Below, in pieces: positions 1 through 55,571 of a stretch of 55,571 nt of DNA (position 1 is the stretch's first letter; every line of letters begins with the position of its first letter). The position numbers and the translations under genes are program-made. The notes beneath the pieces were generated by a model. That model was not told the origin of the DNA and made no database searches. It was given only the letters and a program-made list of their open reading frames with translations. The DNA is from Escherichia phage vB_EcoM_JL1, in the sequence record OR791690.1. One strand, given 5' to 3'.

Positions 1-324
1 GACTTCTTCTCTTCTTTCGAATTCTGATTGAAAGAAAGAAGCATGTCCAAAAGTTCCAATATTACAAAGTTATCTCCCGGCTTGTGGGTGGGCCTTTATA
101 ATAGGAGATGGAGCAATATTGTTGCAATTGAACATGCTTTAGTTGAAGAACAGTTTCGAATGGTAATCCTACTTCACACATGGTTGTTGGAACTTTGTCC
201 GGCCAAAGACAGGGAGTTCAATGATTGCCACATCATTACAACACTGTATGTTTAGTTGACATGCTGAAATGTTTCTAGAATGATTTCAACATGACATGCG
301 GAATACTTCTCCGTATTCTGTTAC

Positions 325-344
325 TTCACATCCAACTAATGTTA
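325..344 (-). promoter_or_regulatory. Phage-promoter-like conserved motif (copy P1)
   Basis: plus ttcacatccaactaatgtta; minus-strand consensus AACATTAGTTGGATTTGAAG shared by about 12 sites. Confidence 0.4.
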
Positions 345-416
345 CAGGTGGCTACAATATTGAAGCCAGCTCTAAGATTAATTGAAACAAGAAAAGGGAG
401 CCGAAGCTCCCAAATA

Positions 417-617
417 TCAGAACGGTATCTCTGTATCGAAATAACCAGAATTGTGCAAATATGCATGCAGTAATACATGCGACTCTTGTTTATATTCTGC
501 TAACAACTCTAAGAAGTCTTTAGTCTCCTCCACTGTAGGACGAGATAAGTTGCTCATGTCACAGGTGTGATGAGGGTTGAAACAGTTTTCGATTTGATTG
601 ATTTGCATGGTATTCAT
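417..617 (-). CDS. Small hypothetical protein (66 aa) ending in SSB-tip-like DTEIPF
   Basis: minus-strand ORF downstream of RNAP gene; C-terminus ...GYFDTEIPF resembles the E. coli SSB tip DDDIPF. Confidence 0.5.
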   Translation of the reverse strand: MNTMQINQIENCFNPHHTCDMSNLSRPTVEETKDFLELLAEYKQESHVLLHAYLHNSGYFDTEIPF

Positions 618-665
618 TATAAGTCTCCAAGTTTGTGGTCATCCTTGACCAATTAGTGTTACTGA

Positions 666-2780
666 TTATTGACAGAAGTAGTAAGCGTGTTCGCTCATCA
701 GAAGCTCTTCAGTTACGATGTTCTCATGATACATCTTGATGCCACCAAGTTGCTTAGACAGATTCTCGAATTGATTGTTGGTTACAAAGATTTCAACATA
801 TGCTGCACGAATAACTTCCATCATACGTGGAGCATCTGCCAAACAGCAACGGAAACAATCATGGATTGAAGTGAAGCCACGAAGACCAGCTTCTTTAGCT
901 TTAACTGCAACAGTACGAGCAACAAGTGCATCAATGCCCTGAATGTAGTTAACAACGAAAGTACGCTTGAATTCTTCTTTAGTTGGATTGGATTCACGAA
1001 TGGTCCAAGGCTTATTCTCCTGAATCTGACCAAAGATAACACGAGTTTGGGAGTCAACACGAATGCTGAATGCCTCACAGATTTCACGAGATGGGAAGCA
1101 AGGCTTCATTACAACCTGACCATCAGTGTGACGATATGTGATGTACTCTTTACCAAGTTCAACACAACGGTTGTATGCAGCATCAGCAGCTTTCTCAATG
1201 AACATGTTAATCTTAGCACCCAATGCGTTATGGATTGCTTCCACACACAGTTCAGCAAATGCCTCAGCTTTCTCCATAGGAATCTGGAGTGCTTCTGTCA
1301 TGTAGCTGATGAAGTCAGAAGAACCAGTCAATGCAGCTTTACCACCACCGTATTGGATAGCCATGTACGGAGTTTTGATAAACTTACGACCAGCTTTCGG
1401 ATTCAAGAATTCATCCATGATTTCAGGAGATGGTTTCATTGAAGACTTGTCCAGCAGCTTCAACAGTTCACGAAGACTCAACTGGTATGGGTCAGATGCT
1501 TTAGTCTCAGAATCAACCAGACCTGTTGCACGAGCCATTTCCATATTACCAGCAATGAATGCCAGATATTGAGTACCAGAACATTTAGCATCTAAGCCAA
1601 AGCCTACACGAGAATCACATTCACCTGTAGTCTCGAACTTGAACCAATCCAGAGCCAGACGAACATAAGTGAATGGCTTGGAAGGACGTTCAGCTTTAGG
1701 CATGTTCATCATGCGAGCAAGTGAACCAGCTGGATTCTGAGCAACATAAGTTAAACGCTTAGCACTGCACCATTCACCACCAGAAATATCTTCCAGCTCT
1801 GCCATAAACATGTTGTATGCAATGGTAGTAGAACCATCTTCGTTAAACTTCTTAACGATGTTCTCAACATTGTGAGAATACAAGCAACGAGCAAAGTCAG
1901 ATGATTGTGGGTTAGGACCAGCACATGCTACATGATACAGACGACCACGGTTATCAGCAAAGTAGTCAGAATACAGTGTGTCCTGATTCATCATTGCTAC
2001 AGCATTGTTCCAAACATGGAGTTCAGTCTGGATTGCTTCTGGCATCTGCAAGCCACCATAGGTACGTTGTTCAAGCATGGACTGAATGATGCGAACCATC
2101 TCAGTCTCCACATGGTACTCAGTATCTTGCAGGAATTCGATTGCAGCTTTCAGAGTTTTGGATGGCTTAACTTTGCCACCTTTAACGAAAGGCTTGCGAC
2201 GAGATTCAGATGTAACACGCTCAGTGAATGGCACTGCGGTATCTTTGGTTGTAACCAGCTCAACCCATGTGTCAGTTTGTTGGAACGACTTATCTTCGTT
2301 CATGGTGATGAAGCCAAAGTGCTTAGCCAGGCCAATGAGGTTGATAGCTGGGTCAACATAGTGCATTGCTTTCAAATCATTGTTGTAACGGTTGGCATCA
2401 GCAATTGAAGCAGAAGCCAGCTCAACCATTGCAATTGCAGGAACAACATCATCACGAGTGAATGAGGTCATCATCTTAAAGATTGCAAGAGCAGCAATAG
2501 CACAGGTCTGAGGTTGCATGTAGTTCTGTTTCTCTTTGGCACGATATACCAGAGCAGTGATAGCAGGGACAACGGATTTGATAGTTTGAGTTGAGATAGT
2601 TGCCATTTTGCGAGTCTCCAATTTAGTTTCGGTTTTAGTTTCGGATTGTGTAGCGGAGGTGATTTCATCTACCATCTGGTTGCAACGGTCCATCGTATCG
2701 AGCACGTCTTTCCAACCGTGGCCTTCTTCTTTTAAGCGAGCACCATCAGCAGCCAGTGTACGATATTCTTCATTAGTCAT
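666..2780 (-). CDS. T7-like single-subunit DNA-dependent RNA polymerase (704 aa, compact)
   Basis: motifs DAKCSGTQYLAF (T7 DGSCSGIQHFSA), KTPYMAIQYGGG, SIHDCF (T7 HDSFGT); ATG at 2780 with GGAGA RBS. Confidence 0.85.
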   Translation of the reverse strand: MTNEEYRTLAADGARLKEEGHGWKDVLDTMDRCNQMVDEITSATQSETKTETKLETRKMATISTQTIKSVVPAITALVYRAKEKQNYMQPQTCAIAALAIFKMMTSFTRDDVVPAIAMVELASASIADANRYNNDLKAMHYVDPAINLIGLAKHFGFITMNEDKSFQQTDTWVELVTTKDTAVPFTERVTSESRRKPFVKGGKVKPSKTLKAAIEFLQDTEYHVETEMVRIIQSMLEQRTYGGLQMPEAIQTELHVWNNAVAMMNQDTLYSDYFADNRGRLYHVACAGPNPQSSDFARCLYSHNVENIVKKFNEDGSTTIAYNMFMAELEDISGGEWCSAKRLTYVAQNPAGSLARMMNMPKAERPSKPFTYVRLALDWFKFETTGECDSRVGFGLDAKCSGTQYLAFIAGNMEMARATGLVDSETKASDPYQLSLRELLKLLDKSSMKPSPEIMDEFLNPKAGRKFIKTPYMAIQYGGGKAALTGSSDFISYMTEALQIPMEKAEAFAELCVEAIHNALGAKINMFIEKAADAAYNRCVELGKEYITYRHTDGQVVMKPCFPSREICEAFSIRVDSQTRVIFGQIQENKPWTIRESNPTKEEFKRTFVVNYIQGIDALVARTVAVKAKEAGLRGFTSIHDCFRCCLADAPRMMEVIRAAYVEIFVTNNQFENLSKQLGGIKMYHENIVTEELLMSEHAYYFCQ

Positions 2781-2842
2781 GATAAAGTCTCCAATTGATT
2801 ATGATTTAACTGAAACGGATTAGACTTGCGTAGCCTATTCAT

Positions 2843-2862
2843 AATCACAACCAACTAATGGT
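2843..2862 (-). promoter_or_regulatory. Phage-promoter-like conserved motif (copy P2), 63 nt upstream of RNAP start
   Basis: plus aatcacaaccaactaatggt. Confidence 0.4.
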
Positions 2863-2995
2863 GAGGTGAGCACACTACAACAGCGTACTCTGATTGCCTT
2901 TGACCTTGACTTATAAGCGAAGCGCCTAACTTGGTGTTGTTTGAAAGCCGATAGGCTGTAGGAAAAAGTTGGAGTAGGGACCGTATTTAAGTCCG

Positions 2996-3424
2996 ATAGG
3001 ACGTTGGGCTTCTGCTCCCCGGCCCCCTAAAAATAAAATTAATATTGCCACAATTCGAGTCTCGTTAATATCGAACAAATTCGAGTCTCCAATATCGTAA
3101 CAATTTTAGTCTCATTAATTCTGTAGCAATATTGAAAATAAAAAAAAAATTATAAAAAAATTATTTCATAGCCAGACAACTGTTCGAACAAATTTCGGCG
3201 AGATAACTTCTCCGAAGGAGATACAGCTGACCGACCATGAACGAATTACTATCCAGGTACAGTTGACCGACCATGTACCATTTGGTTTTGAACTTTACGC
3301 ATTCCTAATATTACTCTTAATATTGTAGCAATATTGGGAATAAATAAATATTTAATTTACTTGTCTTATTCTAGCTCAAAGAGAAACGACGCTAACGCAT
3401 CGAATCTCTTCTCGCATATAATCG
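2996..3424 (-). promoter_or_regulatory. AT-rich non-coding control region between nrdB and RNAP gene, with direct repeats
   Basis: no ORF; three ~25-bp direct repeats (GAGACTCGAATTTGTTCGATATT-like, minus strand), two copies of CATGGTCGGTCARCTGTAYCT, long A/T tract 3131..3170, repeated CAATATTGCTACA. Confidence 0.6.
3149..3179 (-). promoter_or_regulatory. Candidate sigma70-type promoter upstream of RNAP gene
   Basis: minus strand TTGTCT then about 18-19 nt then TATAAT; spacer slightly long. Confidence 0.3.
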
Positions 3425-4525
3425 TTAAAGCTCAAATCCGCCCAGAGCATTGGTGTCCACTTCGGAATCAATCTGCCCGACAAGGTACGAACTAATCTCC
3501 GTTTCTTGTGGAGCAACTTGTACAGCATCCGAATTCAACCATGCGTTAATCCAAGGAATCGGGTTAGTAGCACCTTTGAATGGAGCATCTAATCCAACTG
3601 CTTGCATACGAATATTCGTGATATATTCCACATATCCGCATAGAATTTGCTTGTTTAAGCCAATCATTGAGCCATCTTTGAACAAATAATCAGCCCAATC
3701 TTTCTCTTGTTGGGCCACATTTTCGAACATGAGTTGGCATTCTTGGCGGCATTCTTTAGCAATTTCGGCCATTTCTGGGTCATCAACACCACTTGCAAGA
3801 AGGTTCAGCATGTGTTGAGTTCCAGTCAAATGGAGTGCTTCATCACGAGCAATTAAGCGAATAATCTTGGCATTTCCTTCCATCAACTTGCGTTCAGCGA
3901 AGGCAAATGAACAAGCAAAACTGACATAAAAGCGGATTGCTTCTAGTGCATTAATGGACATGAGGCATAAATATAGCTTCTTCTTAAGCTCACGAATAGA
4001 AACCTCATCTTCATGCAGATGCCACATGGAAGTTAGGTGTTGAAGTTCGTCATAATATTGGGAGATGCCGATTGCACGCATTTTAATATGCTCATTCTCC
4101 ACAATTTCATCGAAAATGACACTCGGGTCTGTAACAATATTACGAATAATATGCGTGTAAGAACGGGAGTGAATTGTCTCTGAGAAGGACCAAGTTTCAA
4201 TCCAAGTTTCCAGCTCAGGAATGCTCACAATTGGCAGCAAAACTGTGGTTGGTCCACGTCCCTGAATGGAGTCAAGCAAGATTTGATAGCGCAAATTGCT
4301 GGTGAAGATGTGCTTCTCACATTCAGGCAGACCAGCATAGTCAATTCGGTCCTGGCTAACATCAACCTCTTCAGGTCGCCAAAAGAAAGATAACTGCTTT
4401 TCGATTAACTTCTCGAAGATGCTATACTTCTGTTGGTCATATCGAGCAACGTTAACGTTCTGACCAAAGAACATTGGCTCTAGTAGTTGGTTATTCTTGG
4501 TTTGTGAAAAGGTAGTGTAAGCCAT
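3425..4525 (-). CDS. nrdB: Ribonucleotide reductase class Ia small subunit (NrdB), host-like
   Basis: near-colinear with E. coli NrdB as I recall it ([11 protein letters not shown]..., [32 protein letters not shown]); no NrdA in the window. Confidence 0.9.
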
Positions 4526-5079
4526 TACAGATTTCCTAGATACTCATAGAATTTATGGCCACCATAACGCCCCAAACCTTTAACATTCTTGAAGTTGCAC
4601 TTCTCCGATGCTGTACAAAAGTGGGTTGCTTTGGTGACAGAGGGTTGATTAAATAGTACAAAAGAGATTGCAACATTAATGGTGTCCAGAACTTGTTGTT
4701 GTTCTGTGGCATAATTAATCTTTGCTACATGCTTCCATTGAGCATTCTTCTTCTTTGCTTCTCGTGTCCATGCAAATTGATTGCGTTGATAGACAACATC
4801 ACAAACGGTGTTAGCGAATGGCTTCCCGAACTCAGTTCTATTACGGACGACATTAGCTACCAGAATCTTTCCATGTTTGTCTTCTCCGCGAGCTTCATAC
4901 CAGATAACTTTAGTATAGCATTCTAGCTCTTTGCGTTGTGAAGAAGATAGTTTCAGACTTCCATTTAAATAAGAATGACTTGCAAAATCTGTAATAGCAG
5001 AATTCACTGCCCCAACCGAAGCTGGGGCGTTGATGTGAACTAAAGCTGCCAGAACTGCAAGGACTTTGAATGATAGCAT
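4525..5079 (-). CDS. SleB/CwlJ-like cell-wall hydrolase with N-terminal signal sequence (candidate endolysin)
   Basis: VIWYEARGE and VVRNR motifs typical of the Hydrolase_2 family; hydrophobic N-terminus [20 protein letters not shown]; next to holin; stop overlaps nrdB start (TAATG). Confidence 0.65.
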
Positions 5080-5096
5080 TCGAGTTCCTTATCATT

Positions 5097-5438
5097 TCAT
5101 CGTGCCTTCTTGAACCACGTCAAAGGATTAAGTTGTTTGATTGCGCCAGAGAAACTTTCCCTGACAGTTGTGATAATGAGGTTTGCACCGATGACACCAA
5201 TCACGATAGCCAATACTAACTGCATAGTGACGTTAGTCGTGAAGGTTTCAAATGTGCCAGCAACATGAAAGGCAAACAGGCCGATTAAGCTGCACAGCGC
5301 CGCATCCAGCAGCGCCTTGCTTAAGCCTTCACTCTCATATGCCCCACGAATTAAAGCCGTAAGACCAGCCAATAATCCGTGCCATACGCCATATTGGTGC
5401 ATCAGGTCCACAAACATCTGAATGGATAGTCGTTCCAT
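5097..5438 (-). CDS. Holin (putative)
   Basis: 113 aa, multiple hydrophobic segments, charged C-terminus WFKKAR, directly upstream of hydrolase. Confidence 0.55.
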   Translation of the reverse strand: MERLSIQMFVDLMHQYGVWHGLLAGLTALIRGAYESEGLSKALLDAALCSLIGLFAFHVAGTFETFTTNVTMQLVLAIVIGVIGANLIITTVRESFSGAIKQLNPLTWFKKAR

Positions 5439-5446
5439 TGTTTTCC

Positions 5447-6487
5447 TTAAGCCACCCGTTTCCAGAAGGCGTAATAGTGTGAAGAGTTGCGCACATTGAG
5501 TGCGGTCCCGCCACCAGTTGAGGTTGTTTCGTTATTGCTGGGGCCACCAGTGGTCAGAGCCGTGCCACCAGTGCTGCCTGCACTAGAGCCTCCACTTGTA
5601 CCTGTGTAGTTTGGCAAGTCCACTGTGTGGGTGTGAGCGCCGGAGGAGTTGGCAGTCCCACTTACGTGATGGGTGTGAGCACCAGCACCACCAGTGTTTG
5701 TGGACCATGCTTCTATATCGTTTCGACCTGAGCGGAGCGGTATGACGCCACCTTGATTACCACCGTTAACCGACGGCACAGAGTGAGTGTGGTTGCCATT
5801 GCTCTCGGCAGTGCCCGATAAGGAGTGAGTATGCGCACCACTGGAACTTGATGTAACTGCTGGGTGGTCGTGGTTGATGGTGTGGGTGTGAGCCATCGTG
5901 TGCGAGTGGGCTGCAATACCGTGAGTGTGGTTTTGCATTCCGTGCGTGTGACCTGGCAGGTTGGCTACAGCAATGGTGGCTGTATCTGACCCAGCTACTG
6001 AACCAATCTGACCATCAGCCGTCCCAGCTTCTGGGCCAGTTGCAGCACGGGCAGCGCGACCATCGGTAATTTGTTCCCACACAGTTCCTGGGAACGAGTT
6101 GTTCGGGTTTGTGGCATCATCAAACTGCAATACAATACCGATTGGGTATATAGTATTAAATATGTTTGAGGCATCTATTTGAAGCTTCCACGGACCCCAG
6201 TCCACAGTTGGGGACTCCTTCGTGCGAACATATAGTCTGGCAAAGTTGTATGTAGTGTATCTCTGAATGCTTAGCCCTGTTGATGTCCAGGGCATTACCT
6301 CAAGCACACCAGCAACCTTTTCTGGAATGTTCAGCAATGTGGTGGCTATATTATTGGCAGCAACCATGTATATGCCAGACTTTTCCACACCGTAGAAGTC
6401 ATTAAAGTCCAGCCCACTGGTTAGGGATTCGGCATATCTCGACCACTTCTCCTTAACCAACGCATCTAAAGAATAACCTTTAGCCAT
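5447..6487 (-). CDS. Tail fibre protein with HxH repeats and Gly/Ser/Thr-rich C-terminus
   Basis: repeated GHTHG / AHTHT / NHTHS motifs resembling metal-binding HxH repeats of phage fibre tips; follows other fibre genes. Confidence 0.65.
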   Translation of the reverse strand: MAKGYSLDALVKEKWSRYAESLTSGLDFNDFYGVEKSGIYMVAANNIATTLLNIPEKVAGVLEVMPWTSTGLSIQRYTTYNFARLYVRTKESPTVDWGPWKLQIDASNIFNTIYPIGIVLQFDDATNPNNSFPGTVWEQITDGRAARAATGPEAGTADGQIGSVAGSDTATIAVANLPGHTHGMQNHTHGIAAHSHTMAHTHTINHDHPAVTSSSSGAHTHSLSGTAESNGNHTHSVPSVNGGNQGGVIPLRSGRNDIEAWSTNTGGAGAHTHHVSGTANSSGAHTHTVDLPNYTGTSGGSSAGSTGGTALTTGGPSNNETTSTGGGTALNVRNSSHYYAFWKRVA

Positions 6488-6496
6488 TTTTGAATC

Positions 6497-7855
6497 CTAT
6501 AAAGTTGAAATCTGTTTGGCAGTTAGCGCGGAAGGCCACAGCCTAAAGTTTCTGATACGAACTGTATCAGGATACTTTGGAATATAGATGCTTGGTGCAG
6601 AGCTGTCGGCAGGAGGTGCCCCAGCCTGTGATGCAGCCAATACGCCGTTTATATACAACCTGTATGTAGACCCATCGTATAAGCCGACTATTCGAACAAT
6701 TGTTCCGCTAAGGGACGCTGGAATTGTCGCAGAAGCAAAAATTGCATTTTTACTGGTAGATGGGATATACACATATATAGCCAATGAACCGTTTTTACGA
6801 ACCAGGATTCTGGCAAGGTTTGTCCCTGCGGCAATACTCCAATCGGAGCGTTCTGGCAGAAATGTGTGGAGGTAGTCGAAACAAATGGTGAATTCAGAGT
6901 TGCTGGGAAGTCGAACAATATCGGACATCTCCAACTTAAACTCCACATTGTTAATACCTAACATACCGGTACTTGGGTCGAATGCTGGCTCGCCTGTGGT
7001 GGATGCAGTACCAGTCCCGCGCTGGATGTTTATCGAATTGATAAGCCCCATTTGAAACGACTCAAGTGGTGTGGCATACTCAGGCTCTTGTGCAGCCTTA
7101 ACATCTGGGAAGTTTAGTTCCGTTACAATACGCGACTTACTTGCAGCAGTACCTGCCTCTGGATTTCCTGTGGTTCCATTGATTCCAAGGTAGTAGCTTC
7201 CATTACGAAGATACAGCCCACCGTCGTTAACAATCTGGGCAGTTTTGGAATCATTCAGGTACACAGCTGTGAAGGTGACTTCACCAGTGTATGCACCACC
7301 AGTTACAGGAACAGCACCAACCTGGACCGCAGTAAGTTTGTGTGGGTTGTTGTAGTCCGTTACGTGTGCTTGAACCATTGCACGATAGTTGGCAACAATA
7401 GAATCAAGTTCAGACTTGTTGTATGCACCAATTTGTGCAGCAGTTACTTTGTGTGGGTTTGTGGTTACGTCTGCAATGTGCGCATTGATTGCTGCAACAA
7501 TTGAGTCGTAGTTTGCACGAGAAACTTGGATGGAGCTTGGACTCCACTGTGCAGAGTTTGCACTTGGGCGTAAGGTTTTGTTAGGACTGGCGACAGTACA
7601 AACATAAATCGTTTTGTTTGTTTCGTCCCAAGCCAAACTACCAACGCCATAACTTACATCACTGCCCCACTCAAAGATTCCACGTTCTGCTTGTGCAAGC
7701 ATTGTGGTGTCAATCTTATATTGCAGGTAGTTAAGAACCTGATAGGTCGGAATCTCCGCAACCCAACCCTTGAGATATTTTTCATCCCCTGGGTCACGTC
7801 TTGCGACAGAGTTGTTTGAAGTCCAGACTCGGTTCAGTTTAGGACGAATCGCCAT
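6497..7855 (-). CDS. Tail fibre / tail protein
   Basis: 452 aa; internal repeat NPHKVTAAQIGAY / NPHKLTAVQVGAV; position in fibre cluster. Confidence 0.55.
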   Translation of the reverse strand: MAIRPKLNRVWTSNNSVARRDPGDEKYLKGWVAEIPTYQVLNYLQYKIDTTMLAQAERGIFEWGSDVSYGVGSLAWDETNKTIYVCTVASPNKTLRPSANSAQWSPSSIQVSRANYDSIVAAINAHIADVTTNPHKVTAAQIGAYNKSELDSIVANYRAMVQAHVTDYNNPHKLTAVQVGAVPVTGGAYTGEVTFTAVYLNDSKTAQIVNDGGLYLRNGSYYLGINGTTGNPEAGTAASKSRIVTELNFPDVKAAQEPEYATPLESFQMGLINSINIQRGTGTASTTGEPAFDPSTGMLGINNVEFKLEMSDIVRLPSNSEFTICFDYLHTFLPERSDWSIAAGTNLARILVRKNGSLAIYVYIPSTSKNAIFASATIPASLSGTIVRIVGLYDGSTYRLYINGVLAASQAGAPPADSSAPSIYIPKYPDTVRIRNFRLWPSALTAKQISTL

Positions 7856-9004
7856 TTATACGCTCGCTAACATTGATTTATTGTAGGCTGTCAGTCTTGG
7901 GTAGTATGTAATCCTTGATACATACGTTGCATTTGTCAAGCCCAGGTTTGTTAGAAGTGTGCTCATTGATGTGTAGTTTCCACTAGGGGCGTCTACCACA
8001 GCTCGCAACTTCTTGCCTGCACCATCCATAGCATAAACCACAAAAGTTCCTGGTGCTGCAACCTGAAAGCCTTCGAAAGTTACTGTGTTGTTATCTACCC
8101 TAAGTCCTCCGTCTACAGCTTGGAAAACAGGAGGGGCAGATGTTGTAATAGTCCAGCCATTTACGGAGGATGCGTCGTTTAAGGTTTTGGTAATGTTCAT
8201 GTCAAGGTATGGCACAGGAAGTGCGAACCTGTTTCCCCAACGAATCTGGAATTCTGAATAATTCAGTTCCGTCATCACCGGATACTCTTCGCCACCAACT
8301 ATGCTCCACAGAACATTGCCAAGTGCATCAATGGACAGAATCCTGTTGCCAGCGCGCATCTCAATTCTGCCGTTACCGGTATTCATTCGGATTGAGATGT
8401 CTGTTCCAAACTTCATCCCACCTAGAAGCGACACAGGGCCAGAGAACTTGCCACCAGATGTTGGAAGTGTTCCAAGCTGTTGAGGAGTTTCTTGGTGTAC
8501 ACGACCAGTTTGTAGCTTGTGATATGCGATAGTCCTTGGGTCTGTAGTGCTTCCGAAGGCATTATCTATATCAGTTTTGCTATAAGTTTTATCCGTGATG
8601 GTGTCCACAGTTTCTTTATGAGGATTGGTTGCAGCCAAGTGTCCATCGTAAATAGACTTCAAGTTGCTGACGTTGTTAAGATAATCAACCTTTTTGAGGT
8701 CCAATATCTCTTCCCAACCTTTGGGAGTGTAGACACGAACAACACCATCAAGTGAGGAAACTGCGCCAACCTGATAAGTTACACTCGAATCAAACTCAGC
8801 AATACCACTGAATAGGAGTGAGATAATCTTCAAGTCACTAATCTGCGACAAGAAGTTTTGCCACTCATTAGGTGGCTTCTCAACTTCCCAACCTACGTCG
8901 GCATATCTGTCTGCAATAAAACTTGGTGCAGAGGTGTCCAAGTCCGGGTCTTTAACATCACCATCTTGCGCCCAGGGAAAATTAAACTTAAGACGTTGGG
9001 TCAT
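7856..9004 (-). CDS. Tail fibre or baseplate-attached protein
   Basis: 382 aa ORF between baseplate genes and fibre genes; shares NPHKET motif with neighbour. Confidence 0.5.
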   Translation of the reverse strand: MTQRLKFNFPWAQDGDVKDPDLDTSAPSFIADRYADVGWEVEKPPNEWQNFLSQISDLKIISLLFSGIAEFDSSVTYQVGAVSSLDGVVRVYTPKGWEEILDLKKVDYLNNVSNLKSIYDGHLAATNPHKETVDTITDKTYSKTDIDNAFGSTTDPRTIAYHKLQTGRVHQETPQQLGTLPTSGGKFSGPVSLLGGMKFGTDISIRMNTGNGRIEMRAGNRILSIDALGNVLWSIVGGEEYPVMTELNYSEFQIRWGNRFALPVPYLDMNITKTLNDASSVNGWTITTSAPPVFQAVDGGLRVDNNTVTFEGFQVAAPGTFVVYAMDGAGKKLRAVVDAPSGNYTSMSTLLTNLGLTNATYVSRITYYPRLTAYNKSMLASV

Positions 9005-9645
9005 TATTTCTCCGGAGGATAATCTTTGGAACCATAAACCAGGGCGATATTACCTCCAGCATCTTTAAGAGTAATACTAACCCCAACAGGTTTAAAGTTT
9101 GGAAGCATGTGTGCCATAAGAACTTTCTCAGGTACAGACAACATTTCATGAACAACATAATCCATTGTCTGAAATCCTTCGACGATTTGAAGTTTTAGTT
9201 CCCTTCCCACAACTAACTCAATGTACGTGATGATTTGTTCGATAGTGCAGTTGCCAGTTATCTTAATGATTCGGGCACGTATTGCAGCCTTCAACTGTGC
9301 ATCTGTTCGAATAAAGTCCCCAGAGTCCCTGTCGTAATCTGATTTCAGAATACCACCAACATTTGGGTTATTATCATCACCAGCAGAGAATGCACCTGGG
9401 TTGGCATAGAAGCCAAAGTACCCAAGTGCTGCGGCACCATGTATTACACGAGAAGCCCCTACAATATATGCAAGGTCATCAACCATGATGCCGAATGAAT
9501 CTGCCAAGTATCTATACTTAATTGAGTCGGTCATGGCTTGTTTAACTTCTGCAAACTCTTCCAAGAAAATGGAGATATACTTGCGAAGGTTTGGTGAAAG
9601 TGCATACTGCGAAAGCAGCATGTCTAAGCCATGTTTACCAGCCAT
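9004..9645 (-). CDS. Baseplate protein (Mu gp48 / P2 gpI-like by position)
   Basis: 213 aa; follows J-like gene in Mu-like order. Confidence 0.4.
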   Translation of the reverse strand: MAGKHGLDMLLSQYALSPNLRKYISIFLEEFAEVKQAMTDSIKYRYLADSFGIMVDDLAYIVGASRVIHGAAALGYFGFYANPGAFSAGDDNNPNVGGILKSDYDRDSGDFIRTDAQLKAAIRARIIKITGNCTIEQIITYIELVVGRELKLQIVEGFQTMDYVVHEMLSVPEKVLMAHMLPNFKPVGVSITLKDAGGNIALVYGSKDYPPEK

Positions 9646-9646
9646 A

Positions 9647-10804
9647 TTATACCGTTACGTCAGTGTAAGTTATGTTGGCAGCAACACCACGAGCACGCTT
9701 ATCAATATCCAAATCAATGGTTGCTGTTCCAGTTGGGTTTGGAGCAATACCAATAAACAGGGAATCAATTTCAAGCGACTGTGTTGCAGCCATGATAGGA
9801 GCAAACATGTTAGACCATACTACACTCTGCCCTGGTTGCAGGGAGTTGAGATAGTTAACAGTTGCTTCGGTCAATTGACGAATAGCATCGTTAGAACTCA
9901 AGTTGGCATTTGCACGTCGACGGAACGTACCTTTGACATAAATGTCAGTGTAAGTTGGTCGGCTGAAATGAATATCGTGCGGATAGCCTTTTGAGTCTGC
10001 CACAGTGATTGTGATATTGCCGTGCGTAGGAACGCCACCAGTTTTGGCATTATAGATTCGACGTGCAATATCGTTATTGGTGCCGCCATCAACTACAACA
10101 AATACAGTGCCCGAAGGCTGATTGCCAATAGGAGAGCCGGTATCATTATCACGAACACGAATGTAATCAATATCGAGGTCAGCGAGTGAAGCATAGATTG
10201 CTTCGACTGTGGCTGTGCTACTAACTGCCGTGGTCCTTTCTCGACGCGCACGGAGTTGTGGGTCTGGTTCGTAGTTAACACCTGTTTCTCCAGCTGTTTC
10301 ATTGTTAACAGAAGTCCAACCAGCAACAGGAGTTACGATTTTGTTGATGGTCTTTGGTGCGATATAATACTCACCTGGCTCTTCTGCAATAACAGTTACG
10401 TCACCTGGGAGTGTTACGTCTGTGTCCAGTACGAAGCGCATGGTCCCATCTGTTACAACAGAGCCAGCAGGAACAACAGTTCCCACATCACCATTACATA
10501 GAACAGTTGCTTGTGAAGGCTTGTCAACATATCGGACAGTGTTTGTTAACTCACAAACGTTATCCAATCCAACACCAGATACAGCACCTGGACGGAATGC
10601 GTTGAACACCTGCTCAGCCTGTTCCCAGCACGAAGCTATTTCGTCTGCCATAATTCCAATGTATTGCCCATCAGGGGATTCCGGACTTATATCAAAGTTG
10701 GAACCAAATGCGGCAATAAATTTATTATTAAGGCTTGATACAACGTCGGCCACAGGCTTACGAACAAAGCCGTTCTCTGTTACGCCGTATTTGATTGTTG
10801 CCAT
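9647..10804 (-). CDS. Baseplate J-like protein (Mu gp47-like)
   Basis: 385 aa; size and position after W-like and spike genes. Confidence 0.45.
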   Translation of the reverse strand: MATIKYGVTENGFVRKPVADVVSSLNNKFIAAFGSNFDISPESPDGQYIGIMADEIASCWEQAEQVFNAFRPGAVSGVGLDNVCELTNTVRYVDKPSQATVLCNGDVGTVVPAGSVVTDGTMRFVLDTDVTLPGDVTVIAEEPGEYYIAPKTINKIVTPVAGWTSVNNETAGETGVNYEPDPQLRARRERTTAVSSTATVEAIYASLADLDIDYIRVRDNDTGSPIGNQPSGTVFVVVDGGTNNDIARRIYNAKTGGVPTHGNITITVADSKGYPHDIHFSRPTYTDIYVKGTFRRRANANLSSNDAIRQLTEATVNYLNSLQPGQSVVWSNMFAPIMAATQSLEIDSLFIGIAPNPTGTATIDLDIDKRARGVAANITYTDVTV

Positions 10805-11151
10805 GTTAAGAATTCCGTAATGTCGCCATAGTCAGACAAGGCAGTAAAGGAGATTCCAAGTTTTCTATCTCGGTAGTCTGCATCAATATCTATGGATATT
10901 AGTTGCTGAACACCAGCAGTTCCTCGGATAATATTGGCTATTGCTGCCTCAATATCCGAAGGACGAACTTGCTTGGTAAAGATTGCTTCGAACCACGGTA
11001 AGCCCAACGAATTGTCGAGCTTCCATTCGCCGAATATTGTCAGCAATCTGCATTTAACCAATTGAGCGACTTGAGCAGCACCTGAAATACGAGTTGTTCC
11101 CCGACCAATGATAATGTCGTGGTTTGAATCAAGAGCTAAATTTCCAGCCAT
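10780..11151 (-). CDS. Baseplate protein (gp25/W or Mu gp46-like)
   Basis: 123 aa; position between spike and J-like genes. Confidence 0.4.
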   Translation of the reverse strand: MAGNLALDSNHDIIIGRGTTRISGAAQVAQLVKCRLLTIFGEWKLDNSLGLPWFEAIFTKQVRPSDIEAAIANIIRGTAGVQQLISIDIDADYRDRKLGISFTALSDYGDITEFLTWQQSNTA

Positions 11152-11966
11152 TATTTCATCGGCCCAACATCGCCGCCTTCTGGGTTAGTGTGAGTGTGGC
11201 CATCAACCTTAATACCATTAAGAGTGAGGGAACCAGTTTGAACCATGTTACCATCCATCTTAAAGTTGCCAGTGAACGTTGCAGTGGAGCCATCTTTAGT
11301 CCCAGATACAGCCATGCCGCCCATCACTGTTAAGGATTTTGTAACGGTCGTGTCGCCATCCAATGTAATCTGCGGCGCTTTAACTGTAGCTTGCGACGTA
11401 ACTTCAACAAGAATCTCCGAATCTTTTGTGATTTGAATCTTCGCAGCGCCAGTAATGATTTCAATTAAACCGTCACCGTGCAGTGTCAGTCTTTGGCTTC
11501 TGTCTGCATTACGCAGTTCTGCTACTCCACCATTAAATCCTGGAATAACTTTGGTCAAAGGTTGAGTCCCGATAGTGCATACAGCAGCATTGTGGGAAAA
11601 CAATTGGCTAAATTCTGGAGCAGGTCGCCCATTTACTAAGCCAGCACTACTCTTGTTCTGTGAAAGCCAATGGTCTATTCCTCGCTGTGAGAAATGGACA
11701 TAGCATGGGGTTCCATCTGGAACTGGATGAGTTAAACTCCAGCCGCCACCCTGAATAAACTGAACAGGAACACCCTGCAACCGTTGTTTTGGATGCAAGG
11801 TATAGGCTTCGGCATAACCCACGAACAAGTTTTCGATTGCAAGCTGGACTTCGCAAGTCTGTGTTACGGCATCGAAATTGTAGATGTGTCCTGGATAACT
11901 TGTGTTAATGTCAGGAGCATTTTGGTTATTGTTATGACTAGCCACGTTCGAGTACACTCTCGTCAA
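11151..11966 (-). CDS. Baseplate central spike (P2 gpV / Mu gp45-like)
   Basis: C-terminal apex motif VDGHTHTNPEGGDVGP typical of spike tips. Confidence 0.55.
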   Translation of the reverse strand: MTRVYSNVASHNNNQNAPDINTSYPGHIYNFDAVTQTCEVQLAIENLFVGYAEAYTLHPKQRLQGVPVQFIQGGGWSLTHPVPDGTPCYVHFSQRGIDHWLSQNKSSAGLVNGRPAPEFSQLFSHNAAVCTIGTQPLTKVIPGFNGGVAELRNADRSQRLTLHGDGLIEIITGAAKIQITKDSEILVEVTSQATVKAPQITLDGDTTVTKSLTVMGGMAVSGTKDGSTATFTGNFKMDGNMVQTGSLTLNGIKVDGHTHTNPEGGDVGPMK

Positions 11967-12300
11967 TAATGAATAGGTAGAGTTGTCGGTAGCTTGTTAC
12001 TTCTTCGCCAGGGAATACTGTGTTGGCTGCATACATGTTTGGGAGCGGAGTCTTGTATTGCTTAAGAATATCAATACCGCATCGAATAGGGATTCCGAAT
12101 ATCTTATTCGTGGCTCCCCAAGCTAAGTCAAACATGTAGCAGTTTAAGGGTTCGTTTAAGTACAGTGCAGACATTTTAACTGTCACACCATTAAACTCAA
12201 ACGACACATCTTTCCTTATATTGTAAGGAACACTCTTAACGTATCCGGTGGGCAGAAGGTCAGCAATTTGCTTTAGAGCTTGTTGTTCCTGCTCAATCAT
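11938..12300 (-). CDS. Hypothetical tail/baseplate protein
   Basis: 120 aa minus-strand ORF in baseplate cluster. Confidence 0.4.
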   Translation of the reverse strand: MIEQEQQALKQIADLLPTGYVKSVPYNIRKDVSFEFNGVTVKMSALYLNEPLNCYMFDLAWGATNKIFGIPIRCGIDILKQYKTPLPNMYAANTVFPGEEVTSYRQLYLFIIDESVLERG

Positions 12301-13184
12301 AAGATACGCCCCTTGATAGAAGAAAGTGGAGAAGCAAGTTCACTCAACTTACCTTTCAAGTTGGATAACTGTTTGGTTGGAAGAGTGCCAAGAGCACCGA
12401 GTCCTGGAAGTGGAACACCACCAAGAACACCCATACCCAAACTTTGAGCAACCTTCGCAAATTCAGAATAGTCAGACATTGATTCCATTGCTTTACGAGC
12501 TTCGCTGGCAAGAGCATCTTCATCAACTGTCTGCAATTCTTCAAACAAGATTTCAACTGACAACATTGCAGAAGTCATCTTATCATGTTTGGTTTTGATT
12601 GAGGTTACTACACAATTCAAATAAGGTCCCAGAATGGTGGAGATGTATAACTTCTGCCCCGTAACACGGAAGCTGTTAAACAAATCGTAGGTAGACTGGA
12701 TTCGGTTGCTTGTTTCAAATGCAGAAGCAACGCCACCAGCAATTCCACCAAGGATGGGAATGATTGGGCTATTGAAGATTGCGCCAGAAGCAACAGATAA
12801 ACCTTGTACAGATGCAGACCACATGGAGGAGTTCTGCATGTTGACAGCAACAGCGGTCAGCTTAAGTACCCTGTTCTGGTTAATAACATGGTCACTAACC
12901 ATGAAGCCAGAACTAACAGGGAACTTGGTTACAGTTGTTTCAGACGCATGTTCTTCACTAACCATTGCATCAAATTTAAAAGAGTTAAAACTTTCGGTGG
13001 CAGCTTCACCAACAATAGGCAAGCTCTCAAGCGATTTCGCAAATCCACCAAACAGCCCAGATTCCTCTTCCTTCTGAGATGCAGGTCCATTGGACCACAT
13101 GACAATAGATGGATGATGCCCGTAGCTGAAATTCTTCAAGCCGGAGGACACACCACCAATGAGGTCGGTATCAAAGATAGACAT
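12297..13184 (-). CDS. Baseplate hub / tail protein (putative)
   Basis: 295 aa; position downstream of tape measure. Confidence 0.4.
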   Translation of the reverse strand: MSIFDTDLIGGVSSGLKNFSYGHHPSIVMWSNGPASQKEEESGLFGGFAKSLESLPIVGEAATESFNSFKFDAMVSEEHASETTVTKFPVSSGFMVSDHVINQNRVLKLTAVAVNMQNSSMWSASVQGLSVASGAIFNSPIIPILGGIAGGVASAFETSNRIQSTYDLFNSFRVTGQKLYISTILGPYLNCVVTSIKTKHDKMTSAMLSVEILFEELQTVDEDALASEARKAMESMSDYSEFAKVAQSLGMGVLGGVPLPGLGALGTLPTKQLSNLKGKLSELASPLSSIKGRIL

Positions 13185-14296
13185 TAAAATGACTCCATTG
13201 CCATTCCACTGTTAGCATACATTTCCTGCCACGCAGCTTCCTTACCACCCATCATTGTATTGCCACCCAATATTGCAGTGATTGATGTTTGATAAATGGT
13301 TGAGTGGGTCGAGCCTTTATGCACAACTTCCATGATAAAATATTTGTCTTCAACAGCCCACCGGAATACGGACTGGTCTGTGTTAAGAACAATACCTTCC
13401 CCTGAAACAGAAGTTACACCGTTAGCAAGCAACTTCTTCTTACCGAGCAAAGGAGATACATCAAGAATCATACCTGGTTGGAAAGATGGGTTTAGGAATG
13501 TATTTAAAGTGTAGGTGCAGATTCCAGCAACAGGGTTGCCAATAACAGAGTCTTCATCCAGCTGGACTGGCTCTCTGTCTTTAGACATTCTGTTTACAGC
13601 ATCTTTATCACCAAAGGTATCTGGGAAGATTTGCACTTCACCAGTTGTAACAGTGTATAACAAATTGTATTCGCCAAGCATGTTGCGAAATTCGTGTAAG
13701 AATGTGTCATGGAACACACGCCCACGAGGCATCACTGTTTCAAGGACCGAATCTTCAACACCAAATGTAGAGATGGTATTGAACCCATAGTCAGAACACA
13801 TTGAGCGCATTGCATCAATGAGTTTGGTTCCAGGCTTGATTGCAGTCAACTGTTTGAAATCAGTGGATGCACCATATGCCTTGGAAATACAAAACAATTG
13901 TGTTACATGTTCAGGAGGCTTTCTATAACCAACTGCGTTTGTAATAATCCCGGAGAAGATGGTTGGTAGTGATGTAGACATTGTTACGCGGTCACTCTGT
14001 TCAGCCTTCTGGCCAAACTTCTTAGCACCGCCACTAGAAGTCCCGCCACTAGAGTCTGAACGTTCATCTTCTGCATACCCTGCACGAATTTCAATATACA
14101 TATCTCCGTAGGACTTGTCTTGGAGGAACTTAACTTCTTCTAACGACAAGTTAAACAGAGTTATGTTTGCTGTATCGGCGGGCCACCCAACAGTAGAACG
14201 GACTTCAAAATCAATACGATGTGATTTAAATACCGTCCGAATACTTGGGTCTTCTTTACGTGAAACTATTACTTCAACTCTGCGAAGCCACGGCAT
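13184..14296 (-). CDS. Tail protein (DNA-circulation-protein-like by position)
   Basis: 370 aa; immediately downstream of tape measure gene. Confidence 0.4.
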   Translation of the reverse strand: MPWLRRVEVIVSRKEDPSIRTVFKSHRIDFEVRSTVGWPADTANITLFNLSLEEVKFLQDKSYGDMYIEIRAGYAEDERSDSSGGTSSGGAKKFGQKAEQSDRVTMSTSLPTIFSGIITNAVGYRKPPEHVTQLFCISKAYGASTDFKQLTAIKPGTKLIDAMRSMCSDYGFNTISTFGVEDSVLETVMPRGRVFHDTFLHEFRNMLGEYNLLYTVTTGEVQIFPDTFGDKDAVNRMSKDREPVQLDEDSVIGNPVAGICTYTLNTFLNPSFQPGMILDVSPLLGKKKLLANGVTSVSGEGIVLNTDQSVFRWAVEDKYFIMEVVHKGSTHSTIYQTSITAILGGNTMMGGKEAAWQEMYANSGMAMESF

Positions 14297-14369
14297 TGCA
14301 ATATACCTATTGAAATTAATACATATTCAACTAATGTAAAAGGAAAGCTGGGGATTTCTCCCCAACTCC

Positions 14370-17300
14370 TTACCTTCTTTGTTGCGCACCGTTGTTCATG
14401 TTCATTTGTTGGGTCACAGTCTGACCACCAGGAATTGCCACTGTAGCAGAAGCAGTCTGGTTGTTGACCTTAGCATCAATCTTGACATTAACAACAGTTT
14501 GGGTTTGACCGTATGACATTCCATTACGGGTAAACCCTGTAGCACCTTCATCCAAGCCTTTGGAAGACTTAGCCCACTCACGATATGCTTTAACTCGCTT
14601 CTGAGCCTGAGCTGGAACAGCATTAAGCCAATCCATCCCAAACTTATCGACAGCCTTGTCAACAGTTCTGGGGCCATCCGTGTAAGCAGCCATTGCTTTC
14701 TCGTGGTCGCCACCATAACGCTTGTACATTGCATCGTACAATTCACGACCAACACGAGCATCTTCTTCAGGACTTCCATCAGAAGGTTTGATTCCATAAC
14801 CTGGGTCACGAGCAGTGGAAGGAAGAACCTGCATGATTCCACGAGCACCAGTTGGGCTTGTAACTCGTGTGCCATCCTTGTTGTATTCCCTCCCACCAGA
14901 TTCTTCCTTGGCTATGAAGTCATACACATTTGCAGCAACTTGGCGAGCTTGGCTGTAACCAGAGTTGGCAGCACCAGCAGCAGTGCTTCCAGCTTCGAAC
15001 AGTGCAGCACCGTGAGATAACACACTTTGTGGCACGTTATGCCCTGGCAGGAGCTGTGCGCGCTCCACCTGCAACATTTCTGACTGAGCCATACCTTCGG
15101 CAAAGTCAGAGTTTCTACCCGCTTCTACCACCGAACCTGCTCGCTCATGGCTGTATTCCGTGCGGTCGTAGGCTCGCGCCATCCCATTCAGGCCAGCCAT
15201 TTCGGCAGCACCTGCGATACGGGCCTGACTCCAGCCACGCTCCTTGCCCCTTTCCTGCATGATGCGAGCTAGGGCCACAGGGTCGCCGCCTGTCGCACGA
15301 ATATCGCCTATGGTGAGCAATCCCCTACTGCCGCGAACGATGTTCACAGCGGCGCTGGGGTCGCCGTTAAGCATGGTATTGTAGGCACTATGTGTGGTTT
15401 GATTCAGACGCGCAGCTTGTTGTGAGTTAAGCCCTAACATCTCCAAGCCTTGCGACATGGAGGAGTATTCATTAGGATTCATAACACCAGCATCAAGCGA
15501 GTTGCCGATAAAGTCATTCATGTATTCAGCAGCTTCATTGCCAATCTGAATAGCACCAATGCCTACAGCAGCCATACGTCCAGCAGGAGTTGCCATCAAT
15601 GCTTGCATAACTCCGTTGGTTGCTGAACCAATACTGCCGCCAGCAATTCCAGCAGCTAGTGAACCACCCATGCGACCATAGTCATCATAGTAGTTGCCAC
15701 CACTTGTGAAGTTACCGCCACGACCACCACCACCGCCAGAATATCCACCGCCATTGGCAGCATCAAATCTTTCGCGGTCCCAACCCATTGAATCGGCTTT
15801 GCCGTTAAAGTCTGCGTCTGCACTAATACCCTTCTGCCTGTTTTCTTCCTGAGCAGCAAGGATACCTTTCTTAACAGACAATGCCATAGAGTCATTTCCA
15901 GTATCACCGTTTCCTGTGGTTGCTGGAAAGTTTTGCTCGTGCATTACAAAGTTTGGCTTGTAGTCAGAATAAGATGCTTCTGGATTGTACGAGGAGCGTG
16001 AACCAATAAACGGGTCTTCTGGAGTACCAGCAGCAGCAGAATAGCCACGAGTGGACTTTTGACGAATATCCTTCCAGATTCCATCGCCAGTCATTGCACT
16101 TCTTGCACCAGCAATTAGCTCTTCTCGCTCTAATCCAGCATTGTTTCTAACAAACTCTCGCCCAGCATCAAGACGACCAAGCACAGAATCAAGGCGATTT
16201 CGGTTTCTTTCGTACCATCCCTCGTCCTTCTCAATCCATTGTGAACGTGTTTCGTCGTTGATGGTTTGTGAGAACAAAGCACGAGAACGGCCAGAAACGT
16301 GCATACCAAATTGAATTTGGTCCATGTAGTCTGGATGGTCGCCTTTAAGAAGGTCAGCAAACTTACCAGCCCTTTGCGGATTCTTGTGCTCCCAAATGGC
16401 ATCATCCCCAATAAGACCATCAGGAGAATACATGAAGGCGGGATAGTTGTCATTTGTTATAGCGCCAGTTTGTTTGATATCGAATCCAAATTCCTTACCA
16501 ACACGAGCGCGTGCTTCTTCTTCCGTCCTGTGACCATCAGCGAACATCTTCTTAGTGAAATCGCTGTGCTCTTTACTGCGGGATAGGCCAATCTTATCAA
16601 TCATCCCAGCCCAAGGTCGGGTATATGGGTTGTTTCCTAAGAAGGTTCCAACAGTTGAGCCAGTTATGTCATAATTTTTACGGAAGTCCAGCCACTCTTG
16701 GCTGCCCTGTTCTAAGTCATGGAATCGGACGGGGGACTCGGAACGTCCTGTACCATAGTCTGATACATCACGGAATCCAGCACTATCCATATTTGCAATC
16801 GCAAGTTCCTCACGACGCATTCTTGCAGAGTTCCAATTGGTGGCCTCTCCAAGTTGTGCTGTAAAATCTGTAGATGTTGACAGTGAATCTTTATCGACTC
16901 GCTGTGAAGCTCCCTTCATCTTTGGAATGCGAACAGGTTCGGCATCCATTTTGTCGTAAGTGTTTTCGAGAATAGCTCGAACACTTGATGCAGAATAAGC
17001 TGGCTCATCTGCAAGTTCAGAACGAAGGTTTTCGTATCCGCTTCTGGCTTCTTCCAAATCTGTGTAGCGTGTTGCACTATCCATAATCATGTCACGGTCA
17101 GATACTTCGTGACGAGTATTCAGCATCCCTTTGGAGCCAGAATAAACTTTGGCAGCAGATTTAACAGCTTCACTAATAGAAGAATACAAAGCCTTGCTCG
17201 GCTCGCTCCAACCTGTGCCACCAGTTAGTGATGCAGTGAGGGAGTATTCTGGGTTTATGCCAGAACCATAAGAGCCAAGAGGAAGTCCAGATGCGTTAAG

Positions 17301-18098
17301 TGGTGCACGAGGATGTGCAATGCCAGAAACAATTGAAGGAGAACCAATCTGAGGGAGTGCATCCATGTAAGAAATATGTGGGGCCGATTTATTTCCTACA
17401 TTAGATGCAGAGGTATACCCAACTTCCTTAAAGGCTGCGGGTAACTCTTGTTCCAGACGTTTGGCAACTCGACTAATGTCTCTTGCGTATTGTTCATGAT
17501 TGCTGTATTGCTCACGGTCAACATACATGTGGGCCATGTAGTTATAGGAGTCAGCAATGTTTCCACGGTTGGTGGAGTATTCTGCCATAATATCGCCAGC
17601 ATAATGGCCTGGGATTTCCGGCATAATGTCTTGATGCCCTTGCAAAGTATCTCGCATATAGGCATTAAGCATATTGAAACTACCTTGCGGTAAGTTCGGA
17701 TTTGGCTTTGGCATGTGCATCCACACATCATCTGTGCTAACGCCAAGCCTTTCCATGTATGCGTGAACAGCTTCTACATGGTGTGATGGGCCATTCATTG
17801 CTGCATGAAATGCTTCTGTGTAGCCTGCACTTGAAAGCACTTGTGCAATGTGGGCAGCGTCTGAAATCATGGAAGAGTCACCCAAAGATTCAGTAATTAA
17901 ACTGTCATCTTCGAACGACCCGCCCATTAATTCTGCATTTGTATCCAGCCATCCCGAAGCAGCGCTCGCACTAAGTTGTTGAACCATGTGCGACTTCTTC
18001 ATACCAGCGTGGAAAGTCAGACCGCTTTGAGAGCCTAATGCAATTAACTCATTAACGCTCAACTTCATTAAATCTTTTTGATTAGCCATTGTCTTCAT
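14370..18098 (-). CDS. Tape-measure-like tail protein (1242 aa) with embedded YqaJ-type PD-(D/E)XK nuclease domain and C-terminal lytic transglycosylase (SLT) domain
   Basis: position between chaperone and baseplate genes; QGSQEWLDFRKNYDITGS ... SPDGLIGDDAIWEHKNP (YqaJ-like); Gly-rich and hydrophobic segments; ESGG ... GIMQV near C-terminus (SLT). Confidence 0.7.
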   Translation of the reverse strand: MKTMANQKDLMKLSVNELIALGSQSGLTFHAGMKKSHMVQQLSASAASGWLDTNAELMGGSFEDDSLITESLGDSSMISDAAHIAQVLSSAGYTEAFHAAMNGPSHHVEAVHAYMERLGVSTDDVWMHMPKPNPNLPQGSFNMLNAYMRDTLQGHQDIMPEIPGHYAGDIMAEYSTNRGNIADSYNYMAHMYVDREQYSNHEQYARDISRVAKRLEQELPAAFKEVGYTSASNVGNKSAPHISYMDALPQIGSPSIVSGIAHPRAPLNASGLPLGSYGSGINPEYSLTASLTGGTGWSEPSKALYSSISEAVKSAAKVYSGSKGMLNTRHEVSDRDMIMDSATRYTDLEEARSGYENLRSELADEPAYSASSVRAILENTYDKMDAEPVRIPKMKGASQRVDKDSLSTSTDFTAQLGEATNWNSARMRREELAIANMDSAGFRDVSDYGTGRSESPVRFHDLEQGSQEWLDFRKNYDITGSTVGTFLGNNPYTRPWAGMIDKIGLSRSKEHSDFTKKMFADGHRTEEEARARVGKEFGFDIKQTGAITNDNYPAFMYSPDGLIGDDAIWEHKNPQRAGKFADLLKGDHPDYMDQIQFGMHVSGRSRALFSQTINDETRSQWIEKDEGWYERNRNRLDSVLGRLDAGREFVRNNAGLEREELIAGARSAMTGDGIWKDIRQKSTRGYSAAAGTPEDPFIGSRSSYNPEASYSDYKPNFVMHEQNFPATTGNGDTGNDSMALSVKKGILAAQEENRQKGISADADFNGKADSMGWDRERFDAANGGGYSGGGGGRGGNFTSGGNYYDDYGRMGGSLAAGIAGGSIGSATNGVMQALMATPAGRMAAVGIGAIQIGNEAAEYMNDFIGNSLDAGVMNPNEYSSMSQGLEMLGLNSQQAARLNQTTHSAYNTMLNGDPSAAVNIVRGSRGLLTIGDIRATGGDPVALARIMQERGKERGWSQARIAGAAEMAGLNGMARAYDRTEYSHERAGSVVEAGRNSDFAEGMAQSEMLQVERAQLLPGHNVPQSVLSHGAALFEAGSTAAGAANSGYSQARQVAANVYDFIAKEESGGREYNKDGTRVTSPTGARGIMQVLPSTARDPGYGIKPSDGSPEEDARVGRELYDAMYKRYGGDHEKAMAAYTDGPRTVDKAVDKFGMDWLNAVPAQAQKRVKAYREWAKSSKGLDEGATGFTRNGMSYGQTQTVVNVKIDAKVNNQTASATVAIPGGQTVTQQMNMNNGAQQRR

Positions 18099-18257
18099 CT
18101 ACTGGTTCGAGTTTCTTACGCAAATCGAGAATGTCGTGGAATAGCAATAAGTCCATAATCGAATAGGTTCCATCTTGCAATTCATGTAACTTGCAGAGAG
18201 AACTGTCTTCGATTATAGGACGATGCAGAAAATATTTTATGTCGGGGAACAGGGATA

Positions 18258-18716
18258 CTAAACTGTCTCCGGACTCGAATTCTTCTGCTCTGCCAGCTTG
18301 GATGCTTCCTCCGCCTCCAATCGTCTCTGTTCGTTGATTTCGAGCCCTTGCTTGAAAAAATCAAGGAAGTTTGCTTCGAGCACGAAAGCAAAGACATGGC
18401 AAGACAACATCAATTCGCCATTAAACTGCATATCATATAATGCAGGTTTGATTTCTTGTCCATCTATGGACGAGTGCATGCTGATAACACGCTTAAACAA
18501 TTCTGTGAATACGGTATGCTCCACTTGCTGCATCAAGTATATAATATCAGCGAAGTTATATTTACCTTCGATGAATGGGAATACTCGTGAGCCTAGCTTG
18601 CTTACCAACTCCGCGTGAAGAGACAGTGCAGCCGAAGCCGACAATTGTCGAACAACGACTAACACTGTTTCGCCTTTGGAGTTTGTGAATTCACGTTGAA
18701 GCAATTCACAAGCCAT
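18258..18716 (-). CDS. Tail assembly chaperone (putative)
   Basis: 152 aa between tube and tape measure genes. Confidence 0.4.
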   Translation of the reverse strand: MACELLQREFTNSKGETVLVVVRQLSASAALSLHAELVSKLGSRVFPFIEGKYNFADIIYLMQQVEHTVFTELFKRVISMHSSIDGQEIKPALYDMQFNGELMLSCHVFAFVLEANFLDFFKQGLEINEQRRLEAEEASKLAEQKNSSPETV

Positions 18717-18727
18717 ACTTACTCCAA

Positions 18728-19183
18728 TTAAACGCCAATCTCCGGATAAGAGCCAGTCTTAATCTGGAGGCGCTCTACAAAGATAGACCACACGTTAGAC
18801 GTGAAGGACACACCACGCTGAATTGCAGGTTGCTGCAAGATAGCGCCGTTTACACCATTGACCAGCACATCACCCATCTTGTCAACAATCTGAATCTGGA
18901 GCGGTTGCCACAGAGATTTGTTGCCAGACAGACCAGTTGCCTGAGTTAACTGAGCACGGCTGTACAGGATTTCGTTCCAGTCTGCGGTTTGCAGAAGCGG
19001 GAAAGTAATAGTACCAGACAAGTCCGCCGTAGTAGCTACAGCCAACTTACCATACGCGTCAATAACAGGCAGGTGTTGAGGTGCGTTACGACGGGCAGTG
19101 ATGATGGAGTTACCAGAAGTAAAACCATCTACACGAGCACCGTCGATAATGAGGTCGGTATTATAGAAAGAATATTGTTTCAC
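18728..19183 (-). CDS. Tail tube protein (putative)
   Basis: 151 aa directly downstream of sheath gene. Confidence 0.45.
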   Translation of the reverse strand: MKQYSFYNTDLIIDGARVDGFTSGNSIITARRNAPQHLPVIDAYGKLAVATTADLSGTITFPLLQTADWNEILYSRAQLTQATGLSGNKSLWQPLQIQIVDKMGDVLVNGVNGAILQQPAIQRGVSFTSNVWSIFVERLQIKTGSYPEIGV

Positions 19184-19193
19184 TTATCGCACC

Positions 19194-20642
19194 TTACTGA
19201 ACGAAGTTGCCGGAGATAACTGCACCCTGCAATGCGCCAGAGCCAATTGCAATGAAGGAAGTGCCTTCCCAGATACGAGCACCTTTCTGAGATTGCATCA
19301 GAGCCAAGTCAGTAGACAAGACTTTGTAACCATCAGGGTAGAAGTTGCCTTCATTGTCGTAACCTGGGGCAATCAGACCATTGGTCACTGCCAGTTCCAG
19401 AGCCAGAGTTACTTGCTGGTTAACCAGTGCAACACCAGTGTCCGTCCAAGGAATCTTGGTAGTGGAAGTGTAGAACAGGTTGAACACGTTAGCACGAATC
19501 TTGGAGGTTAACCAAGAAACACCCTGCACGGTATCGAACCAAGTGCCGTCAGCCATCTTGCCGTTGTAGAACATGGTGTTCCCACCAACGTTGATGAATG
19601 CGTTACCATTCACACGCTCAAGTGCAGCAAGCTGGTTCGGGGACAAGTCAGCAGTCTTAATAGCTGGACCTTGCTTAAACGCCAGAACGAGCGAGGAGTT
19701 TGCAACGTTGAAGTTAACAGTCGATGCACGACCCAGGATAGAAACTTCTGGATATTCGTCACCATTGTCGGACGCATCATACACCAACAGAGTACGTTGG
19801 AGGTTCTGCTCTTTGGCACGCTTAAAGCTAGACTCAGCACCAGGAACCAGAATCTGCGGGTCGCTGTCAGCCCAACCAAACACTTTGCCGTTTGCTTCTG
19901 CCCACTTGGCAACAGTCATCTGGTTATTACCTTCAGCACTGCCACGATATTTGCGGTCAATAGCAACAAAGAAGAAGTCGAACGCAGAGTTCAAAATTGC
20001 ATTCAGGTCGGTGCCGATAGACACTTCATCAGTACCTTGAACATGTACAGGGCTTGAAGCAGAATCTAACTCAAATGCCTCAGCAGCAGAACCATACACG
20101 TTACCAATGATGGCATTAGAACCAGTATCGTTGGTAGTGATTTTGAAAGTGCCTGTGGTCTGCGAAGCAGTTGCAGGAATGTCAGCAGCAACAAATGCAG
20201 CATTAATCATTGATGCAGCAGCAGCAAAATCTTTTGCAGACGAGAAGTTGATAGGTGCGGTAGACTTATCAACGCCATTAATATTAATGGACAGAACACC
20301 ATTAGTCACTGCATTGATGGTTTCCAGTGTCGCAGCAGAAGATGCAGTTACAGTACCAGGAGTTGCCAGAGTAACATCTTCATGAGTGATAGCACCCACG
20401 AGGAAATACTTTGGAGTTGGCTTCTGAGAGAACCACGCTAATGCAGCTTGATAGATTTCACCAGATGGGAAATCAGCAGATACAGCAGCCATGCTGGTAT
20501 ACTGGCGAACAGGAACAGCTTCGCCCGGAGTTGGAGTAAACTCTTTACTCAGAAACAGAAGAGGACCAAAACCTTCCACGGCAACAGCGTTAGGACTTAC
20601 CGCGATGTTGACCTGGATGATGTCGGAAATTGGAATTGCCAT
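19194..20642 (-). CDS. Contractile tail sheath protein (putative)
   Basis: 482 aa; size and position in Mu-like tail module. Confidence 0.5.
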   Translation of the reverse strand: MAIPISDIIQVNIAVSPNAVAVEGFGPLLFLSKEFTPTPGEAVPVRQYTSMAAVSADFPSGEIYQAALAWFSQKPTPKYFLVGAITHEDVTLATPGTVTASSAATLETINAVTNGVLSININGVDKSTAPINFSSAKDFAAAASMINAAFVAADIPATASQTTGTFKITTNDTGSNAIIGNVYGSAAEAFELDSASSPVHVQGTDEVSIGTDLNAILNSAFDFFFVAIDRKYRGSAEGNNQMTVAKWAEANGKVFGWADSDPQILVPGAESSFKRAKEQNLQRTLLVYDASDNGDEYPEVSILGRASTVNFNVANSSLVLAFKQGPAIKTADLSPNQLAALERVNGNAFINVGGNTMFYNGKMADGTWFDTVQGVSWLTSKIRANVFNLFYTSTTKIPWTDTGVALVNQQVTLALELAVTNGLIAPGYDNEGNFYPDGYKVLSTDLALMQSQKGARIWEGTSFIAIGSGALQGAVISGNFVQ

Positions 20643-21155
20643 TTAGATTCCCTTAATTAGGATGGGTTCACCACCGTCGTAGAATTTGCCGCCAACACTG
20701 GCGTCAGACATTGTTCCAATGCTCATTACGTCTTCACGCAGAACATTGAATTTGATTTGGATTCCTTCTCGGAATTCCCAATTCGTCTCAAGAGTTAACG
20801 AGGCAAGATTCAGTGGATTTTTGTCGAGTGTTGCAAAGCCTTTGCTCTTAAGCATGGCCTGAACATCTGGACGGAAGAAGGAATTATCAAACTTAACATA
20901 CTCACTCCCACGACGTGAGAAGAGAATATAGAAAGTTAGAATTCGAATCCCTCTCGTAACAAATACTTCCTCACCATTACGGACTTCGATTCGAGTTTCA
21001 TCAAAGCCTGGATTAACTGACGACACACACTTTATTGCGGCATAGTTATCAGATGGTCGAGGTGCGTTTACCTGCATCTCATAGGAGAAGCGTGGGACGC
21101 CCACACAGACGTCCACAATATCCTTAATCGCCTGAATATCTTCATCGTAAATCAT
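20643..21155 (-). CDS. Head-tail joining / tail completion protein (hypothetical)
   Basis: 170 aa; tightly packed between capsid and sheath genes. Confidence 0.4.
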   Translation of the reverse strand: MIYDEDIQAIKDIVDVCVGVPRFSYEMQVNAPRPSDNYAAIKCVSSVNPGFDETRIEVRNGEEVFVTRGIRILTFYILFSRRGSEYVKFDNSFFRPDVQAMLKSKGFATLDKNPLNLASLTLETNWEFREGIQIKFNVLREDVMSIGTMSDASVGGKFYDGGEPILIKGI

Positions 21156-21514
21156 TTCTCTAACTCCTTAGCAGCAATGACTTCAAAGAACCCAGCCGCC
21201 TTGTAGTCAGAAACAGAAATAACTTTATAACGAAGGCCGTAGATAGTAAGGATAGACTTCATCGGCATTTCAGTTCGGGAGTGTACTTGCATGAATGCAG
21301 GTTGGCGCTCTCCGACTTCTGTAGCTTTAAGCGATTGACCGCTTACGCCAGAATCCCTGTCACCATAAGGTATGGGAGTACATCGGATGGGTTTCTTTGG
21401 AGCATATGAATCACCAACCCAATTATTTTTGTCATCGTAGTAACCTTCTTGATATACCTCAAGATACATACGAGTGGTTGTGTAGCGGTTGAATGCTCGA
21501 CGCTGGTTAATCAA
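21152..21514 (-). CDS. Head-tail connector protein (hypothetical)
   Basis: 120 aa; overlapping start/stop with neighbours. Confidence 0.4.
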   Translation of the reverse strand: MINQRRAFNRYTTTRMYLEVYQEGYYDDKNNWVGDSYAPKKPIRCTPIPYGDRDSGVSGQSLKATEVGERQPAFMQVHSRTEMPMKSILTIYGLRYKVISVSDYKAAGFFEVIAAKELEK

Positions 21515-21900
21515 AACTGCGACCCAGGGCTAACCCTCGGCCCAGCAAATGCCATTCGCCGCCATTGCAAGTAACGTTGACCGTACACAGTAGACATGAA
21601 ATCAGCTTCAACATAAGGAATTGTTGAAATGATTCGGTCGCTAAACTCTACCTGAACATCGTCCACATCGGTACGACTAACAGGCATAGCTGGCATTGCG
21701 GCATCACCAGGCATTAGGTCATCAATTGTTGCAGACCAATGCGCTACTAGTGATGCCATAGCTGGGTCATAAAACCCACACCAACGCGATTCGATTGTCC
21801 CCATGATAAGTTTCGCATCTTCAACTAATATGTCAAAACGCTCTGGGGTCATGTCAGCCATTGCCGGATAACGTTTAACCAAATCGGTTAGTGTTATCAT
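21511..21900 (-). CDS. Head-tail connector protein (hypothetical)
   Basis: 129 aa. Confidence 0.4.
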   Translation of the reverse strand: MITLTDLVKRYPAMADMTPERFDILVEDAKLIMGTIESRWCGFYDPAMASLVAHWSATIDDLMPGDAAMPAMPVSRTDVDDVQVEFSDRIISTIPYVEADFMSTVYGQRYLQWRRMAFAGPRVSPGSQF

Positions 21901-22341
21901 TTACGCCAACTTATCGTAGAGTGCCAGTTTAACGTCTTCCGGCATGCCCTTAATATCAATACCATTCTTAGTCAGAATAGCATCAATGTCAGACATACCA
22001 ACTTTCACACGTTCAACAATGGTAAGAGAACCAGCTTTGATTGCTTCTTTAACCAGGTTGACTTTGCGAGTTTTGCCGGTGCTGTAATACTCTTTAATGA
22101 CAAGAGCTTCTTTACCGGTCTTAACAGAAGCACCGATATTCTCGTCATCAAGCGGAACCACTTCTTCGCGCAGTTCTTCAACTTCCGTCAGAGATGCCGT
22201 AAGAGATTTGTAGATTTCATCGTCGATTTCTACAGTTGCGCCACCAGGAATGTGAACAAAGTCCAGCTCAGCTTTGCCAGACTTTCCCTTCTTATAGAAG
22301 AAGAATTGAAGGTTGCGTGATTCGTTGTTCTTAATCTGCAT
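21901..22341 (-). CDS. Hypothetical structural protein
   Basis: 146 aa; downstream of major capsid gene. Confidence 0.4.
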   Translation of the reverse strand: MQIKNNESRNLQFFFYKKGKSGKAELDFVHIPGGATVEIDDEIYKSLTASLTEVEELREEVVPLDDENIGASVKTGKEALVIKEYYSTGKTRKVNLVKEAIKAGSLTIVERVKVGMSDIDAILTKNGIDIKGMPEDVKLALYDKLA

Positions 22342-22361
22342 TACTATTTCTCTTAAGTTAT

Positions 22362-22381
22362 GGGCGAGAACAGTCCCGCCC
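22362..22381 (-). terminator. GC-rich hairpin after major capsid gene (possible attenuator; no U-tract)
   Basis: minus GGGCGGGACTGTTCTCGCCC between 22388 and 22341. Confidence 0.25.
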
Positions 22382-22387
22382 TATTTA

Positions 22388-23428
22388 TCAGATGCCGGAG
22401 TTGATGGAGATTGCTGCCGGATACATCGCTTGGAAGCCAGCGAAACGACCACGGCCAGGAACTTCATAAACCAGGCCATGAAGCTGTACCGGTTGCCAGG
22501 TCAGCGGCAGAGGTTCACGCAGACGGAAAGTGCGGTTGCCCATTGCATTGCGGCAAACAACAACGAAGCAATCGGAACCAGCGTCGCCGTGACCTTTGAT
22601 TGCGTTCAGACCCTTGATTTTATCGCGGGAGTTAATGAACTGGTTGTTGTCAATGAAGAACTGACCAATCGTCTTGTCAGACTGCTCAGAACGTGCAGTG
22701 TTGAAGATGTACTGCTCATGCTCAACAGGCATCCAGATTTCATCCGGGCGCATGATTTTCAGAGTAGAGGCATACATTGCAGACACAGCAGTGGTCAGGT
22801 CGGCAATAACTTCGGTCGGAGTCTTCTCAGCCCACTTGGTAGAACCACCAGCACCAGCAGCAACAGTTGCTTTGGTAATGTCTGGGTTTTCGAAGAAGCC
22901 AACAAAGCCGTTAGCTTTATCGCCGTACCATGCAGCAGAGTTAACATACTGTTCGTAACCACGAATAGCAGCATTTGCTTTACGGGTTTCCAGCGGTAGG
23001 CCAGTAACAGCAGCAGACGCTACTTCGTCAATATCGTAGTCGAATGCAGTACCAACTGATTTAACAGGGATGCTGTATTCTTTACCAGAAATGCTGGACT
23101 TCGGCAGGTCGGTTGCACGGGCGTTAATTACCTGGGCTTTACCAACATGGTTGTAAGAACGGTAGGTCAGAGTGTTTACGCCAGCACCACCAGTAGTGTC
23201 CACACCGAAAGCAGCACGAGCTTCCAGTTCTGGATACAGAGTGTCGTAAGTTTGAGCTTCAATGTACTCAAGCTGGCGTTGAAAGAATACTGCATCGTCG
23301 TCATTCAGGACAACAGTGCCAGAATCCTGAATACGGGTGATAGCGTCGTTCAGTTCGAATTCAGAACCGTCCGCCAGTTTAATCATCTTAGGCATGTAAA
23401 TTAATCCGTTTTGTTTGGTGAGGCGCAA
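22388..23428 (-). CDS. Major capsid protein (putative)
   Basis: 346 aa; position after protease/scaffold and decoration genes. Confidence 0.5.
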   Translation of the reverse strand: MRLTKQNGLIYMPKMIKLADGSEFELNDAITRIQDSGTVVLNDDDAVFFQRQLEYIEAQTYDTLYPELEARAAFGVDTTGGAGVNTLTYRSYNHVGKAQVINARATDLPKSSISGKEYSIPVKSVGTAFDYDIDEVASAAVTGLPLETRKANAAIRGYEQYVNSAAWYGDKANGFVGFFENPDITKATVAAGAGGSTKWAEKTPTEVIADLTTAVSAMYASTLKIMRPDEIWMPVEHEQYIFNTARSEQSDKTIGQFFIDNNQFINSRDKIKGLNAIKGHGDAGSDCFVVVCRNAMGNRTFRLREPLPLTWQPVQLHGLVYEVPGRGRFAGFQAMYPAAISINSGI

Positions 23429-23450
23429 CTATTAATTGCGCCATCACAAC

Positions 23451-24038
23451 TTAAGACTTCGGCGTAATAGCAATTTCTTTAGTTGCAGTCACGCTGGAGG
23501 TTGTTTTGTTTGTTGCCTTAATCGTGGCAGAGGTATCAGTGGTCGTCTCATTCAGAACAGTTACAGTACCATTTGCAGCCACAGAAACGCCAGTCACAGG
23601 AGGTGTAACAGTGTAGGCATAATCTGTTGCTGTAGAATTACCAAACTTGAACAGCTTGTCTACAGTTACAGTGGCATCAGCAGAAGACGCATCAGCCGTT
23701 ACAACTCCAGCTACAGCAGACACCGTAGGTGCAGGAGGTTTAGGCTTAATCGTAATCACTTTAGATGCAGTTACACCAGGCTCTGTTTTATTCGTTGCCT
23801 TGATTGTCGCAGAAGTGGCTGTAGTCGTTGCACTTAGTACAGTCACAGTGCCGTTTGCCGCCACAGAAACACCAGCTACAGCAGGAGTAACGGCGAAGTT
23901 GTAATCTGTTGCTGTAGAGTTCTCAAACGTAAACAGTTTGTCTACAGTTACAGTGGCATCAGATGCAGATGCGTCCGCAGTTACAGTACCTGCTACAGCA
24001 GACACCGCAGGAGCTGGAGGTGGCGTTACGGCTTTGGG
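23451..24038 (-). CDS. -1 frame C-terminal extension with two Ig-like (Big_2-type) repeats, reached by programmed frameshift
   Basis: -1 frame open from slippery site 24032..24038 to TAA at 23451; encodes tandem ~90-aa repeats (SAVAGTVTADASASDATVTVDKLF...). Confidence 0.55.
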   Translation of the reverse strand, partial: PKAVTPPPAPAVSAVAGTVTADASASDATVTVDKLFTFENSTATDYNFAVTPAVAGVSVAANGTVTVLSATTTATSATIKATNKTEPGVTASKVITIKPKPPAPTVSAVAGVVTADASSADATVTVDKLFKFGNSTATDYAYTVTPPVTGVSVAANGTVTVLNETTTDTSATIKATNKTTSSVTATKEIAITPKS

Positions 24039-24499
24039 ACTACGTTAATCATGACCGGAACAACATCACCAGCAGCAGCCGGATAACGCAGGGCAGTCAG
24101 GTTGGTTGCCTTAGTATAGCCAGCACCAACGCCACCGAACTGACCAGTGGCAGATACGCCAATGTCTTTATCGGTGATTGCAGTTACAAGTTTAACCATG
24201 ATTGGGCCAGACAGCATGACGCCCAGAGGCCAGCCAACTTTAATAGCAACAGTACCGTCACCAGGACGAGTAGCAGATTCGATGTTAATCTGGCGCATGG
24301 TAATGCCCAGAACAGTGCCATCAGATTCAATACCAGGTTTAACCTGATTAGAAGCCGTGCCTTGAACAACAGCCAGACCAAAGTTTGCCATTTCTTCTTC
24401 GGCAACGTAGGTCAGGCGCTGGGAGTTGGTGGTAGCCAGGCCGTATTGTTCACCTGCATATGCTTCACCAGTATTAATAGACCAATCTTGCTTTGGCAT
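24026..24499 (-). CDS. Head protein (157 aa), 0-frame product of a frameshifting gene (decoration/auxiliary capsid protein)
   Basis: between scaffold/protease and major capsid gene; ends ...VVPKP with slippery C_CCA_AAG just before TAA. Confidence 0.55.
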   Translation of the reverse strand: MPKQDWSINTGEAYAGEQYGLATTNSQRLTYVAEEEMANFGLAVVQGTASNQVKPGIESDGTVLGITMRQINIESATRPGDGTVAIKVGWPLGVMLSGPIMVKLVTAITDKDIGVSATGQFGGVGAGYTKATNLTALRYPAAAGDVVPVMINVVPKP

Positions 24500-24508
24500 T
24501 GTCTTACC

Positions 24509-25528
24509 TTATAAAGAGTTGAAGCGTTCTAAACGACGTTTGTTAGCTTCTTCGGAAATAGAAACTTTAGGTTTACGAGCTTCTGAATCTTTCTTAGCAG
24601 CGAATTGCATAGACTGATTCAGGGCATCTCCCAAAGTAATGGAATCGCAATCTTCAAGAGCTGCATCGAAACGGGCGGAGATATAGTCTTCGCTCTTATC
24701 GCTGAAATCCTTGTCATGCAATTTATTAACTACAGCCAACTTAATTTCTGCATCGGTCTTGCCGGAGAAATCGAGGTTGGAGAACTCGTCGCCAAGACGT
24801 GCCACATCAACAAGCAGCGCTGTACGAGCAACTACACGTTTGTCTACCTCAGCCTGAATGGCTTCATCGGATAGTCGTGCAGTTTCTGCATCAGCAAGTT
24901 TCTGCTCAAGGACACTAATCTTGTCAAGCGCTGCATCACGCTCTGCTTCAACAACATCAAAGGTTGCCTTATCAACAATGGCAATCTCCTCACCAGAGTC
25001 ACCAATGCGAGTAGTCTGAGCACGACCACGAACAACAATTGCAGCATGGTTAGGGATAATGCGAACTTTATCGAAGTCAGCTTCATCATCTTCTGATACA
25101 GCCAGTTCAGCATTATGGCCCAAGGAGATTTGGTCAACACCAGAATCAACTAATCGAATAGCTTGCTCGTCATTCAAAACGATTGATGCAGCCAAGAAAG
25201 AACCGTCTGCAACTGGACGCCCTTCGATGAACCCTTTCTGGAGTTCTTTGTTGTTCTTGATGTTAACATCATTTTTCGGATGGCCGATAGTAACCGGAAT
25301 TGAACGACAACCTTCGATGGTTGCTTCGTCAAATAATACTTCCGGCTTGGTACGAACACGGCAAATAGATTCTGGGTCCAGATGTTTTGCAATTTCACCA
25401 AGTTCTTTCGCCTTGTACAGCATGATGCCAGTACGAGCGATGGTGCATTCTGCAATCATTTCGCCAGAGTCACGTAAACGACGGGTCGTTAAAGTAGCCT
25501 TGTCGTTCAACAAAACTACTTCATTCAC
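24509..25528 (-). CDS. Prohead protease / scaffolding protein (putative fusion); start uncertain
   Basis: ORF open to 25750 but overlaps portal by ~200 nt; candidate starts GTG 25528 or ATG 25459; acidic coiled-coil C-terminal half. Confidence 0.45.
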   Translation of the reverse strand: MNEVVLLNDKATLTTRRLRDSGEMIAECTIARTGIMLYKAKELGEIAKHLDPESICRVRTKPEVLFDEATIEGCRSIPVTIGHPKNDVNIKNNKELQKGFIEGRPVADGSFLAASIVLNDEQAIRLVDSGVDQISLGHNAELAVSEDDEADFDKVRIIPNHAAIVVRGRAQTTRIGDSGEEIAIVDKATFDVVEAERDAALDKISVLEQKLADAETARLSDEAIQAEVDKRVVARTALLVDVARLGDEFSNLDFSGKTDAEIKLAVVNKLHDKDFSDKSEDYISARFDAALEDCDSITLGDALNQSMQFAAKKDSEARKPKVSISEEANKRRLERFNSL

Positions 25529-25541
25529 GGTATCTTCGTCG

Positions 25542-26858
25542 TTAAGCTGAACCAGGTTTTGGTTTTGCTTCACTTGCGTTACCCTTTTGGATGTTAGGAG
25601 GATTAGGATTTGGTTTGCCAAGGTCACAAGTTCCGAACACGCCCGAATGGAACATGACTTCGTTTGCAACTTCGGTAGTGATAGTACCGTTGTTAACCAG
25701 CAGGTCAACAGCAAATGCCAAATCTTTAGCTCGCTTCGCTTTCTCAACATTGGATTCAGGGAAGATGTCTAACCATTCGTAGTTATATTCTTCAATGCCA
25801 AAGTGCGCTTGGACAATCTTGTCTACCACATCTAAACGAGGGTCGAACACAGAAGTCTGCAAGCCAGTCAACAAGTCGATATAGTTTACGAGGTCAGATT
25901 CGCCCGTAGCATTCATACCGTCTGGAGATGCAGAAAGGAAACGTGTAGCCGGAATACCAACTGCGGCAGCAACTATCTTCAAATATTCCCAAATCAAATC
26001 TTTCACACCAGACAGTGCAATTGATTTGGTGTCATACTTCTCAGTATTGTCGAGAATTAAGACGTTATAAATACTCTTTGCCAGCTTCATGAGTTTGAAG
26101 CGCTTCATCACAGCAGCTTCACCTTCCGGTGATGTAAGCAGAGATTGTAAGCCTTCAACAGTTACCACATCAATGGTGGCTTCTTGGGCAAGGCTGGCAG
26201 CAGCAGCAGCAGTTGTATAGAATTGGTCAATCGTTTTCAACAGTGGAATAAGTACCGAATCAGAATACCACATGTTACGTTGGAATTCGAACAGTGGCAG
26301 TTCAGTACCCTCGAACCGAAGGAAACGAGTGTAATGGATATAGCCGGGATACCCAGCCAAAGTGTAATACTCTGGCAAACCATAGTGAGGACTCAAAGGG
26401 TCCAGAACCATAGTCCCTGCGGCAAATAAGCGTGAGCGGTCAATAACTCTCATGGATTTAATACATCCAGTCTTCAAGTTATCCAGTCGCAATGGTGTAT
26501 CAAGTTTACCCGTACCTTTTAGGTCGAGCAGAACAAATGAAGTCCCATACAATCTGGCCCATTGATATGCCTCACGGAACAGCTTACGAATACGAAGTTT
26601 CTTATCCGCTTTGCGTCCCTCTTCGGTATCAATATGTCGCCACTTACGCGTCATATCTTGAGGAATAACGGTGCACACTTTCTGTGCCACCCAATCCTCA
26701 CGGAAGCGGTTCATAAGTTCGCGATAGTTCGCGTTCTTGTTTGAGAAAGTCCACTGGTTGAAAGTAGACTTATCTGCCTGGCCGCCCAACCCCGTTACAA
26801 GGTTTTCTAACCCATCTGCAACTTTAACAGAAAGATTGTTTTTCTTCTTGGAAGTCAT
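25542..26858 (-). CDS. Portal protein (putative)
   Basis: 438 aa directly downstream of terminase region. Confidence 0.5.
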   Translation of the reverse strand: MTSKKKNNLSVKVADGLENLVTGLGGQADKSTFNQWTFSNKNANYRELMNRFREDWVAQKVCTVIPQDMTRKWRHIDTEEGRKADKKLRIRKLFREAYQWARLYGTSFVLLDLKGTGKLDTPLRLDNLKTGCIKSMRVIDRSRLFAAGTMVLDPLSPHYGLPEYYTLAGYPGYIHYTRFLRFEGTELPLFEFQRNMWYSDSVLIPLLKTIDQFYTTAAAAASLAQEATIDVVTVEGLQSLLTSPEGEAAVMKRFKLMKLAKSIYNVLILDNTEKYDTKSIALSGVKDLIWEYLKIVAAAVGIPATRFLSASPDGMNATGESDLVNYIDLLTGLQTSVFDPRLDVVDKIVQAHFGIEEYNYEWLDIFPESNVEKAKRAKDLAFAVDLLVNNGTITTEVANEVMFHSGVFGTCDLGKPNPNPPNIQKGNASEAKPKPGSA

Positions 26859-27082
26859 TATTTCTTCCTTAGAATAGTTCCATTACCCTTAACAATTTGA
26901 ATGTTGTCGGAGGTGTGGAGTCGCAGATTTGACTCGTGTTTTAACTTAACACAGTCGCTCTCTGTGGTAGAAACTGCCTCAACCACGCACAAAATGTTCC
27001 CTTCCAAATCTTGAATCTGGAAGGAATTGTTCTTGCGTGAGCGGGCATCTAATCGAGTGATAACCGCCATATTTACATCCAT
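26858..27082 (-). CDS. Hypothetical protein
   Basis: 74 aa between terminase and portal. Confidence 0.35.
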   Translation of the reverse strand: MDVNMAVITRLDARSRKNNSFQIQDLEGNILCVVEAVSTTESDCVKLKHESNLRLHTSDNIQIVKGNGTILRKK

Positions 27083-29091
27083 GCGGAGTAGTTGGCACTT
27101 GGGCCAGAGAATTCGATTGCAACCATATCTGAAACGTTATCGACACAATCGTCGTGTCCAGTACCACTACCCAAAGAAGTGAATCCAAGTATTTCACGTC
27201 TAACATGGTCAATGTGTTCATGACCAGCAGGGAAGAATATTCTCTTTTGCGAGAAATATGGGATTGCGTTAAGGAATCGAGTTACCTTGTCATTACCATT
27301 AATGCCATCACGAGGCAGTGGTAAAACTCGGACACTCCCATCTCTAATGAATTGTTGGTTCAAGAATTGTCCAGCAGACTTGTCTTCCATGTACAGTGCA
27401 CGAGGAATACAACCTACACATTTCAAGTCCAACTTGTTGCATTTGTTCCAGAAGTCGATAATAGCAGTCTTGAGTTCTGGAGTTTCAAACTTACCGAGCA
27501 TAATATCTAAACAATAAACATCACGCTCTTTAGTCACGCCCCAATGCTTGAGGACCGAATAATCAGAATAGGATTTGGCAGTTGATGCCGTATCCGCTGT
27601 AATAAAACTTCTGACTATGCGACTTCTGTCGAAAACGTCTGGCTCATACTCCTGCCACCAATCTTCTTTGATAAGGCCGTGGCCTTGTGCAGATGGGTCG
27701 CCAGCATACTGTGAATTGTATGTGTATGGGTTAGACTCTTTCATTGCCTCCAGAGATTCTAAACTCTTACGTGAAGGCCATAGTGCAGACTTCTCTTCCT
27801 TCCTGTTCAAATTGTACAGAATGGGAATGGCATGAGTGTAGTTCTGCTTCTTGATTAACTTATCATACCATTCGGCACTTCCAACGCCTTTCTCAATAAT
27901 CGCTGGGATATTGAGATAATGGTACTTGTCGGAAGAGCCACCACGGAGTATGTAACCAACTAAATCCTGGTCATGTACTCGCTGCATGATGATAACCATT
28001 GGTGTACGGGCACACTTAATTTGGTTTCCGTATGAATCAGTTATGCAACCATCGTTGGCAAGACGGGACATAAAGGTGTTATCGAATCGGTCGTTGATTT
28101 CTGCTCGAACTGTGTCAGAGTAGGCATCTTTCGGTTTGATAACGTCATCCACCACGAAACAGCCTGAGTATTTTGCAACAAGAAGACCAGCACCTTTACC
28201 AGTTAGCTTACCACCAGTAGGTACTGCGTGCATAACTCCAGCTTTGGTTGTACCCCAGCGTTCAAGAGAACGTTTGTTAGGGTCGATTCTCACCTTCGGG
28301 AATATGCGTTGGAATAGTGGGTCCATCATTACAGCACGGATGTAACCGCTCGATTCAAGAACAACGTCTTCTGCATACGAGGTGATAATGTTATGGCTCG
28401 ATTCATTGTGGCAAAATGAATACAAGGGCAATGCAATACTCATGAGCTGAGTCTTAGAGTGTCGTGGGGGAATGGTCACTATTAAGCGGTCAATCTCACC
28501 ATCAACAACCTTCTGGCCAACACTGAATATTACATCGTGAAAGTCTTGTGCTTGAAATGGAAATCCCATCTGGATATGGAACTGCCATTTACCAAAGGCT
28601 TCGAAACTTTTCATCAAGATTTTGCGAACACGTTCTGCAACCTTGGCAGGGATTACAGTCGGGTCCACGTTATGTGGGTCATGCAGAATCTTGTCTACGA
28701 GTTCATCGGTGTTATCATGCTCCGAGTTTGGTTCCTCCAAAGTGGAACCTGCAACACGGTCAGTAACACCTGCTTGAATACCTTTCTTCAACTCGTCTGC
28801 ATAGGCAGTTGAGTCTTTCTTGTCGCCAGAGCGAAGACGCTCAAGTTGTGCTCTGAAAACTGAACGCAGTACAGCATCGTTTTCAAGACCCTGGCCTTCT
28901 AACTCTGCTTGAATTTGTTCTTCATAGCTGTCAACTATTGCAGTATTTTCTGAAATATATCGACGGAGCAATGGCAAAGATAGAATACAGAATCTTTCTC
29001 TTGAGACTTTTAATACGTCACCGTAGTGTTTGGCAAGATACGAGGCTACTGTATCATTAAACTCCGGCCCGAGGTCATCAGTCTTTGACAT
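27073..29091 (-). CDS. Terminase large subunit
   Basis: Walker A-like PPRHSKTQ, Walker B CFVVDDV, C-terminal nuclease region SFITADTAST; likely ATG at 29091 (track start GTG 29118). Confidence 0.75.
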   Translation of the reverse strand: MSKTDDLGPEFNDTVASYLAKHYGDVLKVSRERFCILSLPLLRRYISENTAIVDSYEEQIQAELEGQGLENDAVLRSVFRAQLERLRSGDKKDSTAYADELKKGIQAGVTDRVAGSTLEEPNSEHDNTDELVDKILHDPHNVDPTVIPAKVAERVRKILMKSFEAFGKWQFHIQMGFPFQAQDFHDVIFSVGQKVVDGEIDRLIVTIPPRHSKTQLMSIALPLYSFCHNESSHNIITSYAEDVVLESSGYIRAVMMDPLFQRIFPKVRIDPNKRSLERWGTTKAGVMHAVPTGGKLTGKGAGLLVAKYSGCFVVDDVIKPKDAYSDTVRAEINDRFDNTFMSRLANDGCITDSYGNQIKCARTPMVIIMQRVHDQDLVGYILRGGSSDKYHYLNIPAIIEKGVGSAEWYDKLIKKQNYTHAIPILYNLNRKEEKSALWPSRKSLESLEAMKESNPYTYNSQYAGDPSAQGHGLIKEDWWQEYEPDVFDRSRIVRSFITADTASTAKSYSDYSVLKHWGVTKERDVYCLDIMLGKFETPELKTAIIDFWNKCNKLDLKCVGCIPRALYMEDKSAGQFLNQQFIRDGSVRVLPLPRDGINGNDKVTRFLNAIPYFSQKRIFFPAGHEHIDHVRREILGFTSLGSGTGHDDCVDNVSDMVAIEFSGPSANYSAWM

Positions 29092-29110
29092 TGATTCGTT
29101 CTCTTTGTTT

Positions 29111-29296
29111 TTAATCACAATCCACTAATGGTTGAGTTTGCACGGGATTGATGCGAATGATGCTGCCTAAACCAGAATCGGCCTTTAAATACAGGCGGTT
29201 TAGTGGCATATATGAATCACAGATAGGACATTGCTGCGTTATGAAATCATCTTCTGCAATTTCATAGTGGCAGTTAGGACATTGTATTGTGCGCAT
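29111..29296 (-). CDS. Zinc-ribbon protein (61 aa)
   Basis: CPNC ... CPIC pairs. Confidence 0.45.
   Translation of the reverse strand: MRTIQCPNCHYEIAEDDFITQQCPICDSYMPLNRLYLKADSGLGSIIRINPVQTQPLVDCD
29113..29132 (-). promoter_or_regulatory. Phage-promoter-like conserved motif (copy P3), ~22 nt upstream of terminase ATG
   Basis: plus aatcacaatccactaatggt; overlaps 3' end of upstream small ORF. Confidence 0.4.
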
Positions 29297-29351
29297 AAGC
29301 GACTCCGAATAAGATAGGAGGCCAGATAGCCTCCCTAATTACGCGTGTCGC

Positions 29352-29681
29352 TTAATATTTAATATCGCTCCAGGCCATATCTTTATAGAAATCTTCCAGA
29401 TATGCTTGGGCAGAACCAACAACCACCACAATCTTAAATGGCAGTATCAGCGGCTTAACAGCCGACATTAAATCTTCGCGCCCACGCTTGATACGTTCGA
29501 CGTTCTTGATTGTGTTTTCACCATGTGGGAGCATGAAAACAATAACATCCGCACCTGTTTCGTTGCGAACTGCAAGTGCACGGGTGAGATAAGTCCCGCC
29601 ACCAGTAGAGGTGACATTAGACTTGAGGTATGCAAATTTAACTTTGCGGTTATTTACTACAACAGGTGAGGACAGTTTCAT
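29352..29681 (-). CDS. Hypothetical protein
   Basis: 109 aa minus-strand ORF. Confidence 0.4.
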   Translation of the reverse strand: MKLSSPVVVNNRKVKFAYLKSNVTSTGGGTYLTRALAVRNETGADVIVFMLPHGENTIKNVERIKRGREDLMSAVKPLILPFKIVVVVGSAQAYLEDFYKDMAWSDIKY

Positions 29682-29699
29682 TTCAGATAGGTTCCAGAT

Positions 29700-30296
29700 T
29701 TATTTGTAACGTTCGGCCCCGTGAGTGTGGGCACCAATTTCAACAGTTCCTGGCACAGACACTTTCACACTGCCATCGCCAACAACAGAGATGCTGTGTG
29801 AGTGTGAACCGTCAGGAATATATGGCCTTTCATGCGGTCCAAGTTCCACACGACCAGTTGAGCCAAAGCCACCTTCGCCACGACCAGTTGCATTCAAGCG
29901 GTCAACTTCAACGAAATGGTGTTGAGTAGCTTTACTAACTTGCACCTGACAAATACGTTCACCTGGCTGAACCACAAAGGCTGTGTCCGAGTCGTTGTGC
30001 AGCTTAACCATAAGATTGCCACGATAATCGGAGTCCAGAATTCCTGTGCAATTTGCCAAGCGAATACCAGACTTAAAGCCATGACCAGAACGGCTATGAA
30101 CTTTGAGTTCGTATCCAACTGGAATCTCGAACTGGAGGCCAGTATCGAAAACAGCAGAGCAGCCGGGATTGATAACAACAGTGCTATCGGAGATAGTGCA
30201 AACGTCAGCAGCAGCAGCGCCAGCAGTAGCGTACACAGGTAATTTCGCATTAGGATGCACTCGCTTTACAGCAACAACTTGAGTCATACAAGACAT
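29700..30296 (-). CDS. dut: dUTP diphosphatase with ~45-aa C-terminal extension
   Basis: motifs SRSGHG, GILDSDYRG, GERICQ, GEGGFGSTG; extension carries SHSHS and GAHTHG. Confidence 0.8.
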   Translation of the reverse strand: MSCMTQVVAVKRVHPNAKLPVYATAGAAAADVCTISDSTVVINPGCSAVFDTGLQFEIPVGYELKVHSRSGHGFKSGIRLANCTGILDSDYRGNLMVKLHNDSDTAFVVQPGERICQVQVSKATQHHFVEVDRLNATGRGEGGFGSTGRVELGPHERPYIPDGSHSHSISVVGDGSVKVSVPGTVEIGAHTHGAERYK

Positions 30297-30298
30297 GA

Positions 30299-30928
30299 TT
30301 ATTTCTCTACTTGATAGGTTACGCGTTCAATCCAGTTGAACACTTTGAATACAGAATCACCCACTTTACCATCAACTAAATGTTCGTCCACTGTTACGCG
30401 GGTAGGTGTGTCTGGGAGGTTGATGTATCTGCGAGAATCGCCCGTGAAATCAAAACCATCACGATGCAAACGCACAATGAGGACAAAATCATAAGCAGAC
30501 TCAATGGCAACGACTTCATCACCAAAACCGCCATCGGGATAAATGACATTAATAATGCCACCCATACGCCCCGCGAGTTCTTTAACACGAGCAGCTTCAA
30601 CCTTACCGAAGTAGTCTTGTCCGTGGCGAGGCTTATACACATCTTCGCTAACGTGAATAAGAGCCTGACGAGGTGTTCTGCCACCAAGACCTGCAAGGGA
30701 GATAGAGTCTTTGAGGTCACGGTCCGAAGCGTAGTGAATAAACTTGTCCACATCAACTTGAAAGTGTTTGGCAGTATGCTCATACAGTGCATCCTTAAAC
30801 TGGTGTTTAATGAATTTGCGTTTGCCGAGGAAGTAAGGTTCCTCCGCAGCAACAATCTTATTTGCAATGGTGTCTTTGCCGCAGCCAGGAGGTCCATTGA
30901 GAATAACAGCTAATCGCTTAATCAAAAC
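30299..30928 (-). CDS. P-loop nucleotide kinase (dNMP kinase-like); start uncertain
   Basis: Walker A GPPGCGKDT; ORF open to 31027 but likely TTG/ATT start near 30928 after GAGGAA RBS. Confidence 0.5.
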   Translation of the reverse strand, partial: VLIKRLAVILNGPPGCGKDTIANKIVAAEEPYFLGKRKFIKHQFKDALYEHTAKHFQVDVDKFIHYASDRDLKDSISLAGLGGRTPRQALIHVSEDVYKPRHGQDYFGKVEAARVKELAGRMGGIINVIYPDGGFGDEVVAIESAYDFVLIVRLHRDGFDFTGDSRRYINLPDTPTRVTVDEHLVDGKVGDSVFKVFNWIERVTYQVEK

Positions 30929-31673
30929 TTTCCTCACTTTTGTCTGCACGTAAACGAACGAGTGACGGGAACCGGAACTTACCAGCTTCTGTCTTCTCAC
31001 GATATCGAACTTGCATAATCGAACCAATTAGCTCGTGGCGATGTTCCCACAACCACTTACGAATCAATGTGTTAGATTCTGGGACACCGTGGTCTGCCAG
31101 ACAATCTTTCACCATTGAGCCAGCACTGCCGTAGTTCGAAGAGATAGAACCACACATACCTTTAAGAGCACCAGTACCTTCTTTCATACCAGTAATCTTC
31201 ACATCGGCATATTTATATGGTACAATCTTCCACCATTTACCTTTTGCATCACGGACAATGATACCTTCATGACCAAGCGCCAAATATTTATCCATCAATG
31301 CCTTAAGGTTTTCATTGCTTGGGTCTTTGCACCAGCCGATGTACAAGCGTGGGTCAACAGCACCATCACTAAGCTCATACACATTGTCCTGGGTTAGAGG
31401 GACGCTTGGCGGGTCAATACGTCCGAGGATGCTAGAAGTCTCATTCCAACTATTACGGAATATCTCAGCATCTCTGAACTGTAAGTGGTCCAAATGAGGT
31501 AGGGGTTTGGAATTACGACTCCAGACACTACCTGATTTATTACGGATAGCTCGAATTCCGTCAATCTTGATGAAGAGTTCACAGCGCCCTTTGATACGGC
31601 AATCTGGGTCTTCCCAATCATGTGCGTGAGCCTTTGTGTAGCGTGTACCATCATCGAGGAGCTTAATAGACAT
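30918..31673 (-). CDS. ATP-dependent DNA ligase, minimal (251 aa)
   Basis: motif I KIDGIR, motif IV EGIIVRD, motif V WWKIVPYK, motif VI FRFPSLVRLRADK. Confidence 0.7.
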   Translation of the reverse strand: MSIKLLDDGTRYTKAHAHDWEDPDCRIKGRCELFIKIDGIRAIRNKSGSVWSRNSKPLPHLDHLQFRDAEIFRNSWNETSSILGRIDPPSVPLTQDNVYELSDGAVDPRLYIGWCKDPSNENLKALMDKYLALGHEGIIVRDAKGKWWKIVPYKYADVKITGMKEGTGALKGMCGSISSNYGSAGSMVKDCLADHGVPESNTLIRKWLWEHRHELIGSIMQVRYREKTEAGKFRFPSLVRLRADKSEESFD

Positions 31674-32187
31674 TAAGATTCTTTCTCAGGTATTCTCGAA
31701 CAGCATTCTTGCGTCCGATTTTGGTTTTAGGAACTGGCTCTATTTTAGCAAGATTGCACTTGGCAATTTGCTCTTCGTCAGATAATTTGGCAAATGCAAT
31801 ACACTTCTTCTCAATGACTGCATCACGTCGTGATACACCATATCGTTCCATGTATGTAATAATGCCGTGACAATCTTTACACAGCAATTCCAAATCTTCT
31901 GGCTGAACCAGTAGAAGGTTGTCCACAAAGCGGTGCAGGTCTTCCAATTTGAGGAGGCCACCAACTTGAACTTTGTGGTTTACTTCAATATCTTTGAGCT
32001 TATACAACTTCTTGCAATGGTAGCATTGAATGTGGAAGATTGGTTTCTTTGAGTCACCGACCTTCAATGCAATACGTCGAGATTGTATTAGCGCAAGTTT
32101 GCTTGGGTGTTTAGACCAAACACTTCGAATAGCAGATTGGAGCCAAGATACGAACTTGGCTTCCGTTCCACAATAACCGTAAGCCAT
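31663..32187 (-). CDS. HNH endonuclease
   Basis: CYHCKK ... VNHKV ... CKDCHG. Confidence 0.6.
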   Translation of the reverse strand: MAYGYCGTEAKFVSWLQSAIRSVWSKHPSKLALIQSRRIALKVGDSKKPIFHIQCYHCKKLYKLKDIEVNHKVQVGGLLKLEDLHRFVDNLLLVQPEDLELLCKDCHGIITYMERYGVSRRDAVIEKKCIAFAKLSDEEQIAKCNLAKIEPVPKTKIGRKNAVREYLRKNLNVY

Positions 32188-32198
32188 TCCAACTCCAA

Positions 32199-33260
32199 TT
32201 ATTTCTGGAGGTACTCTTCTTGAGTGAGGATACGATTCTCTTTAAGGTCAAAGTATTCGTTAATGTTCTTGTAATGCCACAAGCGAACACAATTACCCTT
32301 TTCAATTTGATGGTGCATGTAAACAAGACGGCCCACTTTGAGCAGCTCTTGTTCCCAACCATCTCCGAAGCGCACAATATATGCACCAATAACTTTCTTC
32401 AAACCTTCTGCATAGGAGGTTGTACCATCCAGCATTTCGAATGAAGCAACTGCACCAATGCCATCACGACGGAAATAAGTTTCTCCGGCTTTGGCACCAG
32501 TTTTGTAAATTCTTTCTTCAAGAACTCCGCAACCCATAACGTTATCCGTTGAGTCGCCGATAAGCAATTGATGCAAGAAGAATTTAGGGCCATTGCCTTT
32601 AACTTCTTTCTTCTTCGATTTGCCATTGTCCTTGATTATTAGTTTGAGTTCGCCGTAATCCTTTGGAGTTACAACCTTCTCCCCAATACCCTGGGTTTCT
32701 CGTTCCCATTGGTAATGTTTAATTACCGGACCAGCACTACCGTTCTGCCCGATTTGTCGCAAGTCTTTGTCCAGCGACGCAATCCAGACTTCATCATATG
32801 TGCAAGGACCAATGCGCTTGAGGCTCTTAATCTCATTACGTTTACCCATTGTCATTTCGTATTCATGACGTGCGAATACAGCAAGTAGGTCATCTGCTTC
32901 CAGACCTTTCATCCACACACCGTTCCAGGCAACCATAAGATGTGCTTTCGCATTCTTCAAGTTTTCTGGTCGCCAAACATCATCACGATTGCCTTTGTAA
33001 TTCTCGGCAAGAACGTTACGGAATGTTTTGGATGGTGAAATGCAGGTAACTACTTCTGTAGCTCCTACACGTTTCGCAAGGAATTCCATCTTGGAATCCA
33101 TTGACATTTGAATCTTAGCAAAGTTAATATCTTCTGAATCTTTGCCGTATTCCTCAGCAGCACAGTGACTGAATGCAACCATGTCGCCGTCAACCAGCAA
33201 CAAAACTCGTTTCTTACTCACTTTGGTAAGCTCCAAATTAAAGGCTCCCGAAGGAGCCAT
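32199..33260 (-). CDS. 5'-3' exonuclease / flap endonuclease
   Basis: LLLVDGDMVAF, LEADDLLA, IGDSTDNVMG. Confidence 0.75.
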   Translation of the reverse strand: MAPSGAFNLELTKVSKKRVLLLVDGDMVAFSHCAAEEYGKDSEDINFAKIQMSMDSKMEFLAKRVGATEVVTCISPSKTFRNVLAENYKGNRDDVWRPENLKNAKAHLMVAWNGVWMKGLEADDLLAVFARHEYEMTMGKRNEIKSLKRIGPCTYDEVWIASLDKDLRQIGQNGSAGPVIKHYQWERETQGIGEKVVTPKDYGELKLIIKDNGKSKKKEVKGNGPKFFLHQLLIGDSTDNVMGCGVLEERIYKTGAKAGETYFRRDGIGAVASFEMLDGTTSYAEGLKKVIGAYIVRFGDGWEQELLKVGRLVYMHHQIEKGNCVRLWHYKNINEYFDLKENRILTQEEYLQK

Positions 33261-33268
33261 ATTTATAA

Positions 33269-34135
33269 TTAGAACGGCATACCCGTACCGCCAGCAGCGC
33301 CACCTTCTGCTTCACGCTGTGCTTTTGCAGCAGCCTGTGCTTCCAGTTCAGCTTTCATAGCTGCATCAACTTCTTCATCAGAAGCCTGATTCGGTACAGC
33401 GCCTTCATCGGCAGGTTTACCGCCTAACAGTGCAGACAGCTTAGTCTTGTAGAAATCAACACCGGAAGTAATGCGGTTCTTGATTGCATACGGAGATTCG
33501 CCACCTGGCAGTTTGTTGAATACTTCCAGGTCCGGCTCAGACATGTCGAAGAAGACAGTCGGGTTAACCAGTGCTTTAGCTTCTTTCTTCTCTTTGGATT
33601 TCATCGGGGAGAAGGTAGCAACTTTGTTTGCAACCTGGCCAGCATTCTTACCGGACTGCTTGGTATACTGAACAATGCCAACAATCAGAGGTTCGCCCAA
33701 CCAATCCGGCAGGTTCTTGGCAGGATGGCCCTGAATGCCTTGTTCCAGATTAGGTTTAACTTCCAGTGCATCAATCGCCTTAGCGAATTTGTAGATGTGG
33801 GAGTTCTCGCCCATGAAGCCGTCAGCATTATAGGTAAACTCAAAGTCAAACCAACGCGGCTTGTCTTCAAGATTCTTCGCCATCATGATGCCGTCATCTT
33901 CGTCTGGGTCTTGAACCATGACCATTTTACCTTCACTGTCAACCTCTTTCATGTACTCGTCGAGCAGTTCGAAAGTAACCAGAAGTTTCAAGGACGGGGT
34001 AGGATATTTAGCAGAACCAGGCTGTAAGCCCAGGTCGATAATACGGCAAACACGAGCAGGATAACCACCCGCTTCCAGTAATGGTGCAGCAGAAGGAGTC
34101 TTGTTCGAGGCCAGTGTAGGAGCAGCAAATGCCAT
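33269..34135 (-). CDS. Putative ssDNA-binding protein with C-terminal tail ending MPF
   Basis: 288 aa between exonuclease and polymerase genes; acidic/Ala-rich tail ...GGTGMPF. Confidence 0.4.
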   Translation of the reverse strand: MAFAAPTLASNKTPSAAPLLEAGGYPARVCRIIDLGLQPGSAKYPTPSLKLLVTFELLDEYMKEVDSEGKMVMVQDPDEDDGIMMAKNLEDKPRWFDFEFTYNADGFMGENSHIYKFAKAIDALEVKPNLEQGIQGHPAKNLPDWLGEPLIVGIVQYTKQSGKNAGQVANKVATFSPMKSKEKKEAKALVNPTVFFDMSEPDLEVFNKLPGGESPYAIKNRITSGVDFYKTKLSALLGGKPADEGAVPNQASDEEVDAAMKAELEAQAAAKAQREAEGGAAGGTGMPF

Positions 34136-34165
34136 TTTGAGTACCTTTAAATTTCAGTTTAGGAG

Positions 34166-34438
34166 TTAGTCGACCTGCAACATAGCAAGTCGGAAGTCAT
34201 ATCCAACTAATGCTTCGGACAGCTCTTCAAATGAAGACGTTGCCGAAATTAAAGTTTGGATGTTTTTGAATGTCTCATCATTGAATGCTTGAGACTGTGT
34301 GTCGGACGAATAGAATACTTTGTCCTTAATCTTTTCAAGGAACGCCATTACAGCGTCCTTTGCGAGAACTTCGGAATCGGTAGCAAACATGTGGTGCTCT
34401 GATTCCTGTACATCAAAAATAGAATATACAGTTTTCAT
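34166..34438 (-). CDS. Hypothetical acidic protein
   Basis: 90 aa; start overlaps polymerase stop. Confidence 0.45.
   Translation of the reverse strand: MKTVYSIFDVQESEHHMFATDSEVLAKDAVMAFLEKIKDKVFYSSDTQSQAFNDETFKNIQTLISATSSFEELSEALVGYDFRLAMLQVD
34196..34215 (-). promoter_or_regulatory. Phage-promoter-like conserved motif (copy P4, inside upstream ORF)
   Basis: plus gtcatatccaactaatgctt, ~61 nt upstream of 34135. Confidence 0.3.
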
Positions 34439-36372
34439 TAGTGAATCTCTGCGTAGTTATCACCGAACTGCACATCACATGCACAATCACGGTTAAGTTT
34501 AAGTTCTTTGTTGGTTCGGTCCATTGCCTCATTAAGCAAGTCCGTCCACAAATCACGGAAGCCTTTCTTAACTTGGAGAATCAATTCATCATGGAATTGC
34601 CCGGACAGAAGTGGGTCACAGCCCCAACGCTCATTACAAATTGCAATGATGTTGTTACACCAAATATCAAACACATATGCACCAGTACCCTGACACAATG
34701 TGGAGAAGCGGTCTTTCTCTGTGCGCAATGAATACCAGAATTTGTTTACTGGATTCTGTTGCCACATCTGACCATCAACTGTAATAACTTTGGTGTTTGC
34801 AGCAATCTCTTTAATGGACCAGTTCAAGTCCCAATATGCTTTATGCAGTCGTGCAGCAGTAGTCTGGTCACAGCCAGCAGAGCGGGCTACAGTTGGTATG
34901 CCAGCGCCATACTGACAAGCATAGTTTGTGGTCTTAAACATTGGACGTTGTTTACACTTCTTAATTCCGTCCTTGTGGTCCTGAGATTCTTGTTCAGTAA
35001 TAAATCCACCAATTACGCCGATTGCAAGGTGAGCATCATAGTCTGGTGCCAACTGCTTCTTAACGTATTCAGGGTCATACATCCACTGGAAGTGGTGCTT
35101 ACAACGGTCTTCCAGTGAGCACAAGTCAGAGCCTAACTGTTCATAGTCTTCACGCCACGCTTCCAGCATTGAACGCAGTTCTTCACCGCCAAATACACGA
35201 ATAGAAGGGAGGTTAACAAGTTCGCGATGTTTAAGGCGTAAAGTATTGGTAAGGCCACCACATCGTGCAGTAAGGTATCCGTCTTCATCGACGTCGCGAA
35301 GAAAACCGTTAACAACAGACAGACGGTGTTTATACACGCCCATCCCAATAAGATGTTGAATACCAGAGTCGGGGTTTCTTTCCGCCAGCTTATGCAAGCT
35401 CGGACATATTTCAGGATTGCCATCTTCATCCTTCACAGTGATTTGTGGAATCTGGCGGGTTTCACCTGTTTCCTTATTACGGTCAAACTTAAAGGTTTCT
35501 GGTTCCCAACCCAGGCTGAACAACCAATCTTTGATTTGAACATGTGAACCAGCATTAGGCTTCTTATAACCTTTAAGAACTTTGATAGCCAGGTCTGGGT
35601 CTTTCCAGTCCAAACCGTTCGCATCACAAATAGCCTTCCACTTAATTCCAGTGGAAGACAGTTGCCCGTTCATCTTGTGGCATTTAGCTGGACGGGTTTT
35701 GATAACATATTCCGGAACACGCGGCATTGATGCTTCCAACGCGTCCGTCTTCTCTTTAATCATTGGCTCCAGCTTGGCCTTAAATGCCAATGCCTTCTCA
35801 ATGTTCAGCTTCCAGCGAGTACGTTGTTGAATAACTTGCTGACGAGCTTTTGTCATCAGGTATTCAACGAAGCGTTTAACTTCGCTAGGAGATTTATAAA
35901 TCTTCAAGAGTTGGATATATTGCTGTTCCCACAGCTTCAACTGAATCTTGCAGTCTTCCATCACACGATGGTTGTACTCTTCTTGAGTTTGATTTTCCCA
36001 ATCTTCAATGACTGGTTTTGGCACACCAAACTCTTCGCCGTAACCTTCCAGGCCGTGCTTAACACGACGAGGTTGCAGATACCAACTGATAAACAAAGTA
36101 TCAATCAGTGTACATTTTGAAACGTCGTAACCAAGGAACCTCAGTGCTTCAAAGTCAAAGGTTGCGCCGTTGTGCATGATTAATGTTGGGCCTGTATCCA
36201 GAAATGCCTGGATAGATTTTCTGTCGGTCCACTCTATCACAGTTTCTTCACGAGTCAGAACATCAATATACCCGATGTTGTGAAGACGCGGTGCAGCTTG
36301 CTTACGCATTTGCTCCAACAGGCCAGTTGTTTCAATGTCACTGGCATACATATTTTCCCAAGGATACAACAC
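34438..36372 (-). CDS. DNA polymerase, family A (T7-like)
   Basis: exo motif DIETTGL; KTTNYACQYGAG; QFHDE. Confidence 0.85.
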   Translation of the reverse strand: MLYPWENMYASDIETTGLLEQMRKQAAPRLHNIGYIDVLTREETVIEWTDRKSIQAFLDTGPTLIMHNGATFDFEALRFLGYDVSKCTLIDTLFISWYLQPRRVKHGLEGYGEEFGVPKPVIEDWENQTQEEYNHRVMEDCKIQLKLWEQQYIQLLKIYKSPSEVKRFVEYLMTKARQQVIQQRTRWKLNIEKALAFKAKLEPMIKEKTDALEASMPRVPEYVIKTRPAKCHKMNGQLSSTGIKWKAICDANGLDWKDPDLAIKVLKGYKKPNAGSHVQIKDWLFSLGWEPETFKFDRNKETGETRQIPQITVKDEDGNPEICPSLHKLAERNPDSGIQHLIGMGVYKHRLSVVNGFLRDVDEDGYLTARCGGLTNTLRLKHRELVNLPSIRVFGGEELRSMLEAWREDYEQLGSDLCSLEDRCKHHFQWMYDPEYVKKQLAPDYDAHLAIGVIGGFITEQESQDHKDGIKKCKQRPMFKTTNYACQYGAGIPTVARSAGCDQTTAARLHKAYWDLNWSIKEIAANTKVITVDGQMWQQNPVNKFWYSLRTEKDRFSTLCQGTGAYVFDIWCNNIIAICNERWGCDPLLSGQFHDELILQVKKGFRDLWTDLLNEAMDRTNKELKLNRDCACDVQFGDNYAEIH

Positions 36373-36437
36373 AGTATGGCTCCAATGGATTGGTGAGGAC
36401 TACGCTGGTGGGCGAACCATGCAGCGTAGTAGCTCTG

Positions 36438-38204
36438 TTATTGGTGTGGACCGTTCTTCTTAGTAAGCTGAACAATCTCTTTGGTTTCGAACAGCGAGTC
36501 ATCCCAAGAACGTTGAATGATTCGACCAGATTCGGTGTCGTAATATGTCTTGAAGCCTTCTGTTTTACCACTCTTACGAGCCTTAATGGAACGAATGATA
36601 GAACAGTTTGGGTCAACTGCCTGACTATTACGCTCAAAGCCGAACATGCCATGGGAATATTTAGCAGCAGCACGGGAGCCAGTAAAGTCTGACTTCTTAA
36701 TACGTCCACCATCCTCATGAGGTCGTTGACCTTTTGCCACAGGGTTAAGGTGCGACAGGATGTTTACATGGAACTGGTATTGGTCTGCCAGCTTAGTAAT
36801 ATCTGCATACAGCTTACCTAAGAAGTCGTTCTTCTCTGAGGCAGAAATCCCTTCCGATAAGTAGGTTAAGTTATCAAGGACAAACATATCAATGTCTGGT
36901 CCAATCTGACGAAGAATCGTCTTTAACCCATCCCAGGTTTCATAAGGGTCTTCTCCAGCTTGCTTGCGGTCCCAAATCTCCATGTTACGAAGCATCTTCG
37001 CAGCAGTTTGACGGAACTTAGCTTCATCATATCGAGGGTCTTCACGAGTAAACGCAGGTTCCCAATATGGCAAGTTGTCATTAAGGCCAGCCATTCGGCG
37101 CAGTGTTTCTGTAGGAGTTTCCTCCATGTATGCAGTAAACACTCCCCAATCATGCTTGGTAATGTTGTGATGCACAATCTGACGGGACAGCGTAGTTTTA
37201 CCACCACCTTCTGCACCACCGATTGTAATAACTTCGGCTCGACGTTGACCAAACATTAAGTCGGTTAACTTGGGCCAAGGATAGTCCACACCCTGTTCAA
37301 CTTCGTCATCAAGCTCTTCCATAAGAAGTTCTTTGTTGACAAGTGCTGTAGGCAGAGGACGAGCAGCACGGAACACAACAGCAGATTGAGTAGCTTTGAG
37401 CAAGCCACGCTTCAAACAATCGTTGGCATCGTTAGCTGGAAGTGTTGCAATCATTGCACCAGGCAATAATCGACACGCTTCTTTTGCAGCTTTACGTCCA
37501 GGTTCGTCATCATCAAATACGATAACAATCTGCTCCCAACGTTGCTTAATTTCTTCTGCAACTGGTGACAAACATTTGTGTACGGAATCACTCCCGTCAC
37601 TCAAACTAATTACAGCAAAATCCAAATCTTCATATGCACCACCACGGTTCATAGTTTTGAGGATTTGACGCAATGCGATACAGTCTTCTTCACCTTCTGT
37701 GATGAACAGTGTCTTACCGCCAATTGCTTTTGCAGCCATCCAGTTGTAAGGGTCGTTACCCTGGGTGTCGCCAACTGACCACATAACTTTCTTGTTCAGA
37801 AGTTTAATCTTCCATCGAACAAGTTTACCATTTTTGGTGTAGCCATGTGCCAGAGCATTTGGAGTCTTCCCATCATACTCTGAATACAGAAGTCGAACAC
37901 CAGCAGCTTTCCAAAATTCTGGCTCAATGCTGCGATGGGTTAAATCAAACGGAGGACAAGCAGTGATTTCATCAACTTCTTCCTGAATTTCTTCTGGAGT
38001 TTTGACTTTAATCTCTGGAATGTTCTCCGGATTATTGCCATAAGGATTTGGTACTAGAACGCCACATGCAAAACAGTAACCAGAAAAATTCTTATTACCA
38101 GCTTCATCGACATTCAACCAAACCTGTAAAGACTTGCCAGATGTGGATTTACAGTCTGGTACATCGTGCTTAATCTTAGCCACACATTGCTTAACGTTCA
38201 TCAT
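36438..38204 (-). CDS. Primase-helicase (T7 gp4-like)
   Basis: N-terminal Cys4 zinc finger, TOPRIM EGEEDCIAL, Walker A GGAEGGGKTT. Confidence 0.8.
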   Translation of the reverse strand: MMNVKQCVAKIKHDVPDCKSTSGKSLQVWLNVDEAGNKNFSGYCFACGVLVPNPYGNNPENIPEIKVKTPEEIQEEVDEITACPPFDLTHRSIEPEFWKAAGVRLLYSEYDGKTPNALAHGYTKNGKLVRWKIKLLNKKVMWSVGDTQGNDPYNWMAAKAIGGKTLFITEGEEDCIALRQILKTMNRGGAYEDLDFAVISLSDGSDSVHKCLSPVAEEIKQRWEQIVIVFDDDEPGRKAAKEACRLLPGAMIATLPANDANDCLKRGLLKATQSAVVFRAARPLPTALVNKELLMEELDDEVEQGVDYPWPKLTDLMFGQRRAEVITIGGAEGGGKTTLSRQIVHHNITKHDWGVFTAYMEETPTETLRRMAGLNDNLPYWEPAFTREDPRYDEAKFRQTAAKMLRNMEIWDRKQAGEDPYETWDGLKTILRQIGPDIDMFVLDNLTYLSEGISASEKNDFLGKLYADITKLADQYQFHVNILSHLNPVAKGQRPHEDGGRIKKSDFTGSRAAAKYSHGMFGFERNSQAVDPNCSIIRSIKARKSGKTEGFKTYYDTESGRIIQRSWDDSLFETKEIVQLTKKNGPHQ

Positions 38205-38855
38205 TTATTCCTGTTTAATGAGTGCCTCCCAGCAAACAGGAAACAACTCTGACATAATTTTATTGACTTCTTCTGCAAACAAACGTGCCTCATATTGGGC
38301 GTGCTCTGTAGAGCGTTGCTTGTACATATTAGCCCAGCCCAGTAAAGAGCCAGTCCAAATCCATGTAGTCATCATGGATTGTGGCAACACCATTCGGGCT
38401 TGCTCTGGAGCAATCCCCAAACCAATTAACGTTTCATATTCTGCAATGCAAGCCTTGTTGTGGCTTTCCATGCGATAATGAATATCGTCAGCAAAATCCT
38501 GTGGCAATGGTTGTGCAGTCTGAGTCATCAACTTTTCAGGACGACCAAACACCACATCAGGTACAAAGCATTCAATTTCGATTGCTTCGCCATCTTTGTA
38601 ACGACGGCTAACTTCGTTCCAACGAAAGCCCACCTGGTGCTTACCCAGTTGGCGTGCAACAAAGATTGGTGCAGTGCAGCGTAATGTTACATACGCATGG
38701 GCAAAAGGTGTATTGTGCTTATGCCTTGCGAGAAATTCAATGAGCTTTTCGTCGCGCAATGTCATCTCGTGGGACTCTGCACCATAAGAAGCTCGTGCAG
38801 CATTAACAGTTGTAAGGTCGCTGCCCATGTGGTCAACGAGTGTTGCAGTAATCAT
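38205..38855 (-). CDS. thyX: ThyX-like flavin-dependent thymidylate synthase homologue with altered RHR motif
   Basis: MGSDLTTVNAARASY, APIFVARQL, RSTEHAQYE match ThyX as I recall it; canonical RHR replaced by KHQ. Confidence 0.6.
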   Translation of the reverse strand: MITATLVDHMGSDLTTVNAARASYGAESHEMTLRDEKLIEFLARHKHNTPFAHAYVTLRCTAPIFVARQLGKHQVGFRWNEVSRRYKDGEAIEIECFVPDVVFGRPEKLMTQTAQPLPQDFADDIHYRMESHNKACIAEYETLIGLGIAPEQARMVLPQSMMTTWIWTGSLLGWANMYKQRSTEHAQYEARLFAEEVNKIMSELFPVCWEALIKQE

Positions 38856-38911
38856 TTGCTCTCCGGTTCATATGGTGGGAGATTAATTAGCTCCGCACCA
38901 TGATAATGGTA

Positions 38912-39142
38912 TTATTTTAATGACGCCTGAATTTCTTTCATCGACGCATTTAGTACAGAACGCTTTTCATATTCGCGTTGATTGTACGTGCTTGTCAGTG
39001 CTTCCGCAGCTTCTATTGACAAGATTGCAAAACCACCAAAGGCATTGCGAACTTCTTCAATATCCATGTGCAGGACTTCACTTGTAATTTGGCTTGCTAT
39101 TACGGCCTTATAAATCTCTTCGGCAATTTCAGCAGTTTTCAT
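38912..39142 (-). CDS. Hypothetical protein
   Basis: 76 aa minus-strand ORF. Confidence 0.4.
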   Translation of the reverse strand: MKTAEIAEEIYKAVIASQITSEVLHMDIEEVRNAFGGFAILSIEAAEALTSTYNQREYEKRSVLNASMKEIQASLK

Positions 39143-39644
39143 GTTTCTCTCCAGTTAAAATTTAAGTAAGTGTCCTGACGTGAACTGTTACAAAACACTT
39201 ATTAAATTTGATTCGAACCGCCCAAGTGAATCAGCCTTGTTTATGGGGACCATCGGGGAAAAGTATAAACCCGCTTAATGCTCGCATCATGTTTGAACAT
39301 TAAGAACCCTCGACTTGCATATTTCATGTGTATAGGAACATAGTCTGGATTTTGAATCCAGCTAACTTCGGGATGAGGAGTAACCCAAACGAAAGCCTGA
39401 ACTTTCTTTCTGCACAACACAATCAGCGCAACTAAGCCGTATCGCTACGGTATGCCAGACGCTCGCATGAGCCTTTTGAACAGAGGCATAACTGTTGGAG
39501 GTAAAGTGGCGGATTCGGCGAACGTTAGTTCACAATTACACAGTCGGCCTCGGATGCTTCATCCCTATCCCATCGTGCAGGTTTCATTAACTCTACGAAT
39601 CCATTGAATTTGGTGGCCGATACGTTGGCCAGACGCTGTGATAT

Positions 39645-39845
39645 TTAACAAGGGTCGCTGTCAGGTTCTGTCAACTTCTTGCGAAGGAATGCATCCCCTG
39701 CGTTATACAGAAATGCGAAGTAAAGTTGCTTTGCCTTATGTCGGCTACAACCCAAGGCTACCTGAATTTCTTGATACTGATATGTACGCACCTCATTATT
39801 AATGATTGCGTTGCGAATGATTGCACGAATGCTGATTTTGTCCAT
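39645..39845 (-). CDS. Hypothetical protein
   Basis: 66 aa minus-strand ORF. Confidence 0.35.
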   Translation of the reverse strand: MDKISIRAIIRNAIINNEVRTYQYQEIQVALGCSRHKAKQLYFAFLYNAGDAFLRKKLTEPDSDPC

Positions 39846-40228
39846 AGAAGACTACCTTATACAGTTGAGGTTGCGGCCTTTACGCGGCCAACGTGCCATT
39901 AATGCTGGCAAGACAGAGCTAACGTTCTCAAGCACTTTTGTCTAGGTCTGTTCCCGGCCACTGTTCTAGGAAGTGACTACCTGAACTTTCTCGCGTTCAA
40001 TGCGAGGCAGCAATTTTAATTGTTATGCCCAGAGCAACTTGCAGGTTTGTTTGAGTTGGAGTCCTGCTTCCAAACGCATGGGCTTACACCATCATCGCAA
40101 CAAGTTGCTAGAGTCTCGTTATTTAAAGTCGCGCACTCCCTCGACTTTTGGGTAGTTATAGACGTCCGTCTTGGCTGTCGTCACCTTGGTCAGTCTTTTA
40201 CACCACCAACTAGCTAGGCCATGTTCAC

Positions 40229-40438
40229 TCACTGTCGGGTAAGTTTCGAACACTTTTGTGCCCACGTTTCATTGTGGACTAAAATCTGTGTTTTGGTTTC
40301 GCGTGATAAGATTTTCACTTCTGCAACATCCAAATAGATTGGTTGTGCAATTAAGCAGTAATCACTTACGAACCCACTTTGAGAGCAACTCACTATCGAC
40401 ATTGCTATCAGAACTGCTAGACACTTCTTTCTGAACAT
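40229..40438 (-). CDS. Lipoprotein, o-spanin-like, partly embedded in upstream gene
   Basis: MFRKKCLAVLIAMSIVSC lipobox; starts inside 40362..40598 in another frame; no clear RBS. Confidence 0.3.
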   Translation of the reverse strand: MFRKKCLAVLIAMSIVSCSQSGFVSDYCLIAQPIYLDVAEVKILSRETKTQILVHNETWAQKCSKLTRQ

Positions 40439-40598
40439 GCGTTTTAATCTCGATAGATTCTTTAATGGAGTCGAATTGCTTCTCTTTGGCTTCCTGACGC
40501 TCCTCGGCTTTGCCTGAGCTTTTGCCTTTGAGGAACACTGCAATAAGAATACCAAATGCAGTCAGGACGCCAAGAACTATTGATTTAAGCTGTTGCAT
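40362..40598 (-). CDS. Membrane protein, i-spanin-like
   Basis: N-terminal TM helix, charged periplasmic-type remainder; AGGTGA RBS. Confidence 0.4.
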   Translation of the reverse strand: MQQLKSIVLGVLTAFGILIAVFLKGKSSGKAEERQEAKEKQFDSIKESIEIKTHVQKEVSSSSDSNVDSELLSKWVRK

Positions 40599-40779
40599 AA
40601 ATCACCTTAGATGGCGCACGCACCACTTGAGCAGTCGTTATCGCCCTCACCAGGAACGATTGCTTCTTCGTCCTGCTTCTTCTTAAGTTCTTCAATTGCT
40701 TCTTCGGCAGCACCGAAGTCTAAATTATCAAGTGCATCAAAATCCATAAGGACTCCAGTATTGCGGTTATTAAAGTGGG

Positions 40780-40872
40780 TGGACGAGGTTGGATTCGAAC
40801 CAACGACACATCTGCCTAACAGATTGCTCTACCTGACTAAGCTCTGGAGCAGACCTTCTGAGCTACTCGTCC
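40780..40872 (-). tRNA. tRNA gene with ~20-nt insertion; anticodon probably UAG (Leu) by manual fold
   Basis: acceptor stem GGACGAG/CTCGTCC, T-arm GTTGG-TTCGAAT-CCAAC, D-arm GCTT-AGTCAGGTA-GAGC, anticodon loop GUUAGGC; extra TAGCTCAGAAGGTCTGCTCCAGA between acceptor strand and D-arm. Confidence 0.6.
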
Positions 40873-41860
40873 AAAGAATAAGAGGGTTTTGATAACGCAG
40901 GTTTTCCCGAACTGCGAGGCTTGTAGAATCCGTGAGCCGCCTACTGTGTTTTGACATAACGTGGGATTGATGGTCCCGACTCACTTCATCTCAGGTACGA
41001 GGCACTACTTTGCGAGTGCAAGCAGGTGTTGAACCCAAGTACCAACAGGCAACCTGATTTAATCTACCTTTGTAGATACCATCGGTTATGAGCAGTTTAT
41101 TTCCATACTCAGGGCAACTCACTTTAGGGTGAATTTAGGTTACGCAGTGCAGCTTCGAAGTCGCTGCCACAGGCTTGAGATTCCTGTGTGGAGGGAAATC
41201 CAGAGGAGCACTTCCCCAAGGAGTTACGTTTCATATTGGCATAGCTTCTCACACTAAGCCAATTGAAGACATTCCAGTGTGCTCGTCCGTCCTCTAGAAA
41301 TATCCAACTGCATAATTAAGTTTGTACTCTGTCACATCCCCACGCGCACTGAGGGACTTAAGCCTGCATTGCATCGCAGAATACAAATTAATTATTGCTC
41401 CGATTTATTAATCACATCTCGAAGCCACAATGCGCCAAATTTGGTTACGTGGGATTGGAAGACCACGGAGAGGACTTAAATTTAATTAAGCCGCAACTCG
41501 CATTTCAGAATCATTTGCATTTATTTTAAATGAATAAAACAGTCGCAATAACTCCAGGCAGTTTAGGCCCGTCGTAAGACTCAGAAAACTACTTCAATTT
41601 GTACACAACAAATTTCCCAACATTGCCTTCCGTCGAAGGCTCATGCACTGGTGTTTGAATTATGCACAAATTGAAATAACTTCAATGAACACTCTTGTCT
41701 GGGCCATGAGATTGGGCATCGGCCTACCTCCCAACTCTAATCACAAGAATGCTCATTGAAGCCCACTCTTCCTTTCAGAATGGGTTCAAGGCAGCACCGG
41801 AAATATTCCAGTGCATGCCAGATCGATTTAGCTTAGTCTCTCAAGTTTGCCATCGGCAAC

Positions 41861-42199
41861 TTAGAATACCGGAGCTTCTTCAACAGCAGCTTCGGCAGCT
41901 TCGGCAACACTTGCGTCAGCAACTTTAGCTTCTTTCGGAGTATCGAACTTAGTACGCTCAACTTCCGGCTCACCAGCTTCAACCCACGGCAGGTAGAATG
42001 CCAGGAACTGCTCGATGGTGTTCTTCTGCATGGAGCGAGAACGGTCGATAGCGCCAACGGTGTTCAGGTACGCTTCGGCAGCTTTCTCAATTTTAGCACC
42101 GTTTTCCAGTTTGAAGTCATGTGCATTACACTCTGCTTCGGTCAGGAACAGGGAACCATCGTTAGCTTCGTACTGAGTTACGGTTACAATCTTAGCCAT
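41861..42199 (-). CDS. Hypothetical protein
   Basis: 112 aa; downstream of promoter-like motif P5. Confidence 0.5.
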   Translation of the reverse strand: MAKIVTVTQYEANDGSLFLTEAECNAHDFKLENGAKIEKAAEAYLNTVGAIDRSRSMQKNTIEQFLAFYLPWVEAGEPEVERTKFDTPKEAKVADASVAEAAEAAVEEAPVF

Positions 42200-42272
42200 T
42201 TGTATATACCTTATATTGAATAGTTTTGCACGCCACGGTGACGCGACTTAGATAAAATTAAAGAGCCTTTCT

Positions 42273-42295
42273 CTTTCCACATCCAACTAATGTTT
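42273..42295 (-). promoter_or_regulatory. Phage-promoter-like conserved motif (copy P5)
   Basis: plus ctttccacatccaactaatgttt. Confidence 0.4.
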
Positions 42296-42322
42296 CAGAA
42301 CTGCTCTGATTCGACAAACGAC

Positions 42323-42997
42323 TCAATATCTATTGAATCGTTCTAGTGTTTTATTTACTAAATCCTTTGTCTCAGCGACAGTGAGTTCAGTGATGATTGA
42401 TTCGTCATAACCCTCAATCTGGATTGCTACAAAACGCCCAACTCCAGTTACAGTAAGTCGGTTTGTTCTGTCACGAACAACTACACCAGCTTCTTGCGCG
42501 ACTGCTCGCAGCAATTTCCAGCGTAAAGTTCGATTTGGCACAGCAAAGCCCTTTGCCGAGAACAACTCTTTCATGAGTTCTCCAAGACAAACAGCTTCAA
42601 TGTTTTGTCCTCTTCCAACTAATTCTTGCAACAGGCACAGTGTCAACATTTCTAAATTGTTGAAGTGCCCAGCGCGCTCCAAATTAAAGAACTCTGGAGG
42701 AACAGTTGAACGAGATTTAACAGCTTGCTTATATGCACGTTCTTCTTCCTGTGCAGCAAGCATCAGCATCTCTGGCTTAATGTACTTCATAGCAGAGAAG
42801 CCAGCGCGTGTGGCTTTAATTATGCGACAAGCCTCTTTCATCTTGTAGCGTTGCCACTCACCGCGCTTCGATTCTGGATTAAAATGGACCCACATAATGA
42901 TAACATCTTCCTTGGCAAGATAGACGGCATCATTATCATTGAGCCATTGCTTACACGTTGATAGTGCAATCTCTTTGTCATCATCATGATAAGACAT
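42323..42997 (-). CDS. Hypothetical protein
   Basis: ORF open to 43054; likely ATG at 42997 (MSYHDDD...). Confidence 0.45.
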   Translation of the reverse strand: MSYHDDDKEIALSTCKQWLNDNDAVYLAKEDVIIMWVHFNPESKRGEWQRYKMKEACRIIKATRAGFSAMKYIKPEMLMLAAQEEERAYKQAVKSRSTVPPEFFNLERAGHFNNLEMLTLCLLQELVGRGQNIEAVCLGELMKELFSAKGFAVPNRTLRWKLLRAVAQEAGVVVRDRTNRLTVTGVGRFVAIQIEGYDESIITELTVAETKDLVNKTLERFNRY

Positions 42998-42998
42998 T

Positions 42999-43325
42999 TT
43001 AGTGGCCTTGTAGGATACGTTTGTTCGCAGTTTCTGCGTCGATTCCCAAATCAACTAATGTCACCAAGCACTGCGAAATCCGCTCTTGCGCAGCTTTCTC
43101 CAGAATTTGGTATTTTTCGTTGTCAACGCCTAACACATTCTTGGCATGAATGAGTGTAGCCATCAGACCGTGCCCCAAAGCAACAGCTTGCATTGCCTGG
43201 AGTTCAAAGTTAATTGTGATGCCAGCGAGTTCGTGCTCTTTCTGGATAATCTCAATCAACTCTTCTTTAGATTTGTCCTGTAAGTTCAAAATGGAACTCC
43301 GTAAATCGGTTGGTTTGTTGTCCAA
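42999..43325 (-). CDS. Hypothetical protein
   Basis: 108 aa. Confidence 0.45.
   Translation of the reverse strand: MDNKPTDLRSSILNLQDKSKEELIEIIQKEHELAGITINFELQAMQAVALGHGLMATLIHAKNVLGVDNEKYQILEKAAQERISQCLVTLVDLGIDAETANKRILQGH
43045..43062 (-). promoter_or_regulatory. Phage-promoter-like motif (copy P6, inside upstream ORF)
   Basis: plus cccaaatcaactaatgtc. Confidence 0.3.
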
Positions 43326-43606
43326 TTGCGAGTTGCGATTTGCATGGACTTGTTTGGGCCGCAGTAGAAATATTTCTTAACTTCGGCAAGGGTGTAGTTG
43401 GCACTGCTTTCAAGCAACTCCTTAAAGGTGTGCTTCCAGAATCCATCTTTCTCCGACAAACTTACGTGGAAAGAATTGGTGCCGTTATAGTACCAACGCC
43501 CACCAACGAGAACGAAGTGGATTGTTTCTTCCTCTCCTTCCCCACTCGACGGAAACATTAGTACATTTCTCAACGTCAAAACTTTAGCAGAATGCTTGCG
43601 AATCAT
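43286..43606 (-). CDS. Hypothetical protein
   Basis: 106 aa; GGAGAG RBS. Confidence 0.45.
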   Translation of the reverse strand: MIRKHSAKVLTLRNVLMFPSSGEGEEETIHFVLVGGRWYYNGTNSFHVSLSEKDGFWKHTFKELLESSANYTLAEVKKYFYCGPNKSMQIATRNWTTNQPIYGVPF

Positions 43607-44157
43607 AGGAACTCTCCAATTTTCGATTCAGTGTTTGTGACTTCTCTTCTCATCTTTTGGCCCAGGAACAGGCCACAGGGTAGCGCAGGAAGGCCGAAAA
43701 TCGGGCCACTGCCTACCGTTTGTGTCAATTCTGGATAACTGCATTGGCGAAGGGTTACTCCCGTTAGGGTGCGATACGCTAATCACATGAGTGTCGTCGC
43801 CTTGCGGCTCAGGCGTGTCACAGAGGCTTTGCAACCCTTCCCAATACATTCACCCAATCCACCCGCTTTGGCATAGCTGGTGGCGCGGTTTTGTGCGGAT
43901 TATGCCACTCTAAGCCCTGTTTGTCCGACTTCCTCAGAGCACCAGCAGCTTGTGGCACAAACCTATTTTCGAATGACTAACATAAGCATGAGGCATAACC
44001 CTCTAATTATTCAGCCCTAACAGCTTGCTTATTTAGTTCCAATTCATCCCAATACATCGCCTATAACAAGTGAATAGCTTTCTGTGGATAAGTATTCCGG
44101 CCCTTTGGCCTATGTTAAAAGATAAATGTATATGATGGAAACATTCCATCGAAAAGA

Positions 44158-44222
44158 ACTTTGTAGAACGAATCGAACGTTCTCACACGTCTTGGTACCA
44201 GACGGACTACCTAGTTACAAAG
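44158..44222 (-). ncRNA. tRNA-like minihelix (D-arm-less)
   Basis: acceptor CTTTGTA/TACAAAG, T-arm GAACG-TTCGATT-CGTTC, one internal hairpin; 65 nt; 20 nt downstream of motif P7. Confidence 0.3.
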
Positions 44223-44241
44223 CTCTTATCTGATGTTGTTT

Positions 44242-44260
44242 CTTCAATTCCAACTAATGT
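44242..44260 (-). promoter_or_regulatory. Phage-promoter-like conserved motif (copy P7)
   Basis: plus cttcaattccaactaatgt. Confidence 0.4.
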
Positions 44261-44271
44261 AATTTTGTGCT

Positions 44272-44362
44272 GTACTCTCTTCCCAAGTTGTCCAGACTTG
44301 GTTGTTTGAGGCTGCGCTTATTGCAGTGGACTTCCTCTACAATTGCTAGTGGAAAAGAGTAC
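44272..44362 (-). ncRNA. Candidate structured small RNA between motifs P8 and P7
   Basis: 12-bp inverted repeat arms (gtactctcttcc / ggaaaagagtac) enclosing ~67 nt with an internal hairpin; no ORF. Confidence 0.25.
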
Positions 44363-44379
44363 AGACAGAATTACACTAA

Positions 44380-44399
44380 TTCAATTCCAATTAATGTTT
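44380..44399 (-). promoter_or_regulatory. Phage-promoter-like conserved motif (copy P8)
   Basis: plus ttcaattccaattaatgttt. Confidence 0.35.
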
Positions 44400-44465
44400 C
44401 AGAATTATTCCAATATTCCAAACAAAAAGAATAATAAGAATAAATTAAATAAATGAAGAAAGTGC

Positions 44466-44495
44466 TTGACACCCATTTGGCGATAAGTGTATAAT
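44466..44495 (+). promoter_or_regulatory. Near-consensus sigma70 promoter on the non-coding strand
   Basis: TTGACA (44466..44471), 18-nt spacer, TATAAT (44490..44495), TG immediately upstream of the -10. Confidence 0.5.
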
Positions 44496-44520
44496 GCCTT
44501 TCTTCCCTAAGTGGTCAGAA

Positions 44521-44539
44521 TCAAATCCCACTAATGTTT
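44521..44539 (-). promoter_or_regulatory. Phage-promoter-like conserved motif (copy P9)
   Basis: plus tcaaatcccactaatgttt. Confidence 0.4.
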
Positions 44540-44606
44540 CAGACTAAAGCCGAAGGCCAATGCGAGCACAAAACCCGCTTGGCACTTCGAAGAAACCCGC
44601 CTGGAA

Positions 44607-44846
44607 CTATAGTGTTTTCCAGTCCGAGTCAAATAGCTCTTTCGGTCGTGTGTAGATAGTAGAAGAATCAATACTTAAGAAAGTATGGTCCCCGTACTTC
44701 TTCACTTCTTGGTAAGCAAACCCATCTACCCAACTTCCGCAGTGAGTTTTAATCTTTGTAGGCCCAAGAATACGATAGAAAGTGTTTCGAGGCTGGTGGT
44801 GAACAATCAATCCAGCCTCAAGTTCAGCAATATTTAAATCACGCAT
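44607..44846 (-). CDS. Hypothetical protein
   Basis: 79 aa. Confidence 0.45.
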   Translation of the reverse strand: MRDLNIAELEAGLIVHHQPRNTFYRILGPTKIKTHCGSWVDGFAYQEVKKYGDHTFLSIDSSTIYTRPKELFDSDWKTL

Positions 44847-45396
44847 TTAAGAATAATATTCCCTCAGAGAAAATGTAGTCACTTCCATAATCTCTGGTGA
44901 TTGCATCCCAATCAATATATGGTGCAAGTCGGTCTGGAATATCCAGTGCCTCACTTTGCTTCAAATATTCTGTAATTGAGTCGCAACGTGTAATGAACAT
45001 ATCGTTCAAATCATCCACAGTGAAAATATCAATCTCACCACTGCGGAATGCTGCAAGAATTACATCCAAATCGGTGTCAACAAGCAGCTCATTGAACTTA
45101 TCATATTTACGAATGCTGAATAGCCCATTGGCAAAGCAAACTTCGGTAACATCTTCTTCATTTGACTCAATTACGTCGTATGTACCGGTTTCTGGATATT
45201 CAATGCCATATTCTTCATGCAAATAATCTCGCATGTTGAAATCATAGTGACGCCAAGACAGGCCATCAATCCACGCATCTACAAATTCAGAATTAGTTTC
45301 GCCTGTGTAGAAACGAACCAATAAGGTTTCATCTCTACGCCAGGACTTAAGCTGTTCTACTGCTTGAGTAATTTGGTTTTCCATCGGATTCTCCAT
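44839..45396 (-). CDS. ArdA-like acidic protein (candidate anti-restriction DNA mimic)
   Basis: 185 aa, strongly acidic; C-terminal YIDWDAITRDYGSDYIFSEGILF resembles ArdA as I recall it. Confidence 0.45.
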   Translation of the reverse strand: MENPMENQITQAVEQLKSWRRDETLLVRFYTGETNSEFVDAWIDGLSWRHYDFNMRDYLHEEYGIEYPETGTYDVIESNEEDVTEVCFANGLFSIRKYDKFNELLVDTDLDVILAAFRSGEIDIFTVDDLNDMFITRCDSITEYLKQSEALDIPDRLAPYIDWDAITRDYGSDYIFSEGILFLNA

Positions 45397-45404
45397 TGAT
45401 GAAG

Positions 45405-45803
45405 TTATGCTGGAAGTTCGAAGTGCGGTGCATCAAGGAACTTAGCCCATTTCACTGGCTTAGTGAAGGTCCGTTCCCATGTTCCACCCCAGCGAATGAC
45501 AACTCCAAGCTCTTCTGCGGCTTTGAACATGTGTTCAGCCACAATTTGGAATCGTTCGAGGTCATTCCAGTCAATCGGATATGGTGCAATGTCTAAAGCA
45601 TTGCCTGACATGTGTCGGCTAACTGAAACTTTGGTTGCACCTTGCTTTAAAAGCTCTTGTTGACGCTCATGAGTGCGCAATCCTTCAAGAACAGTTACGT
45701 CAAACGGCATTGTTTCACATGCACGCTTGAAAACTGCCACCAATGAAGGATTTACGCCTTTGAGTCGGTCAATGGAGCGTTGGCCCAGCTTAACGTTAGA
45801 CAT
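45405..45803 (-). CDS. Peptidase M15-type (L-alanyl-D-glutamate peptidase / VanY-like) peptidoglycan hydrolase
   Basis: SRHMSGNALDIAP zinc-binding motif; 132 aa. Confidence 0.6.
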   Translation of the reverse strand: MSNVKLGQRSIDRLKGVNPSLVAVFKRACETMPFDVTVLEGLRTHERQQELLKQGATKVSVSRHMSGNALDIAPYPIDWNDLERFQIVAEHMFKAAEELGVVIRWGGTWERTFTKPVKWAKFLDAPHFELPA

Positions 45804-46065
45804 TTTTCAACTCCTGGTCCAGAGTTTCTTGCAATGTTACAAGCAAGTTCTCAAGTGTTTCTACACGCTTTTCCAGTTCAGTAAGGCGTTCTTCCTGAAT
45901 CTCGATAAATTGCGCACGATTCATTGAAAACCAGATATTATCTGTAAATAACTGGATTTCTTCGGACGTTGAGCCTTGCCCTTTCAGTTTTGCAACGCGT
46001 TCTGATTGATTTGCAGACTCTCGTTTTGCTGCCTTAAGTTGGTCAGCCAGTTCTTCAACTTTCAC
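45796..46065 (-). CDS. Hypothetical coiled-coil protein
   Basis: 89 aa. Confidence 0.45.
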   Translation of the reverse strand: MKVEELADQLKAAKRESANQSERVAKLKGQGSTSEEIQLFTDNIWFSMNRAQFIEIQEERLTELEKRVETLENLLVTLQETLDQELKNV

Positions 46066-46288
46066 GGAATGGATTTCCTGTTGGGTTGATGGTTAATTTA
46101 AAAGATACAAGCTCCCGATTGATTTCGGTTGTCCCTTCTACTGTGGCTGTAGTCAGAATAGCTGCATCTTTCCCTACTCGTTCCAAGAATTTAACTACTC
46201 GGTCACGAATTACTGACCAGTGACGATATTCGCAACTGGATTCAAGTAAGTACGGTACTCCATCAATGGTAAATTCGGATGACGTCAT
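46055..46288 (-). CDS. Hypothetical protein
   Basis: 77 aa. Confidence 0.45.
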   Translation of the reverse strand: MTSSEFTIDGVPYLLESSCEYRHWSVIRDRVVKFLERVGKDAAILTTATVEGTTEINRELVSFKLTINPTGNPFRES

Positions 46289-46635
46289 TTGACTTCCTTA
46301 CAATATGTTGATAACAGTGGGAATTTGGCATGAAAGAAGTCAATGTCACGATAAATCTGTAGCACTAAACGTTCCTCAGCGTCAACACCAACTAAAGCCA
46401 GCTTACTGCTCTGTGTGTTATAGAACACTGTGGACATTGGGTTAGGATTTCCGTTATCTGGAATCTCAATCCAAGTACCTTCGTGCAAAGAAATTGTTGC
46501 AATGAGTGGCTGGCTCATTGTAATTGTTTCAACGGACATTTTGTATCCGCCACACTGGAAGTTTCGAACAGACGCTTCCGATTTAAATGCGAATACTCCG
46601 AACAGGATTGTTAGTGCAATGTATAAAGTTTTCAC
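46285..46635 (-). CDS. Secreted protein with signal peptide
   Basis: N-terminal MKTLYIALTILFGVFAFKSEA. Confidence 0.5.
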   Translation of the reverse strand: MKTLYIALTILFGVFAFKSEASVRNFQCGGYKMSVETITMSQPLIATISLHEGTWIEIPDNGNPNPMSTVFYNTQSSKLALVGVDAEERLVLQIYRDIDFFHAKFPLLSTYCKEVK

Positions 46636-46823
46636 GGAATTAGTGCCTCTGGACTATTTTAGATACAGTGTGTAACTTACCCTTATAAAGAATTGCACAC
46701 CCAACCATAATAAATTGTGTATTAAGTGTTGAAATTGGTTCATCAACACCTTCAAGATAAATATCCCACATAAATCCTCCAATAATTAATCGAGGCCACT
46801 CGAAGTGGAATGACCTCTGTTAA

Positions 46824-47741
46824 TTACAGCTTCTTGATAAGCTCTGCGGATTTGCTTGCGGCAGCTTTCATTTCATCGCGTACGGCTTTAACAACTGTTG
46901 CCTTGTCCACACGAATGTTGCAGTTGCCTATTGCAATCTTGCCATCTTCTGTCGGTGCAAGTTGCTGTAAGTCCAGCATTTGCTCTAGCTTTTGCAGAAG
47001 AATACGCTGTGCTTCGATTGCATTTTGAATATTTAAAGTTTCCATTTTTGCTCTTACCTTTCTTGAATAGGTTCCATATAATGTCAGGCGCACTTGCAAA
47101 CCTTTTACACCATCATGGTCAATATTGACTTTATTGTATGGTGAGTATGGATGCTTGTACGTATTTGTAACAGTTGCCCAATTGCCCTTGTACCAAATAA
47201 CATCGCCAACTTCTACATCAGCACCTTTAACATCCTCTTCGTCTGAGAGTGGTTTCACTGCTTCCTCATATGGAAGGAATACTGGCTTTATTTGAGTATC
47301 GAACTTCACCGTAGGAGTTTCCTGTGCTGGTGGCGTATTAACAATGTGGACTATGCGGTTGGGTGAAAAGTCAAAGTATCCTGTTACATGGGTTAATCGA
47401 ACCACATTTTCAGGTATTTCCCCAAGGTCTTTAACTTCCTTTATCTCAAAGAATCTGATTCCGTAAGATAAGATGTTTCCAGGTCGTACTTCATGCGCCA
47501 ATACTGCACGGGTTGTGGTAGGCTTTGTAAAAGATTCTGTAGTGGGACGTTTTTCCAATACTCTGACTATACGGCCCAACTCAAAATTAAAGAACCCGCC
47601 AGAGTGTTGTAGCTGAACTACATCACTAAGTCTGTTGATGTGTACAATCGGATACCCTCTACCATCATGAAATACAACATCGCCAGTTTTAACCAAATTG
47701 GCAGGTAATTCGACAACCTTATTGTCCATGATATTCCTCAC
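46824..47741 (-). CDS. Hypothetical protein with internal repeats
   Basis: 305 aa; repeated GDVVFHDGRGYPIV / GDVIWYKGNWATV-type segments. Confidence 0.5.
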   Translation of the reverse strand: MRNIMDNKVVELPANLVKTGDVVFHDGRGYPIVHINRLSDVVQLQHSGGFFNFELGRIVRVLEKRPTTESFTKPTTTRAVLAHEVRPGNILSYGIRFFEIKEVKDLGEIPENVVRLTHVTGYFDFSPNRIVHIVNTPPAQETPTVKFDTQIKPVFLPYEEAVKPLSDEEDVKGADVEVGDVIWYKGNWATVTNTYKHPYSPYNKVNIDHDGVKGLQVRLTLYGTYSRKVRAKMETLNIQNAIEAQRILLQKLEQMLDLQQLAPTEDGKIAIGNCNIRVDKATVVKAVRDEMKAAASKSAELIKKL

Positions 47742-47850
47742 GCATTGCTGAACAGTGCTTACACACCCAAATGGTTACATAATTGTTTTCGTGTGAAATT
47801 TCCCAATTATGTAGCCCTATAAAACATAAAATTTTCATAGGGCATCTCCA

Positions 47851-48222
47851 TTAGAACGGAATGTCGTCGTCGAAGTCTTTCGGTTCGTTCGGGTTATAGT
47901 TGCTCTGCTGTTGCTGGGTAGGTGCTTGCTGTTGTGCAGAAGGTTGCTGGCGTTGCTGTTGCTGTTGAGCGGCAGCTTGAGGTTGAGCTTTAGCTTTAGC
48001 TTTCTCTTCACGCTTACGCATCATTTCATCAACCTGTTCCTGAGTCATGATGGTTAATGCAAGTGAGGTAAACTCATTACCATTTGCTTGCTTGTTCCAG
48101 CCAGACACCCAATACCAGATTCCGTCAACGTTAATACGCCCACGAATGTCGGGATGTTTTGGGTCTTTCTTGAAGCCGTTAGGACCGATGATGCCAGTGT
48201 TTACATCTGAATATTGTTCCAT
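47851..48222 (-). CDS. Small protein with SSB-like linker and C-terminal tip (...NEPKDFDDDIPF)
   Basis: C-terminal 25 aa closely resemble the E. coli SSB tail (Q-rich linker, DFDDDIPF); N-terminal ~70 aa unrelated to the SSB OB fold. Confidence 0.6.
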   Translation of the reverse strand: MEQYSDVNTGIIGPNGFKKDPKHPDIRGRINVDGIWYWVSGWNKQANGNEFTSLALTIMTQEQVDEMMRKREEKAKAKAQPQAAAQQQQQRQQPSAQQQAPTQQQQSNYNPNEPKDFDDDIPF

Positions 48223-48295
48223 GATTAAGATTCTCTTAAGTTAATTACAGTTTAAGTTTCAGTGACATTGCTAACCACGGAATAGCTTTGTCCCT

Positions 48296-48315
48296 CTTCA
48301 AATCCAACTAATGTT
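48296..48315 (-). promoter_or_regulatory. Phage-promoter-like conserved motif (copy P10)
   Basis: plus cttcaaatccaactaatgtt; shares ~30 nt with P11. Confidence 0.45.
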
Positions 48316-48354
48316 AGATTAATCAGGAACACTCAATGAATGCTCCTTGTTAAT

Positions 48355-48666
48355 TTAACGTTGCTTCTTCGCCCACTCTATTGCGGCCATTATTGTATCG
48401 CCATGACAGCGTGCTGGGGCACACCAACAAACTAAATCTTTGCCATCTAATGCCAGCAAATCATCTATTGTTACTTCACCAGATTTAATTTGTTTCCACA
48501 AATACTTGCGATACTCTTCGCACACGTAGTCTCTCTGACTTTCTTTAAACATTTTAAAAGGATTGTGGAATTTCTTGTTTCCAGCGATTCCCTTCATATC
48601 TCGACCGATATATACTGCGTTGTTGTGAACACCTTTAACTTTCGAATAGTTCAAAACTCTTGCCAT
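48355..48666 (-). CDS. DUF4326-like protein
   Basis: C-terminal DLVCWCAPARCHGD motif; ATG at 48666 with GGAG RBS (track start 48696). Confidence 0.5.
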   Translation of the reverse strand: MARVLNYSKVKGVHNNAVYIGRDMKGIAGNKKFHNPFKMFKESQRDYVCEEYRKYLWKQIKSGEVTIDDLLALDGKDLVCWCAPARCHGDTIMAAIEWAKKQR

Positions 48667-48685
48667 CTTTATTCTCCAATTATTA

Positions 48686-48704
48686 CTCACAATCAACTAA
48701 TGTT
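48686..48704 (-). promoter_or_regulatory. Phage-promoter-like conserved motif (copy P11), ~20 nt upstream of gene start
   Basis: plus ctcacaatcaactaatgtt. Confidence 0.45.
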
Positions 48705-48744
48705 AGATTAATCATGGACACCTACAGGAGATGCCCATTGTTAA

Positions 48745-49032
48745 TCACATAGATTTGGAAATAGGAATTGGGTCGATTGATGATTCAGGTTTATACCAAC
48801 TAACTTCACCAGAATCTTTCACAAGTTCCCAATTATCGGAGAATGTACGATAACATAAATTGCGGTTATCGTCATTAACGACAAAACCCAAAGGAGATTG
48901 AATATACGCACCGAGTGTACCGTTGTTACGAGGAACTCCGTCACCACGACCTGCGACGATTTTGTACTTCTTACCGTAGGTAAAGCTGTAATTTGTTTTA
49001 CCAACATAACGTAAGATTGAATTTTTGTTCAT
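48745..49032 (-). CDS. Hypothetical protein
   Basis: 95 aa. Confidence 0.45.
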   Translation of the reverse strand: MNKNSILRYVGKTNYSFTYGKKYKIVAGRGDGVPRNNGTLGAYIQSPLGFVVNDDNRNLCYRTFSDNWELVKDSGEVSWYKPESSIDPIPISKSM

Positions 49033-49262
49033 TGCTTTAGTTTCTCCAAAGCTTCTAAGACTGAGTTTCCAGAACCACTAATTACAAGCGTCTCTTCTGG
49101 AATGTTCAAGGATATGTAAGAGAACGTCCACTTTACAATTGTCTTTTGGGCGAAATACGAATACTTGTCAGACAATTCAATATCCTGTCTGGCATCATTT
49201 AGCAAGAACTCCCGCCCATTTATAGAGAGTCGCTTAAACATTTCTATGTAATTCTTACCCAC
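49029..49262 (-). CDS. Hypothetical protein
   Basis: 77 aa. Confidence 0.45.
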   Translation of the reverse strand: MGKNYIEMFKRLSINGREFLLNDARQDIELSDKYSYFAQKTIVKWTFSYISLNIPEETLVISGSGNSVLEALEKLKQ

Positions 49263-49545
49263 GTTTCACCTTCTCCCACTTGGATAAGCCGCCTTCGAGG
49301 TTGAAGATACGGTTGCAACCAGATTCGTCTTTAATGACAAACTGAGTTCCGGTTAATTGAATTGGCTCAAGTGCACCGAATATCACCTTAGGACCAGACA
49401 AGCTGGTGGCAAGAACTTCATATGCTTTGCTTGGGCAAATGTCAAAAGCAAAGTCACGAGTGTAAACTAAGTCACCAACTTTTAAGTATGCTGGCAACAA
49501 GCGACCTGTGGCTGGGTCACGTTGTAAACGAGTACGTTGTTTCAT
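49255..49545 (-). CDS. Hypothetical protein
   Basis: 96 aa. Confidence 0.45.
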   Translation of the reverse strand: MKQRTRLQRDPATGRLLPAYLKVGDLVYTRDFAFDICPSKAYEVLATSLSGPKVIFGALEPIQLTGTQFVIKDESGCNRIFNLEGGLSKWEKVKRG

Positions 49546-49608
49546 AAATGCTCCAAGTTAATTAATAATATTCAGCAACCACTCTCATTACAAAAGTGGT
49601 TGAGGAAA

Positions 49609-49815
49609 TTATTTAACTTCTTCCCAGGACCAGATACTGCCTTTTAACGGAACTTTTTCACCAATTCTCCAATATGGCCTTCCGTTTGCGTACGTTCGGT
49701 CGCCAATGTCCGAGATAATTATTAAGTTGCCTACAAGCTCTCCTCCAATCACGTCACCAACTTTCGGAGAGTGTTCAGACGAAGAAGTTGATTTAATACA
49801 TTTAAACTTTGTCAT
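49609..49815 (-). CDS. Hypothetical protein, paralogue of next gene
   Basis: starts MTKFKCIKS, like neighbour MKFKCVAS. Confidence 0.45.
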   Translation of the reverse strand: MTKFKCIKSTSSSEHSPKVGDVIGGELVGNLIIISDIGDRTYANGRPYWRIGEKVPLKGSIWSWEEVK

Positions 49816-50039
49816 TGCAATAAACCTTGTTCACAAATATCTGCAAATTCTGCTTCATGGTCACGCTGCCATGTCCAGAATGCACCATTCATAGGAACTA
49901 CAGCACCTTTACGGAATGCTGGAGAAACATTCTCAGCAGATTTAGTCACTTTAAATTCCAAAGGTGAGATAGCCTCACCCTCAACAATGAATCCAACTGG
50001 AACATAATCTTTGGTTGAAGCAACACATTTAAATTTCAT
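49812..50039 (-). CDS. Hypothetical protein, paralogue of previous gene
   Basis: likely start at internal ATG 50039 (MKFKCVAS...). Confidence 0.4.
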   Translation of the reverse strand: MKFKCVASTKDYVPVGFIVEGEAISPLEFKVTKSAENVSPAFRKGAVVPMNGAFWTWQRDHEAEFADICEQGLLQ

Positions 50040-50292
50040 GATATAAAACACCGATTTCAGATTTAAGATTAAATTCACGAAAGAAATCCATTGTTACAAA
50101 ACGGATTTTACCTTCATCATCAACTACGTTACAGGAGATTTCGGAGTGGACCATACGGCCCAACTTCAAAGCAACTTCTGACAGGTTTGCTTCACCAGTG
50201 CCAGAAATAACTTCATAGATTTTATATGGTGTAAAGCCGCTTAAAGAGTTATTACGGCTTGGGACAATCATCATGCCTGTTCTAGTAGCCAT
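50029..50292 (-). CDS. Hypothetical protein
   Basis: 87 aa. Confidence 0.45.
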   Translation of the reverse strand: MATRTGMMIVPSRNNSLSGFTPYKIYEVISGTGEANLSEVALKLGRMVHSEISCNVVDDEGKIRFVTMDFFREFNLKSEIGVLYHEI

Positions 50293-50310
50293 AATAACTC
50301 CTAAGTTTGA

Positions 50311-50619
50311 TTATTTGGTTGATTCTGCTGGTGGCTTCATGTCTTCAATTTGTTGAAGTGCGTCTGCCAACTGTTCTTGGAGCTTGTTCTTCTGCTCCAT
50401 CAATTCATCGTAGGCGTTTTGTTCTGCCTCACGAAGTTCACGAAGAGTGTCAATTGTTTCATTAGCCTGAGACAACTGCTCTTCAACAAGATTGATGTGG
50501 TCCATTACAAAAGCCAACAGACTCACATCAACACGCATATATGCAATTACATCAGCATTTTCCGGAATGGAATTCTTAGCAACATTTGCAATATTTGAGA
50601 ATTCGAGTAAAGAAGCCAT
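50311..50619 (-). CDS. Hypothetical acidic coiled-coil protein
   Basis: 102 aa. Confidence 0.45.
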   Translation of the reverse strand: MASLLEFSNIANVAKNSIPENADVIAYMRVDVSLLAFVMDHINLVEEQLSQANETIDTLRELREAEQNAYDELMEQKNKLQEQLADALQQIEDMKPPAESTK

Positions 50620-50633
50620 TTAATTACCTTAGT

Positions 50634-50714
50634 TTAGATTATGAAGCTGCCCACAACGAGCAGCACCAAAGGGAACATTAAAGCACAGAATACTAATTTC
50701 TTGATAATAGACAT
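50634..50714 (-). CDS. Small hydrophobic peptide (26 aa)
   Basis: MSIIKKLVFCALMFPLVLLVVGSFII; start overlaps upstream stop (TAATG); below ORF-track length cutoff. Confidence 0.35.
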   Translation of the reverse strand: MSIIKKLVFCALMFPLVLLVVGSFII

Positions 50715-50887
50715 TATTTCACCAGGAAGTAGAGAGCAATCAGGAATCCAACACATGCAATGATTGTTGGCATATAATTATCAATTTTACGATATTGACG
50801 TTCGACTGGCTTCTTGCCTTTGATGGCATCCATCAGTTCTTGATGATTTATTTGCTGCATGAATGTGTTGAATTGCTGGTCGTTCAT
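50714..50887 (-). CDS. Small membrane protein (57 aa)
   Basis: GGAGG RBS; C-terminal hydrophobic helix IIACVGFLIALYFLV. Confidence 0.4.
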   Translation of the reverse strand: MNDQQFNTFMQQINHQELMDAIKGKKPVERQYRKIDNYMPTIIACVGFLIALYFLVK

Positions 50888-50900
50888 TTTGCCTCCGGAA

Positions 50901-51068
50901 TTAATACAACACGTTTCTACAGAACTTTAGGATTTCGCCCGCTTTCTTAACTTCTTTGGCAACAGTTCGCGCAGGTAGTCGGGAAAATCGTTTCTCCTGA
51001 CGCTTTACTGTAGCGTAGCTAAATCCGAAATGTAGGCTGTACATTGCTGACTCTAGAATCTTGCTCAT
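50901..51068 (-). CDS. Small protein (55 aa)
   Basis: GGAG RBS; ATGA overlap with upstream ORF. Confidence 0.35.
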   Translation of the reverse strand: MSKILESAMYSLHFGFSYATVKRQEKRFSRLPARTVAKEVKKAGEILKFCRNVLY

Positions 51069-51229
51069 TTAACACTCCAATTGCCAAATACCAGATTAAC
51101 GATTTTGGCCACCTTACGTGCTGGCATACGAGGATTTGCAGCTCTTGCCAATTTCTTAGCCTTACGCTTTGAAGCACCGTACATAGCCATATACGTGACC
51201 GTTTTGGTCATATATTTTAATTTCTTCAT
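51065..51229 (-). CDS. Small basic protein (54 aa)
   Basis: Lys/Arg-rich; ATGA overlap with stop of 51226..51492. Confidence 0.35.
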   Translation of the reverse strand: MKKLKYMTKTVTYMAMYGASKRKAKKLARAANPRMPARKVAKIVNLVFGNWSVK

Positions 51230-51492
51230 TTTAAGTGTGGCCCACCTTCCATAAAGCTGGACATGAAATTGTTTGTGATGCCTCGGATTACCTTATCTGT
51301 GAGAACATCTTCATAAAACTGTTTGTTAGTGATTTCAATACCAAACTCCTCCTTGATACGAACCACTAACTCATTTGTTGAAACATCAATCCAACCACCG
51401 TAGTTGACAACCAAACGCTCTTGGATGAATTCAATCTTTTCTTCATAGGAGGCCAGCTCGATTAAGTCAGGCTTCAATTTAAACTGTGTCAC
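51226..51492 (-). CDS. Hypothetical protein
   Basis: 88 aa. Confidence 0.45.
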   Translation of the reverse strand: MTQFKLKPDLIELASYEEKIEFIQERLVVNYGGWIDVSTNELVVRIKEEFGIEITNKQFYEDVLTDKVIRGITNNFMSSFMEGGPHLK

Positions 51493-51677
51493 TTGGCCCC
51501 CAGAATTTGGCTTAATGAACTGAACACGATTTCCTCATGTTCGTCAGGTGTACATGCATTGATGTATTCAAAGTCGTAACCAACAAACTTCTCCGCCCAC
51601 TGTTGCAAACGAAGTAAAGAATTGAAGTACAATCTTTGCTCCACACCATTTAACTTAAAGTAGACGATGAAGTCCAT
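51489..51677 (-). CDS. Hypothetical protein
   Basis: 62 aa. Confidence 0.4.
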   Translation of the reverse strand: MDFIVYFKLNGVEQRLYFNSLLRLQQWAEKFVGYDFEYINACTPDEHEEIVFSSLSQILGAK

Positions 51678-51692
51678 GTTTACTCCTATGTA

Positions 51693-51911
51693 TTAAACTT
51701 CAATTGGCTCTTGAACTAAATCAGAGGCTGAGATTTCTTTAAACTCCTCCTCGGTAAAAGTTCTCTCATTGTCATTTAATAAAACACCAATGTTAGAATC
51801 ACCAACGAATACAGCATTTACATTAATGTCATCTTCCAAAACTTTTTGCAGGTGTTCTCCACCACGCGTAAAGAAGATTGCACCATCTTCCAAATCTTTA
51901 AAACGAGTCAT
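51693..51911 (-). CDS. Hypothetical protein, first gene after the control region
   Basis: AGGAG RBS; preceded by hairpin. Confidence 0.45.
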   Translation of the reverse strand: MTRFKDLEDGAIFFTRGGEHLQKVLEDDINVNAVFVGDSNIGVLLNDNERTFTEEEFKEISASDLVQEPIEV

Positions 51912-51932
51912 TTTATTCTCCTAAGTTAAAAG

Positions 51933-51960
51933 AAATAGCCCACAAGATTGCAGGCTATTT
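51933..51960 (-). promoter_or_regulatory. 5' leader hairpin (terminator-like) just upstream of first early gene RBS
   Basis: minus AATAGCC-N12-GGCTATT followed by TCTTTT then AGGAG and ATG. Confidence 0.3.
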
Positions 51961-52052
51961 GTGACACAGCAAGTGCCGAAGAACTACAATGATTAGCTTG
52001 GAGACATAATCTCTCTAAAATCTGTCACAGAATTTACAGAGATTTGGTCTTA

Positions 52053-52070
52053 TTCACATGCAACTAATCG
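52053..52070 (-). promoter_or_regulatory. Degenerate copy of phage-promoter-like motif (P12)
   Basis: plus ttcacatgcaactaatcg. Confidence 0.25.
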
Positions 52071-52259
52071 AAATAATGACGCGCCAATCTAATACAATAT
52101 TACCCCGCCAAATGAGATAAATTGCAGCAGATTGGCACGAACATTTGTAGCACTGGAGTTCTGTAGAAGCAGCCAACTTGTTTGTATTTGGCACAAACAG
52201 TTGAATACCTATGTACAGAAAACCGACCATTTAATTAATAAACTAAATGATTTAAATAA

Positions 52260-52520
52260 AGGGTTTTATCCCAATATTGTCACAATATTACATGCGATGA
52301 TAAAGCCTTCGCTTGGCTGGAAGCCAGTATTCATGCGGGTTGCAAGAATATTGGGTTAAATACTACATGCGAATTTGGCACAAATACTGTTACAAAATTA
52401 ACATGCCAGATTGGTAGACGATTGTATCTTCGAGGTGATTAGTCCTCTAACAATTCTGCCACATTCCAACATGCCAATTTGTAGCAATATTTACATGCCA
52501 TACTGCGACAATATTGTCAC
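52260..52520 (-). repeat. Cluster of short repeats in the control region
   Basis: at least five minus-strand copies of YGGCATGTWAATATTG-like motif and two AATATTGTCACAATATT near-palindromes; no ORF. Confidence 0.5.
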
Positions 52521-52992
52521 AATATTTGTTGCTCAAAATCGGGGCGGCAAACGATATTAAATTCGATGCTTTGTCCGACTTCTTCTCTTCTTTCGAATTC
52601 TGATTGAAAGAAAGAAGCATGTCCAAAAGTTCCAATATTACAAAGTTATCTCCCGGCTTGTGGGTGGGCCTTTATAATAGGAGATGGAGCAATATTGTTG
52701 CAATTGAACATGCTTTAGTTGAAGAACAGTTTCGAATGGTAATCCTACTTCACACATGGTTGTTGGAACTTTGTCCGGCCAAAGACAGGGAGTTCAATGA
52801 TTGCCACATCATTACAACACTGTATGTTTAGTTGACATGCTGAAATGTTTCTAGAATGATTTCAACATGACATGCGGAATACTTCTCCGTATTCTGTTAC
52901 TTCACATCCAACTAATGTTACAGGTGGCTACAATATTGAAGCCAGCTCTAAGATTAATTGAAACAAGAAAAGGGAGCCGAAGCTCCCAAATA

Positions 52993-53193
52993 TCAGAACG
53001 GTATCTCTGTATCGAAATAACCAGAATTGTGCAAATATGCATGCAGTAATACATGCGACTCTTGTTTATATTCTGCTAACAACTCTAAGAAGTCTTTAGT
53101 CTCCTCCACTGTAGGACGAGATAAGTTGCTCATGTCACAGGTGTGATGAGGGTTGAAACAGTTTTCGATTTGATTGATTTGCATGGTATTCAT
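52993..53193 (-). CDS. Copy of 417..617 (small protein ending DTEIPF)
   Basis: sequence identity with 417..617. Confidence 0.5.
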   Translation of the reverse strand: MNTMQINQIENCFNPHHTCDMSNLSRPTVEETKDFLELLAEYKQESHVLLHAYLHNSGYFDTEIPF

Positions 53194-53241
53194 TATAAGT
53201 CTCCAAGTTTGTGGTCATCCTTGACCAATTAGTGTTACTGA

Positions 53242-55356
53242 TTATTGACAGAAGTAGTAAGCGTGTTCGCTCATCAGAAGCTCTTCAGTTACGATGTTCT
53301 CATGATACATCTTGATGCCACCAAGTTGCTTAGACAGATTCTCGAATTGATTGTTGGTTACAAAGATTTCAACATATGCTGCACGAATAACTTCCATCAT
53401 ACGTGGAGCATCTGCCAAACAGCAACGGAAACAATCATGGATTGAAGTGAAGCCACGAAGACCAGCTTCTTTAGCTTTAACTGCAACAGTACGAGCAACA
53501 AGTGCATCAATGCCCTGAATGTAGTTAACAACGAAAGTACGCTTGAATTCTTCTTTAGTTGGATTGGATTCACGAATGGTCCAAGGCTTATTCTCCTGAA
53601 TCTGACCAAAGATAACACGAGTTTGGGAGTCAACACGAATGCTGAATGCCTCACAGATTTCACGAGATGGGAAGCAAGGCTTCATTACAACCTGACCATC
53701 AGTGTGACGATATGTGATGTACTCTTTACCAAGTTCAACACAACGGTTGTATGCAGCATCAGCAGCTTTCTCAATGAACATGTTAATCTTAGCACCCAAT
53801 GCGTTATGGATTGCTTCCACACACAGTTCAGCAAATGCCTCAGCTTTCTCCATAGGAATCTGGAGTGCTTCTGTCATGTAGCTGATGAAGTCAGAAGAAC
53901 CAGTCAATGCAGCTTTACCACCACCGTATTGGATAGCCATGTACGGAGTTTTGATAAACTTACGACCAGCTTTCGGATTCAAGAATTCATCCATGATTTC
54001 AGGAGATGGTTTCATTGAAGACTTGTCCAGCAGCTTCAACAGTTCACGAAGACTCAACTGGTATGGGTCAGATGCTTTAGTCTCAGAATCAACCAGACCT
54101 GTTGCACGAGCCATTTCCATATTACCAGCAATGAATGCCAGATATTGAGTACCAGAACATTTAGCATCTAAGCCAAAGCCTACACGAGAATCACATTCAC
54201 CTGTAGTCTCGAACTTGAACCAATCCAGAGCCAGACGAACATAAGTGAATGGCTTGGAAGGACGTTCAGCTTTAGGCATGTTCATCATGCGAGCAAGTGA
54301 ACCAGCTGGATTCTGAGCAACATAAGTTAAACGCTTAGCACTGCACCATTCACCACCAGAAATATCTTCCAGCTCTGCCATAAACATGTTGTATGCAATG
54401 GTAGTAGAACCATCTTCGTTAAACTTCTTAACGATGTTCTCAACATTGTGAGAATACAAGCAACGAGCAAAGTCAGATGATTGTGGGTTAGGACCAGCAC
54501 ATGCTACATGATACAGACGACCACGGTTATCAGCAAAGTAGTCAGAATACAGTGTGTCCTGATTCATCATTGCTACAGCATTGTTCCAAACATGGAGTTC
54601 AGTCTGGATTGCTTCTGGCATCTGCAAGCCACCATAGGTACGTTGTTCAAGCATGGACTGAATGATGCGAACCATCTCAGTCTCCACATGGTACTCAGTA
54701 TCTTGCAGGAATTCGATTGCAGCTTTCAGAGTTTTGGATGGCTTAACTTTGCCACCTTTAACGAAAGGCTTGCGACGAGATTCAGATGTAACACGCTCAG
54801 TGAATGGCACTGCGGTATCTTTGGTTGTAACCAGCTCAACCCATGTGTCAGTTTGTTGGAACGACTTATCTTCGTTCATGGTGATGAAGCCAAAGTGCTT
54901 AGCCAGGCCAATGAGGTTGATAGCTGGGTCAACATAGTGCATTGCTTTCAAATCATTGTTGTAACGGTTGGCATCAGCAATTGAAGCAGAAGCCAGCTCA
55001 ACCATTGCAATTGCAGGAACAACATCATCACGAGTGAATGAGGTCATCATCTTAAAGATTGCAAGAGCAGCAATAGCACAGGTCTGAGGTTGCATGTAGT
55101 TCTGTTTCTCTTTGGCACGATATACCAGAGCAGTGATAGCAGGGACAACGGATTTGATAGTTTGAGTTGAGATAGTTGCCATTTTGCGAGTCTCCAATTT
55201 AGTTTCGGTTTTAGTTTCGGATTGTGTAGCGGAGGTGATTTCATCTACCATCTGGTTGCAACGGTCCATCGTATCGAGCACGTCTTTCCAACCGTGGCCT
55301 TCTTCTTTTAAGCGAGCACCATCAGCAGCCAGTGTACGATATTCTTCATTAGTCAT
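53242..55356 (-). CDS. Copy of T7-like single-subunit RNA polymerase gene
   Basis: identical to 666..2780. Confidence 0.85.
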   Translation of the reverse strand: MTNEEYRTLAADGARLKEEGHGWKDVLDTMDRCNQMVDEITSATQSETKTETKLETRKMATISTQTIKSVVPAITALVYRAKEKQNYMQPQTCAIAALAIFKMMTSFTRDDVVPAIAMVELASASIADANRYNNDLKAMHYVDPAINLIGLAKHFGFITMNEDKSFQQTDTWVELVTTKDTAVPFTERVTSESRRKPFVKGGKVKPSKTLKAAIEFLQDTEYHVETEMVRIIQSMLEQRTYGGLQMPEAIQTELHVWNNAVAMMNQDTLYSDYFADNRGRLYHVACAGPNPQSSDFARCLYSHNVENIVKKFNEDGSTTIAYNMFMAELEDISGGEWCSAKRLTYVAQNPAGSLARMMNMPKAERPSKPFTYVRLALDWFKFETTGECDSRVGFGLDAKCSGTQYLAFIAGNMEMARATGLVDSETKASDPYQLSLRELLKLLDKSSMKPSPEIMDEFLNPKAGRKFIKTPYMAIQYGGGKAALTGSSDFISYMTEALQIPMEKAEAFAELCVEAIHNALGAKINMFIEKAADAAYNRCVELGKEYITYRHTDGQVVMKPCFPSREICEAFSIRVDSQTRVIFGQIQENKPWTIRESNPTKEEFKRTFVVNYIQGIDALVARTVAVKAKEAGLRGFTSIHDCFRCCLADAPRMMEVIRAAYVEIFVTNNQFENLSKQLGGIKMYHENIVTEELLMSEHAYYFCQ

Positions 55357-55571
55357 GATAAAGTCTCCAATTGATTATGATTTAACTGAAACGGATTAGA
55401 CTTGCGTAGCCTATTCATAATCACAACCAACTAATGGTGAGGTGAGCACACTACAACAGCGTACTCTGATTGCCTTTGACCTTGACTTATAAGCGAAGCG
55501 CCTAACTTGGTGTTGTTTGAAAGCCGATAGGCTGTAGGAAAAAGTTGGAGTAGGGACCGTATTTAAGTCCG

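What the first reader, a model, noticed from the sequence alone, without database searches (positions are those of the whole stretch)
51912..52576. Control region with repeated YGGCATGTWAATATTG motifs and AATATTGTCACAATATT palindromes upstream of the first early gene
At least five minus-strand copies of the GCATGT-ATATTG motif (another at ~41835) and two near-palindromes, all in an ORF-free stretch that continues into 1..416. Spacing does not fit sigma54, and I found no strong sigma70 consensus on the gene strand, so these may be operators or unusual early promoters. A terminator-like hairpin sits just before the first RBS (51933..51960).
Basis: seen in the sequence. Interest (0 to 1): 0.45.

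Follow-up and report, generated by a model that had tools for sequence, protein, structure and literature searches.

The report
Conserved repeat array at phage terminal-repeat junction
The repeated motifs are real: they belong to a deeply conserved, gene-free stretch that straddles the inner end of this phage's long terminal repeat, and they look like protein-docking sites for replication, packaging or control, not ordinary promoters; their function has not been tested.

Summary
The window is a phiEcoM-GJ1-like coliphage (Chaseviridae, Carltongylesvirus) with an exact 2,995-bp direct terminal repeat (DTR: 1..2995 = 52577..55571). All genes are on the minus strand.

The finding lies in a 1.08-kb ORF-free gap (52992..51912). 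The gap separates the T7-like RNA polymerase gene, which lies inside the DTR, from the small early genes. The DTR's inner end (52577|52576) falls inside the gap.

The real unit is an invariant, co-oriented hexamer GCATGT followed by a loose AT-rich dyad, AATATTG-N3-CAATATT.
- 10 of the 19 gene-strand GCATGT copies in the unique genome lie within 1 kb.
- In 13 phages of six or more genera the gap holds 144 GCATGT and 9 ACATGC.
- Three copies are invariant in all 13 phages.
- The other subfamily uses GTATGA or GTGTGA in the same place.
- The dyad occurs only in the two non-coding regions that flank the DTR.

The units fit none of these: sigma70, sigma54, the annotated GJ1-type phage promoters (two bracket the array), T7-group promoters, any Rfam family or a conserved RNA fold.

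My best reading (about 0.35) is a DNA-level protein-binding array at the DTR junction, serving as origin, packaging or control sites. A second phage-polymerase promoter class is the main rival.

The parts
52577..55571 (.). Right-hand copy of the 2,995-bp direct terminal repeat (identical to 1..2995). On the gene (minus) strand it starts with CGGACTTAAAT and ends with GAAGAAGTC.
   Evidence: Exact identity. Relatives carry PhageTerm or experimentally determined DTRs of 2.6-3.4 kb.
53242..55182 (-). [quoted passage not shown] The ORF is open back to 55356.
   Evidence: Pfam RNA_pol 3e-19. It hits T7 RNAP in the PDB only at E = 0.003. It is 92-99% identical to Carltongylesvirus RNAPs.
52993..53193 (-). 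Small ORF (66 aa, phrog_20790, unknown function). Present in some relatives only. It contains the first GCATGT copy (53056).
52972..52987 (-). Intrinsic-terminator-like hairpin GGGAGCUUCGGCUCCC followed by UUUU.
   Evidence: -12 kcal/mol, z = -4.1. Conserved in the E. coli, Yersinia and 4HA13 phages.
52901..52917 (-). GJ1-type putative phage-RNAP promoter no. 1, CATTAGTTGGATGTGAA (perfect consensus), inside the DTR and 325 nt before its end.
   Evidence: Annotated as a promoter in SA91KD and GJ1. Conserved in most of the 13 phages, not recognisable in Myduc at that position.
52769..52813 (-). Two adjacent hairpins with compensatory changes, for example TGTC/GACA against TGAG/CTCA.
   Evidence: alifold -9.7 against -0.6 for shuffled columns, with many double-sided changes.
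52649..52684 (-). Hairpin with a covarying outer stem. Its loop, CCTATTATAAAGGCCC...CACAAGCCGGGA, is nearly invariant in 13 phages.
52851..52875 (-). GCATGT unit 2, inside the DTR.
   Evidence: GCATGT in 11 of 13 phages.
52817..52840 (-). GCATGT unit 3, inside the DTR. It forms an imperfect inverted pair with unit 2.
   Evidence: 11 of 13.
52690..52713 (-). 24-nt unit 4, GCATGTTCAATTGCAACAATATTG, inside the DTR.
52576..52577 (.). Inner end of the DTR (presumed terminase cut): GAAGAAGTC|GGACAAAGC.
   Evidence: The same alignment column holds the boundary in Myduc, Y2 (2,608 bp) and PM1 (2,665 bp); 4HA13 is +5 and Mangalitsa is -5.
52510..52526 (.). Dyad (element B) copy 1, AATATTGTGACAATATT, about 50 nt outside the DTR end.
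   Evidence: Conserved in the E. coli phages, Faunus and PM1.
52475..52498 (-). 24-nt unit 5, GCATGTAAATATTGCTACAAATTG.
   Evidence: GCATGT invariant in 13 of 13 phages.
52451..52474 (-). 24-nt unit 6, GCATGTTGGAATGTGGCAGAATTG.
   Evidence: 13 of 13.
52383..52406 (-). Unit 7, GCATGTTAATTTTGTAACAGTATT.
   Evidence: 13 of 13.
52347..52370 (-). Unit 8, GCATGTAGTATTTAACCCAATATT.
   Evidence: 12 of 13.
52272..52295 (-). Unit 10, GCATGTAATATTGTGACAATATTG. It contains dyad copy 2 (52289..52273) and is followed by GGGA. TTGTGAC is invariant even where this unit's GCATGT is lost.
52230..52260 (.). AT-rich tract (31 nt, 2 G/C) directly after the last unit.
   Evidence: Read. AT-rich in all genera.
52213..52230 (-). 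Element C, ATGGTCGGTTTTCTGTAC (conserved TGGTCGGT..CTGTAC). It is also present twice in the other DTR-flanking region.
52184..52195 (-). Nearly invariant 12-mer TGTGCCAAATAC.
52053..52069 (-). GJ1-type promoter no. 2, GATTAGTTGCATGTGAA. It contains a GCATGT and lies about 140 nt before the first early gene.
51933..51960 (-). Stem-loop followed by a U-run, just before the first RBS.
   Evidence: Relatives have a longer stem-loop at the same place.
51693..51911 (-). First early gene (72 aa, phrog_2183, unknown function).
2996..3424 (-). Second non-coding region, on the other side of the DTR. It holds dyads at 3335..3319, 3107..3091 and 3055..3040, element C at 3274..3257 and 3238..3221, a T-run, GAGACTCGAATTG units, and the cut CCTAT|CGGAC. 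It holds no GCATGT.

Best explanation
The motifs are parts of a co-oriented array of about ten composite DNA sites. Each site is an oriented hexamer, GCATGT, followed by an AT-rich dyad of the type AATATTG-N3-CAATATT. Where both parts are clear the unit is 24 nt.

The array fills the ~1.1-kb untranslated gap between the phage RNA polymerase gene and the early genes. It straddles the inner end of the 2,995-bp direct terminal repeat.

I think these are DNA-level docking sites for one or two sequence-specific proteins, with a dimer on the dyad. The proteins would be phage-encoded or would co-evolve with the phage lineage. Together they would build a nucleoprotein complex at the DTR/unique junction.

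The complex would govern events specific to the junction:
- starting replication at the AT-rich tract and the TGGTC-containing element that follow the last unit, the layout of the T7 primary origin, which also lies right after the polymerase gene;
- and/or positioning the terminase cut 50-80 nt away.

Transcription of the leader and the early genes would start at the two GJ1-type phage promoters that bracket the array (52917, 52069), not at the repeats.

Shown: existence, clustering, strand bias, orthologous conservation, coincidence with the DTR end, the dyad on both DTR flanks, and failure of every promoter and RNA model tested. Inferred: that proteins bind, which proteins, and what the complex does.
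For: 1. Clustering and polarity. 10 of 19 gene-strand GCATGT copies lie in 1 kb. Across 13 phages the gap holds 144 GCATGT and 9 ACATGC, against about 0.3-0.5 expected per gap and strand.
2. Phylogenetic footprint. Units 52498, 52474 and 52406 are GCATGT in 13 of 13 phages. Hexamer columns are 0.86 identical in other genera, against 0.58 for the rest of the gap. The spacings 24-36 / 67-69 / 34-37 are kept.
3. The whole family has a 1.0-1.4-kb gap after the RNAP gene. The other subfamily uses its own oriented hexamer there: GTATGA x7 in Aeromonas and Vibrio phages, GTGTGA x8-9 in Shewanella phages, and 0 on the other strand. These come with AT-rich palindromes such as ATAATTAT x5 in VPs20.
4. 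The DTR end maps to one alignment column in the window, Myduc, Y2 and PM1, and within +/-5 nt in 4HA13 and Mangalitsa. The record-defined DTR of ZPAH14 also ends inside its own array.
5. The dyad is symmetric and occurs only in the two DTR-flanking non-coding regions: 11 matches against 0.32 expected, none elsewhere. The second region is conserved across genera too.
6. An AT-rich tract and the conserved TGGTCGGT..CTGTAC element follow the array. GC skew on the gene strand goes from about 0 in the RNAP gene to +0.10 right after the gap (weak evidence).
7. The promoter and RNA models fail (see the rivals).
8. In a scan of viral contigs for one composite unit (GCATGT-N4-TTGTGACAAT), only the Chaseviridae-like matches carried an array.
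Against: - No binding protein was identified. No HTH, sigma, RHH or small-terminase family is recognisable among 37 early and middle proteins. The first gene after the gap is not a conserved DNA binder.
- GCATGT occurs on only one side of the DTR and spreads over about 1 kb, which is large for a pac site.
- The units are not helically phased: the cumulative spacings 24, 92, 128 and 203 fall at different phases (my arithmetic).
- A mirrored alignment of the two DTR flanks is not significant.
- There are no DnaA or IHF boxes.
- T7-type replisomes need no iteron-binding initiator (own knowledge).
- The hexamer type tracks host order as well as phage lineage, so a host factor is not excluded.
- Strict co-orientation with transcription is also what promoters or pause sites would show.
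Confidence: 0.35

Rival explanations
1. The units are a second, gap-specific class of recognition sites for the phage's own minimal T7-like RNA polymerase: tandem promoters or sequence-specific pause sites. Polymerases starting or stalling here would drive early transcription, prime replication at the AT-rich tract as at T7 phi1.1A/B, or mark the concatemer junction for terminase as the T7 CJ pause site does.
For: - All units point in the direction of transcription.
- They lie right after the RNAP gene, as the T7 class II promoter and origin cluster does (own knowledge).
- The hexamer changes with the RNAP lineage: about 33% RNAP identity between subfamilies, with GCATGT against GTATGA or GTGTGA.
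- GCATGT overlays G9..T14 of the dispersed promoter CATTAGTTGGATGTGAA. The 52069 promoter literally contains it, and the units score in the 94th-99th percentile for that promoter's 3' half.
- In ZPAH14 the hexamer is preceded by CATA(A/G)GTA, which resembles CATTAG.
- The best-conserved unit is followed by GGGA and then the AT tract.
- The ICTV profile says the family's promoters are not yet identified.
Against: - The 5' half of the dispersed promoter is absent from the units, and full-PWM scores are far below those of true sites: -21 to -2 against +22 to +28.
- Information is concentrated in 6 nt with only 0.3-0.8 bit elsewhere, unlike the 17-20 evenly conserved positions of single-subunit RNAP promoters.
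- Resemblance to T7, T3, SP6 and K11 promoters is at chance level.
- The dyad symmetry of element B is not a promoter property.
- The units are never used in front of genes elsewhere in the genome.
Confidence: 0.25
2. The units are transcriptional operators. A small phage regulator, binding as a dimer to the dyad, would switch the two bracketing phage promoters, and read-through from the RNAP gene, on or off. This would give early shut-off or autoregulation, with no role in replication or packaging.
For: - The dyads are perfect and conserved.
- A unit or dyad sits immediately upstream of promoter no. 1 in every genus, and units lie 14-60 nt upstream of promoter no. 2 in GJ1-like phages.
- A dyad also lies upstream of the DTR and the RNAP gene in the other non-coding region.
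Against: - Ten to fourteen sites spread over 1 kb is far more than two promoters need.
- Most units are hundreds of nt from either promoter.
- The other ten dispersed promoters have no such sites (listing).
- No regulator was recognised.
Confidence: 0.15
3. The units are non-canonical host-RNAP early promoters of the extended -10 type. In this reading the TG of GCATGT sits at -15/-14, the hexamer nAWWTT follows, and the CAA about 7 nt further on is the start. They would form a tandem battery like T7 A1-A3, possibly needing a phage activator as T4 MotA-box promoters do.
For: - In 81 units the two best-conserved flanking positions are A at +8 and T at +12, which would be -11A and -7T.
- An A-rich position lies 7 nt further on.
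- The small early genes lie directly downstream.
- No canonical sigma70 promoter is present on the gene strand.
Against: - T at the would-be -12 is not preferred (18 of 81).
- -35 matches at 16-18 nt are depleted relative to shifted controls.
- The invariance of G, C and A at -18 to -16 is unexplained.
- The hexamer differs between phage subfamilies whose hosts share the sigma70 consensus.
- No AsiA-, MotA- or sigma-like protein was detected.
Confidence: 0.08
4. The array is a DNA-entry stop or hold signal like the T5 iss. The DTR with the RNAP gene would enter first, and the array at its end would bind a host or membrane factor until polymerase has been made.
For: - Like the T5 iss, it is a large untranslated region at the end of a long terminal repeat, full of repeats, inverted repeats and palindromes (Davison, bioRxiv 10.1101/866236).
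- The only sizeable gene in the DTR is the polymerase.
- The hexamer type follows host order.
Against: - There is no DnaA-box enrichment.
- Most invariant units lie just outside the DTR, not inside it.
- Two-step entry has never been reported for this family in the papers I could search.
Confidence: 0.07
5. The motifs act in the leader RNA made from promoter 52917, for example as repeated GCAUGU binding sites for an RNA-binding protein or as processing sites.
For: - The array is transcribed if promoter no. 1 is active.
- Strict strand polarity.
- Covarying hairpins elsewhere in the same leader show that RNA or single-strand structure matters there.
Against: - No conserved structure is specific to the units.
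- The dyad is a weak hairpin: -3.5 kcal/mol, z = -0.6.
- The dyad's sequence, not its pairing, is conserved.
- There are no Rfam matches.
- The dyad recurs in the other DTR flank, in a different transcript context.
Confidence: 0.05

Closest known systems
Phage T7 junction and origin elements: the SRL/SRR heptamer arrays beside the terminal repeat, the phiOL/phiOR promoters and CJ pause site, and the primary origin (phi1.1A/B promoters, an AT-rich tract and a primase site) just downstream of gene 1. From own knowledge: Dunn & Studier 1983; Chung & Hinkle 1990; Fuller & Richardson 1985; Lyakhov et al. 1998; Zhang & Studier 2004.
   Same: - A single-subunit RNAP phage with short co-oriented repeats flanking the terminal repeat in the concatemer.
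- A phage promoter that reads across the repeat end.
- An origin-like layout (sites, AT-rich tract, TGGTC-type words) immediately after the polymerase gene.
   Different: - The DTR is 3 kb and contains the polymerase gene, against 160 bp in T7.
- The units are 24-nt composites with a dyad.
- The polymerase is 646 aa and barely alignable to T7 RNAP.
- The virion is a myovirus.
- None of the T7 functions has been tested here.
Phage T5 injection stop signal region (Davison, bioRxiv 10.1101/866236).
   Same: A conserved, large untranslated region at the inner end of a long terminal repeat, dense in direct repeats, inverted repeats and palindromes.
   Different: - No DnaA boxes.
- The region straddles the repeat end instead of lying inside the repeat.
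- No evidence of two-step entry.
Terminase recognition arrays (P1 pac hexamers, lambda cosB R sites, SPP1 pacL/pacR) and iteron origins (lambda ori: four dyad-containing iterons plus an AT-rich tract). From own knowledge.
   Same: - Several short repeats on both sides of a precise cut.
- Dyad-containing repeats next to an AT-rich tract.
   Different: - The span is about 1 kb.
- The units are not helically phased.
- No small terminase or initiator was recognised.
- The hexamer is on one side of the DTR only.
GJ1-type putative phage promoters, CATTAGTTGGATGTGAA (Jamalludeen et al. 2008, as cited in the GenBank records EF460875 and OL960574).
   Same: Same strand and same phage. Two copies lie in the gap, the 52069 copy contains GCATGT, and there is weak similarity to the promoter's 3' half.
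   Different: These promoters are dispersed at 12 sites in intergenic positions. In the SA91KD record several annotated copies directly follow annotated terminators. The GCATGT units lack the CATTAGTT half and occur only in the gap.
T4 middle promoters (MotA box about 12 bp upstream of a -10 element). From own knowledge.
   Same: A conserved box followed 10-11 nt later by a -10-like CA(A/G)(T/A)AT.
   Different: - No MotA or AsiA homologue was found.
- The -10-like part is a dyad that also occurs without the box.
- The sites are not placed in front of genes.

Membership tests
Sigma70 promoter | TTGACA-like -35 element 16-18 nt upstream of a TATAAT-like -10 element. | tested here: not met
   Only two 9/12 sites on the gene strand of 51600-55571, fewer than in shuffles. 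For the would-be -10 at unit positions 7-12, -35 scores are lower than at shifted controls and T at -12 is not preferred.
Sigma54 promoter | GG and GC elements with a fixed spacing (TGGCAC-N5-TTGC). | tested here: not met
   In TGGCATGTAAATATTGCT the GC lies 2 nt too far away, and only 3 of 10 units start with TGGCATG (read).
GJ1-type (Chaseviridae) phage promoter | Match to CATTAGTTGGATGTGAA over its full length. | tested here: not met
   PWM built from 11-12 true sites: units score -21 to -2, true sites +22 to +28. Only the 3' half is weakly similar, at the 94th-99th percentile. The sites at 52917 and 52069 are true members.
T7-supergroup promoter (T7/T3/SP6/K11) | Similarity to the -17..+3 consensus. 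| tested here: not met
   The best unit (52289) matches K11 at 13 of 20, no better than random sites elsewhere in the genome.
Iteron-type replication origin | Direct repeats in one orientation next to an AT-rich unwinding tract. | tested here: met
   About 6 co-oriented units at 52498..52272 are followed by the 31-nt AT tract 52260..52230.
Iteron-type replication origin | Helical phasing of the repeats, an initiator protein gene, and DnaA or IHF boxes. | tested here: not met
   The spacings 24/68/36/34/41 are not multiples of a helical turn. No initiator was recognised. There is no DnaA or IHF enrichment.
Terminase recognition (pac/cos-type) site | Repeated elements flanking a precise, conserved cut. 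| tested here: met
   The cut column is shared by 4 phages exactly and by 2 within 5 nt. GCATGT units lie on both sides of it, and dyads lie 45-50 nt outside both DTR ends.
Terminase recognition (pac/cos-type) site | Binding by the small terminase, and being required for packaging. | not testable with these tools
   No small terminase is recognisable. Testing this needs transduction or packaging assays.
T5-type injection stop signal | Untranslated repeat- and palindrome-rich region at the end of a long terminal repeat. | tested here: met
   compared with the description in 10.1101/866236.
T5-type injection stop signal | An ordered set of DnaA boxes, and two-step DNA transfer. | tested here: not met
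   There is one DnaA-box match in the gap and no enrichment. Two-step transfer is not testable here.
Known structured RNA (Rfam) | A covariance-model match at or near the gathering score. | tested here: not met
   No gathering-level hit in the window. Only chance-level hits appear at E up to 5 in 51850-53300.

The most novel reading that the evidence does not exclude
The oriented hexamers (GCATGT in Cleopatravirinae, GTATGA or GTGTGA in Nefertitivirinae) are the core recognition element of the family's unusually small T7-like RNA polymerase.

In this reading the gap array is a polymerase loading and pausing platform. It would physically couple transcription to replication priming and to cutting and duplication of the 3-kb terminal repeat. 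That would be an expanded, multi-copy version of the single T7 concatemer-junction pause site, and it would answer what the ICTV profile calls the family's still unidentified promoters.
Probability: 0.2. Interest if true: 0.7.

Novelty: new variant of a known kind. Interest (0 to 1): 0.5.

Why it matters
Chaseviridae are myoviruses that carry a T7-like polymerase. They are being developed against STEC, fire blight and soft rot. The ICTV profile says their promoters are unidentified, and nothing is known about their origin or packaging signals.

This analysis defines, at nucleotide resolution, a family-wide cis-acting region:
- a precise terminal-repeat cut site;
- two bracketing phage promoters;
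- covarying hairpins;
- a two-component repeat system whose sequence switches between subfamilies.

That gives concrete 24-nt probes and deletion targets. With them one can find the binding protein and test how a 3-kb terminal repeat that contains the polymerase gene is replicated, cut and duplicated. If the units turn out to be polymerase sites, they would also give a new orthogonal polymerase and promoter pair from a 646-aa enzyme.

Tried and rejected
- Sigma70 reading: rejected.
- Sigma54 reading: rejected on spacing.
- Units as copies of the GJ1-type promoter: rejected by PWM at offsets -6..+6. At the one meaningful register there is only weak similarity to the 3' half.
- Resemblance of TTGTGACAATATTG(GGA) to the SP6 and K11 promoters looked striking by eye but is at chance level.
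- Host-factor boxes (DnaA, IHF, CRP, matS, Chi): no enrichment.
- Structured RNA: nothing in Rfam. No conserved fold is specific to the units, and the dyad hairpin is weak.
- Mirror-image architecture of the two DTR flanks: not significant in the window, Y2 or PM1. Only the shared presence of dyad copies stands.
- Search for a binder:
  - Pfam and PHROGs on 37 early and middle proteins gave no HTH, sigma or small-terminase family.
  - The first gene after the gap is not a conserved DNA-binding gene. The 'AP2' gene of VPs20 is an HNH_3 endonuclease.
- A dispersed promoter in the Nefertitivirinae phage ZPAH14: not found by k-mer counting, and my ORF-masking script failed on the window control. 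This was left open.
- Literature: no paper in the searchable library describes the array or maps transcripts in this family. The 2008 GJ1 genome paper is not held.
- The '~41835 copy' is a terminator hairpin with GCATGC.
Full report
WHAT THE WINDOW IS. The first 2,995 bases are identical to the last 2,995 (1..2995 = 52577..55571). So the window is a linear phage genome written with both copies of a direct terminal repeat (DTR).

The region of the finding is 84-96% identical to E. coli and Yersinia phages of the family Chaseviridae, genus Carltongylesvirus (phiEcoM-GJ1-like): Bp7, Bp10, flopper, ST32, SA91KD, Mangalitsa and PYps23T. All genes are on the minus strand.

Reading in the gene direction from the end at 55571, the order is:
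- 215 nt of leader;
- a 66-aa ORF;
- a terminator hairpin (52987..52972);
- a 1.08-kb ORF-free gap;
- a run of about 25 small early genes starting at 51911.

The DTR ends inside the gap, at 52577|52576.

CHECK OF THE OBSERVATION. GCATGT occurs ten times on the gene strand between 53056 and 52061, plus a GCATGA at 52337. It occurs once on the other strand of that region.

Over the whole window the hexamer is at chance frequency: 40 matches against 43 +/- 6.6 in shuffles. So composition explains the count but not the distribution. Ten of the 19 gene-strand copies of the unique genome fall in 1.9% of its length. My binomial arithmetic puts this at about 6e-13.

GGCATGTWAATATTG fits two sites with at most 1 mismatch. 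With up to 3 mismatches it is not above chance: 8 against 3.6.

The 17-mer palindrome is exact at 52273-52289 and 52510-52526. Its relatives (up to 3 mismatches) number 11 against 0.32 expected.

The alleged extra copy near 41835 reads GCATGC inside a terminator-type hairpin and is not a member. The hairpin before the first RBS is real. So is the absence of a good sigma70 site on the gene strand.

ANATOMY OF THE UNIT. I aligned 81 distinct GCATGT sites from eight divergent phages. Besides the hexamer, the weakly conserved positions are A(-6), T(-4), Y(-2) upstream and, downstream, n-A-W-W-T-T-G-n3-C-A-A-n2-T-T.

Where both parts are clear the unit is 24 nt. Examples are GCATGTAAATATTGCTACAAATTG, GCATGTAATATTGTGACAATATTG and GCATGTTCAATTGCAACAATATTG.

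The downstream part (element B) is a dyad, AATATTG-N3-CAATATT. It also occurs without a hexamer. Its core TTGTGAC stays invariant even in genera that have lost the adjacent GCATGT.

CONSERVATION. Every Chaseviridae genome I opened has a 1.0-1.4-kb ORF-free gap right after the polymerase gene.

In 13 Cleopatravirinae phages, GCATGT is the first- or second-ranked hexamer of every gap tabulated: 144 copies on the gene strand against 9 on the other. The hosts are E. coli, Yersinia, Erwinia, Pantoea, Pectobacterium and Proteus, and polymerase identity goes down to 66%.

A MAFFT alignment of the 13 gaps shows the copies are orthologous islands in diverged flanks:
- the units at 52498, 52474 and 52406 are GCATGT in 13 of 13 phages, and 52370 in 12 of 13;
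- hexamer columns are 0.86 identical in other genera, against 0.58 for the rest of the gap;
- the spacings 24-36 / 67-69 / 34-37 are kept.

The other subfamily has the same design with different words: GTATGA seven times in Aeromonas and Vibrio phages, and GTGTGA eight to nine times in Shewanella phages, never on the opposite strand. These come with AT-rich palindromes such as ATAATTAT in VPs20. The family-wide hexamer is therefore G-Y-R-T-G-W.

A scan of IMG/VR for one composite unit (GCATGT-N4-TTGTGACAAT) gave 14 matching loci, and only the Chaseviridae-like ones carried an array.

WHAT ELSE IS IN THE GAP. Two copies of the motif CATTAGTTGGATGTGAA bracket the array, at 52917 and 52069. GenBank records of GJ1 and SA91KD annotate this motif as a 'putative phage promoter', citing Jamalludeen et al. 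2008. Ten more copies are dispersed through the genome, all on the gene strand in intergenic positions; in the SA91KD record several directly follow annotated terminators. One lies upstream of the polymerase gene itself.

A review states that the family's polymerase uses such dispersed promoters (PMC8472413). The ICTV profile says the promoters are not yet identified (PMC12842549).

The DTR part of the gap also holds two hairpin elements with compensatory changes:
- 52813..52769;
- 52684..52649, whose loop CCTATTATAAAGGCCC...CACAAGCCGGGA is nearly invariant.

After the last unit come a 31-nt AT-rich tract (52260..52230), a conserved ATGGTCGGT..CTGTAC element (52230..52213) and a nearly invariant TGTGCCAAATAC.

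THE TERMINAL REPEAT CONNECTION. The inner DTR end of this window (GAAGAAGTC|GGACAAAG) falls in the same alignment column as three other DTR ends: the PhageTerm-predicted end of Proteus phage Myduc, and the ends of the duplicated DTRs in the Y2 (2,608 bp) and PM1 (2,665 bp) records. It lies within 5 nt of those of 4HA13 and Mangalitsa.

The invariant core of the array begins about 80 nt beyond that point. In Aeromonas phage ZPAH14 the 3,373-bp DTR also ends in the middle of its own array.

The non-coding region on the other side of the DTR (3424..2996) is conserved across genera as well. It contains the same dyad (3335..3319, 3107..3091, 3055..3040), two more copies of the TGGTCGGTCAnCTGTA(C/T) element, a T-run, and the cut CCTAT|CGGAC. 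It has no GCATGT. Dyad-type matches occur nowhere else in the genome.

A mirror-image alignment of the two flanks is not significant. I therefore claim only the shared elements, not a symmetric architecture.

TESTS OF MECHANISM.
- Host sigma70: no -35 at 16-18 nt. An extended -10 reading (TG of GCATGT, then nAWWTT) fits the two best flanking positions, but T at -12 is not preferred.
- Sigma54: the spacing is wrong.
- Phage promoter of the dispersed type: the full PWM fails. Only when GCATGT is laid over G9..T14 of the promoter do the units reach the 94th-99th percentile for its 3' half. That is a weak, inconclusive link.
- T7-group promoters: chance-level similarity.
- RNA: no Rfam hit, no unit-specific conserved fold, and a weak dyad hairpin.
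- Host boxes (DnaA, IHF, CRP, matS, Chi): no enrichment.
- Candidate binders: none recognisable by Pfam or PHROGs among 37 proteins, and no small terminase was identified.
- GC skew on the gene strand is about 0 in the polymerase gene and +0.10 from the gap onward. This is compatible with an origin in the gap, but it is weak evidence.

INTERPRETATION. These points are shown:
- a real, polar, deeply conserved two-component repeat system;
- confined to the untranslated DNA that flanks the terminal repeat;
- abutting a precisely conserved repeat end;
- bracketed by the known-type phage promoters.

What is inferred is that it works as duplex DNA bound by sequence-specific protein. The grounds are the dyad symmetry, conservation of sequence rather than pairing, and the failure of the promoter and RNA models.

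I commit, at about 0.35, to a junction nucleoprotein array that serves replication initiation and/or terminal-repeat cutting. The closest analogues are the T7 primary origin, which also lies just after the polymerase gene, and the T7 repeat arrays and promoters at the concatemer junction. The T5 injection-stop region and pac/cos/iteron arrays are looser parallels. The T7 and pac/cos/iteron comparisons rest on my own knowledge of those systems; the T5 description comes from 10.1101/866236.

The main rival, at about 0.25, is that the hexamer is a core recognition element of the phage's own small polymerase, so that the array is a set of promoters or pause sites. The polarity, the lineage-specific switch of the hexamer, and its presence inside the 52069 promoter keep this rival alive. 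Because the hexamer type also tracks host order, a host factor cannot be excluded.

NOVELTY AND VERDICT. I found no description of this array in the records or papers I could reach. The 2008 GJ1 paper is not held, so prior mention there cannot be ruled out. In kind it resembles the repeat-rich non-coding regions next to the terminal repeats of T7 and T5. Its composition, its extent and its association with a polymerase-containing 3-kb repeat are new.

It missed the terminal-repeat context and the promoters already annotated there. Its 'operators or unusual promoters' remains a fair but untested pair of options, with the operator-like reading the better supported of the two.

Noticed in passing
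window 40788..40843 (-), within the gene-poor stretch 42300..38900: A tRNA-like remnant. Rfam tRNA scores 27 bits against a gathering score of 29, while ARAGORN calls nothing. The acceptor-like ends GGACGAG...CTCGTCC suggest a decayed or interrupted tRNA gene. Some relatives carry tRNA genes in this region.
   Followed up: partly
window 55183..55356 (-): The polymerase ORF has an in-frame 58-codon N-terminal extension. Many relatives' annotated RNAP genes align only from residue 59-68 of this ORF (near 55182, with GGAG 7 nt upstream; 4HA13 has a separate small gene upstream), while others (Mangalitsa, SKA49, Bp10) cover the full 704 aa. The true start is ambiguous here.
   Followed up: partly
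window 53242..55182 (-) and its copy 666..2606: The polymerase is only 646 aa and matches T7 RNAP in the PDB at just E = 0.003. About 200 residues of the T7 N-terminal promoter-binding region have no counterpart. The gene lies wholly inside the DTR, so each virion DNA carries two copies.
   Followed up: partly
window ~52907 (L015 position 2339 of Yersinia phage PYps23T): The experimentally reported DTR end of PYps23T (2,339 bp, by run-off sequencing) maps inside the GJ1-type promoter, CATTAGTTGGA|TGTGAAG. That is 330 nt before the boundary shared by six other phages. It may reflect a nick or a polymerase stop rather than the true end.
   Followed up: no
window 2993..3000 and 52574..52581: Both DTR boundaries carry the same word, TCGGAC: CCTAT|CGGAC at the start and GAAGTC|GGAC at the end. 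Variants occur in Y2, PM1, Myduc and 4HA13. This is a candidate terminase cut motif.
   Followed up: partly
window 52769..52813 and 52649..52684 (-): Hairpins with compensatory base changes across genera. The second has a nearly invariant loop, CCTATTATAAAGGCCC..CACAAGCCGGGA. They look like RNA or single-strand DNA elements distinct from the repeat array.
   Followed up: partly
window 52213..52230, 3257..3274, 3221..3238 (-): A conserved element, ATGGTCGGT(N4)CTGTA(C/T), occurs in both DTR-flanking regions. It contains 5'-TGGTC-3', a preferred template word of the T7 primase (own knowledge). I did not test whether this phage's primase shares that specificity.
   Followed up: no
window 3040..3160 (-): Tandem ~27-nt units (GATATT-AACGAGACTCGAATTG-TGGC) follow a long T-run just outside the DTR start. 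The GJ1 record annotates one such unit as a putative host sigma70 promoter (TTGACG-N18-TATTAT). If so, it would drive only the right-hand or concatemeric copy of the polymerase gene.
   Followed up: partly
window 55420..55436 (-): The GJ1-type promoter upstream of the polymerase gene is a variant, CATTAGTTGGTTGTGATTATGAA. Its 3' end creates an extended -10-like TGTGATTAT, so it could serve both host and phage polymerases.
   Followed up: no
L036 3202..3522 (Vibrio phage VPs20): The first gene after the gap is annotated 'AP2 domain'. It scores as an HNH_3 endonuclease (8e-16), which suggests a mobile insertion, not a conserved regulator.
   Followed up: yes
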